Source: Octopus vulgaris (taxonomy: Eukaryota). Taken from it: a stretch of DNA of 64,000 nt. The stretch spans positions 6,572,001-6,636,000 of the forward strand of contig OX597818.1 in NCBI GenBank assembly GCA_951406725.2. The letters are read 5' to 3'. Under the pieces are notes generated by a model that was given only the letters and a program-made list of their open reading frames with translations, was not told the origin of the DNA and made no database searches. Below, in pieces: positions 1 through 64,000 of this stretch. The position numbers and the translations under genes are program-made. How positions within the stretch are numbered: the first letter of the stretch is position 1; every line of letters begins with the position of its first letter.

Positions 1-380
1 TAAGGACCTTTCAGATCTGGTGTAGTGATTTTCTTCTGCTCTTTCTGACAAATTGACCTTTCCTCGTCATATACGACTTATATCTGATGTCCTCGTCAAC
101 AACATTTCTGAGTGTTCCTTCTAACACATGGAGATCTTTTGCAATTGACCTCATGGACTTTCTAGGAATGTAATCAATGGTCACTTGAACTTGTTAGCTA
201 AATTCAGACGTTCTGATTATTTCAGAGCGTTTAGAATGCTTCTTATGCTTTGATACTGGTGATACGTTTCCATATTCAGTCACTAACTCCTTACAAACTT
301 TGTAGATGAAAGATCTGGCAAATTTTAAAAATCGAGATATTCATATCTTGAATAAGCTGATGTTCTCGGATAGCTTACGC

Positions 381-471
<91 letters not shown>

Positions 472-665
472 TTAATCAATATATTCATAATTAATCAATA
501 TATTGATTAATTATGAATTTTCTGTTTAATTCCGTAATGGAATCGGCAGCTTATATTTGCTGCCGATAAATTTGGCGCGAGTGCGATGATTTGAAAATTT
601 TAGGTCAGATATTGCCGAGACAGTAGTGGAACTGCCTCGTGAAAATATCTGCCCCGATCTGGCTG

Positions 666-768
666 ACTTTACTGATGAATCTACTGGCCTATGGAAGATT
701 AGCTTGATTTAATTTAATCAGGTTGATTTACCATTAAAGATTAGACGAAACGATGCATCGTATAAAGT
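666..768 (+). ncRNA. Type I hammerhead ribozyme motif
   Basis: ACTTTA-CTGATGA-aTCTA...TAGAc-GAAA-CGATGCATCG-TA-TAAAGT; stem I ACTTTA/TAAAGT; palindromic stem III; GUA site; A-C mismatch at the base of stem II. Confidence 0.8.
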
Positions 769-1162
769 ATTACAGGGTAAATGTTTTTTAAATTTTCTCC
801 TGGTTTACGGAATTAATATTGTTTTGCGGTTGAAGCCTTGGCTGTTATTTCTAGTGGGTTGAATGGCCTATTATGGCCGTTCCTTAATTTTGCTGTTGAA
901 TTTATAAATGGTCTATGACTATTTACTTTTTTCCCACTAGGCCGCTGGTGGCAAAAAAATTCTCCGAAATTTTTTGCCACCCTATATTGATTAATTATAT
1001 TGATTAATTATGAATTTTCTGTTTAATTCCGTAATGGAATCAGCAGCTTATATTTGCTGCCGATAAATTTGGCGCGAGTGCGATGATTTGAAAATTTTAG
1101 GTCAGATATTGCCGAGACAGTAGTGGAACTGCCTCGTAAAAATATCTGCCCCGATCTGGTTG

Positions 1163-1265
1163 ACTTTACTGATGAATCTACTGGCCTATGGAAGATTAGC
1201 TTGATTTAATTTAATCAGGTTGATTTACCATTAACGATTAGACGAAACGATGCATCGTATAAAGT
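1163..1265 (+). ncRNA. Type I hammerhead ribozyme motif (second tandem copy)
   Basis: Same motif as 666-768, offset 497 bp. Confidence 0.8.
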
Positions 1266-1395
1266 ATTACAGGGTAAATGTTTTTTAAATTTTCTCCTGG
1301 TTTACGGAATTAATATTGTTTTGCGGTTGAAGCCTTGGCTGTTATTTCTAGTGGGTTGAATAGCCTATTATGGCCGTTCCTTAATTTTGCTGTTG

Positions 1396-1488
<93 letters not shown>

Positions 1489-1520
1489 GTAGAAGTTTGA
1501 AAAGATACAAACGAGTTGAT

Positions 1521-1812
1521 ATATATGAAAAACAAGTCAAGATAGAAAATCCTAAAATAATTTTATAGAAACATTTCAGTACCGGTTTCAGTCATTGAGA
1601 CTTTTTCAACAGTACGTATAGAAAACATATAAATTTTGGAAAAATTAAAAGAAAAGATTTTTAAAAGAATATTTGCATAGTACTTTTCTTTTAATTTTTC
1701 TTTTAATGTTTTCAAAATTTAATTGTGCAGTTGAAAAGTCTCAATGACTGAAACCGGTAGTGAAATGTTTCTTATAAAATTATTTTAGCATTTTCTATCT
1801 TGACTTTTTTTC

Positions 1813-1815
<3 letters not shown>
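1521..1815. mobile_element. (TA)n-flanked inverted-repeat cassette with a minimal HHR (UUGAAAA core variant) in each arm
   Basis: Arms ~1521-1612 and ~1728-1815 are reverse complements; consensus CAG-TTGAAAA-AGTC tcaat GACT-GAAA-CCGG-TA-CTG (minus copy 1577-1612, plus copy 1728-1762), each copy slightly mutated. Confidence 0.7.
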
Positions 1816-1885
<70 letters not shown>

Positions 1886-1942
1886 AAATTTAGCCTTAAA
1901 TTTACTGCATAGTGATCTGAAATATTAGATTGCAGTTTTCCC

Positions 1943-2080
1943 ACCCTGAAGATGGAGGCTGAATTGTGGGTTATATTTATATGCATACACTACAGGTTGC
2001 ATATATTTGACACTTTGCACACTCCATCTACCAACATTACAATCATTATGTAATTCTGATCCTCAGAAACAGCTGTCGTC
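1943..2080 (+). ncRNA. Degenerate HHR with a long stem II insertion, in a (TA)n-flanked cassette (~1883-2215)
   Basis: CTGAAGA(1946)-TGGAGG...CCTCA-GAAA(2066)-CAGCTG-TC; palindromic ACAGCTGT; stem I poorly preserved. Confidence 0.5.
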
Positions 2081-2212
2081 TCTGAAATGCCATGTCATCT
2101 TTTAGTTTCTTGTATGCTTTGTATTGTATGTAAATCGTTCTCTATAAATATATGTATATCTAGATGCTTATACATCTGAAAATTTCAGTTTTTGTGTCTC
2201 TCTATATGTATT

Positions 2213-2260
<48 letters not shown>

Positions 2261-3984
2261 CATGTATGTATCTGCGGTTTTAGAGTATCATCAAACAAAT
2301 AACATAGAGTAATATAATTCTAAAAGGCTTTGAATATAACGCTACTAATATTCTTGGTTTATACATATTCATACTCATATGAAAGTTTGATATTATAACA
2401 TAGTTTACACTGGGTTTGTGTAAAATATATAACTGGATACTATTACTACATATCTGTATATATATATATATATATATTAGTGGAGGTGGAGGGCTTCTAT
2501 GTTTATGTCTCTGTGTGAGTATACTTATTGTTATACAAACATACACCTGTATATAAATAAGCGCGTACATGATCATGCAGGCAGACAAATAAGCACAAGC
2601 GCATTCCATATGTGCATGTATATGTTTATATATGTGTCTTCAATGTGTATGTATATGAACGTGTTTTTTTGTACACAAATGGCAGCGGAATTTTATGTAT
2701 AAAATAACCCTGAAATAAATTCGGAAAGTAATTTTTCTGTGCCTTTACTTTCTATCGTTTTGTTTTTGTTATGATGTTTTTCTCTATCAATTGCACACAC
2801 TTGAAGTTACTAGGTTCAACTCTTCATGAGTCAGACAGTTCGGCTGCAACGCAAATTGATAATAATGTGATGGACATTTGTTTTACAATGGATGACATAT
2901 TCAGCGTAATATAGTTCTACCCCCAATTATAAATAGAACTAAAACTTGCAATGACAGGGCCATAATAAAGATGGACTGAACGTCATTGGCAATAGCCCAC
3001 GGTACCGATGTATGTCTCATACCTGGTTTGACAAGGTTAATCAATATGTATATTGTGCAGTAGTGGAGACGGCGATGCACTCACTTATCGTCGTCTGATG
3101 TACTTTAATGCATGCGTCCATAGCCAATCAGATCCATAATTACCTTGGCCTTTCTTACTTCTCTCCTCCCAACACCTCATGTCCAACATTACAATTGCCA
3201 TATTATCACAGACCTACTCACCAACTCTTTATCTCTCCGAAGTTATTTTCCCTCATCATTTTACTGATTGGTTGTATTGTTCTAGAAATCTAGCCTTTGG
3301 CTGTTACTGGAAGCAAAGTCGCATGTTTCATTTAGTAGTCACTTTACTGCATTATTACTGTATTTATGAGGTCACATACATTCCGATTTATATCAGCTCT
3401 TACTCCTCAAAAATGTGTGTGCGCATCCTAATCAAAATGTAATCTCTTTTTACACTGTAGCAGGAACAATTATCCATACATCATCTCAGTTTGAGGACAA
3501 AATCAGTTTAATTTTTCCATAGAACTCGCTTTAGCTTACAAATTTTAATTCATTTCGGACGGTATGTAAAAGTATTTTCTTTTCATGTATGCTGTCTGTA
3601 AACTAGAAATAAACATTGATCTACAATTTCTTCATAGATATTTTTTCTTTTCCCAATTTTACTTATCAACACTGAATGTATGAAAACCAAAGTTGTCCTC
3701 TATTAAATTTCATTTGAGCACACAGAGAGCCAAGAAGAAAATTGAGAGACATTTTTTGGGACCCTCTACATAATCTGGCAACTCTTACAGACATAAAAAC
3801 AATAATGCCTACCCATTTACCCTGAACACGTATGACACTCCATCGGTTACGACGACGGGGTTTCCATGTGATTCGATAAAGGAAACAGCTTGTTTGTGAA
3901 ATTAATGTGCAAGTGGCAGACCAATTCACAGACACGCGTACCCTTAATGTAGTTCTCAAAGAGATTCAGCATGACACAGAGTGT

Positions 3985-4150
3985 TACAAGGTTGGCCCTT
4001 TGAATTACAGGTATCACACATTTTTGCCAGCTGAGTGGACTGGAGCAATGTGAAATACAGTGTCTTGCACAAGGACAAAACGCACTGCCGTCTTTCGAAC
4101 TCATGACCTTACGATCGTGAGCCGAATGCGCTAACCACTAAGGTACGAGA
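3985..4150 (-). mobile_element. tRNA-headed SINE fragment
   Basis: Minus strand reads TTAGTGGTTAGCGCATTCGG...GAGTTCGAAA (A/B-box like); body resembles 62713-63020. Confidence 0.55.
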
Positions 4151-4999
4151 CATTACCGTGTACTTATACATATATACTATATGTGCAGAGACTCGCACAC
4201 ACGCACATACACACACGTACATACACACATAAAAACATACATACATTTTTATATAATGTTATATATAAACGTTGTACATTAACATAGGGAGCACAAGTAA
4301 AAATCCATATTAGTAGCACCACAGATTTCAAATTGTAGGTATCGTGCATATTTAAACTCTTTCAACAATCTTAATTATAAAACTTCAACTACGCTAGCTA
4401 ACCACATTCATTGTCTTAAGTAAAAAAAAAACATAAAATATACACTGGCATGGTCTATTGTAACGGGAGCTCCCTCTTATAACAAAATTGTTATAAGATG
4501 TAAATTGTGCCTTAAGGAAGCCCTTATCATCCTTCGTTCTCATAATTCATTACTATTAAATAAACTTTCGGACGTAGTTTGCTCATGCAAACATAGGTAT
4601 TATTCAATATTTATGCACTTACGTGATTCAAGTTAGAGTTGAACTAACGTACTTAGTTAAACTAAGTCTCATCATTTTTCTAGTCACTAATTTAATTTAT
4701 TAAAAAAATGTTCCCTCCTTCCCTAAATTCCGCGTTCTACCTTTTTGAATTCTTGATCTACATAATTGCCTAAAAACTTTCTATCATTCCAACTACTACT
4801 AAATGTGGATTTGCATGACCACTATTAACCCTGAAGAAGGAGCCTCTGCTCAATAATGGGTATATATACCTTTTATTTTTACGGACAATTAACCCCGAGA
4901 AACAACCGTACAACACTTAATATTTTACAATTTCTTCCAGGATTTTTAACTTTCGTTTCCTTAATTTCATTTTTATTTTATTCTGTGAGTCGGAGCACT

Positions 5000-5079
<80 letters not shown>

Positions 5080-5837
5080 GACAAAGTTATACATCTTCGA
5101 TATATTTTAATATATTTATTTATCAGTGTTCCCATCTGTATATTTTTAAGTGTATCAATTACTCTATATATTTTTATGCATTGATATATATTTTTATATA
5201 TCTATACATTTATAGATTTTTAATATATTGATGTATATTAATATATTCTATATAACAATTAAGTATGTGCTTCTGATGATTCTTCTATATGAATTCTGTT
5301 GATTGAAGCGAGCTGGATATTTCTTTGTGGAGTGAATTATCTGGTGTTCTCCCCACTTATGTATGTATATACATTAGACGCAAGTTGTATGTGAAATCAC
5401 GGTGATACAGAACTAAATTCATTTTTTAAATGTCTTGCTTTGAAAAACTGCATTTGGGTATGATTAGTATAATTTTGGTAGTAATGACTTTGTCCCTCCT
5501 AGTGTGAGGCATTTATGTGTAATAATGCCCTCTATACAATATAGATATAATTAATTTGTTCAAAAGGAAAAAAATTATTTTCGGATTCTTTTCTTTTATG
5601 AGGTTTTCACGCTAGCTACCCGATAATTTCTTGTTAAGATCCCTTATTAAGAGATTATCCTTAATTGTTAAACTTATTCCGAAATACTTTTCATTACCCG
5701 ACATGCAGTTCGTAATAAGCCCGCCATTTACCGGATATATGATTTATAAACATTCCATGTGCTTGGCCGGAGTGAGCAGTTGTCTGTTCGTCTTCGCTAC
5801 GTAAGGTTGGTAGTTTATTTATGATGTGTTCAGAATC

Positions 5838-5895
5838 AGTTCTGCTGACGATCATTAGACGCAAGTTGTATGTGAAATCACGGTGATACAGAACT
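5838..5895 (+). ncRNA. Type I hammerhead ribozyme motif
   Basis: AGTTCTG-CTGACGA-tCAT...ATGt-GAAA-TCACGGTG-ATA-CAGAACT; perfect 7-bp stem I; quasi-palindromic ATCACgGTGAT; AUA site. Confidence 0.8.
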
Positions 5896-6318
5896 AAATT
5901 CATTTTTTAAATGTCTTGCTTTGAAAAACTGCATTTGGGTATGATTAGTATAATTTTGGTAGTAATGACTTTGTCCCTCCTAGTGTGAGGCATTTATGTG
6001 TAATAATGCCCTCTATACAATATAGATATAATTAATTTGTTCAAAAGGAAAAAAATTATTTTCGGATTCTTTTCTTTTATGAGGTTTTCACGCTAGCTAC
6101 CCGATAATTTCTTGTTAAGATCCCTTATTAAGAGATTATCCTTAATTGTTAAACTTATTCCGAAATACTTTTCATTACCCGACATGCAGTTCGTAATAAG
6201 CCCGCCATTTACCGGATATATGATTTATAAACATTCCATGTGCTTGGCCGGAGTGAGCAGTTGTCTGTTCGTCTTCGCTACGTAAGGTTGGTAGTTTATT
6301 TATGATGTGTTCAGAATC

Positions 6319-6376
6319 AGTTCTGCTGACGATCATTAGACGCAAGTTGTATGTGAAATCACGGTGATACAGAACT
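6319..6376 (+). ncRNA. Type I hammerhead ribozyme motif (next tandem copy)
   Basis: Identical to 5838-5895, offset 481 bp. Confidence 0.8.
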
Positions 6377-6634
6377 AAATTCATTTTTTAAATGTCTTGC
6401 TTTGAAAAACTGCATTTGGGTATGATTAGTATAATTTTGGTAGTAATGACTTTGTCCCTCCTAGTGTGAGGCATTTATGTGTAATAATGCCCTCTATACA
6501 ATATAGATATAATTAATTTGTTCAAAAGGAAAAAAATTATTTTCGGATTCTTTTCTTTTATGAGGTTTTCACGCTAGCTACCCGATAATTTCTTGTTAAG
6601 ATCCCTTATTAAGAGATTATCCTTAATTGTTAAA

Positions 6635-6696
<62 letters not shown>

Positions 6697-6701
6697 TGTT
6701 A

Positions 6702-6906
6702 GCTGTGGTGTTGAAAAGTTCCTGGCTTTTGGAAAAAGAAAATACTGTAGGATTATATGATGATTATATTCGACATATTCCTCTCTAAGATTCCCACACA
6801 TATTGCAGCGTTCCTTCAGTATGTCTGTAAAAGAACTCAAAATGATAAGCTCTAGCCGGGCCTTTCAGGATACCCTTAAAGTCAGAAACTTTTCAGCACC
6901 CCCTCG
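6702..6906. mobile_element. Mariner-derived MITE
   Basis: Ends GGTGTTGAAAAGTTCCTGGCTTT / AAAGTCAGAAACTTTTCAGCACCCCCTCG-TA; TACGAGGG-type TIR. Confidence 0.6.
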
Positions 6907-7964
6907 TATATAAATGTGTGTATATAAATAATTAAATACATAATTAATAAAAAATAAACAAGTAAATAAATAAATATAGGTATGCATATATTTATATATA
7001 TACTTACTGAAATGGAAACGGAGAATTTTATAACCCAAACATGATTCTATAACAGAGGACATCATCATGCATGTGTAAATTATTGGAGACAACTTTCGTT
7101 CATATATAATTAAACAAATGCCGGCTAAAGTTGATAAATTCTTTATATTTGACATAAAAAAATATATGGTATATACGATTAATGAAATATTTGCAATTTA
7201 AGGTGTTCTTAGTTCAGTATCCAATCTTTTCACAATAGTTTATGAATAAAAACACGTATTCTCAACGTTCTTTAACACAATCTTTATTGAAATTGACATT
7301 CTCAGAAATATAACATTGTCTCACCAGAATCAATGCATTGATCAATATTAGAAGCATATGCTCCTCTGAAATAGGTAGGTATATTTTCATATAATGCATA
7401 CAAGCATTATATGTATATATATTCATATATACATACAAGCACTATATATATATATATTCATATATACATACAAGCACGCGCACACACACATGTGTTTATG
7501 CATGTATGTATGTATGTATGTATGTATACATACATAGACATGAAGGTAGATCACTTTCATTATAAGCAAAGAAATAAGATGCTTGCTTATGTGAGATGAT
7601 GGTAATAGAAAATGGTAAGATTGAACGTACGAATAAAAGCACATTCGTGTACGCCTAATTCTGAAAACACATATATGCAATGCGTAGGAAAACGAACGGT
7701 AAAGAATGGAAACATCTAAAAAGAGAAACGGAAATAATTTGAAATATGTAATATTGTAAAATACTGAGAAGTAGAGAATAAAATGTAAGATGAGAAGTAG
7801 AGAATAAAATGTAAGATAAATAATCAGAATAATTAAAATGTATGTTTCCTTATACTTTAGGACTAACATCGGAAATATTGATAATAACAATAAAGAAGTA
7901 GGGGAGTATACACTGTGTAAAATGAAACAAAGAAAGGAAGGATCATAGCGATGTGATCTTCCTG

Positions 7965-8520
7965 ATACAGGAGGAACTCTAGGAATAATTGAGAAAGCCC
8001 ACCTTCCAAGATCTCCCTGAACAGCAAGGGAAAGTGCTATCGCCGATTACTTTTCTTCAACTTACATTCACTCTTGCCATTTTCACAAATTTCACCCACC
8101 TTTCAATAAATTCACTCGAAGACAGCACCTCCTTCTTTATCCTTACTTTCCTCTTCACGTGAAACTTGAATCTCTACCGGATATTAATGACCCTAAACTT
8201 ATGCCTTTCAGTTTCGTCCATTAGATGACATCTGATGCCACAGCCACCAGTCATAGAAAACTGACTTACTTGTCCAATTAAAAGATAGCATCAGGTCAAT
8301 CCAAACCGACAGACCGATCAGTCCTACGCGCGACAGAAGCTTTCCGACATAGTTCCAGAAGTCACCAATACCCAAACACTGAAAAGTGCGTGCATAACCG
8401 TTTCGTCACGCTGTGTGCTCCTCAGACAAGTCTGCTTGACAGTACTTCCGTGCCTATAGAATTTATCTCGATTCGGTATCGTCTCCTAGTAGCACTGTCA
8501 GCCCAGTACATCTGAAAATT
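7965..8520 (-). mobile_element. 3' fragment of a Tx1/L1-like LINE
   Basis: Reverse complement resembles 30900-31480 (…FHVKRKVRIKKEVLSSSEFIERWV…). Confidence 0.55.
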
Positions 8521-9925
8521 ATCCACAGAATTTGCCTGTGCATTTATGTTCAATATGTGCGTGCAAGTTAGTGCGTGTATGTACTAATTGTGGTGTTGTT
8601 GACGCATCAAATGGATTGGGAAATACTAGTCTGGAACTTTAATGTTGGCAGTGAGCATGATATAATTGGAATAAATAAAAAAATATTATTGTTAATGGCA
8701 TTAGAATCAAATGGTGACTGCAGTACGCGTTAGTACCAAAACTAATGTTTATGTAAATTTATCTTGGTGAATCTCTGCGCACGTGTACTCATATTTTGTT
8801 TTTGTATGTGTAATTGTAGTTCTGCTTTTATAACAGGTCTGGAGTTGTAATTTTCTTAAAATGAGGTGTTTTGGTGGTGAGTTGTTGTATGCAAACATAC
8901 ATACACACATACATTCATACATACATACATACATACATACATACATACATACATACATACATACATACATACATACATACATACATACATACAAACATAC
9001 ATACATACCTACATACATACACACATATGAATGTATGCGGGTGTAGGTGTAGACGTGCTTGGGCTTCGGAAATGCAAGTAAATAACGAGACATACTTTAG
9101 AGTAGTTCATTATTTCTGGTTTATTGTTTTGCCTAAATGTAGGTTTCAAATCTTAGGTAATGGACTGGGTAGAGGAAAGTAAGTGAATTATGTGATAAAA
9201 TGATACACTGAGACAGTTTAAAAATATGTGTATAATCGAAAGTGTACATATATTGCCGTGTTTATTGTAGGGTATTTGTGTCTATCAATGAGTGCTTGTA
9301 TGTGTGCATCACAATTTGTGTGCATAGGTTCGAGTATTTGGAACAGTAAGTGTTTTTGAACATGTTTGGACAGTAACTATAGGTTCCGTTTGTTTATATG
9401 CATGTACTACGCGTGAATATATACAAAAAGACAACTCATACACAGAAAAAGATCTTCAAAATATATTACAATATGCACATGAATATATTCTCAGTCATTA
9501 CTTCAATGCAACTTAGCCTAAATCAGCCCAAATCAGCTGACGAAAGTCACGCCTGTGTATTTCATGCAGACATGGTAATATGTTTTTCTATATTTTTATT
9601 CAGTTGTAATGTAGGAGGGCATATGGAAAAAACAGATATTTAGAACTTCGTCATTTGCTAGTTTCCAATTGTATGTCTGACCGGCTCTTAATATAATGAG
9701 TTGATTTCCATATCTGATTAGGTATAATTACTCGTACCACGTTTTATATACGATGGAATGTAACGACTTCTTGAATAGCATTTTTAATGTTTTATTGTAC
9801 TTTTGTCATATTCAATAAAATATTTCTTTTAAAATTCTAATATCAAACTGCTTTTCTCCTATTCTATGTGAGATCGATTTATGTAATTATTAACACTCGG
9901 TGCCTTCTACCTACGATATACAATA

Positions 9926-10340
9926 TCTTTATCTTTTATCTTTGAATTGTTCTAGTCATTAGACTGCGGTCATGCTAGAGCATCGTCTTGAGGAATTTTA
10001 GTCGAGCAAATCAAACCAAAGTACATATCCTTTAAACCCGGTACTTATTCTATCGTTTTATTTGCCGAACCGCTAAGCTACGGGGACGTAAAAGCAGTGG
10101 TGGGAGAAAAACACACAAACGCGAGCACTCACACACACACACACACGCGCGCACGCACACTCATATATACACACGCGGAAACACGCACACACATACGTCG
10201 GACGTCTTTCAGTTACCTTTTACCACATCCACTTAAATGTTTTTGGTTAATCCTAGGATATTGTAGAAAAAGTACAAGGCAATGGGACTTAACCCAAAAC
10301 CGTATGGTTGAGAAGCAAATTTCTTACCTTACAGCTACGC
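9926..10340 (-). mobile_element. SINE of an abundant family (same as 26546-26881 and 37283-37592)
   Basis: Shared GTACTTATTCTATCG…TTTGCCGAACCGCTAAG…ACGGGGACGTAA body; tRNA-like head at the right end. Confidence 0.7.
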
Positions 10341-11399
10341 TTGCGACTATAGTTCTGAACAATATTTCAGAATTATTTACCAAAATAGTCCCGTTGTCTT
10401 TACATTCTTTCTTTACCCGAATTTAGTAAAAATCAAAACTTATCTTAGTAATCAAAATACAAAGACAATATAGAAAGTTAATAGAAACTTTTACTAAGCA
10501 ATTGTTTTTTCCCTGCAATCCATTTTCGAACACATGCATCATAATGTGAGGAATATCTATTTAATACTAGTTATTTGGAAATCATAGTTTGTATGATATG
10601 CCAAATTTTGTTAACTATGACAGGTAAATTGAATATTTGATGTATAAAATGATTATATTATATATTTCAGTTCGACTAAGATCTATAGTGAATGAAGCTC
10701 TGTTTGCCCTGTTATTTCTACTTGTTGAACATACATTGTTTATTTTAAGGCACAAAAAAATATATAAAATATAAACATAAAACTTCGATAAGCGCCTTAA
10801 TTGCAACTCGTGTAGAGCATAACATATGGAACGTTTTTGTCAAGAAAATGAGTTTCAAAATTAAAGTACGCATCATTTGAGAATATGTAAGTTTAAAATG
10901 TCTGAATAACAGATGACAGTGACGAAATCGTCAGCATCTTAAATTACAACAATGGCGCGGAACTATTCAACATCTGTTTTCTTCATGTGCTAGACTCTAA
11001 ACAATTTCAAAAATTAAATAAAATACAAATTACTTTGTCTTACCTATTAAAAACAATTATATATTTTAATATTTAATGAATATTGTATGATGTTTACTGG
11101 AACAATAAACGTTGAATTTATTGCTCCTATTTGTTCATGAAAATCCCTGGTTATGTGGATACATTAACATTTGTCATTGTAGTACATATTCGTTTTTGTT
11201 TTTCGAAAAATTTAGAATATTTGACAGTTTGTAATAACAAAATTCTTTTACACATAGCAAATTTTTCAAACATCGATTCGTATTTCATACTTTATAATTC
11301 TAAAAGGAACCATTTCTTTGAAATGCTGTTTTACCTCCGATTTTAGACTTGATTCTAGTTATATTTATGCCACTGATTAAAAACATGTCCTTCATTTTA

Positions 11400-12330
11400 C
11401 TCTAGCAGCTCTAGTTTTTGAGAATGAACTGAAAGAAAATTGAATACTTTCGCAATAGAGGAACAGATTTGCTGCTCTTCACCCAGAAAATTATTTCTGT
11501 TTATTTCGTAATGTTTAGGATTTGCTGATGAAAGTCGGCGTATAAAAATACATCCCAAGAAAATGGGGGTTATACATAAATAGTTCTAAGTAGAATTTTA
11601 AATGTATTCCAACAAATTTGTATCAATCCCACCAGGTCGCTCAACTACGATGACTGAACAACAGAAACAATCACCCTGGTCTTCCAGAAGATATATCACG
11701 ACCACCAATGTCTAATCTGCATACATCATAATTATCTTATCTGTCTCTAGGATAGCAACTCTAAGTAGGAGCGAAGGTGAGAAGACTTTGCCCTTTAAGA
11801 AAAAAACATAGCTGTTGGTAAAAGGGTATGTAATTTCAAGACCCTTGCTTGATAGAGATCAGATCGTTTTACCAACACTTACATAAAACTGTTTAACGTA
11901 ACAGTTTGTAAAGACTTTGCAAATAGAAAGGTTCTTCTTTGACGAGATATTTAGAAAATTTCCAGCGCTAGGCATGCAGAACTGAAGACAGGTTTTGTCT
12001 TTGTGCTGCAAATCACCAATTCATAAAAACACATTTTAAAGATTCAATAAACAATTTTGTGGACAATTCATTGTCTGCTTTTACTCTGGTTGTAAGAAAT
12101 TTTCGAACTTGGCTGTAATATGAGCACCAAAAACATTACCCCCACAGTCACTTGGTGTGTTTCCTAGACACCATTGTTTACGTAAGTGATAAATAGTGTG
12201 AACGATTTCACTAAGAGTTGAAAACTATGGGAAAAATATAACGGGGACAGTGACATAGCCCTATAATGGTGGATTATTGCCGGACTGTTCAATGTGATGG
12301 TCCTAGGGCAGATCATTGAATAGTGCTTTC
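11400..12330 (+). mobile_element. Decayed Chapaev3-like (CMC) DNA transposase remnant
   Basis: Broken frames give PLLDRDQIVLPTL-IKL…QFVKTL and ERFH-ELKTM…MVDYC-TVQCD, matching the remembered LPPLHIKLG..KQFVKAL and ERFHQDI..MADYCW motifs. Confidence 0.5.
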
Positions 12331-12844
12331 GTGAGATGTCTGATAATTTTTTTCATCACTAACTGATTCTATGCATGAAATTTAATCACAAATAAACATT
12401 CTTTTTATATGAAGTCATTCTAATATTTAAAAGGCAACAAGAATGAATTGAAGCCATCAATCGTTCTTCCCAGTAGATAGTAAACATAGCAATTAGTGGT
12501 ATAAATCTCGACAACAAGTGTGAATGGAGAAAAACTGATGTATTTAGAATCAGGAGCTAAAATTTATCTCCGCTCTTGTCTAATATCGCAGATATCAATT
12601 TCCTCATTGTATACACCGGACACTAGGTCCAACAATGTTCTGGACACTATGGTGAAATATACTCTCGAAGGAATTACATGTGACGTAGGTAAACATATTT
12701 GTTCAAGTGTTTACGATTCATTTAGATATAAACAGCATATAAATTGTGTACCATGGCATATTTTATACCTGCATACACGCGCGCATGCGCACACATTATA
12801 TATATATATATAAATAGGAAAAAAGCAACAAGAATGGATTAAAA

Positions 12845-12932
12845 TCTCGGTACGATCGTTTCGTACGAGGACATCTTTAATAAGCTACAAAAAATGCAGT
12901 GAATACAGATGGCTCGTACTCGTCAGCCGAAA
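12845..12932 (-). ncRNA. Type I hammerhead ribozyme motif (left arm)
   Basis: Reverse complement of 13980-14067. Confidence 0.85.
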
Positions 12933-13979
12933 AAATATCAGAGAATTCCCAAACATCAAAAGGGGTAGATACAAAAGAGGTTGTAGGATTAACTGCATTG
13001 AAGAAAGTTCGATTCATGGAGATCCGATGAAAGGTTTTAAACCTATAGAATTTATGCATGTCTACATATAGCTCATATTGAATATTTGATCAAGTTGTAT
13101 GAAGAAATTTTCGGATACAGTCATGCAAAATTTCTGAAAATCCGAGTAAGAGGCAAAGTGACTGCCACATCATGTAGAGGAAAGTTTGAGTAAAAACATA
13201 GTGACTGTCATGTCGTGTAGAGGAACAGATTGTTATTGAAATTAACAAGAATCGCAGATAAGTTCGATTTTTTTGGAGATCTGATGAAAAAGTCTTGAAC
13301 TTACAAAATTTGTGTATGTCCTTATAGTTCGTAATCCAGTTTTGTGGAGGGATTTAGGGTACAATCATGCGAAAATATCAGGGAGTCCGAATGAGAAGCA
13401 AAAATGACATTCTTATATTGTAGTGGTTCAGGTAGTTAATGAAATATTCAAGAATCACAGAAAGAGGAGGAAGGGGGTAGGAATTTAATCAGTTACTGCT
13501 ATTTAAGCTGTCAAAGAGAAAGGAAAGGGGAAGCTAAGGGGATGGGCACAATTTGATACTAACAAAAAAGTCTAAGTTTGTTTGGAACAAATTCGAACTG
13601 AGGTCAACAATTTATTTCTTTATTTATAAATGTTACTATTAATAGATTGTCAGGTTACAAAGAGGTCATTAGAAAGGAAAGAAAAATGGGGTTGTTTTTA
13701 AATGAAATTAAACTATTATATTATTATTATACTAAACTATAATACCTACATAATGTTATTAAATGAAAATATTAAATGAAATTAAACAATTATATTATTA
13801 TTATACTAAACTATAATACACTACACTATATTATATTATATTATATGTAGACATGCATAAATTCTATAGGTTTAAAACCTTTCATCGGATCTCCATGAAT
13901 CGAACTTTCTTCAATGCAGTTAATCCTACAACCTCTTTTGTATCTACCCCTTTTGATGTTTGGGAATTCTCTGATATTT

Positions 13980-14067
13980 TTTCGGCTGACGAGTACGAGC
14001 CATCTGTATTCACTGCATTTTTTGTAGCTTATTAAAGATGTCCTCGTACGAAACGATCGTACCGAGA
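13980..14067 (+). ncRNA. Type I hammerhead ribozyme motif (right arm)
   Basis: TCGG-CTGACGA-GTACGAG…CTCGTAC-GAAA-CGATCG-TA-CCGA; canonical core, 7-bp stem II extended by CATCT/AGATG, palindromic ACGATCGT, GUA site. Confidence 0.9.
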
Positions 14068-14214
14068 TTTCAATCCATTCTTGTTGCTTTTTTCCTATTT
14101 ATAATCACCCCACTTGTCGTATGGCTAACACCATATAGATATCCGGTGCATCCTAGTTAAGGACCATATTCATGTGAATTCTTTAGAATTCACTAGAATC
14201 TCAATTACTTAACC

Positions 14215-14251
<37 letters not shown>

Positions 14252-14462
14252 CACATACATATATATACACACACATATATATACATATATAAAGAAAGCA
14301 GAAAATGGAGGCAATATTGATGAACAACAATTGGTTTACATAAATCATCATTTAGTAATTGTTTATAAGAAGAATGCATGCCGTCAAACAGCTGTTTCTG
14401 TTGCCAATGTTTTTGGTATCCTCATTGGTACGCTAGAAAAATATGTCATAGTTGGTAATAAA

Positions 14463-14856
14463 CCAAAGAGAGCAAATAATGCAGATGTTGACAAAGCCCT
14501 GACCCATCAATGGCTAATGGCCTCTGGATTAAAATCTGAAACAGAGGAGTTTATCATAGCAGCTCAAGATCGATGTCTACCAACAAGAAACTACCAGGCC
14601 AACATATTAAAGATCAGAAGCAGTCCAACGTGTCGTGTATGCCAGCAACAAAATGAAACTATTGACCATGTGGTCTCCAAGTGCAGTCTTTTAGCGCCTA
14701 CAGAGTATCTCAACAGACACGATAGAGCTGCACAATATATTCACTGGGTAAATCTGCAAAAACCTGGATTTGCCCCATGAAAAAAACTGGTGGGAACACA
14801 AACCACCCCCAGTGCTTGAAAATGACCATATCTCACTCCTCTGGAACGTCAACATT
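14463..14856 (+). mobile_element. Internal 394-bp duplicate of the neighbouring R4/Dong LINE (17220-17613)
   Basis: About 4 substitutions; same CCHC/RHD region and same frameshift. Confidence 0.9.
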
Positions 14857-15172
14857 TGAATCATGGAGTTTCCTCAGAGTGGAAAATACGTAAATAAATG
14901 AAAAGAAGAGAAAAGAAAAGATGGAAAGTTTGGATGTAGTGAGAGTCAAGTCATTTTGCATGTGAATCTCTGTAGGACGTTAAGTAAATGACTAAATTTA
15001 TAAAGAGATATCCTGGTTGCATAGTCCTATATAGGGGGAGTTCTGGTTGAATAAGTAACAATAATAATAGCTGTTTACACAAATACGATAGGTCAAGGTA
15101 GGAGTAAAGATACAATAAAATGTTAAAAGGATAATAATATCACTAATAATAATAATAACAATAATGATGATG

Positions 15173-15256
<84 letters not shown>

Positions 15257-15258
15257 TT

Positions 15259-15462
15259 CAGACAAATACATAACAAAAACACCAGGACTTACAAACACAT
15301 ATAACATACAGAAAATTGCACTACTAGGCACTGCACACATCCTACGCAGAACACTTTCCATACAATAACCATCAGAGCATCACAACAAATCCCAGCACAT
15401 ACCCAAGGCACACAGAGCTGCGCTCGGTAGTGAAGTGAAAGCACGCTATAAAAATAAAACTA

Positions 15463-15465
<3 letters not shown>
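15259..15465 (+). mobile_element. 3' end fragment of another R4/Dong subfamily between (TAA)n tracts
   Basis: Encodes IQKIALLGTAHILRRTLS, homologous to the IQKIVRLGTAHILRKILS terminus at ~17900-17955. Confidence 0.75.
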
Positions 15466-15529
<64 letters not shown>

Positions 15530-15597
15530 GAAGAAGAAGAAGAAGAAGAAGAAGAAGAAGAAGAAGAAGAAGAAGAAGAAGAATAAAGAATAATAAT

Positions 15598-18201
15598 ATC
15601 TAAAGAACTGGAGTCCTTAGAAGAGCAAAAGTGGGAGTGTGTCAAGGTAGAAGATATAAGATCTGCTCTCAGGAGGTCAAGCAAATGGAAGTCTCCAGGA
15701 AAGGATAAAATCCCTAACTTTTGGTTGAATGCCTTCCCAGAGAGCCATGAACTGATAACAGAAATTTACAATGATGTTTTTCAACACCCTAGTAGGATGC
15801 CTCCTTAGCTAGTTAATGGTTTAACATTCCTGCTTCCAAAAAGTGAAGAAACAAATGAACCAAAAAACTATGGACCTATAACCTACTTAACAACTATGTA
15901 TAAAACACTAACATCTGTCCTGACGGAATATACCTATAGTTTTTTGACAGACAGCAGCATATTCCCTAATGAACAGAAAGGATGTAAACGTGGATCCTAC
16001 GGTTGTAAAGATCAACTACTCATCAATAAGATGATCTTAGAAGATTGTCACAAACGGCACAAAAACTTATCAATAGCCTGGATAGACTATAAAAAGGCTT
16101 TTGATAGCCTACCACATAGCTGGATTAAGAAATGCCTAGAAATGTATAAGATAGCCCCTGCTCTGCGAAACTTTTTGTCTGTAAGTATGAGATCATGGAG
16201 AACCACACTAACTTTGAACAGTGACAATGAATCTCTAAATGCTGGTGATGTAAAAATTTCATGTGGCATTTTCCAGGGTGACTCACTATCACCACTCCTC
16301 TTCTGTTTAGCCTTAATACCTCTCTCAAAACTGCTCAATGACGCGCAGTACGGGTATAAAATGTTTGATAAAAATATAAATCATCTCATTTACATGGATG
16401 ATTTAAAGCTCTTTGCAAAAAATGACCAACAACTCAAGGGCTTACTAGCGATTGTCAAACAATTCAGTGATGACATCAGAATGCAATTTGGCCTCGATAA
16501 GTGTGCAAAAGCTACCTTTATCAAAGGAAAAATGACAGAAACATCTAACGTTAACCTTAACCAGTAGAATGTCATAAAAGAATTAGACCCAGCAGAGAAC
16601 TACAAGTATCTAGGGCTAATTGAAGGAGAAGGAATAAGGCATTCAGAGGTGAAGGAAAGGATCAGGAGAGAATGTTATCGCAGAGTAAGAGCAATACTCA
16701 AGACACAGCTGAATGCGAGAAACAGGATCGAAGCGATCAATGCATTGGCCATACAAGTTGTGACTTACAGTTTCAATATCGTTAACGGGTTAATTACTGA
16801 AATATGTAATCTTGACAGGAAAATACGAAAACTGTTGACAATGCATAGAATGCACCACCCTAAGGCAGATACAGAACGACTTTATCTGCCAAGAAAAGAG
16901 AGAGGCCGTGGACTTTTACAACTGGCAATAACAATGAAGATTGCTACAATTGGCCTACACACCTACCTGAAAAACTCTGAGGACTGGATGTTAAAACTTG
17001 TCTCAAAACAAGAAAGCAAACAAGAAAGCATCATACTCAGTAACAAAACAGGCAAAGGAATATCTAAGTGAATTTCGAATACAACAAATTTCGGAATTAG
17101 AGATAGACATACAAGAAACAAGCACAGAAAAAGCTAAGCGCATGAAAACCCGTGCTAAATCTGCGGCCTTAGATATTCTGAATGATAAATGGCAAGAAAA
17201 ACCTCTCTATGGCAAATACCCAAAGAGAGCAAATAATGCAGATGTTGACAAAGCCTTGACCCATCAATGGCTAATGGCCTCTGGATTAAAATCTGAAACA
17301 GAGGAGTTTATCATAGCAGCTCAAGATCGATGTCTACCAACAAGAAACTACCAGGCCAACATATTAAAGATCAGAAGCAGTCCAACGTGTCATGTATGCC
17401 AGCAACAAAATGAAACCATTGACCATGTGGTCTCCAAGTGCAGTCTTCTAGCGCCTACAGAGTATCTCAACAGACACGATAGAGCTGCACAATATATTCA
17501 CTGGGTAAATCTGCAAAAACCTGGATTTGCCCCATGAAAAAAACTGGTGGGAACACAAACCACCCCCAGTGCTTGAAAATGACCATATCTCACTCCTCTG
17601 GAACGTCAACATTCAAACTGACAGAAAGATAGATGCAAATAGGCCAGATATCATATTGAAAGACTTCAAACAAAGAACATGCCTCCTCATTGATATGACT
17701 GTCCCAATCGATACATACGTATCTGTCAAGACCTACCAAAAACTGAGCAAGTATAAAGATCTTGAAATAGAAATCAGAAAAATGTGGAACCTGAAGACTA
17801 AAACAATACCTGTTTTCATAGGTGCCCTGGGAATGATAGCAAAAGGGGCTGATAGCTACCTAACTCAGATACCAGGAAACCCAAAAATGGCAGAAATTCA
17901 AAAGATAGTGCGCCTCGGAACTGCTCATATCCTACGCAAAATACTTTCTATGTAATCTCAAGGTTTAAAACAAACATAATTTTCGGTTTTTAAGGGAAAA
18001 AAAATATTATTTTTATTTATTTATTTATTTTATTATTTTTTTTTTAGACATTCATTAGTACAACACCAAAAACTCCCCCCCCCCCGAATATATGGCACAC
18101 TAGGCATAACAACAACATGAACTTCCAACCTGTTGTCTCTTGAGGTGTCTGGGTGAGACTTGGAGCCAACTTGTACAAATATAAAGCAAAAGACAAACAT
18201 A

Positions 18202-18202
<1 letters not shown>
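15598..18202 (+). mobile_element. 5'-truncated R4/Dong-clade non-LTR retrotransposon (RT + CCHC + restriction-like endonuclease), frameshifted
   Basis: EQKGC, WIDYKKAFDS, GIFQGDSLSPLLF, YMDDLK; C..C…ETIDHVVSKC, RHD, RPDII, LID, KY; flanked by (TAA)n/(GAA)n and a (TAA)n tail. Confidence 0.92.
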
Positions 18203-18294
<92 letters not shown>

Positions 18295-18321
18295 TAATAA
18301 TAATAATAATAATAATAATTC

Positions 18322-18830
18322 CCGTAAATCCTCGAGTATAGTCCGCCCTTGAGTATAATACGCAGGGGATTTTAGGGGGCTGCACCTCTGAAAAACCTAA
18401 ACCTTGTGTATAATACGCACCCCTTCTCTAACTTGAGTCAAGGAGGTCTATATAACGTCCTTGGTTTGTAAAACTTTATACGGTAATGTCCTTTATTATT
18501 ATTGTATATATAACAATGCAAACGTGTAGCTTTTTTGTGGATTTTGCTTGCAGAAAAAAAAGAAATAACAGTAATAACGTTGAATAAATGTTGCTTACAG
18601 CAAGTTATGGATGATGCTTTTATGACTTCATTGCTTTCAAGCTTAGCTTAAGGTATTTTCGCGCCCGACATCATAAAATGCGTCTGAATAAACATTGCCG
18701 GACAGCAAATAGAGACTCGGATGTTGCTTAGGAAAAACAATTCATTTTTAACCTCGTATATCGTACGCACTAAGGATTTTGACCTTTAAATTTTGGGGAA
18801 AAAATGCGGATTATACTCGAGGATTTACGG
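18322..18830. mobile_element. Tc1/pogo-type MITE
   Basis: TIRs CCGTAAATCCTCGAGTATAGTCCGC / GCGGATTATACTCGAGGATTTACGG followed by TA. Confidence 0.8.
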
Positions 18831-19292
18831 TAATAATTATATTTGTTGTACTAATTAATAGTATTTATCATAATAAAGTGCATGTCGATTAATGTAATTA
18901 GTACTTTATGCTAGGCATTTCAGTCAATCCCCCTATTGTCCAATGTGAGATAGACCAGGGTCAAACGCCCGATACAATAGGTCAGTTAAAATTTAAAAAT
19001 AAAAGACCAGCTTTTAAAACCGTTATAATGGGGTAACATTAATAAATAAGAGCATGATATATATTGTAAGGGGCCCGAAGTCGTTTACGACAATACAAAT
19101 TAAGCTAAAATAGAATACAATAAAATGAAATACAATAAGACAAATAAGAAAGCATTAAAATTTGGACAATTAGGAATTTAGAAGGCTAATGGGGGAAGTA
19201 TTATAAAGCCTTTTAAATATAGGTAATATACCGGTAGTATAATGGATACTTTAATCCCCTAGACGGTTACTTTAACCTCTAATTCACCTAAC

Positions 19293-19354
<62 letters not shown>

Positions 19355-19356
19355 AC

Positions 19357-19404
<48 letters not shown>

Positions 19405-19677
19405 GCGTGTGTGTGTGTGTGTGTATGTATATGTATATATATATACATATATGCAGAGAATGGAGAGACAGAATATCAAGATTCAGAGATAAATAAATTG
19501 AGACAGCCAGAGAGAGGGAGGGGAAGCAGTTTTTGTTTCATTACATTTCAAATGCATCAGGAGACAAATTAAGGATTTGAATTGATTTAAAATAACATGA
19601 AGAAACACTAGCATGACCCTAACAAACATATGAAATTGCTCATGTAGAAATTAAGCAGTAATAAAATTGCTCTAGAT

Positions 19678-19971
19678 CAGGGCTGGTCAACCTGAAGCCT
19701 GTAGGCCACCTATGGCCCGTAGACTTTAATCTTGCGGCCCGCTTGTTACTTTCTTAAAATCGGTTTATTTAAAGAAACATTTAAATTTGTTTAATCAAAT
19801 ATTAATAATTGTAATGAAATGTATAAAAGAAAGATACTACTGCTTTTCCAACGGTAGTAATAATAGCAGGAGAAAGCAAAATGCTTTCAATTTTGTCAGT
19901 ATACAGGTGGCTCTCAAAAGCCTTTCTGTGATTAAAGTGGCCCGCGATGTGATTCGAGTTGGCCAGGCCTG
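19678..19971. mobile_element. hAT (Charlie-like) MITE
   Basis: Ends CAGGGCTGGTCAAC / GTTGGCCAGGCCTG; 8-bp TSD-like CTCTAGAT / CTATAGAC. Confidence 0.7.
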
Positions 19972-20962
19972 CTATAGACATATTATCGACATATAAATCT
20001 TCAATATAAATAAACATGTTAGCATCTAAAACGATTGCGGTTGAGTAAAAATAAGAGACCAAGACAGCTTAGTAGATAAGGAAGAAGTCATTACATACGT
20101 GACATTTAGTGTTTTTTAATTATTATTGGTATATTGGCACTGATATTTCAAAAGACAAATTATTATTTAATATTTTTCATACATACATCTACTCAAGAAT
20201 ATATGCAACTATGTGCGAGTATATGGATCCCTCTGTCAACATTTAAGTTTATAGGACAACTGAAAACTACCAAAACAGGTAACAAAATAATTAAACAACT
20301 CAACTCGGCCTGCCTGGAATGAAACTTCATTTCATAACTTATTAGTTGTTGAGTTATAACGTATACAAAAATATTTCTATGTTGCACTTTGTATATATAT
20401 ATATGGATCCTTGTATCCGCGAAAGATTGTGTCTGTGTGTGTTTGTGTATGTCTATGTCATTTCAAACAATCGGTTGGCATCTATAGACGACGAACGATC
20501 AACAGAATTAACTCTGTACTGAATTAGCGGAAATGAAGATGAGCATTCTACTAATATTTGGAATCAATGAGACGCAATTACAAAAATAATCCGATTGAAG
20601 GGCTTGTATACATTTTCAGTCTCATCAAAATGTTTCAGAAAAAGATATTTGCCCTAAAAGCAACGCAGTGAGATAGAAATCTGGACATCATGGTTATGAA
20701 TGGAACTAACGTCATAAATATTCAATCATGCAACGCCAACCACTTTCTTTCTCTCTTTCTCTCTGTATGTAAATATACATTCATACACAGTTTTATATAT
20801 ATATATATATCAAATATGAATTAGAGATAAAACCACTATTATGCAATTCTAACAATGATAGACATAAACCAAAACATAAATAACAAATAAAATATATTTT
20901 TATAAAACATATAACTAGATCACAAAAAGTATAAAAATGAATAATCAATATATAAGTAAAAA

Positions 20963-21062
20963 AACTACGTACGTTTCATGGCTATAATTAAATTCGAATT
21001 ACAATTAAATCCAAATTTAATTGAAATGAATTTAATTTAAAATTGTAGTCAATCTCCAGGTT
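20963..21062 (-). ncRNA. Degenerate type I HHR with a long AT-rich stem II
   Basis: Minus strand: AAC-CTGGAGA-TTGACTACAATT…AATTATAGCCAT-GAAA-CGTACG-TA-GTT; palindromic ACGTACGT; core A6 changed to G. Confidence 0.6.
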
Positions 21063-21682
21063 AGCAATAATAGTTAAATAAATAAGCAAACAGAGTTAAA
21101 TAATTATTGAAAAAATAAATAAATAATGATTTTCTTATTGAAGAAACTCCATTAACTAAATTTGAAACTTAAAACATTAGGATCAGTTTTCTACAATACA
21201 TTTATTAAAAAATTTAAGGAAAAAAATAGAGTAAGTAGATACAAAAATGTATCTATCTGTGAAGATATAATTTAGCTTAAAACAACGTTAATAAAGTATA
21301 GACTATATTTAACCTAGTTATACTCTAATATTTTATTACCAAGCTATTTAACGAATATATTTTTAGTTCTCATATAATAATTATAAAATAATAAATACAT
21401 AAAAATAAGTATCTAAATTATAATCAACAAATATAGTAATTAAAAATCTATATTTGTTCTACCAATAAACATGTAAATATATAACCAATAAATAAATTAG
21501 TCCATTACTACTTACATAAATATTATAGATATCTTTAGAAAATATTTGTGAAAAAGAAATTAAGAATTGAAAAATTCCAAATTATATAACATAAAAGGGC
21601 ATAGTAATATGACGTATCAAAATTCCAGAAAATACAGAAAAAATACAGAAAAAACAAAATTACAAAAATCACAAAACTGTTT

Positions 21683-21761
21683 TCCTACGGGCCGTTTCGG
21701 AGACTGCTAATTAATGTGATACATTTCATATTTTCGAAACTGACACACCCCTCATCAGGAG
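21683..21761 (-). ncRNA. Type I HHR motif at a fold-back junction
   Basis: Minus strand: TC-CTGATGA-GGGG…CTCC-GAAA-CGGCCCG-TA-GGA. Confidence 0.6.
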
Positions 21762-22325
21762 TTGATGAGGGGAGTGTCAGTTTCTGTATTTTCTGGAATT
21801 TTGATACGTCATATTACTATGCCCTTTTATGTTCTATTATCCTTGTGTTTTGTATGTAACACTGATTCTTATATATTTATATATATTATATGATTTTTAT
21901 CTATTTATATCTATTATTATATTTATATATGTCAATTTTTATATTCGTTCTGTAGATATAAATGAATATATGAATATATGTATGTATTTGAGTGTGGATT
22001 TTTGGAATGTTCCCTTAGTTCCTGCTCGCATTACCTCCGCTCAAATTAAGAAGTGGAATATAGCTGATTTGGAGCACTGCAACTCCAGTCTGTATAATAT
22101 TTTGAGTATTGTTATTACTAGCAATCTCAAGGTATATATATACAAACATATCTTTCGTCATGAAAATTTTTTAAAGAAACTTCCATATGCGGGGGCATCG
22201 CCTCCGCGAATTTTAGTACATATCTTATTTTTAAGCCTGGTACATATTTTATCGTTACAGTAAGTAAACAAGCGGTGTGAGGGGAAGGGCTAACTTAATA
22301 CAAACATACACACACACATACATAT

Positions 22326-23584
22326 TTGGGTCATCCTATATATAATGCGGTTTTTTATAGTTCTTTTATTTTTCAAAATTAAGAGGAAAAAGTTTTTTTT
22401 AATAAAATATACTCTCCTTCATTTTCTACAATGTCCTTCCATCTGCTAGATTTGCATGGCCCCTCTTCCAAGATTCACTTGTCGGTGATGAAAATTGCTC
22501 CACCAGTACAGTACTGACCTCGTCTAAAGAATTCATATTTTTTTCCGTCTAAATGATTTTGAGAACAGCGGAATAAATGATACATGGTGATTAGAATGTG
22601 TAAGGTCCGGCGAATATGGTGGGTTGGGCATGGTTGCCAATTAAAACTGCTCCAACCTTTGTGATGCCATCCTCGCTGTATATGGCCGATACTTATGTTG
22701 ATGGAAGAACATCTTTCGTCTTGGAACCAAAGATGGTCGTTTTTCTTCTAGTGCTGACGTAAGCCGCTCAAGCTGCTCGCAGTAGATCTCATTTGTTATC
22801 GTTTGGATTGGGTTTAAAATTTGAAAGTGGACTAAACCTTTCATTTCCTGCAAAACAGATAACAACACTTTACGTGAGTGAAGATCTTTTTTTGCCTGGG
22901 CTGCCGATGTAACTTCTTTCCCTGCACACTGTCCTCGGCGCTTGACATATATTATAGAGAACCTCAACAACAGTCACTATTTGGTCCAAAGAAATTTTGT
23001 TCGTGAGAGGTGTCAGCAACACATTCACTCCCTGAACCCGAACACAGGTGGAACGTTTGTGAGCAACCCATTGACCCATTTTGCTGACTTTTCCGATGGC
23101 ACGCAGGTGTCGATGAATGGTTGAATGAACAAATGGAAGCTTCTCTGCTACTTCCTCAACAGTTACGATGGGATTTTGTTCCACCAGAGTTTGCAGGACG
23201 TCCACGTCGAACTCCCAGAACGAGGCTCGTCTTCTAGGCTGTAGTTTCTGGAACCAGTGTTGACACTGGCTTACTCTTATTGTCCGATCCCCATATACTG
23301 CGTTAATATTACTCGCATTTTCTGTTGCGTCGTTGAATTCATTGAACTCAAAGTAAAATATGACGAATATCCTCCTTTGTCCCTTCCACTATAACTCTGA
23401 AGAAATAACTGTTAAAATTGAAATGTACTCTTTAAATTCGCATTAAGATTAAATAAAAGATAAAATTACTTCCTGATTTAATAGTAAATTGATGTAGGGA
23501 GTTTATCCCGCCTCACTCCGACCTTTAGGACCTTTAGTACATGCAATTGAAAAAAAACGCATTCTTTAAGAAGGGATGACCTAA
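22326..23584 (-). mobile_element. Near full-length decayed mariner transposon
   Basis: TIRs TTGGGTCATCC…ATGCGGTTTTTT / AAAAAACGCAT…GGATGACCTAA; HTH (STIHRHLRAIGKV), WV-H and YSPDL-like remnants. Confidence 0.85.
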
Positions 23585-23626
23585 TATATCTATCTATCTC
23601 TCTATGTATCTATGTATGTCTGTCTG

Positions 23627-23678
<52 letters not shown>

Positions 23679-23908
23679 GCCGACAGGGGATTATAGTAGA
23701 AGACACATCCCCAAAGTGCTATGCAGTAGGACTGAACTAAGGATCATATGTCTTCAAAACAAGCTCATTACCACATATACGAAAACAACGCGAGAAGGTA
23801 GAAAGTAAACTACAACTTGAAAAGAAACAGAACACAGCTGCAGTTTTACCTTGCATTTCTATAATTTATCGTGAAGATCCCATCTGTCTATCTATCTACC
23901 TATCTATA

Positions 23909-23973
<65 letters not shown>

Positions 23974-24033
23974 GTCTGTCTGTCTGTCTGTCTGTCAGTT
24001 TAGCTAGATATATATATATATATATATATACAT

Positions 24034-24079
<46 letters not shown>

Positions 24080-25490
24080 TAGAGAAATAATACTATACTT
24101 CATTCCTGAGTACAACATGATCTTTATTATCCGAGTGCAAGTTTCTGTAATATAAGCAGCTTAGGATAGATCTTTTAATTTGAGCGATTGAAATCGATTT
24201 TTCCTATTGTGTTCCACGGACTCTTATAGAAGTGCACAGCAAAAACCGCTTTGAAATTCATTAGTTGATGATACAATATTTTATACAATACGTATATGTA
24301 TATATATACACATACATTCATATATACACTCACACACGTAGACATATATAATATACTATTCGTGCCTACCTGTTGTGCGTGTGTGTGTGTTTGTCTGTGT
24401 GTACTGGCAATGTGAATGTATGCAAGATAATATTTGTAATTAATTCAGCGTTGAAAAGTACTCGAAGGTAAACATTAGAATCATATAATTGTTAGAATAG
24501 AAATTGGAATTTGAATCAAAATATGGATTTTTGTGTAATTCTGATAGAAAAGATTAAAAAGACAAGTATTGTGCGAACGAGCTGCTTGTTGGCTAACGTT
24601 TTGAAGTGCGTGTCTAATTGAAATCATACTGGATGTTTTATACTGATTTTGAAGAAGTTAATTTTAATTTTGATCATTTTAGGAATGACATGACATTATA
24701 GAAGAAAATGGGAGAATTTCCATCTCACGTAACAAAGATGTGATTTTCAAGAACTTCAAGCGTACAGATTCCGTAACCTTAATATATACTGTGAATAAAA
24801 TATTACATATATTCTGGAGAAGTTTAACCCTCAAAAATACCACTACATGATGGCTGTCTACACGTTAGACATGCATGACCAGAACAGACTGTATTAGGGT
24901 CTTGTTTTATATATGAGCGAGTCTTCTCCAAAATGCTCATAAGCTAGTTAACCCATACCTGGAACTCTAACAGGTGCTACTGCCCCAGGACAGAGCTGGC
25001 CTGGGAAAGTTATTGGCCAAGTGATGGCTCCACACTCATCAGTATTCCGAAACCTCCACACCAAGACCCAGTTATGGGATGCAGGTTAAACGTGCGCGCG
25101 CACACACACATACACATTCGCGTGCGCGCACACACACATACACATTCGCGTGCGTGCACACACACATTTATGAAAGAGAAATGAGAGAGATGGAAAATGA
25201 AATAAACGGGAAATTTCTCTTGTATCCTTCATCGCGTGTGCGAAAGAGAATAGGACAGGAGACGTCGATGTTTCCTAGGGCTAAATGGCGGTAGTGTAAT
25301 TCCCTTACGGGACTGTCACATTGAGTTGACGGTATACGACCACTATATATAAACTTATAAATAAGGGCAAACGAAAAATTTCTAATGCCAAATATGACGA
25401 AATTAGATACCCTGTCCATAACCATATATTTTTTCACAATACGCACGCTACTCGAAAAAGGTCGATAGAAATTTCTAAAAAATTCCATTA

Positions 25491-25550
25491 TTACCATATC
25501 GGACCGATTTCAGGGTTAGTTGGTAAGAAACCTCCCTTCGTCAGTGATAA
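25491..25550 (-). ncRNA. Type I hammerhead ribozyme motif
   Basis: Minus strand: TTATCA-CTGACGA-AGGG…CCCT-GAAA-TCGGTCCG-ATA-TGGTAA; all three stems pair. Confidence 0.85.
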
Positions 25551-25863
25551 ATGTGGCAAAGAAATAAATGAGATACTTACTCATATCCATGGAAGAAGCA
25601 AATACTAAGTCATGAGCACAATTAAGTACCCCAAATACATCCAAAATAGAAATTCTCCAGCCCATTTGTGACACGTGCGATTTGAACTGAGGCTCTCACA
25701 CAGTGAGACAGTCCGGAAGTGAACACTATTAAATTTATATTTAATGTAGGATAAAATTTTTCGAAAAAAACGTTTATCAATGGCCAGCCTAATTGTGCTC
25801 ATGACTTAATGTTTGCGTCTTACATGGGTATGAGTAAGTATCTCATTCATTTCTTTGCCGAAT

Positions 25864-25923
25864 TTATCACTGACGAAGGGAGGCTTCTTACGAACTAACC
25901 CTGAAATCGGTCCGATATGTTAA
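25864..25923 (+). ncRNA. Type I hammerhead ribozyme motif
   Basis: TTATCA-CTGACGA-AGGG…CCCT-GAAA-TCGGTCCG-ATA-TGTTAA. Confidence 0.85.
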
Positions 25924-26146
25924 TAATGGAATTTTTTAGAAATTTCTATCGACCTTTTTTGAGTAGCGTGCGTATTGGGAAAAATTATATAGTTATGGAC
26001 AGGGTGTCTAATTTCGGCATATTTGGCATTAGAAATTCTTTTCGTTTGCCCTTATTTATAAGTTGTTTATAAATTTAACCTTTAAAGGTATTTTTTAATA
26101 TGCTGACCATTGATAAATTTTTTTTCGAAGAAATTTTATCCTACGT

Positions 26147-26259
<113 letters not shown>

Positions 26260-26545
26260 TGTTATTCTACCAATTATATACGTTATTATATTTTTTTTGC
26301 AATTTAACCATTGACATTTTATTTTTATTTTAATTTTAATATTTCTATTTTATGTAATTTTCTAGATGGTGTAATTTAATTGTTCATTTGAATTGATAAA
26401 AGGTGTTTCTTTTCTAATTTTTTGTATATATATTATATTCTTTGAAATTTGATTTAGCATTTCTAAATTGAAATCTTTTTCCATGTAAGTTTGGATTTTA
26501 TTCCCTCAAATAATAATTATGTATATATATATATATATATATATA

Positions 26546-26881
26546 CTCTCTTTTACTCTTTTACTTGTTTCAGTCATTTGACTGTGGCCATGCTGGAGCA
26601 TCACCTTTTTTAGTCGAGCAAATCGACCCCAGGACTTATTCTTTGTAAGCCTAGTACTTATTCTATCGGTCTCTTTTGCCGAACTGCTAAGTTACGGGGA
26701 CGTAATGACACCAGCATCAGTTGTCAAGCGATGTTGGGGGGACAAACACAGACACACAAATATATACACATACACATACATATACATATATATACATATA
26801 TACGACGGGCTTCTTTCAGTTTCCGTCTACCAAATCCACTCACAAGGCGTTGGTCGGCCCGAGGCTATAGTAGAAGACACT
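26546..26881 (-). mobile_element. SINE
   Basis: Same family as 9926-10340; tail (minus strand) CAGTCAAATGACTGAAACAAGTAAAAGAGTAAAAGAG. Confidence 0.8.
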
Positions 26882-27009
26882 TGAATGGTTTTCTTATAAA
26901 GAAGCGGGTTTTACAATTCTGTAAATAATTATAATGGTATATATTTAAATATATAAAGTATATCAGAAAATATATTATCATATGTGATGAATATATATAT
27001 ATATGGGTT

Positions 27010-27700
27010 ATCACATTTTAACGACCATGCCTCTATTATCTTCATTTATGTTTTTACATTTGTTTTAACTTTTTATAATAAACCAATTTACATTTAAAAG
27101 TATATTTCTCCACTGAAATATCTCTAAAAGTTTACTGACATCGAAATGCTTTAAAGCTTCTTACTGACCAAATTAAGCTGAAGTCCCATACTTTTATTTT
27201 CTGCTAGATTTTAAATATACTATGTTTACTGTTGTTTGTTCCGTTGATATTTTTGTAAATTATAGACACTATGTTGCTTCTTTTCCGTTTCGGTTCTACT
27301 TATTTCCTGACCATTTATTTTCCACCTCTACCATGAGTTTCAATTAGTACTTTAACTAGAAGACTATTTATACGTGATATTTAATCCTAGTATAATCGGC
27401 CAGTGCTAGGTATTCTAAACTGTGCCCCTATGATACTAGTTAAATTTTCTTTTTAAATATTTATAAGCATTTCAAGATTTGACAGTTTAGCTTATGATAT
27501 CGCTTTCTTTTCTTTTACTGCGCATATTGATGTACGCTTCTTTTGCTTATTCTTTTTACCCCAGTGCTGTAAGAGAGTTTTTAAAGATGGTCATCCTCCG
27601 ATAGTTGTTCTTGTATCAGATTGCTGTTATTTTCATACTGATGCGTTTTTTTTCCTGGTAGAATTCAGGTTTTTACTGAGTTATGGATCATTTATTTTAA
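27010..27700 (-). mobile_element. Highly decayed Penelope-like fragment
   Basis: Broken minus frames give NLTSIIG-H and a G-TET-KRS-I segment resembling the PLE linker and GIY-YIG region. Confidence 0.35.
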
Positions 27701-27849
27701 TGTACGTTATTATTGTATTGCGTATGTGTGTGTATGTATAGATATATATGTATATATGTGTGAGTGTCTGTATATATGTGTGCATGTATGTATGTATGTA
27801 TATATGCATGTATGTATTTTACGATATATATTGTGGTATAGTTTTAGTT

Positions 27850-28990
27850 CTCTAGATTACTTTCAAAACAAGGGGGATCGAATAATTGTAGGCACATAAC
27901 CCTCTGGAACGCAGATTATAAGATTTTGGCCAAGATATCAGCCAAGAAGTTGGCGTTTGTTGATAAGGTGGTCGGCGATGCACACAAATACGCTATCCCG
28001 AAAAGATCTATCCACGACAACCTCCATCTTACATGCTACAGCATAGAGAGTGTAGAAAAGGAAACTTGCATGGGTGGGGCCCTAATCAATTTGGATCAAT
28101 CGAAAGCCTTTGACAAGATCGACCATCAATACTTGGAGGCTGTCCTCGTAGCGACTGATTTCGGCCCCGTTTTTAGACGCTGGATCACTGCAATGTACAG
28201 TGATATCTGTTCGGTGGCCAAAATAAACAGTTACTTATCGCAGTCGTTTAGCATTGCTCATTCGGTCCGTCAAGGAAGTCCACTCTCTCCCCTTCTGTTC
28301 GCACTGGCTCTCGAACCATTACTAAGGAACTTGGATATTTCGAGGGGCATCCGTGTGATTTAGGATGGAAAAGGTTCGTGTCAGCATATGTGCACGATGT
28401 CACCGTAATAGTGTCGGACATCTCGGAATTCGAGGGGATCGGCACTACTTTAAGGAAATACAAAGCAGTGACAAGAACAAAATTTAAGCAGGACAAGTAG
28501 CTGAGCCTGCGCTCAGCAACTGGAAGGGCAGATACATGCCAACCGACAGCGTTGTGGGGTGCAGGACGGAAGATCCGCTTAAATTGTTTGGGGTCTGGTT
28601 TGGTTCGGACCTCCAGGTGGACAAGAAGTGGGAAGAGTATGAGCAGGGTAACTAATCTCACCTAGAAATTGTCAGAGAGGAAGCTGTCCCTGAAGGGTCG
28701 GGCAGAGGTGGCGAATGTGTACATCGCTTCCAACATCTACCGCCTGGCTGTCGTCTCTTTCCCTGTTTCGTGAATGATGAAGCTGGAGAACATGCTTCTC
28801 AACTTTCTGTAGAAGGGACGTGTTCCGCTCACCAAACAGTCCATCTGTTGTCAACAGCCACTGAGTGGAGGACTCGATATAACTTGGCTAATGATGTGAT
28901 GAAACGCACTGAGGCTGCAACATCTCCAATGTTTCCTTAACAGTGAGCAGGTGTGGTCGCGTTTGTCACACATGATTTTTCCTATTTGTC
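27850..28990 (+). mobile_element. Tx1/L1-like LINE RT region (pseudogenised)
   Basis: NLDQSKAFDKIDHQYL, VRQGSPLSPLLFALALEPLL; continues at ~30880. Confidence 0.8.
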
Positions 28991-28994
28991 TTTA

Positions 28995-30860
28995 GAGAGG
29001 CAGTAATAAGATGTACCTTTGATGTATGTGGACACGAGTGGTTGGAATGGGTGTGAGAAAAAGTAGTGAGTGGTAGAATGAGCAGGTAAACGACGCAGTA
29101 GTAGAGAAGAAAAAGGGTCCCTTGAAGAGTGATTGCAGAAAGGGGATGGAGAGGCTTATGATCGCTACAGAGAAGTGAAGAGGAGAGTAAAGAGAGTGGT
29201 GAGGGTGGAGAAATGGGAGGCGAGTGAAAGGTTCGGGAAAAAGTTGTGTGAAAATTTTGTAAGAAATAAAAAGATGTTTTGGAAAGTGGCACAGATGGAA
29301 AGAAAGGTGGTTTGATGAATGAAAGAAAGGGTGAAGGTTGTAAATGGAAATTCGGTGAAAGGAAATGAGGATGTACGAAGGAGAGGGGCATGGCATTTTA
29401 ATGAGCTGTTAAATAAGGAGGGTGTTAGGGAAGCAAGTATAAAGGCTTTAGGAGGTGAGAGGAGGATGACTGTTGTTGGGAAATGGTACCACGGTGCAAC
29501 TGGAAGAGAGGAGATTAAGGAATCCCTGCGGAAGATGGGAAACCAGAAGGCGCTAGGTCTAGATGGATGTACAGGGGAATGCCTAAAGAAAGCAGTGACA
29601 GTAATTGAATGGTTAGTGATGCTTATGAATGTTTGTTATATGGCTAGAAGAGTACTAAAAGACTGGTGCAGTGCCTGTATAATGCCATGGTACTAGAGGA
29701 AAAGAGATATATGTGAGTGTGGAAATTTTAGGAGTATAAGACTGTTGTGTGTGATTTGGTAAACTGTATAGGAGAGTTCTGATTGTAAAGGTGAGGAACC
29801 AGGCAGAAAGTGTACTAAGGGAGGAGCAGTGTTGTTATAGGAGTGGAAGTGGGTATACAGATCAAATGTTTGTAGTGAGATAGACGTATGAGAAATATTT
29901 GGCAAAAGGGAGAGAGGAGTATTGGGTCTTTATGGGCCTAAAGAAGCCATTTGTCCGAGTGGATAAGGATGCTATGTGGCAGGTGTTGCGGTTGCATGGG
30001 GTAGGTGTTAAATTGTTGAGAGCTGTTGTGAGGTTTTATAGAGAAAGTAGGGCATGCTTTAGGGTTGGTGGTGAAGTGAGTGGTTTGATTTGAAGGTGGG
30101 GTTAAGACAGTGTTGTGTGATGTCTCCGTGGCCGTTTGATTTATATATGGATGATGTGATGAGAGAGAAATTTCAGGTGAATCAGGAGTTGTTTGCTGAT
30201 GATATATTGCACTGGTGGCGGATTCTGAAGAGCTGCTGAGGAGACTGGTGATAGAATTTGGAAGAGTGAGTGAGAGGAAGAAACTGAAAGTGAATGTAGC
30301 TAAAAGTAAGGTGATGGGATGGTTGTGAATATAAATCGTGAGATGTTAGAGGAGATGTGTGTTTTTAAGTATCAAGGGTCACATGTGACGGCGGATGGAG
30401 GGGTTGACTGAGGGGAATATAGAGTGAGATAGGAGAGTAAGATACTTGGTGTTGTGAAAGGTATACTGAGAGATAAAAAGGTTGAACATGAAAGCGAAAA
30501 GAGGAGGGCGTTATATGGTTATATGGTGCAGGGACGTCGGGGCTGGTGGGACACGAATGGTTGGTGTGACACGAATGTACAGGATGAGGAATGAGGAAGT
30601 TCAAAGACGAGAATAAAAGAAAAACTAGAATAAAAAAATACTAGAAACCTAATAGGATATTCCTCGGAGTGTTTGGATGAAGGGAGTGAGGTAAGTTTTG
30701 ATGGTTAGAGGTGTGAAAGAGGCAAGAGATAAATGATGGGAAAGGTTTGGAGAGTGTTTGTGGATTGATGAGTGAATTTTAATGTTCTTCAGAGGGGTAC
30801 GGAACCAGTATTATGCGGTGAGGTATAATACGGCAGGGGTGAATTAACTGATTTTTGGAG
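28995..30860 (+). mobile_element. Decayed RTE-type LINE nested in the Tx1-like element
   Basis: HFNELLN, KALGLDG, DWCSACIMPW, ECGNFRSIRLL, LFADD motifs. Confidence 0.75.
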
Positions 30861-30879
30861 GACATTCGAACCGGAACCT

Positions 30880-31620
30880 ATGGATAACTTTCAGAAATCC
30901 CTAGCCTGGCAGTGCTACCTGGGAGCTATGCCCGTTCGAGACAAGCTTTACAGACAAAGAACTGCTGTCAGACGGACCTGTCAGAGGTATGCGCAGAGCG
31001 ACTAAACCGTCCTGCATGCACTCGTCCATCACATTACAGACTTGTGGAGCTTTGTCGAAGAGCTGTTTTCGCATGTAGGACAGATTCGACTATCAGTCGA
31101 GTCCATCGTGGGCAACGCCCCCGCCGCCATCCTTAACCGAGAAGGAACGGAAATTTTCTTCTGTCTAGTGGCTAAAGGGAAGAAGGCAACGTAGTGAACG
31201 AGATTGAAAGGACTGAAGACAGATACTTTGCTCTTTGCCAAGTTCTTATCAAGCTTTTCCAGTTCCACCTGACAAGGAAAGTGACGGTAGAGAGGGAAGT
31301 TCTTCCCCCCAGTAAATGTGTTGAAAGGTGGGTGAATGTATTAATGGGCCTACTCTGAACATTCGTTTGTATACCTTAGGAGCTTGAGGAGTGAGGCGCC
31401 TGTTGAGGTGAATCTAGCGGTCAGGATAAAAAGAATCTGTGGCATTCCTCGGTTGTTCCTGTGAGGAACACCCAACTTTTGGAGAATTTTAATTGTATAA
31501 TTGTTTTGTTAATTGTTTTTCTTACTTATCGTATACACGGCGTTGTTCGACACCCCACTTGTCCCTTGTATCGTATCGTCCCTATTTTTTTGTGTTTGGC
31601 CCCTGTGGCCAATAAAAGAA
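30880..31620 (+). mobile_element. 3' part of the Tx1/L1-like LINE
   Basis: C-terminal zinc-knuckle-like remnant; ends GCCAATAAAAGAA; similar to 7965-8520. Confidence 0.6.
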
Positions 31621-31666
31621 GTTATTATTATTATTATTATTATTATAATTATTATTATTATTATTA

Positions 31667-31732
<66 letters not shown>

Positions 31733-31759
31733 GAAAATTCACAGCTTATTTTGTTTGTT

Positions 31760-32760
31760 ATGATGGAAAGTGTGAGCTGCCCACAGCCAGCAGATTAAGG
31801 TGACATTTGTTTACTGGTCATGTTTCAAGAATTCTGCGAAGAATTCTCTCAGTTCCAAGCAATGCTGATTTTTGTAAAGTCTTCTACCTTCACACTTCTT
31901 CCGATTTTTTTCAAGCATGTTTGTAGCTGAGTGTTGATACTTCCAAATGCACCAATTACTATTGGTATCAACTATACTCTCTTCATTCACCACAACCTTC
32001 GTATTTCCCACTTAAAATATTCATAGTTGTTTATTTTGCCTTCCTCTTTTACAGTGATCCTTTGTCACCGAGGCATTCTATGTCGATTATTATGTTCTTT
32101 CGTTTTTATCCACCACAACAATGTCCGGTTTTCGATGTCTTTTCTGGTGATCGCACTGGATCATTGCATCCCACAGGATTTGGTAATTCTCATTTCAGTG
32201 ACTCTTTCTGGAGTTTTCTCATACCACGCCTTTGCTCATTGTAGGTCGTAATTTCCGCAGACCTTCCAATGGATCATTCTTGTCCCATTGTCATGGCTCT
32301 TTTATATTCGCGTTGTGCCCATTCCGGGCATTCTCTAACGTTGTGCTATAACGTTTTACCCGTCTCATCACACATTCTGCATTTGTCACTATCGGTAGTG
32401 TTGTCTATTCTGCACTTCATATAGTTGGTTCTTAACGCTTGTTCGTGAGAGGCGCATATTAGTGCTTCTGTCTCTATCTTTAGGTCACTCCTCATCAACC
32501 ATAGCTGCCGGTCCAACGTTTCTGTTTTGGCGTTCACATCTCTTGCAAACTGACCGTACATTTTCATTTTTTCCCAATGATTTTCTTGTTTTTTTATTCA
32601 TTTCTTGTTTAAATTTTTCTTTAGTTACACAATTTGTAATTTTGATGATGCCGGTCTTCTTCGTCAATTTCAACAGTGGCTCCACGGCATTTTTATATAT
32701 CCCCCTCGACTGTTTACCTCTGCTTCGATACAGCCCTTGCAACTTATCAAACCCCGTCAC
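31760..32760 (-). mobile_element. R4/Dong-clade LINE 3' fragment
   Basis: MYGQF…LKIETEALICASHEQALRTNY…KCRMC; adjacent (TTA)n at 31621-31730 is the (TAA)n tail on the minus strand. Confidence 0.85.
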
Positions 32761-32787
32761 TCTTTCTTCTGGACACACATATGTATA

Positions 32788-32847
<60 letters not shown>

Positions 32848-33026
32848 CTATATATATATACATATAAATATACATATATACATATATCTACACATACACA
32901 CACATATATATTTCTAATATAGGATAAAGTTTTTTCCAAAATAAATTCCATCAAACTGGCCAGCATATTAAAATACTTTTAAAGGTGAAAATTATAATAT
33001 TCATTATAATAATTGTTAATAATAGC

Positions 33027-33074
<48 letters not shown>

Positions 33075-33642
33075 ATGTGTATTAGTGTGTGTGTGTGTGC
33101 GTGTGTGTGTGTATAAAACCAACTTTGCATATATTCCACTACTTTAACTCATGAGTTTATAAATTCATAATAGAAATAATATTAATTTACCCTCCCCAAA
33201 TGTTTACCATAAAAAAAGTGTACGTCCCAAAATCAATGCAATTACCTCCTCTGTTTCGAATAATAACAATCACCAAATACCTCCCCCAGCACTATTTTTT
33301 TTATATGTAAGTGTATTTACAAACTCTCATGCATGCAACTTGGACTAAAATCTCTTGAAGAAAATACAAAATTGTAATATTTTCACGAATTTCAGAGTCA
33401 TGATAAGTGAAACGCGAAATCACTAGGCTATCAAATTATTTTATCCTTTAAAATATATTCAAAATATATAAAATATATGCATTTTCCTTCTTTTTTTATG
33501 TACTTTTCACTGCACATCATCCCGTGCGGAAAATTAGCATCTGTGCTGGCGTATGTTAGCGTGTACATATGCATATCTTCGATTATATGCAAAAATATTT
33601 GTGGTTTATGTGTCTGTAAATTCTTGTTTGCGTATGTATGTG

Positions 33643-33703
<61 letters not shown>

Positions 33704-34881
33704 CGTGTGTGAGAGAGAGAGAGTACTGCTATATCCTGACTAGATTTTACCCTTATGTGTGTGTGTGTGTGTGTGTATAGCCATTATTTTATAAAGGCAG
33801 TATATATTTGTTGAGCTCTTAATAGCTTCATACTACAATATTTTATAAGACGTTCGGTGGATTTATGCAGTCCTCGGGCTCTAGGCGTGTTATAAAATGC
33901 TGCCTGAGTTGCTTTTATCGCATGAAACTATTAATAGCTAATGAAAATATATACTGTGCTAATTAAATAATATTTCTCTGTCACGGGGTAGTGTATTTTG
34001 TTTGTTGATCATACATATCTTCACGGAACAGTGTGCTATACATATATATATATATATATATGTACGTATATATGTATATATATATATGTATGTATATATG
34101 TATTTATGCATGTATGTATATATATATATAAAGTTATTAATGGATGGTAAGTGGGACATATAATAAGATACACTCGTATCGACACCATTTTCCTGCTAAA
34201 TAGTGCCCAACTATGATAATATAGGAAAACTATGCATATTCGCATGCGCACATACACACATACATATTTATATATGCATACACATACCCAGATATACACA
34301 TATGTGTTTATATGCATCTATATAATAATCTGCTTGTTCCTTCCACCGTTGTACATTAGCTATAGAGGGACAGGAGTAAGATTGAGAAAGAGAGAAAGAG
34401 GGTGGCGTGAAGAAAGAAGATAGGAAAAAGTAGAGAAAGGTGATTGGTATTAATATACTTAGGTCAATTGCGTCACGTGCTCAGGTGATTGTAGAATCAA
34501 ATAACGAGAGAAAAAGACGGCGAGTGAAAAAGAGGGAGAGAGAAGTGCTAACGACGTGCAGTGGAATGGAGAAGGGAAAGGTAGCGAGAGATGCACAGGG
34601 GAGGCAGATATATTGAGTAAGAGAGAGAGAGAGTGGCAAATAACGATGGTGGTGGTGGTGGTGGTGGTAGTGATTATGGTCGTACATGGTTCAGAGAGGA
34701 ACAGTGAGTAGACTTTATAAAACGAGAAAAAGACAACACTGACGGTAACACGAGGAAATGAATGTAGACGAATGTCAAGAATATTTTGTGAAAGCTAAAC
34801 TATGAATGATATAAAAATGCAATTCACCGTTGCTTTCTGAAATAGGTTCTCTTCATGTTTCCATTCCTTAGAATTTCCACG

Positions 34882-34962
<81 letters not shown>

Positions 34963-35149
34963 GGTTTGGAGATGATGTACAGGTATTTTATATTAGAAGA
35001 AATGAGGTACTCAGAAATTCGGATGGTATAATATTTACAGATATTTATTTGTATATTACATGTTTTTATACATCATATAACTGATATCATATATCAGCGC
35101 TTTCGTCCATTCTGGTTGATTTTTCAAATTGAACTAAGTTCCTGTGGAA

Positions 35150-35585
35150 AACTTGACCATTTTATAGTGTAATTGAGTGTGTAGTGGTGGGGAGGGATAT
35201 AAGATAGTACACGAGGGTGATAAATAGGGAGAAAGTGAGAGAGAGAGAGAGAGCATTGTGTGTGTGCGTGTGTATGTGTGTTTTTGTATCTGAAAGTGGT
35301 GTTAGACAAAAAGAGGGGAAATAACAAAATGGAGAGAGGGAAGAAAAAAAATTGTTTTGCTGGTTTCTGTTGTAGTTGGTCAGGATGTTTACTCCAAGGG
35401 GGATCTAGGATCTTGGGGAAAAAATTTGACCATTTTATAGTGTTATTGAGTGTGTAGTGGTGGGGAGGGATATAAGATAGTACAAGAGGGTGATGAATGG
35501 GGAGAAAGTGAGAGAGAGCATGTGTGTGTGTGCGTGTGTGTGTGTTTTTGTATCTTAAAGTAGTGTTAGAGAAAAAGAAGGGAAG
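35150..35585. repeat. Diverged direct duplication (~270-bp period)
   Basis: TTGACCATTTTATAGTG…GTGTAGTGGTGGGGAGGGATATAAGATAGTAC occurs at ~35153 and ~35426. Confidence 0.8.
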
Positions 35586-36426
35586 GAAGAAAAGGAAGAG
35601 AAAGAAGACCATAAATTATATTTCTTTTTTATCATTGTCTTGTGTGAGAGAGAGAGAGAGAGAGTGTGTGTGTGTGTGTGTGTTTATGTGCGCGCGTGTG
35701 TGGTGCGCGTGTTTGTGTCTTTGTATCTGAAATAAATGTTAAGGAGGAATGGTCAAGTTGTTAAAAGTAATCAGTGCCACTATTGTTTTTATTTTTTTGG
35801 AATTATAAATGGATTTTGGTTTTCAGAAATCGGCCATTTCAAAAAAGTATTGTCTGGATTTATTTTTATTATTGTTTCGTGAAGATGTGTGTGTGTGTGT
35901 GTGTGTGTGCGTGTGCGTGTGTGGGTGACTGTGAATCTGGAAGGGGTGTCGTTGGAGAAGGGAAGAAAGAAGAAAAAGAGCAAGAAGAAATAATTGGGTA
36001 TATATCTATACCACTATTCAGTTCTTTCAATCCAATGTTTGATTCCTGTGCTTACATGGGGTGGAAAATCTAGATTACAAAAGCAGGTTTGTTTTATTCA
36101 CATTTTAAAAGTCAATTTTCTTTGGTGATCAACAAGAATGAAGAGTAATATACAGTGTACTAAATGCTACACTATGTTTGTTAAATTATAAATTGAAAGA
36201 TTTGTCCCTCAATGTATGATGAGCAAAACTTCATAAGGTCCATACTTGTTGAAGTTACAGATGACAGAATACAAACTGACAACCACTGACTCTGTTGTCT
36301 GATCATCAATTGATTTAGTGTAATATCTCACTGATTGACAGCTAAATGAATATTAAGTTTTATCATACAGAAGCAACTGATTCCACAAATTAAAGTAAAA
36401 CGGTTTCATTCAAATATTATAATATC

Positions 36427-36500
<74 letters not shown>

Positions 36501-36792
36501 TATATATATGTATATATGAGAATTTTGTATGGATGTATGTAATGTATATTTCACTAAATGACAGTTGATGGACACTGACTGGAAAATGGCGCTGGTATGA
36601 GTGTGTCTTATGGTCTGTCCTTCTTACTATCCATTAATGACTTAGGATAGAATAGTTTTTTTGATAGGTTTATGATCGTTGGTCGTATAAGATTTACCTT
36701 ATCATTGTATAGTCACTCTCTGGGATAAGTGAGTAAACACATAACTTTTATGAACCAAATCGTGAATGTTACATATCAGAATTAATTTTTAA

Positions 36793-36872
36793 TTCACCTG
36801 GCGATAACGCTTTCTTCAAGATGTAATTGATTTTTTCATCAATTAAAATGTGTCAGAAACAGCTGCAGTGAA
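36793..36872 (+). ncRNA. Decayed type I HHR
   Basis: TTCAC-CTGGCGA-TAACGC…GTGTCA-GAAA-CAGCTG-CA-GTGAA; perfect stem I; core A6>G and site GUA>GCA. Confidence 0.6.
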
Positions 36873-37133
36873 CTTCAAACCATTTGAGTTTTTACTAATA
36901 TTACACCATACCTGAAATCTTCAATACGTTGGATCTCGAACTTACAGTGGACTACTTTCACATACATATCTATATTGATGAGTATATGTGCTATGTGTAT
37001 GTAAAAGAGAAGACAAGTCCGTATATACATGCATGATGACGATATATACCCTTAATGCAAGGATATTATATTCTCGACCTTAACTTAATAATTATCAAAA
37101 TACCTTGAGTGTATTAGATGCTGCAATTAATCA

Positions 37134-37232
<99 letters not shown>

Positions 37233-37282
37233 TATTTTATCTAGTTTCAGCTCACGAGCTGTGGCCATGCTGGGGCGCCGAC

Positions 37283-37592
37283 CAATGCCTTGTAAGTGGA
37301 TTTGGTAGACGGAAACTGAAAATCCCTGTCGTATATATGTATATGTATATATATATATGAGTGTGTGTGTGTGTGTGTATGTGTTTGTGTGTCTGTGTTT
37401 GTCCCCCTAGCATTGCTTGACAACCGATGCTGGTGTGTTTATGTCCCCGTCGCCTAGCGGTTCGGCAAAAGAGACCGATAGAATAAGTACTGGGCTTACA
37501 AAGAATAAGTCCCGGGGTCGATTTGCTCGACTAAATGCGGTGTTCCAGCATGGCCGCTGTCAAATGACTGAAACAAGTAAAAGAGTAAAAGA
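37283..37592 (+). mobile_element. SINE (5'-truncated) flanked by inverted SINE-tail-like pieces
   Basis: Same family as 26546-26881; CTAGTTTCAGCTCA-GAGCTGTGGCCAT at ~37241 is inverted at ~37634-37662. Confidence 0.75.
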
Positions 37593-38118
37593 GTATATAT
37601 ATACATACAAACATACATACATACATATATATATATGGCCACAGCTCATGAGCTGAAACTAGAATCAATCAATCAATCAATCAATCATATATATATATAC
37701 ACACACAAACACAAACACACACATATACAAATTGAGGGTAAGGAACAAGTAAAATGTACGCTACATATGTTTTTTAACTAAAGCTCATGATGTAATTGCT
37801 ATGCAATAAACTCTAGTCAACGCAGCTAATCATTAGGATGAGATTACTTTCATGACGATTAGATTGTCTGAAGAAATTTGAATTATCTTTCGGAGTTTTG
37901 GCAACATTAGTTGCTTACAGGGAACGATATAGAAGCGATCAGCTTCTCCAATTTCTTCGCAACTTCTATAATAGAAAACGTGTAACTCTCAATGTGCAGC
38001 TATTATTATTGTATCTAATTGTGTACTGCCCACTTTTTGTTCTTTGTACCTGCCTCTTATTCCATGGAGCAAAAAACTCCCTGCACTCGGACGCTCGGAA
38101 GCACGGATTATATATATA

Positions 38119-38968
38119 TTGGGTCATAACATAAATAATGGTCTTTATTACACTTGAACTAGATATTGGAAGGGGACGGGATAAACTACCTGTATCAACT
38201 TCCTATAAAAGCAGTCCTGGAAGATTAGTAGAGCTGGATGAGGACATCCTGCAAACCTCTGTGGAACAAATTCTCATTGTAACTATTGAGGAACTAGCAG
38301 AAAAGCTTGGATTTGATAATTCAACCATTCATCGACACCTGCGTGCCATCGGAAAAGTCAGCAATTGGATCACAAACCTTCCGCGTCTAATCACGCACAG
38401 AAAGTGAATGTGAGCCCTTCTGTCACGTTTCACGAATGAATATGTTTGGATCGAATAGTGACTGGGGACAAGAAAGTGTTCTCTGTAAAAATGTCAAGCG
38501 CCATAGAGAGAGGGTAGGGAAAGGAGAAACACCGGCACCCCAGACTAGTAACGGTCTTCACCCACGTAAGGTGTTGTTACCTCTTTGATGAGATATGAAC
38601 GATTTTGACCACTTTGAACTTTTAAATCCAAATCAAAGGATAACAAAGATATATTGTGAGCAGCTTGAGCGGCTTAACTCAGCGCTAGAAGAAAAGCAAT
38701 CATCTTCGGTTTCAAGATAAAAAAGTGTTCTTCGATCAGGATAATGATGGACCATATACAGTGAGGATGACATTCAAAAGGCTGGACCTTGCCCCATCTG
38801 ATTATAATTTATTCCACAGTTTTCAAAATCATTCGGACGGAAAAAATAGGAATTCTGTAGACGAGGTCAAAACTGTACTGGAGCATATATTAGATTTAAA
38901 AAAGAACTTTGTGTTAACTTTGAAAGTTAAAAGAAGTATTTAAAAAACCGCATTATTAATGGGATGAC

Positions 38969-38970
<2 letters not shown>
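38119..38970 (+). mobile_element. Internally deleted mariner (same family as 22326-23584)
   Basis: Matching TIRs; STIHRHLRAIGKV, IVTGD, DLAPSDY. Confidence 0.85.
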
Positions 38971-39049
<79 letters not shown>

Positions 39050-39199
39050 GCGCGTGCGTGTGTGTGTATGTGTTAGCTTCGAAACAAAGTTTTGTCTCGA
39101 ACATAGTTAAGAAGCAAATGCTTCTTTGACCTTTATGTATCAACTCAATGTTATTTCCCCTCATTATTGATTACGTAATCCAGTTGCCAAATGATTGAC

Positions 39200-39420
39200 C
39201 CCTCGAGCGTAACTTCCACCAGGTTTCAGTGATAAGAAACACTTAACATCTTCATAAACTCTTCATATTTAATTATCCGTTTTCTCTCAAAATAAACTTG
39301 TAATGATCCGAAGAAATGGTAGACAGATGGAGCAAAGGCATAAGGGGATGACTTTAATCCTCCATGCTTAAAACCATGATCTTTTGCTGAGAGACTTGGT
39401 CGATATATGGTCTTGAAGTA
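39200..39420 (-). mobile_element. Mariner transposase C-terminal remnant
   Basis: SPYAFAPSVYHFFGSLQ resembles YSPDLAPSDYHLF-SLQ. Confidence 0.45.
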
Positions 39421-41810
39421 TGAGATACACGTTACTATCAGAGTCCAGTAATAAGATAATTCCTTCCAAAGTTTTATGCAATACTTCCAACTGACCACAA
39501 TACAAGTCCCCATTCACTGTTTTGTGTTAGATTAACACTATGCTAGACGCCGCCTTTCATATGCCAAGCACAGAGCAAAAATTTGTGTGGGGCTATGTAT
39601 TCCTGGTTTAGAGATGGATTCTTCTTTTTCATTGTTTGCAAAGCAATGTCGTTGCCTTTGGATATACGTATAGAGAGCACTCTACTCTTCAATTACAAAT
39701 AGAGGGCAAATCTTTGACTAAACCAAGTAGCAGTCAAGTGATGCATGGCTCACTGACTAAGTTTAGACACTACTCTTAGTTCATGAAGTTATTTTATAAT
39801 CGAAGTGTCGCATGAATAGAAATATGTTGCTAATTCTTGTACAGTATGCCTTGAATTTTTCCCGAATAGCGTTTTCTGAAACCCAGTATAGACAGAGAGT
39901 GTTCTTCCAGGTGGAGGGGTATATGCAACAAATATATTTTCCGAGTGAAAATTACCAGACCGTCATTGTCATATCCGGGCATTTAAAGCTTCATTTCTTA
40001 CTGCTTATATTGCTGAAGAGCCTGTTTGACATTGTTACAGTTGCAGTGTCTGATATGAGTTCTATTTAAACTCATACATTTTAAAAGTAAAAATGATGTA
40101 ATTTGAACCCTATGGCATACAGTATGTAATATGTAAATATACATGAAAACTTAAAGAAAGAATGTTAAAAATGAATGCTTCTCTTATCATATGTATAAAA
40201 AAAGAACCCTTAAAGTAAGTAGCACATGACTTTACATGTATATATATGAGTATAAGTGTGTGTGTGTGTGTGTGTGTTTGTGTGCGTGCGTGTGTTGACG
40301 TATGCAGGTATGAACGTATATGCATGCGTGTTTATTATGTGTTTAATGTGAATACGCGTATAACACCTTTGTCAGATATCAAACTTAAAAGCAAATATAA
40401 TTTATGTGACACTTAACATTCCTGAATGTATTAAAGGAAATATAGTTATAAATTTGAGAATATCAAAATTGTGGATCAGCTGTACTTGTGTGATTCTTAT
40501 AAAATGTTGGCGTAATATGAACTCTGTGCTGCAAGTTTATCCGATCGCCATAAATCACTATAGATACATTTGTTTAGTCGTCAATATTGAAGCATATCTT
40601 GGTGCCCGCTCTTCAGTAGAAACTGAAATTTATTTTGTTTTTCTGTAGTCCTGATAAGAATTGTATTACTGCATCATTATCAAGTAATATATCGAGAAAA
40701 ATATTTGTTACCTCACTTAAAGGAAACTGCATTTAGTTAGCACCGATCCGTTTGCCGTGGAAAGGTGATTTCAGCTATTGAGTAGCACCTATTCGTATGC
40801 AAATTCAAATAAAATAAATATATCAGAATTACAATAATATCAGGGAAGATTATCAGCATGATGTAGCAGTTTATGAGACTAAATTGCTTCATCCGATCAT
40901 AGATTAGAGGATAGAAATGCGATTTAGATAAAGATTAAAAAATGGCTGTATTTTAATGATATTTGATACAATTGAATGTATAGATAAGAAAGCTGGTAAT
41001 AAATTTCGCTATCAATCGAATGTTAGCAATTTTACAATCGTTGTGCACTTCAATTAGCTATTATTGGACACGCATAAATCTTGGAATTAATGGCGATAGA
41101 TTGCCGTAGAAGCTCAAAACCTAACTCTCCTAGAGTCGATAATGAAACACATTTCTATTTATGTATATTTATATATTTTTATTATAATTCTAAAGATTAC
41201 AGATAAAAAAATCGCTGCATCATGTAGAGAAAATTGAAGAAGGCTACAGGCAATGATTAGTAATAAATTGGAATTTTAATGCTTTTTTATGTAGAAAAAT
41301 GAAAAAAGTAATAGTAAATATTCTAATGGTTTTGAAGCTTCGAGTCCAACTGTTTGGAAAGGAGAACTGCGATTACGGTGATTTTAATTGAAATTATAAT
41401 GAATTGTCAGTATCTACGTAAAAAATATTATCAAATACGCGTAAATCTAGTTCAACAACTAAGAATATCTGAAGACATTTACGTAGTCTACCTTTTTAAT
41501 TATGTTTTGACTCATCGACACAACTTCAATTACCTAATGTATACTAGTGTGTGTGTGCTTGCGTGTGAGTGTGAGTCCGTGGTTGTTTGTTTGTGTGTGA
41601 GTGTGTGTGTGTAGGTGTGTGCTTGTTTATGTGTGCGTACGTGTATGTTCACGTGTTTGTCGCGCGAGCGCAGACGTTTAACGAAAAAATGATTTGAATA
41701 TTATAATTTCTGGCTAGGAACACGTTAGAAATATAAATTGAATCTGTGAAAAATTTAGGATGTGTCGGGAAAAGAGGACGCACTCTTCTAAAATAGACTT
41801 CATGTTTAGA

Positions 41811-41841
<31 letters not shown>

Positions 41842-42029
41842 ACACACACGCACACACGCAAACAGAAGTGCCTAGTTTCCTTTTAAGATCGGTAGCATGA
41901 TGTATATGATTGAATCTTGCATATGACTAGAGATACTCGTTCTGCTTTGGTTTTGATTTTTTTCCTCTGATATGATATATACCCGCTATAACGGAACTCT
42001 CACATAGGTCCTTACATATATATATATAC

Positions 42030-42711
42030 ATGCATATATGGGTACAGGACATCAGCAACAGTAATACCAAATCAAATGAGTTCAATACGCAAACAACAAG
42101 AGAAACAAATGGAAAACAGGACAAGTAACATAAAGAACGACCCTTCATCAGTTGTCGGCTGTCTATCTACTCCTCATTTCGAGCATTGAACGACAATATG
42201 AGTCTTCGAAGACAATTTCCCCCATGAGTACCAAAATAAAATTTAGGAATTATGGTGGGTCAAAGTCGGGAGCAAAAACAAGTCACTGGAGACATAGAAG
42301 GAAACCGAAAGAAAACAAACATGGAGAGTTGTTACACCAGAAAGAAGGTAGAATAGCGAATGCTGGATATAATATTCTTTTTGACAAGTGAAAAGACAGA
42401 AGAGAGAGATATGATACGTACAGTCGTTAGAAGAGTCCTGAAAGAAAGATGATCACATAAGGAAAAGAAAGATGGACAATGGTCACGTGTGACCAACGAG
42501 AGAGAGAGAAGGAGAAAGAGGGGAAGACAGAGACAGAAAACGATGAAGGGGAGAAAAGGAAATTAGAGAAAGTATGAGAGAGAAACGATGGGGGAGAAAA
42601 CAGACTAGAGTAGAGTCGCATCAAAAGAATTAAGATAAGCTTACTTGGAAATGGATGCGTGGCGTTCAATAACTTAATAATATAAATATCTATATACCTA
42701 CATGCATATAC

Positions 42712-42766
<55 letters not shown>

Positions 42767-42804
42767 CATACAAACATACATACATACATACATACATACA
42801 TACA

Positions 42805-42840
<36 letters not shown>

Positions 42841-43182
42841 TCAACATTTACACATGCACATATGGTTACAAGACGTCACCAAGAGTAAACAACATGAAAT
42901 ACGAAAACAAATGAGTTCAAATACGCGAACTTTTGTTCCCAACTTTGACCCTCCATAAATCCCAAATTTTATTTTGGTACTTATGGGAGCAACACTTCGA
43001 AGGTTCATATTGTTGTTGAATGCTCGAAATGACGACAGACAGACGACAACTGATGAAAGGTCGTCCTTTATGTTATTTATCCTGTTTTCCATTTGTTTCT
43101 CTAGTTTTTGCGTTTTGAACTAATTTGTTTTCGTATTTCATGTTGTTTAGTGTTGGTAGCGTCTTTTACCCATATATGCACA
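42030..43182. mobile_element. Two opposed copies of a (TA)n-anchored PLE-terminal-like repeat; the right copy (42855-43182) is itself a fold-back
   Basis: 42030-42280 is the reverse complement of 42928-43182; CGACAACTGATGAA is present in both; ~70-bp inverted ends 42855-42927 / 43110-43182. Confidence 0.6.
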
Positions 43183-43184
43183 TG

Positions 43185-43269
<85 letters not shown>

Positions 43270-45247
43270 CTCTAGTTTCACTGGTCTCACTCCCGAACTA
43301 TATGGCCGTTATATTGATGACTTTATCAGTGCCACGTCACTCTCCCGCGAACATCTAGACTCCTTCCTCTTTTTTGTCAAATCTTTCCATCCTGCCCTCC
43401 ACTTCTCCTGCACTATCTCTGACACCTCTGTCTCCTTTCTTGACATTTCGCTCATCATTCATCCCTCCACTCTTACCACCTCCATCCACTACAAACACAC
43501 AAACTCACACCCATACCTTAACTTCTTCTCCTCCCACCCCAAACACACTAAGCTTTCCATCCCCTATTCCCAATTCCTCCGTCTCCGCAGGCTCTGTAGT
43601 GATGACCATGACTTTGAGACTCAGTCTCAACTCATGGCTCGCCACTTCATCCTACGTGGATATCCCCTCACCACTATCCACACCAACTTTGCCAGAGCAC
43701 GTTCATTCGACCGTGCATGTGCTCTCTCCCCAAGAACCCGCTCTGAAGTCTCCCGCCTCCCTTCTCCCCTCACATACCACCCCACTACCCTACAACTCCA
43801 ACGCGCCATTCTCCGAGCTTTCCGGCATCTCCAGTCCGACCCGTCCACTTCACACATCTTCCCTAACCGACTCCTCCCCTCCTTCAAACGAGCCCACAAC
43901 CTACGAGACCTCTTGGTCCACAGCTTCATCCCCAACCCTACCTCCCAACCTGGCTCGTTCCCCTGCTTCCGCCTACGCCACCCTCCTCACCGGCACCCAT
44001 CATCAACCCTATTGCATCACTGACTCCTTCACCTGCACCTCCACCAATATCATGTATTGCATCCCCTGCTCTCTCTGCCATTCTCTGTGCATCGGAAAAA
44101 CGGGACGCCGCTTGGCTGACCGGTTCGCGGAACAGCTCCGAGACATCCGCCTCGGCAATGACACCCCGGTCTCGCGCCATTTCCGCTCTAAAGGTCACTC
44201 TTTGCAACACCTGTTCGTGTTCGGATTGTTCTTGCACAGAGGCCATCATGACTCCAGTTTTCGCCATGAACAGGGATTAATCTTCTCTCTTCGCTCCTTT
44301 ACGCCATCTGGGCTCAACTCTCCTCCTCTCTTCATCTAACATCCTCCTCTTGACTCTCTCCCTCACCCTCCTACTTCCTCCCACCCAACTCTCCTCTATT
44401 GTCCCAACTCCTACTTCTCTTCACTCCTACTTCTCTTCACCCTTTTCTCTTTCCCTCTTCTCTCTTACTCTTTCACCTTCTCTTTCTCTCTTCTTTCTTC
44501 TCTTTTACTTTCTTTCTCTCTTCTCTTTTACTCTCTCTCTCTTCACTCTTCTCTCTTACTCTCTCTCCTCACATACCACCTTCCCCTTCCCCCTTCATTG
44601 TCAACCCTTCCCCATAAGCCCACCCCACCCCTACACTTTCCTACTCCGCCTTCCCTATTCTTCCCATCCCCCATCCCATCCCCATCTATCCCCTACACCC
44701 TCTCCCAGATACCCCACCTCTACCCCCACCCTCAGCCTTCCCACATACCCCAACTCTCAGGCGAACCCACACCCCACCCGTGCTTTCCCCACTCTCGCCT
44801 CCCCCACTTCCCAACAACATCACACCACACAACACTACACCATACAACATTACACATCACAACACACCACCCACACACCAGCACTGACCAATTCCCATCC
44901 CCACATTTTCACACCTATACATACATACGCGCACACGTCCAGACAACCAGCCCTCTTTCACACGCACATACATACTCTCTTATACACACACGCACCTTCG
45001 TGTTGGAGGTCATATTTACTTTGCTATCTCCCCTACTTCTTCGCTCTCTTGTGTGACCCTTCTGTCCGGCAGTCAGTCGCTACACACATTTTTTTCTCTC
45101 CTTGTTGTTTTTCTATATCCCTTTCGGTAGAAGAGCGTAGGCTTGAAACGTAAAAGACTTTTTCTATTCCTGAGCGTTATACTAATACATGTGTTTGTTT
45201 TGTACACTACCTGTCTTCGTCTTGTGTTTTTTTCGTAAACTCTCCCT
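43270..45247 (+). mobile_element. 5'-truncated Penelope-like element (RT C-terminus + GIY-YIG + 3' terminal repeat) between (TA)n tracts
   Basis: YGRYIDDFI at ~43301; YLNFFSSHPKHTKLSIPYSQFLRLRRLCS; FTCTSTNIMYCIPC..C…CIGKTGRRLADRF…VSRHF…GLN; frameshifted. Confidence 0.9.
45121..45156 (+). ncRNA. Minimal HHR-like motif at the PLE 3' end
   Basis: CTTT-CGGTAGAA-GAGC gtag GCTT-GAAA-CG-TA-AAAG; stem I CTTT/AAAG; core non-canonical. Confidence 0.45.
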
Positions 45248-45369
45248 ATATATATATATATATAGGGAGAGTTTATATATAGGTGTGTGTAAGTGTGTGG
45301 GTATATATATATGCTCATATACATATATATTACTATAAATATATATATAGAGAGAGAGAGCGTAAGATC

Positions 45370-45920
45370 TATTTGCCAACGTACGCTAGACGTCCTGATT
45401 TTTAAGCCCAAACCAGTCTATCGATGCACAACTGCGTCCTTATACCTCGAACAAAGGAGCTAATGTCCTCTCCCAGCCTTAAACGCTACTTGTGGTCCGA
45501 TGGTTTCTGTGTTATTTCTCTTCATCGGCACACGATAAAAGTTGGCTCGAGGTGGTAGCGCTAGGCCTTCTTCGAGGTATATACTTTTAAAGTGACACAT
45601 AATCACTGATCTCGTAAGGATAAAAGCAATTAGTTTTAAGTCTCTGACCGAGAAATTAGTAGTAACAGTACTACAAATTAAAGTATATTTGCCAACCTAA
45701 ATTCACATTCCTGATTATAACAATGTTACTACATATTTTAGTCCCAGGAAAACATCTTTACCAGTTGGCTATCGACGCACAACTGCGTACTTATATCTCG
45801 AACAAGGAGCTAATAATACCACTCAGCCTAAAGCAATACCTGTGGACCAATGTTTTCTAGATTAATTCTCTTCATCGGCACGGGATAACCGTTGGCTAGA
45901 GGTGGTAGCACTAGGCCTTA
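45370..45920 (-). mobile_element. Diverged tandem cassette (351-bp period) with decayed HHRs
   Basis: 45418-45569 repeats at 45769-45919; minus strand GTG-CCGATGA-AGAG…-GAAA…GGTC-CAC; related to 55500-56270. Confidence 0.6.
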
Positions 45921-46322
45921 CGTACATATACGTATGTTTGTGTATGTATGTATTTGCATGCATATATGTGTATATATAAATATGTGTTTGTGTGTGTGTA
46001 TGTATGTTTATGTACTTTGTATATATGTATATATTTATGCATTAGATAAATGTTTAAATATATGAAGAAACCCAATTTAATGCATTTAAAGTCGGGCAGT
46101 CATAGGTTATTTGGTTGTTATTATAAGGTGATGGTACCTACATTTAATTGCCACAAACCTTTCGATTTCCAAATAATCGGAGTGCAAATAGAATAATGGA
46201 AATATGATATATATATGTTCATATGTATGTATGTATGTATGTATGTATATATATATTTATGTATACATGTATGTATGTATATATATATATATATACATAT
46301 ATAAATATACATATATACATAT

Positions 46323-46375
<53 letters not shown>

Positions 46376-47593
46376 TGTATGCATGTACATATAGATACCT
46401 TAGTACATGTGGATAAGTATATACTTATATACATACATACATATATACATATATTTGTGTGTGTATGCAACTCTGTATACGTAGACACGTATGCCCGTTC
46501 GCATCCACACATATATAAAGATACATATATTCACAAACATACACGCTGTACGTACCATACGAGTTATTCTGTCCATGAAGCTTTCTGCCTCCTTAATATT
46601 TTCTCCATACCGTAGCCCAATATTCCTCTCTTTCCCAGTTACATCAGTCCTACTAACATCCTCCTTTTCACTCTCTCAGTTTTGTCTCAAACATGGCATT
46701 GTTTCACATTTAATTTCTCTCTATTCCTCTCTCCTCTTTCCTCCTGTCCTAAGGCCTGTTGTCTAGCAAAACTCATTATTCACATTCTTTCTGTATTACT
46801 TTCTGTATAGACGTCATTGTTATTACGACACTCCTTCTCTCTTTTTCCTCCGCTGTAACTCTTTGTTTCTCTCTTCTGTTAGTCTTTCCTTCCTTCCTTT
46901 AGACAAGACAAATCTCACTTCAGCCCACCTCTTTTTCTCTTTTAACAATCGTAATAGTTCCGGGTTTTGTTTCTTAGCTCTCGGTTTCTTTCTCCTATAT
47001 CTGTCTTTTCTATGCCGAAAATCAGTCAGCCAATTTGTACTGAGTGCTATTTCTAACTTTTTTGCCTTGATGCTCTTATTGAATTCAAAACATGTTTATA
47101 TCTGAGTATATTTGTATCAATATTTAACAGAAGCAACAGTGTGAGTAAAGAGCCGAGAGTTACGTGCGTTGGGACTTATCAAACTAGTTATATATCCAAG
47201 AGCTGTGGATTTTTTTATAACTGGTGAAAAATTATATTTCCTTGGATCATTCTCGAACAAATTTTAAAGAAAAAATAACAGTCACGTGGACAATTCACAT
47301 TTTCCAAATACTTTGTCCGTTATGTCGTTCAATAAGCAAATACATAAACAAATAAATAAACAAAGGAAAATTTGTGCACGTCTTCACACACACACGCATA
47401 CACACACATGCATGCACACACACAAGATTTCGCATATATATATTTATATATTGATAAAGCTGGTAAGACAACAAAAGAAAGAAAGAAACCTCGATATTAT
47501 GTAAATAGAGGAATTTGTCTGTAAATGTAATATGTGACAATTATTCTGTAGCATTGATAAAACTCCGAAAAGATAGCATTTTTCCGATGGCCA

Positions 47594-47653
47594 GATAACT
47601 GAAGAGATGGCGGCGTGGGTTCCACCTCGGCATCCGACACTCGGAGTTTTATC
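47594..47653 (+). ncRNA. Decayed type I HHR inside a small fold-back cassette (47518-47691)
   Basis: GATAA-CTGAAGA-GATGGCG…CGGCATCC-GAcA-CTCGGAG-TT-TTATC; perfect stem I; GAAA changed to GACA. Confidence 0.65.
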
Positions 47654-48586
47654 ATGGCTACCGAATGATTGCCACATATTACATTTACAGATATATATAT
47701 ATATATAAATTAGAAATATAAGCATATAGAGTTACTCTGCAGCGTCTGCTAAATATTAATAAAAATATAGATATACTCATAGTTTGAGTTCTATTTTTCA
47801 GGTTTGTGTTACCAAACCTTTTATATTTATGTATATACTCTGATATGTCTTGTACATTTACATTCTCTTAACATCATCTCTTAAATTTTACTCACACTGT
47901 TGCTTCTGCTAAATATTGATACAAATATACACAGATATAAACATGTTTTGTTTCCTTTTGTTAGCATCCTTCTTTTATCTTTTATCTCCAGCTTATTGCA
48001 ATCATTAGATCGAGGCCTTGCTGGGGCACATTATGCATTGTATACTACATATACCCATCCATCTAAATTTCTCAATTTGTACCTTTACACCTACGTTCTT
48101 ATAGCTGTATCTATATAATTATAATATTTTTCAGTCTTTGTACCTTTCTATCTTACAGCATGCATCCACCATATCTCAGTTCCTCATTTACATCGATATT
48201 TCCCTCTCTGTTCATCTATGTGAATTTCATTGTTTCGTTGCTTCAGTGGCCGTCAATTTTGGCTCACTGGCTTTCTCTATCTCTTCTTCTCTCACTGTTT
48301 CTCTGTCTCTCTTTATCTATCTCTTTCTCCCAATCTCCCTCCTTCAATCTGGCCTAAGGTCTGTTTCACCCCACACCTTTTTTTCTGTTTGCCTACCCTC
48401 CGGTTTCTATGATTCACATTGTTCCCATTATATCCCAGGTCCTTTTCCAATCTTGTTCGTTCTTTTCTTCTCTATCCTCCCTCGAGGATCATCACCCTCT
48501 TCCCACTTTGTTTTCATCAATTTGTTATTGTTTTCTCAATCTGACCATTGAATACATGGAATGCTTATCCTTTTTTCCTTTCCCGG

Positions 48587-48749
48587 TTATTACTTTTATT
48601 TATTTCACGGTGAAATCCAGTTCTTCCCCTATACATAATTTTTTCACATAAATTCTAAGGACTGAGATGACTACGTGTGTGTGTATGTATATATATATAT
48701 AATTATATACATATATATATATATATATGTATATAATTATATATGTATA

Positions 48750-48817
<68 letters not shown>

Positions 48818-48914
48818 CACACACACGTAGTCATCTCAGTCCTTAGAATTTATGTGAAAAAATTATGTATAGGGGAAGAACTGGATTTCACCGTGAAATA
48901 AATAAAAGTAATAA
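48587..48914. repeat. Perfect long palindrome centred on a (TA)n tract
   Basis: Arms ~48587-48700 and ~48800-48914 are exact reverse complements. Confidence 0.9.
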
Positions 48915-48974
48915 ATAAAGAATAAAAAAATATATAAAAGAATAGATTTTTAGGTATATAAGGAGATTCTCACT

Positions 48975-49085
48975 TATACCTATACACATATGTATACATA
49001 TATACACACACACGCACATATACATACACACATACATACACACATATATATATATATATACACATACACATACATACATATATCT

Positions 49086-49135
<50 letters not shown>

Positions 49136-49330
49136 ATACACATATATATATGCATACACATATACACACATGTATATATACACACACGACCACACATACA
49201 TATACACACAAAAAAATATATACATACACACACATACACATACACGCATACACACACATATCCACATACACACATGCACACACAACACACAAGTCCCTAT
49301 ATACACATATATACACATACACACATATAC

Positions 49331-49376
<46 letters not shown>

Positions 49377-49792
49377 GTGTACCTATACATACCTACATAA
49401 ACACACATATACATACAAATACAGACCCATTCTAATTTTAATTTTATTATCTTCATTTATTACTTTTGTTATACCGCTGGTCACAAGCATCTTGCTATGA
49501 CAGCAATCCATTTATCTTTCTACTTGAAAACAAGCACTCATTCACGCACGCACACTCATTAGCACGCACACTCACTCATTCGTACACTCATACACATACA
49601 CGCACGCACGCGTTATATTCATACATACATACATCTACATACATTCACGATATACACATACGTACGCTACCTACAGATTCATGTCTACACTCTTAGAAGG
49701 CTAGTCTATACATATACACCAATAAATATATATATACACACATACATATACACCTACATACAAATACATACATATATATATATATATATAAC

Positions 49793-49825
<33 letters not shown>

Positions 49826-49967
49826 CATACGCATACATACATACATACATACATCCATACATACATACATATATACACATACACACACCCACACGTATAC
49901 ATATACATACATATATACGCGCATGCATACAATACAAATACATACACATACACATATACATATACAT

Positions 49968-50006
<39 letters not shown>

Positions 50007-50356
50007 CATACATATACATACATACATATACAAATATACACACACACATACATACACATATACACATACACGCACATACACATGTACATGCGTACCCATA
50101 CACACACACACACACGCGCGCATCCATATATACACATAAGTACACACATGCGTAAAAGTATACATATATCTATGCTTACACATACACACACACACGCGCC
50201 TCTATGTTCATACTTACATGCATACTCAAAAAATAAATAATAAAATATATATACGCGCAGTTATTCATACATGCATACTCAAAAATAAATAATAAATATT
50301 AAGTATATGTACGTGCAGTTACCTATTATACAGACGGATACATACATATAAACTAC

Positions 50357-50392
<36 letters not shown>

Positions 50393-51066
50393 CTTACACA
50401 TATGTACATATACATACACACATACATAACTCTACGTACCTACATATACATAAACACACGAGCGTACACGTATATGTACATATACACATACACATACACA
50501 CATATATATACATACATACATATACATACACACATATATACACATATATATATATTTATATATATACATATACATATACATTTACACATACATATATATA
50601 TATACATACATATATATATATATACACACACACATACACACACATATACATATACATATATATATACCCACACCTACACATATACACATATATACATATA
50701 TACATACATATTCACACATACACACACACATATATATACATACATATACATACACATACACATATACATATATACATACACATACACATGCACATACGTA
50801 TAACTCTACATACCCACATATACATATATATATATATATATATACACACACATACATATATATATGTATATATACACACACATATATATACCCATCTACA
50901 ATCTGTATATACACACACATACATGCACATACACATAACTCTACATACCTACATATACATCGACATACTCGCGTACACTTATATATATATATATATACAT
51001 ATACACACACACATACATATACATATATATATATATATATATAAATACATATATACACACACATAT
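48975..51066. repeat. Large compound (TA)/(CA)/(TACA) low-complexity tract
   Basis: Directly visible; source of many spurious YI/HT/CV ORFs. Confidence 0.9.
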
Positions 51067-51252
51067 ACCTAAAACTCTATTCTTTTATATATTTTTTATT
51101 CTTTTATTTATTCTTTTATCTAATTTACCACTGACTCCTTGACCACTCCCCAAGTATGATATTTTGCGATATGCCTACCCCCAAAAAGTCCCCCACCACC
51201 ACCCCTTTAAACCTGCCTAAATGTATAAATGCCAATACAATTCTTGTTAACT

Positions 51253-51303
51253 AGCTTCCTGAAGATTTCTCTTGAATGAAACAGTTCTAGTCCTGTAGAA
51301 GCT
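51253..51303 (+). ncRNA. Type I hammerhead ribozyme motif just upstream of (TA)n
   Basis: AGCTTC-CTGAAGA-tTTC tctt GAAt-GAAA-CAG ttctagtc CTG-TA-GAAGCT; perfect 6-bp stem I. Confidence 0.75.
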
Positions 51304-51880
51304 CCTTCTATATAATAAAAATATATATATATATATATATACGCATATACATATATATATATTTCGTTTACATAAATACAGATCTGTTTTGGATTATATT
51401 TTTGCCGTTTCAAACGAAGACAGTATATGTTCCCTTTCTTCCATTGTTTTCATACCAGAAATGTATAATTAGTTTCTTCACTTTCTTTTCTTAATTTACG
51501 CTCATCAGTACCCCGGCAGGTTGCCAACTGCAACATTGACGGATGAACTATATTTCAAGGTGACGAAATTTGGTGCCATCTTGTCGTCAACAAATGTGAA
51601 GTTCACGCGTTTATGTACATATCTATTGTGCTCTCATTTATTCCTAAATCTTTATTTCACAACCGTGCATCGTTTACATATACTTATGCAGTTACACACA
51701 CACATGCAAACACAAGCACACAGACAGACACACAAACACACACATAAACATACATAAGCGCACAAACACAAACGCACATAAATATTGGCACATCCACATA
51801 TATATATCTATCAATGATATACATGTATCGATAGACAGACAGACTGGCAGACAGATAGACAAACAGATAGACAGACATAC

Positions 51881-51911
<31 letters not shown>

Positions 51912-52191
51912 TATATAGATGATAGATAGATAGGTAGATAGATAGACACACAGACAGATTGATTGATCTATTGATTAATTGAATGGTTAAAACGCATGTA
52001 AGCATACGCAGACACAGAAACACACACATGCATATGTATGTATCTATGTATGCATGTATGTATGTATATATGTAGGTAGGTAGGTATATGTGCGTGTATG
52101 TATGTATGTATGTATCTCTCTATCTATCTACTTAGGTAGATAGGTAGATAGATAAATATATATATATATATATATTGCGTCTCCACACATT

Positions 52192-52231
<40 letters not shown>

Positions 52232-52239
52232 AATGTGTA

Positions 52240-52518
52240 GAGGCGCAATGGCCCAGTGGTTAGGGCAGCGGTTTCGATTCCCAGACCGGGCGTTGTGAGT
52301 GTTTATTGAGCGAAAACAGCTAAAAGCTCCACGATCTCCGGCAAGGGGTGGTGATCCCTGCTGTACTCTTTCACCACGCTTTCTCCCACTCTTTCTTCTG
52401 TTGGCCTGCTCGCTTAGCCAGCGGGGTGGCGTCATTCGAAGGCTAAAACAATGCGAACGCATTGTGACCAGCGATATGTAACTACATCTGATGGACTGGT
52501 CGGTCACGTAATCACGTG
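52240..52518 (+). mobile_element. tRNA-headed SINE between (TA)n tracts
   Basis: GGCGCAATGGCCCAGTGGTTAGGG (A box) … GGTTTCGATTCCC (B box). Confidence 0.75.
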
Positions 52519-52764
52519 ATATATATATATAAATGTATATATATATATATATATGTATGTGCGTGTGTGCGCGCGTGCGTGTGTGTGCATGTAAATATAA
52601 TTCTGAAATTGTACAACATGTATTTATAGATGAAATGGGGGCTACACAGAGATGACGCATCATTTTTCCTACATAAATGTACCAAAGTACAGTGCGAAAA
52701 ATACAAAATAGTTTGTTTTTTTTAAATAATGGTCTCTTCATCACTATAATCAATGAATACCGTA

Positions 52765-54083
52765 GAGTCAACTTTTAGATGATTTGGATACTGGTCTACA
52801 CGAACCGTTTCATTAACATAATGAGAACCTACATCAACGTTGGATCTAATCATACACCATTGATAATTAGGGGAGTCATTAATAGCATCTCGGCTAGAAT
52901 ATTTAGGTTATCCGCAAATAATAACATATTCAACATACACGTACCTTCATAAAATTTTACCAAACACAACAATAACTGCACACACAAAGTCACAAACCTA
53001 GATTATAGAATTCCAAACCATAAGACTAACCAAATCCAGACACATTACAATCAACCATAAGTTAGAGAAAATTTGTAATAGACAACAAATTAAACACCTA
53101 ACGGCTCAAAATACAATTGCCGCTCCAAGCACCCAGACAAACAGACCTAACTGACAATATAAAAACTATGACGTCATTTGATATAACCCAATCTGGAACT
53201 CCAACATCTCATCTATGATCGCGAAACAATTTTTCACCGCACTTGCTTGCTGCTTTCCTAAAAATGGAGTGTACAGCAAAATATTCAATCGTCACACTAT
53301 AAAATTATCCTATGCAAATTCATCAAACTTTGAGTACCGTATTCATAAAATTGACAGCCGTAAACTGAGGCAAAGACTTGCCAAGCACTCAAAATAAACT
53401 CGACATCAAACATAACTCATATGACCAACCTAACGACAATGTTTATAACTCGAATCATACTACCAGCTAACAGAGCAATAATTACAATAACAATGATAAC
53501 CCGATATATCGGGGCTTCGGCCTAATTTTTCAAGAGTTGCTACCGCAACCACATCGGCAGCATTCGAAATATCCTTAAACGACATGTAACACCACTGACC
53601 GATTTTATCTGGAGGCTTAAAGAAGCTTAGACAAAATGCGACCTATCATAGTCCATACTTAGATACGCGAGTCCCTACAACACTATGTCTAAGTAATGTC
53701 AATTATTCTCCAAGGAGTCACTCTCGATAAAATTAACGAAGGAGCGCATTATAAATAAATTCATTAAAAAATTACCCAGATGCCTACACGAAGTATATTT
53801 TAAAAAATCCGAAGATTAAAAATTTTTTACATACAAAATTTAGAGGATTTACCACTAAATATGGACATCCTGTATACTAGAAATAGACGTCAAAATCGCC
53901 ATTTTCCACGGATGATGTGTTCTCAAGAAAAAATTCTGCAAAAAACCAAAGCTTATTTTTACGCTTTGGTTTTTTGCTGAATTTTTTTTGAGAACACATT
54001 CTCTGTGGAAAATGGCGATTTTGACGTCTATTTCTAGTATACAGGATGTCCACTTTTAGTGGTCAATCCTCTAAATTTTGTAT
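52765..54083 (+). mobile_element. Decayed Penelope-like element with a terminal ~120-bp hairpin
   Basis: TYINVGSNH…; FPKNGVYSKIFNRHTIKLSY; YIGASA…YRNH…FIWRLK (GIY-YIG); arms 53831-53952 / 53963-54083. Confidence 0.75.
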
Positions 54084-54096
54084 ACACACACACACT

Positions 54097-54139
<43 letters not shown>

Positions 54140-54774
54140 CTGTGTATGTATATATGCGATTAAGCACGAACAAAACAAAAAGCACTTCGTCTAAGTATTA
54201 TTTTCCTTTCAGCTTCTATTTCCTTTTCGTTCTCTTAACAGTTATAACATCCAAAATGGAGGGTTTGATGGTATGGTCCGTGTTACAAAGGTGAAAGCTT
54301 ATATGTAGAGTGCCAGTTAGTAGGTGTAGCGTTGCAGAGGGTATGGCATAAGCAACTGATAATGAATATATCTTGTGAAAATTTGATGCATGAGTGTATC
54401 AATGACAAAAAAAACGGTGAGGCCAAAATGCAGTGTTAGTGTTCGTTACTTTTATGCCGGTCAAGAAATCTCGAAATCCCTATTCGTAGTGGGGTGGTGT
54501 CATAGCCAGTCCTACAACTTAGAGATTACCTGGAAGATTTCGTTGCCCCTTGGCAGAAACGGCCGTAAAGGACTAGCACATGCATACCCATTCAGTTTAT
54601 TGCCAGTTTGTTCTTTTGCTCAATTGCTCATTTGTCTCTATATGCTTATATGGTATCACACCTTTCACTCATACATGTGTGTATATTCATCCAATATCTT
54701 TGAATAAATCGACATACTGGAATGTTTATAGGGTGATGCCTGTCGATTTTATATCCTCTCCGTTTTCTTATTTG

Positions 54775-54870
<96 letters not shown>

Positions 54871-55454
54871 CGAGACAGGCAGAAAGACAGATAAATAAAT
54901 GGCTAGCTAGCTAGCTAGCTAGATAGATAGATAGATAAATAAATACATACATACATACATACATACATACATACATACATACATACATACATACATACAT
55001 ACATACATACATACATTGATACGAGAACATGGGTAATGAAGGATGTAACGAATAATGATAAATTTGGATTATTAGATTAGACATATTTATCAAAATGCAC
55101 AAATTATACCAACTGCGACAATCGAAGTGATATGATCATCGCATTGGAACCGTTCAAACTAAATAATTTCATAAGAGACATGCATTTTGTTGTTGAATTT
55201 ATTGTGCCAGTTATATAATCTCATTTTGTGAATTGGGTCTAAAATATTTACGATGCTCTAATCAGAGGATAACGGCTTGCCCCTTCTTCCAAAATTACAC
55301 ATTCCAGAGAATTCCGTTATGAGAACGTTTTTCCTATTGAATTCCGCATAACAGAATGAGATGGTCTTTAGCGAAATACTAGTGAAACATGAGCTCGAAA
55401 ATATGCTCGGAAATAAAAAAATGTCTAGATGTTCATAGGTTCAATAAATGTATG

Positions 55455-55501
<47 letters not shown>

Positions 55502-55707
55502 TATTAAATCTCAGAGCGAGATGTAAACAGTAACTGCTCAACAACGTAAAGTGTAACAGCCATATGGCTAACCACAAAGTGGGGGTGTTACTGTAGCTTT
55601 TAACCCCAGCAGATCGACGTCTCCAGCTGGCTTTAGACACACTTTCTGTGCCCTTTAGGTATTTGCAAAGGGGAGCCACCCCTTCCTCGTAAGCCTTAGT
55701 GATACGC

Positions 55708-55752
55708 ACCGGACCGCGGTTTCGAGATTATTGTCTCTTATCAACGGGCGGT
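55708..55752 (-). ncRNA. Type I HHR, U3-A8 core variant
   Basis: Reverse complement of 56061-56105. Confidence 0.8.
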
Positions 55753-56060
55753 AACCACCAGGTCACGATGGAAGGTAAGGCTTGCTTTGCAAATATATAA
55801 GAGTTTTTCTAGTGACGTCTGCCACTGATTTCGAAAAACTGACTGTAAGCATTATTAAATCTCAGAGCGAAATGTATACAGTAACCGCTCAACAACGTAA
55901 AGTGTAACAGCCATCTCAATATGGCTAACCACAAAGTGGGGGTGTTACTGTAGCTTTTAGCCCCAGGAGATCGACGTCTCCAGCTGGCTTTAGACACACT
56001 TTCTGTGCCCTTTAGGTATTAGCAAAGGGAAGCCTTGCCTTCCATCGTGACCTGGTGGTC

Positions 56061-56105
56061 ACCGCTCGTTGATAAGAGACAATAATCTCGAAACCGCGGT
56101 CCGGT
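56061..56105 (+). ncRNA. Type I HHR, U3-A8 core variant
   Basis: CG-TTGATAA-GAGA caataa TCTC-GAAA-CCGCG-GTC-CG; palindromic ACCGCGGT; GUC site. Confidence 0.8.
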
Positions 56106-56266
56106 GCGTATCACTAAGGCTTACGAGGAAGGGGTGGCTTCCCTTTGCAAATACCTAAAGGGCACAGAAAGTGTGTCTAAAGCCAGCTGGAGACGTCGAT
56201 CTCCTGGGGCTAAAAGCTACAGTAACACCCCCACTTTGTGGTTAGCCATATTGAGATGGCTGTTAC

Positions 56267-56326
<60 letters not shown>

Positions 56327-57423
56327 CTGAAGAGGCATGCACAAGGAAATACCAAAGAATGCGGTAATACCCATGAAGAGTATGTACTCTGCCTCACATC
56401 TTTTAGACAGACATCATCATCATCATCCTCTTCATCATCATCATCATCATCAGTGAAATTCTTTATAGGTGACGATATTATGAATATCTGTTTGAATATG
56501 ACAACAACCCTGTTCCTATGTAAAACTGAATGTAGTAACAGTCTACATCTTTGGTTATGTTTACGAGTACAATTAACAGCAGATATCTTCTCTGAGTGCC
56601 AATTCTTTATCCCCAATCATTTCTGTCATCTAAAATAGTGTAGGCGAGCTTTCTATAACATCATCTTTCGTTGGCTTTTTTCCTAACTGCTGTAGCTCCT
56701 CACAATAGAAGCATAAAATATAGACTTATGGAAACCCAATTACTTCACGTTTTATTTTTATAAATCTTTTAAACTATTCATCATTTTCCACTTGCACAAT
56801 ATCTTAAGGGACTTTGTTTTAGACATTCTATAGCGTAAAACGCCTTGAAGGCGCGAAAACATTTTGGTTGTACACTTTTCTATTTACCATTCATCCGACA
56901 GAGTCAGGGCTATATTATCTACTGTATCCATAACGTTAAAATTTTTCCTGTCGTTTGTCATAGTAAAGTTATCCTCCAAGCTTCTTTCCATTTATGAGTT
57001 GTTTCATATTTCTCCCAAACCAAATTTATTTAAGGTATTTATTTAAGGTATAACACACATAATGGCATGTGTAATTTTGTAAGATGGGGCAAGCCGTTAT
57101 CCTCTGATTAGTGCATCATAAATATTTTAAACCTAATTCACGAAATCAGATTATATACCTTACACAAGAAATTCAACAACAAATCGCATGTCTCTTATGG
57201 AATTATCTAGGTTGACTGGTTGCAATGTGATGATCATGTCACTTCGATTGTCTCAGTTGGTATAATTTGTGCATTTTGATAAATATGTCTAATCTAATAA
57301 TCTAATTTTATCAATATTCGTTACATCCTTCATTACCTATGTTCTCGTATCAATGTATGTATGTATGTATGTATGTATGTATGTATGTATGTATGTATGT
57401 ATGTATGTATGTATGTATTATGC

Positions 57424-57484
<61 letters not shown>

Positions 57485-60377
57485 CCTATCTATTTATCTA
57501 TCCATTTAGTATGGAATTGGTTGCCTTTACCTTTGTTGTGGTGCTTGTAATCTTAGTAGTTTGCCCGTTTCTATGTATTCTTATCTAAGTCAGTTTGTTT
57601 CTTTGTCTTGCTTCTTTGTTTTTTGTTTTTGTTTTAGGTGATGTAATGTTTTTAATTTTCTTGCCCTTCACAAGTATCTGTTCTGATGTTCCTTTCAAAC
57701 TAATTTCTTTACAATGCGAAATTGTGCAGATGAAGAATATCTGTGACAAAGAGGACTAGGTATGTGAGCGCAAATGCGTATATCTGAGTTAATGTGTTTA
57801 GTCAGATTGACTTCTAGCGGTACGATCTCCTACGTTATTATTGTATTGGTGATGCATTTCTCCTGGGTTGTTGAGTTGGTGTCTGCGGCTGGTGACTTTC
57901 AGTGCATTTTCGTTGTTGATAGATTTGCTGCTGCTGCTACTGTTGCTACTACTGTTGCTCTTCGTCCTACTACTCCTTTTATTGATGCTGATGCTGGGGT
58001 AAAGGCGTTGGCAGGCAGATGTGTTCTTCCAACACCTTTCATTTACAGTTGACAGAATGCTCTTGGCTAGTTTGAGTCCCCAAATATATAGCACATCGGT
58101 ATCCAATGCTTTGGAAAGTCCTAAGCGATTTGGAAGGTTGAACAAGACAGGGAAGGCTTCTAACCTACGATGGTCTGTTTTCTAACAAGAAAGCATATTA
58201 TTAGTCCGGAAAGTTCATGCTGTATGACCAATTCTCCTTGCCCGGCCCGTGGTCCCACCATTTTTCTTTTTGTCTGTGGTATATAACATGACCGCCATTA
58301 GCAATGAGGTTGTTCTTTAGTTTGCCAACTTTCTGACAGTTATATTGGATTTATATATTCAGCGCCCTTTAGTGTTCCTGTTGAATAATCTCACCTCAAC
58401 TGTGACAAAAGCTCTTCTCTTCCTAGAGCAATACAGACTTTTATGTCCCATATTGGTTTAAGACACATTCGGTCTGAGTTCGTTGAAGGCGGCTCAAGGT
58501 CAAAGCATAAGCCACCTGCAAAATATAAACCAATACTAGCGGAACTGGCTTTTTATCAGCGATAAAATAATCTTTTACCTCTGATGGACAATGTGAATGA
58601 ACATAGGGGAAGTGATGGTCCAACCGTTGAAGCAGCAAGGACATTTTAGTCAGATATATTCGCAGTAATACGGTTAAGCATTACAAAGAAGCAGACGGTT
58701 GACTGACAATTTAATTTGAGATGAAAAGCAAGGGAATGCAAATATAACAGATCTAAGACAGACAAAAATATATTTTAAGAAATAAAGCTAATTGGAAAGC
58801 ATTTATATATATGAATATATACATACATATATACATATATACATGCATATATACATACTTACGTGTGCGTGTGTATGTATGCATGTGTGTATGTATATCT
58901 GTATTATGTATGCATGCATGTGCATATGTATACGTCTTTGATAGCATATTAGCTGGAGAAAATGATCAGAAAAACATTAGTAGACATCAATTGCAACAAA
59001 TATATTATTTAGATATTTGAATGTTCTAACTTCGTTAGTCTAATAATAAAACTAACGAGTCCTAGAATAGGCATATGATCACAAAATTTATAGATGGACA
59101 ATAATCGATTAGATCTACTCATTAAATCTTTGCCATTTATTTTATGAGCATTGAAAAAGTTAACCAAAATAGGATTTGATTGTAGAAGCTAAATGGATGT
59201 AATTTATTGCTACTCATTTTTGTTCCACTCTTTAGGAATTCGTTACTACATCATACATCTCCCAGTAATAAATATTTCTTAGGCAGATATCCAAACAATT
59301 CAATTGAATCTAGGTTCACTGATACTTAAGCATTCCACAACAATTATTAATAGTTATTGTATGTAGAAGCGTATCATCTTGAAGAACGTTGACATTTTTT
59401 CTTTCCGTGAATGCTTATACTTTATGGCTAGCGGAAATTGTCTTAAGCCTACGTCAAATTCTCGTTTATATATAATTTCGAAATTATGATAAATAATTGA
59501 TTTTTAAATTATGAATAGTGTATGCATACTCTAAAAATATTACTTTTCATGCAATTTGTTCTTTTTTATATTTTTTCTATCAATTTTTATGTTGTGCTTT
59601 TGCGAGATACATTTTCGATGTGAAAACATAATTAGTGTGCAACGAGATTAAGTTACTTTCAGATCAAGGTTATTCGCTCTCCTATTTTTCGATATGTTTT
59701 ATATATTCTCAAGTTGCGACTTCGTAAATCGACGGAAAAGATCAAAGCCGTCCCATCACTAACTAGAAAGATCTTATAATAGATGAGCTTATTTTAAATA
59801 TATTTACGAAATATAAAGGCTAGGTTTGAACAATTATTTCTCTCTTGTCACCCAGTCTTATCTTAAAGATAATGCATGCATACATTCTGAAGTATAATAA
59901 TGCAAGTGATCCATACACTGGAAATTATGCCAAAATTATAAAACAGTATCGGGAAAGAGGTGATTTAAATATGCAAAAGAAACCATTCCGGATAAAGACA
60001 AGGCAAGACTGCAAAGGAATATGCCAACCCTCACATACAAGAAGTCAGGATACATCGAAAGGAATAACTATCAAGTAAGGTTGCAATTCTTCATAAATGT
60101 GTCAATCAGAGGAGGGAGGAAAATGAGCAAATGAAGTCGGAAAAGGATTTGAAATTAAATACCTGTAAAAATGAGATGATGTGAGTGAAGGTGCTAGAAA
60201 AAGAAGGACAGCCTCTATTAACAGAGGCATGGCAAGTGAAAAAGTGAAGATAAAGACAAATGCATAACCACACAAATGTGCACACACAAATACACACACT
60301 CCCACACATACATACATTTATATATATATATGTATATACTTACATATACATATATATATACTTATATATATATACAC

Positions 60378-60423
<46 letters not shown>

Positions 60424-61291
60424 GTATGAAGATAGATTGTTACATACATACATACGTATATACATACATACATGCAATTGTATTGCTACAATGAAGAAAA
60501 TGACAATATTGCGAAGATGATAGTAGAATATGACAACGTAAATAGTTCCAGGCCATTGTTCCGTTGTACTATTGCTACACACGTGCCCACACCTTTATTG
60601 TAAACAGAACACATGTTTACTATTAAAGATGTCCATAACAAATTTACGTTAGCGATACAAGATGTAAAATCAAGAAACGCAGTTTATATTTGTAACGGTT
60701 TGTGTTCAGTAGTTAATGTAATTTATTCATATTAGGAAAGTTTTTTTTAAAATAACGTTGCCGATAATAAACATAGGATTCAAACTTAAAAGTGTACAGC
60801 GTTTAATGGCGTTCCTTTTAATGGCCGTTTAATGGTGTTTCTTTTTATTACCGTGGGAATCATTCAGTTCACGTTGTCCTAGAAGCGCAATGCAAGTGTA
60901 TGTGACAATCTGACGAACAAATGTAGTCAGTATGAATCACTGCGTCAGACAATTTATCTATTACGTTAAGCACGCTGTTGAAGTTAGCACTAAATTGACG
61001 ATGCTGTGAAGCGGTAATAGCTCCAAGTTTAACAACTGAGTTTTATTGATTATGAACACCTCTTTGTCTGTTTACTCTTTAACGTATCGCTTAATTTCTT
61101 ATTTCGATTTCAATACCCATCCCCGTCCCTATAAATCCTTCTGTCATATTCAGCCTCATATTCACTTCTTATATCTCTGTGAAAATGACAACTGATGGAG
61201 ATCGCATTCATTGATGCCTCGAAAATATGTAAAAAGGCTAATAGGCATGATCATGTGATGGCACTTAATTTTTAAATCATTTATTTCTCTT

Positions 61292-61349
<58 letters not shown>

Positions 61350-61516
61350 CATGCATAGATACATACATACATGCACACATACCATCATACATACCTGCAT
61401 ACATACATACATATAGATAGATATATATGTAAATATGTATATATATATATGTGTGTGTGTATATGTATATGTATATATATATGTATATATGTATGTATCT
61501 ATCTATCTATCTATTT

Positions 61517-61575
<59 letters not shown>

Positions 61576-61689
61576 GATAATGCATTAAATCCTAAAAACG
61601 TACACGTAGGACAGACATAAGAACTCTAATTCTTCCTCAGTTATCGACCAAAACTATTAATACCTAGTTTCGTGCCTTTAACGGCACCC

Positions 61690-62150
61690 GCAAAATTTGC
61701 GGAAGAAATCCTCAAATGGGTATGTGTACATGTGGTGTGATGGAAAGAAAGTTGGGAATCTAGAAGAGTTAACAAGTTTTCATGAAGATAACATGGACAC
61801 CGCTCGGGTACGAAAGTCTGACCGCTTTGTAAACTTTCTCGAGGAATATAAAGACGCAGGCTGGAAAGCGAGCATTTTCCAATCGCAGTCGGATGTAGAA
61901 GGTTTGTTGGATATGGTGTGAAACGAATGTTGTTATTGTTAGACCTAAAGCATCGTAAAGTAAATACCACTTATGACCGATATCCAAAATACAGTGGAAA
62001 AGGCTAGCCGCTGGATTTGGACAAAAAGATACGATGTGCGATGGCTAGAAGAATATTGAGGGTTATTTAATAACCAGTTGATCTAGGAAGCGGGGCCTCA
62101 TATCATGAGAGGTCTGGTGAACTTCCTAGCTTCCGATACGCGGAGTTCTC
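61690..62150 (+). mobile_element. 3' fragment of an RLE-type LINE (HERO/NeSL-like)
   Basis: KKVGNLEELTSFHEDNMDTARVRKSDRF…GWKASIF resembles the ELTVP-E-N…RK..RY…GW RLE motif. Confidence 0.6.
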
Positions 62151-62215
62151 AACTGGTAGCACTTGCATGTGCAAGTTGTTTCTAAAACACACATATATAT
62201 GTATATATATATACA

Positions 62216-62246
<31 letters not shown>

Positions 62247-62628
62247 GTGTATGTGTGAGTGTGTGTGTGTATGTGTGTGTGTGTGTGTATGTGTGTATAA
62301 TACATAAATTAGACACACACACACGCATATATATATATATATGAATACATAGATAAATACATAGATAAATGGAGTTAAACGAAGATGTTAATAAAATTCC
62401 TTTACTTTCGACATATAAGGAATATTATTTAACATCTTCGTTCAACTCCATTTATTTATTTACTCATCTATAACACACACAAATTAATGCACATTAACCC
62501 GGAGTTTCTACCTTTGGATAGGTCGCTTCAACCGTGTTTCTGACGTGAATTTGCTACCCTGGTAACGGTTCATTGAATTTTCCATGTTAACGGTGAACAT
62601 AGGATAATTCCTTCACCCATCGAAATAC

Positions 62629-62686
<58 letters not shown>

Positions 62687-62712
62687 ATATACACACATAT
62701 ATATTGTGATTG

Positions 62713-63020
62713 TGACCCCCTTCGGTCAGACACTGACCATGGACTTGCACCTAGAGAGTTACCATCTGAGGCACAAGTGTGAGCAAGGTTGTTTTTTATG
62801 GAAGACCAGCAGTCGCCCATGCATACCGGCCTCCCCTCACCACGTCACCATTGTTATCCAAGGGAAAGGCAAGGGCCGATACAGCTTGGCACCATTGACG
62901 TCGCAACTCATTTCTACAGCTGAGTGAACTAGAGCAACGTGAAGTAAAGCGTCTTACTCAAGAACACAACACTCAGCCCGGTCCGGGATTCGAGCTCACA
63001 ACCACTGAACCACGCGCCTT
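62713..63020 (-). mobile_element. tRNA-headed SINE
   Basis: Minus strand head GGCGCGTGGTTCAGTGGTT…GCTCGAATCCCGG; conserved body. Confidence 0.7.
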
Positions 63021-63044
63021 CACATACATATACATATATTTATG

Positions 63045-63111
<67 letters not shown>

Positions 63112-63214
63112 GTACATAAATATATACACATACGTATATATATATATGTACATAAATATATACACATACGTTTATATATTTATATACATATACATATATA
63201 TTTACATATATATC

Positions 63215-64000
63215 TACTAACACAAACAGAAACCGGCTCCCTAAAAAGAAGAAAAACACTCATCAGGCGCATCAAAAGGCTCAACAAAAAAATCAACCAA
63301 TTAAAATATTCCCACACACAACATCCACATTCAACAACAATGAAAAGGCTAGAGCTGGAAAAACTTCATCTGCAGACCGACATGAAAACCTCCATTTAAA
63401 ATCAAAGAGCTGTGGAGGAACAGTGGTTAATCAAAAACATCAAACAGAACCCAAAAGTGTTCTATTCTTATGCAAATAAGCATATAACCACTGTCTCACC
63501 CATTGGGCCATTGATTGATGATAACGGCATTCCCCAACACGATGCTAAAGAAATGGCAGAAATACTGCAGAAACAATACTGCTCTGTCTTTAGTGTTCCC
63601 ACTGATATCGACGTCAGAGAAGCGAACGAAGTTGACTCCCAACAAAATTTCAGACATAACCTTCACTGTCACTGACATCGTAGCAGCAATAAATGAGGTC
63701 AAATACTACTCTGCTGTAGGCCCTGATAGATTCCCCGCTAGTCTCCTGAAGGAATGTAGACACCAACTTGCAGTCCCTCTGACCAACCTCTGGAGAAATT
63801 CGTTAGACGCAGGTTATATACCGTAACAGTTTCTATCCCAGTCAGTCATCCTGGTTTTCAAACAGGGAAACAGATCCCTCGCACTCAACTATCGCCCAAT
63901 CTCACTCACTTCCCACATCCTTAAAGTGTTTGAAAGAGTGTTAAGATCAAGGATAGCTGACTTTCTGGAGACCCACACACTCCTAAATGCAAATCAGCAT
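63215..64000 (+). mobile_element. CR1-group LINE ORF2 fragment (runs off the window end)
   Basis: NPKVFYSYAN, GPDRFPASLLKEC, NYRPISLTSHILKVFER, LLNANQH. Confidence 0.85.

What the first reader, a model, noticed from the sequence alone, without database searches (positions are those of the whole stretch)
45370..56270. Within-family covariation of the catalytic core (C3-G8 versus U3-A8) and a shared 351-bp period
Seen: the cassettes at 45370-45920 and 55500-56270 share recognisable flanks (ATCGAC…, GGAGC…AGCCTTA…, TTATT-TCTCTT-ATC) and both have a 351-bp repeat spacing. One has a C(c)GAUGA core and the other UUGAUAA. The unrelated cassette at 1521-1815 also uses UUGAAAA. Known: C3-G8 is a tertiary base pair in HHRs and tolerates U3-A8. 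Inference: the compensatory change indicates selection for catalysis rather than a chance match.
Basis: partly seen in the sequence, partly recalled or inferred. Interest (0 to 1): 0.75.

Follow-up and report, generated by a model that had tools for sequence, protein, structure and literature searches.

The report
Retrozyme hammerheads with unpaired core intermediates
The two cassettes are distant copies of a roughly 350-base mobile repeat carrying a predicted self-cleaving hammerhead RNA, and their C-G versus U-A core difference is a known variant, but sister subfamilies spread with the half-changed C·A and U·G forms, so this pair is likely less essential for spreading than assumed.

Summary
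Cassettes A (45362-45920) and B (55500-56272) are homologous along the ~350-nt unit (z=12.9). Each carries type I hammerhead motifs. The insertions have Penelope-type anatomy (head-to-tail partial tandem, inverted truncated arm, ~45-nt tail, (TA)n flanks), so they are non-autonomous retrozyme/PLE-type repeats. A has C3-G8, B has U3-A8, as reported. The shared '351' holds only over short stretches (A 350 at the core; B 357 for most of its overlap). Within-family covariation fails. A has 0 of 43 U3-A8 and B 0 of 36 C3-G8 copies. Across the clan, all four pyrimidine-3/purine-8 states are fixed in amplified subfamilies. C3·A8 is in D1 (22 of 79 D hits) and U3·G8 in H, a young offshoot of B (26 of 27). 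Stems I-III do change compensatorily and stem III stays palindromic, so the fold is under selection. The 3-8 pair is not strictly kept. Natural U3-A8 is published (PMC3088659; in PLEs PMC4209133). Amplified uncompensated states were not found in my searches. Cleavage and expression are untested. Known kind with a small testable twist.

The parts
45362..45628 (-). Cassette A, downstream unit of subfamily A: lacks the ~45-nt 3' tail, has ~35 nt deleted near its 3' end, abuts (GA)n/(TA)n
45629..45920 (-). Cassette A, upstream 5'-truncated unit, head-to-tail with the other; ~80% identical to it
45489..45534 (-). Decayed type I hammerhead A1: core CCGAUGA 45528-45522 (C3-G8, U4C); stem II broken; U16.1 changed to A; predicted inactive
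45839..45884 (-). Decayed type I hammerhead A2: core CCGAUGA 45878-45872; GUC triplet, predicted cut between 45845 and 45844; first stem III pair mismatched
55500..55850 (-). Cassette B, full unit (351 nt here; about 357 in the subfamily); 3' end with tail at 55500 next to (TA)n
55705..55750 (-). Intact type I hammerhead B1: core UUGAUAA 55744-55738 (U3-A8), stem II GAGA/UCUC, GAAA, palindromic stem III CCGCGG, GUC; predicted cut between 55712 and 55711
55851..56035 (-). Cassette B, 5'-truncated upstream unit (3' half only, no hammerhead)
56017..56272 (+). Cassette B, inverted 5'-truncated arm lacking the tail, ending at (TA)n; carries hammerhead B2 (core 56069-56075, predicted cut after 56101)
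1521..1815 (.). Cassette C: inverted pair of a different short family with a U3-A8 hammerhead (cores 1731-1737 plus, 1609-1603 minus), between (TA)n tracts; related to the 3' UTR of a young RT + GIY-YIG Penelope-like element

Best explanation
Cassettes A and B are copies of two diverged subfamilies of one clan of ~350-nt repeats with a type I hammerhead motif, likely non-LTR retrozymes copied in trans by a Penelope-like element's reverse transcriptase and endonuclease. Their C3-G8 versus U3-A8 difference is one fixed between-subfamily change, and sister subfamilies were amplified with the uncompensated C3·A8 or U3·G8 state. SHOWN: homology; head-to-tail, inverted and tailed insertion anatomy; the subfamily tree; the 3/8 states; compensatory stems; palindromic stem III. 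INFERRED from published retrozymes and PLEs: a tandem transcript folds two hammerheads into a dimer through the palindromic stem III, cuts at NUH, and gives a monomer or circle. The PLE enzyme nicks (TA)n-rich DNA and reverse-transcribes from a site ~210 nt downstream of the cut, running more than once round the unit. That leaves a full unit, a truncated upstream unit and often an inverted arm. INFERRED for the core: selection keeps the fold and a pyrimidine-3/purine-8 pair, but wobble-type mismatches are tolerated because slow cleavage is enough for spread (the general acid is proposed to be the 2'-OH of residue 8, PMC6155905).
For: Homology: z=12.9. Dispersed families: 2462 and 1135 first-look candidates, 40 scored each (B's count probably includes other repeats that share its 3' half). 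Anatomy: A loci 26/30 with two or more same-strand hits, 16/30 inverted, 16/30 (TA)n-flanked; B 21/28, 12/28, 8/28; background (TA)n 9.9%. 3' ends cluster at unit positions ~351 and 304-311, and where unit position 1 is reached and a further hit lies 5' of it, that hit is mostly another unit's 3' end (53 loci). This matches the tandem/inverted/tail/(TA)n layout described in PMC8557442. No PLE ORF lies sense-upstream in 177 core-bearing locus records with 1-1.5 kb flanks. A young intact RT + GIY-YIG element (753 aa, CX4CX2C linker, its own U3-A8 hammerhead, ~47-nt tail, (TA)n) is in the genome in many near-identical copies. Tree with positions 3 and 8 masked: D is one branch (100/97) among C3-G8 lineages; D1a (100/100; 14 of 17 C3·A8, 17 of 17 A8) gained compensatory stem I changes while keeping C3·A8; H (100/100) is sister to U3-A8 B3 (97/99) inside B. 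H/B3 context: 190 hits, 90 of the first 100 G8; only 1 hit with C3 genome-wide. Post-insertion single changes in F are only 4 and 6 of the first 100 listed, so 22 of 79 and 26 of 27 are source states.
Against: No cleavage or RNA data exist for any member. No autonomous partner with matching 3' sequence was found; the one PLE tested is unrelated to A and B at its 3' end (z -0.5 and 0.6). D, E, F and H were found with patterns that fix G5, A6, A9 and GAAA, so conservation of those positions is partly by ascertainment (positions 3 and 8 were left free). Where B joins the tree is unresolved (AU p 0.37-0.53), so U3-A8 may have arisen once or twice. Most lineages end on Watson-Crick states (F, A, E, G; D2, B, B3), which fits weak selection for the pair. 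Stem II is only 64.6% paired because A, D and F have A·A or A·G at 10.1/11.1. In one type III hammerhead all single mutants in this region, and doubles other than C3G/G8C, had low activity (PMC9901934).
Confidence: 0.62

Rival explanations
1. Same elements, but cleavage is dispensable. The hammerhead in D1, H and perhaps A is dead, and the stems are kept only as RNA structure for the mobilising enzyme or by inheritance; the elements spread as SINE-like passengers.
For: A is fixed for U4C (70%) and A·A at 10.1/11.1; H adds a GUU triplet to U3·G8. Single changes at these core positions had low activity in PMC9901934. Naiad PLEs proliferate without canonical hammerheads (PMC8557442). The predicted minimum-energy folds of A and B are rods in which stem III is not formed.
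Against: Stem III stays palindromic through six sequences, and U16.1/H17 and the G2.1-C1.1 pair are kept in all subfamilies, including F, H and D found by patterns that did not constrain them. U4C is a natural variant that stays active in vivo (PMC3088659).
Confidence: 0.22
2. One reading: strict compensatory covariation at 3/8 driven by selection for catalysis, with mismatched copies being only post-insertion decay.
For: A and B differ at both positions. 43 of 65 distinct aligned copies are CG or UA (a hand-picked set). U3-A8 is a known functional covariation (PMC3088659, PMC4209133).
Against: C3·A8 in 22 of 79 D hits with no 3/8 association (Fisher p=0.59). U3·G8 in 26 of 27 H copies. Both map to well-supported clades. 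Decay alone gives about 5%.
Confidence: 0.06
3. The units are solo or truncated pseudo-LTRs left by an autonomous Penelope-like family not yet found, rather than independent non-autonomous elements.
For: The anatomy is identical to PLE insertions. 20776 first-look PLE endonuclease candidates exist and only 150 were scored. Cassette C does resemble a PLE 3' UTR (z=6.0).
Against: Units are preceded by their own 3' ends, not by ORF sequence. None of 177 core-bearing records has a sense-upstream PLE ORF in 1-1.5 kb.
Confidence: 0.1

Closest known systems
Metazoan non-LTR retrozymes (Cervera and de la Pena 2020, PMC7229834; bioRxiv 10.64898/2026.07.22.740005)
   Same: Short tandem monomers (170-400 nt; ~350-390 in mussel) each with a type I hammerhead, no RT, co-existing with autonomous PLEs
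   Different: Here mostly 1-3 units with inverted truncated arms and a tail; circular RNA not shown; several subfamilies have non-canonical cores
[quoted passage not shown]
   Same: Type I fold, small palindromic helix III implying dimer cleavage, U3-A8 variant (about 1,300 hits in Schistosoma mansoni), motifs on opposite strands 100-700 bp apart
   Different: No linked ORF for A or B; A, D and F lack the conserved G10.1-C11.1 pair; uncompensated C3·A8 and U3·G8 subfamilies are not described in the parts I read
Neptune/Naiad-type PLE insertions (Craig et al. 2021, PMC8557442)
   Same: Partial tandem, inverted 5'-truncated copy, tail at one end, (TA)n bias
   Different: No protein; tail about 45 nt versus 30-40; no 3' sequence match to the one autonomous element tested
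Natural hammerhead core variants (Perreault et al. 2011, PMC3088659)
   Same: U3-A8 covariation and U4C are both listed
   Different: That study set aside core mutants in repeats as cryptic; here the mismatched cores are founder states of dispersed subfamilies

Membership tests
Type I hammerhead ribozyme | Core Y3 U4 G5 A6 N7 R8 A9 / G12 A13 A14 A15.1 / U16.1 H17 with three stems (cassette B) | tested here: met
   U3-A8 variant; stems of 3, 4 and 3 pairs plus A15.1-U16.1; GUC
Type I hammerhead ribozyme | The same, in the two window copies of cassette A | tested here: not met
   U4C, A·A at 10.1/11.1, U16.1A in one copy, stem III mismatch in the other; decayed homologues
Type I hammerhead ribozyme | Compensatory variation in stems | tested here: met
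   12 of 14 pairs with two-sided change; 81% paired against 22-39% when slid
Type I hammerhead ribozyme | Watson-Crick 3-8 pair kept across the clan | tested here: not met
   C3·A8 and U3·G8 fixed in D1 and H
Type I hammerhead ribozyme | Match to an Rfam hammerhead model at gathering score | tested here: not met
   0 matches in the window
Type I hammerhead ribozyme | Site-specific self-cleavage | not testable with these tools
   needs an in vitro assay
Non-LTR retrozyme | 170-400 nt monomers in head-to-tail repeats, each with a type I hammerhead | tested here: met
Non-LTR retrozyme | No linked RT ORF | tested here: met
   limited to 1-1.5 kb flanks
Non-LTR retrozyme | Expressed as circular and linear monomer RNA | tested here: inconclusive
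   only contigs from runs guessed to be RNA
Autonomous Penelope-like element | ORF with RT and GIY-YIG | tested here: not met
   none sense-upstream of A/B-clan units
PLE-mobilised insertion | Partial tandem, inverted truncated copy, tail at one end, microsatellite bias | tested here: met
PLE-mobilised insertion | 3' end similar to an autonomous partner | tested here: inconclusive
   not similar to the one PLE family tested (A, B); similar for cassette C

The most novel reading that the evidence does not exclude
This genome preserves a natural step-by-step crossing of a fitness valley in a ribozyme active site: C3-G8 to C3·A8 to U3-A8 in clade D, and U3-A8 to U3·G8 in H. Both wobble intermediates stay catalytically competent as dimers and drove their own waves of retrotransposition. 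The effective rule for mobile hammerheads would then be pyrimidine-3/purine-8, and standard core descriptors miss whole active families.
Probability: 0.4. Interest if true: 0.55.

Novelty: new member of a known kind. Interest (0 to 1): 0.33.

Why it matters
The finding as written (U3-A8 replacing C3-G8 in retroelement hammerheads) is already in print. What the follow-up adds is a natural series of subfamilies covering all four states of the 3-8 pair. It makes an open question directly testable: do Penelope/retrozyme hammerheads need to cleave efficiently for the element to spread? Either the mismatched cores cleave, which widens the natural core consensus, or they do not, which shows cleavage is dispensable for mobilisation.

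Tried and rejected
Rfam scan: no match at gathering scores. Shared 351-bp period as evidence: rejected, indel coincidence. ATCGAC anchor: out of register. C3-G8 in B context: 0 hits. D1b as a chimera of F and D2, and H as a chimera with a C3-G8 family: rejected by eye because sequence on both sides of the core follows D and B3 respectively; not tested formally. Placing B on the tree: unresolved; B+D (p=0.42) and B+D2 (p=0.53, 0.37) not rejected. Autonomous partner for A/B: the young PLE's 3' UTR does not align; PLE fragments near clan copies are antisense or downstream. Expression: no RNA holder listed; four runs guessed to be RNA hold only contigs, with a join from 55850 back to 55500 that tandem DNA copies also give, so nothing follows. 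Monomer folds are not better than shuffles (z -0.3 to -1.9, one at +0.4), uninformative for a dimer-type hammerhead. Earlier-findings look-ups returned nothing. Przybilski and Hammann 2007 (RNA 13:1625) is not held.
Full report
Observation. The window lies in a 2.8-Gb assembly, G000:C5:6572001-6636000. Cassette B is a full unit (55500-55850), a truncated head-to-tail copy (55851-56035) and an inverted arm (56017-56272) between (TA)n tracts. My relaxed scan of the window found three type I hammerheads passing its stem filter: B minus 55744, B plus 56069, and an unrelated one at minus 25544. Cassette A has two ~80% identical copies with CCGAUGA cores at 45528 and 45878 on the minus strand; both fail the filter through decay. 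Rfam gives nothing at gathering scores. A and B align collinearly (score 133.5, shuffles 43.8 ± 6.9, none of 500 as high), so they are homologous. The ATCGAC anchor is out of register. The 351 spacing holds for 35 nt in A and 62 nt in B; otherwise it is 350 and 357. Cassette C carries UUGAAAA followed by a 4-bp stem II and is not detectably related to B.

Family copies. BLAST of the own genome gave 2462 (B), 1135 (A) and 1603 (C) first-look candidates, 40 scored each and 30 loci fetched each. After removing duplicate loci, A has CG 32, UG 6, CA 3, GG 1, AG 1 and UA 0 of 43 (three of these came from later pattern searches). B has UA 34, UC 1, UG 1 and CG 0 of 36. In B's exact context the genome holds 86 hits: 84 U3-A8, one U3-U8, one U3-C8, and no C3-G8. 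So nothing covaries within either subfamily.

The clan. Patterns leaving positions 3 and 8 free found more subfamilies, each with 0 hits in the reversed-pattern control. The labels are mine and the counts below are my hand counts from the listings; 166 hits, 100 listed. (F, with some A): 793 hits; of the first 100, 89 C3-G8, 6 C3·A8, 4 U3·G8, 1 other, 0 U3-A8. (D): 79 hits, all listed; 49 U3-A8, 22 C3·A8, 2 C3-G8, 2 U3·G8, 4 other (Fisher p=0.59). (H and B3): 190 hits; 90 of the first 100 have G8. The fetched H copies are 26 of 27 U3·G8, and only one hit in the genome has C3 in this context. H was noticed from a loose end.

Tree. With positions 3 and 8 masked, FastTree on 166 of 180 copies (14 under 200 nt dropped) and IQ-TREE on 63 and then 74 hand-picked copies agree on the main points. 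D is one branch (100/97) among the C3-G8 lineages E, F, G and A. D1a is a long branch (0.14; 100/100) with 14 of 17 C3·A8 and a compensated stem I (CCACG/CGUGG against CUGUG/CACAG). U3-A8 copies (D2) sit among C3·A8 D1b copies with weak support; the D1b/D2 labels were assigned by the 3/8 state itself. H (100/100) is sister to B3 (97/99) inside U3-A8 B. B's long branch joins A in the free tree, but B+D and B+D2 are not rejected (AU p 0.42, 0.53, 0.37). The root is not known, so the order C3-G8, C3·A8, U3-A8 in D is the most parsimonious reading, not a proof.

What is conserved. On 74 copies (65 distinct), helix I is 89.5% paired, helix III 90.3%, helix II 64.6% (A·A or A·G at 10.1/11.1 in A, D and F) and the 3-8 pair 73.8% (CG 22, UA 21, UG 5, other 17). 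The set was hand-picked and the copies are related, so these are not probabilities. Sliding partners gives 22-39% paired. The commonest or intact stem III forms are UCGCGA, CCGUACGG, CCAUGG, CCGG, CUAG and CCGCGG, all palindromes; many A copies have the near-palindrome CCAUUGG. This is the dimer signature described in PMC4209133. Selection on the hammerhead fold is therefore well supported; strict 3-8 pairing is not.

Element type. 3' ends cluster at two positions about 45 nt apart, and units are preceded by their own 3' ends (53 B and H loci). Tandem, inverted and (TA)n counts are 26, 16 and 16 of 30 for A and 21, 12 and 8 of 28 for B, against 9.9% (TA)n background ('tandem' means two same-strand hits and may include split hits). 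No PLE ORF lies sense-upstream in 177 core-bearing locus records. The genome has a young intact PLE: 753 aa, RVT_1 above cut-off, GIY-YIG at 19-22 bits just under its 22.6 cut-off, and many copies 98-100% identical over the 202-aa query. Its 3' UTR has a U3-A8 hammerhead-like motif, a ~47-nt tail and (TA)n. Cassette C aligns to that UTR (z=6.0); A and B do not.

Mechanism. Inferred from published systems: dimer cleavage of tandem transcripts, monomer or circular RNA, and more-than-unit reverse transcription by a PLE enzyme at (TA)n-rich targets. For the core, I favour tolerated wobble with slow cleavage (0.62 with the element assignment) over a dispensable ribozyme (0.22). That C·A and U·G wobbles have similar geometry is from my own knowledge, not from a call.

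Literature seen. PMC4209133: parts 1-2 of 4 (U3-A8 in Schistosoma PLEs, about 1,300 hits; low activity). PMC3088659: passages (natural U3-A8, U4C). PMC9901934: passages (only C3G/G8C rescued in one type III hammerhead). PMC8557442: passages. PMC7229834: passages and section 14. bioRxiv 10.64898/2026.07.22.740005: parts 1-2 of 5. PMC6155905 and PMC7151607: passages. Searches for natural uncompensated 3/8 states found no such report. The library is partial, and I did not see the supplements of PMC4209133, Przybilski and Hammann 2007 or Lünse et al. 2017 on PLE hammerhead variants (recalled only); any of these may cover it.

Verdict. A real feature of a known kind.

Noticed in passing
window 25478-25552, minus strand (core at 25544): A further well-formed type I hammerhead with canonical CUGACGA core and stems of 6, 4 and 4 pairs, long loop II, AUA triplet; it did not come up in the BLAST of A, B or C against the window.
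   Followed up: no
window 43295-43972, plus strand: Degenerate PLE RT fragment (30% identity to the young 753-aa PLE, E 7e-20); opposite strand to cassette A's hammerheads, probably a separate insertion.
   Followed up: partly
window 52782-52946, plus strand: Short match (44%, E 7e-07) to an ORF in L067 that looks by recall like a Naiad-type PLE RT end; no Pfam hit for that ORF.
   Followed up: no
L251:1548-3806 minus (G000:C14) and L221-L255: Very young autonomous Neptune-like PLE family, many near-identical copies, intact 753-764 aa ORFs, 3' UTR hammerhead-like motif with U3-A8 and an extra A next to GAAA.
   Followed up: partly
window 55565-55680: The 3' half of unit B draws 10-50 times more contig depth than the hammerhead half in four runs, with diverging loose ends; a more abundant related repeat probably shares this half.
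   Followed up: no
window 5372-6639: Perfect 481-bp tandem repeat, 2.6 copies, ending at (TA)n; same partial-tandem layout; the hammerhead scan reported nothing there.
   Followed up: no
subfamilies A, D, F (e.g. L035, L097, L152): Positions 10.1/11.1 are A·G (F) or A·A (A, D) instead of the usual G-C; E has A-U and B/H have G-C. A second non-canonical core-adjacent state fixed in large subfamilies.
   Followed up: partly
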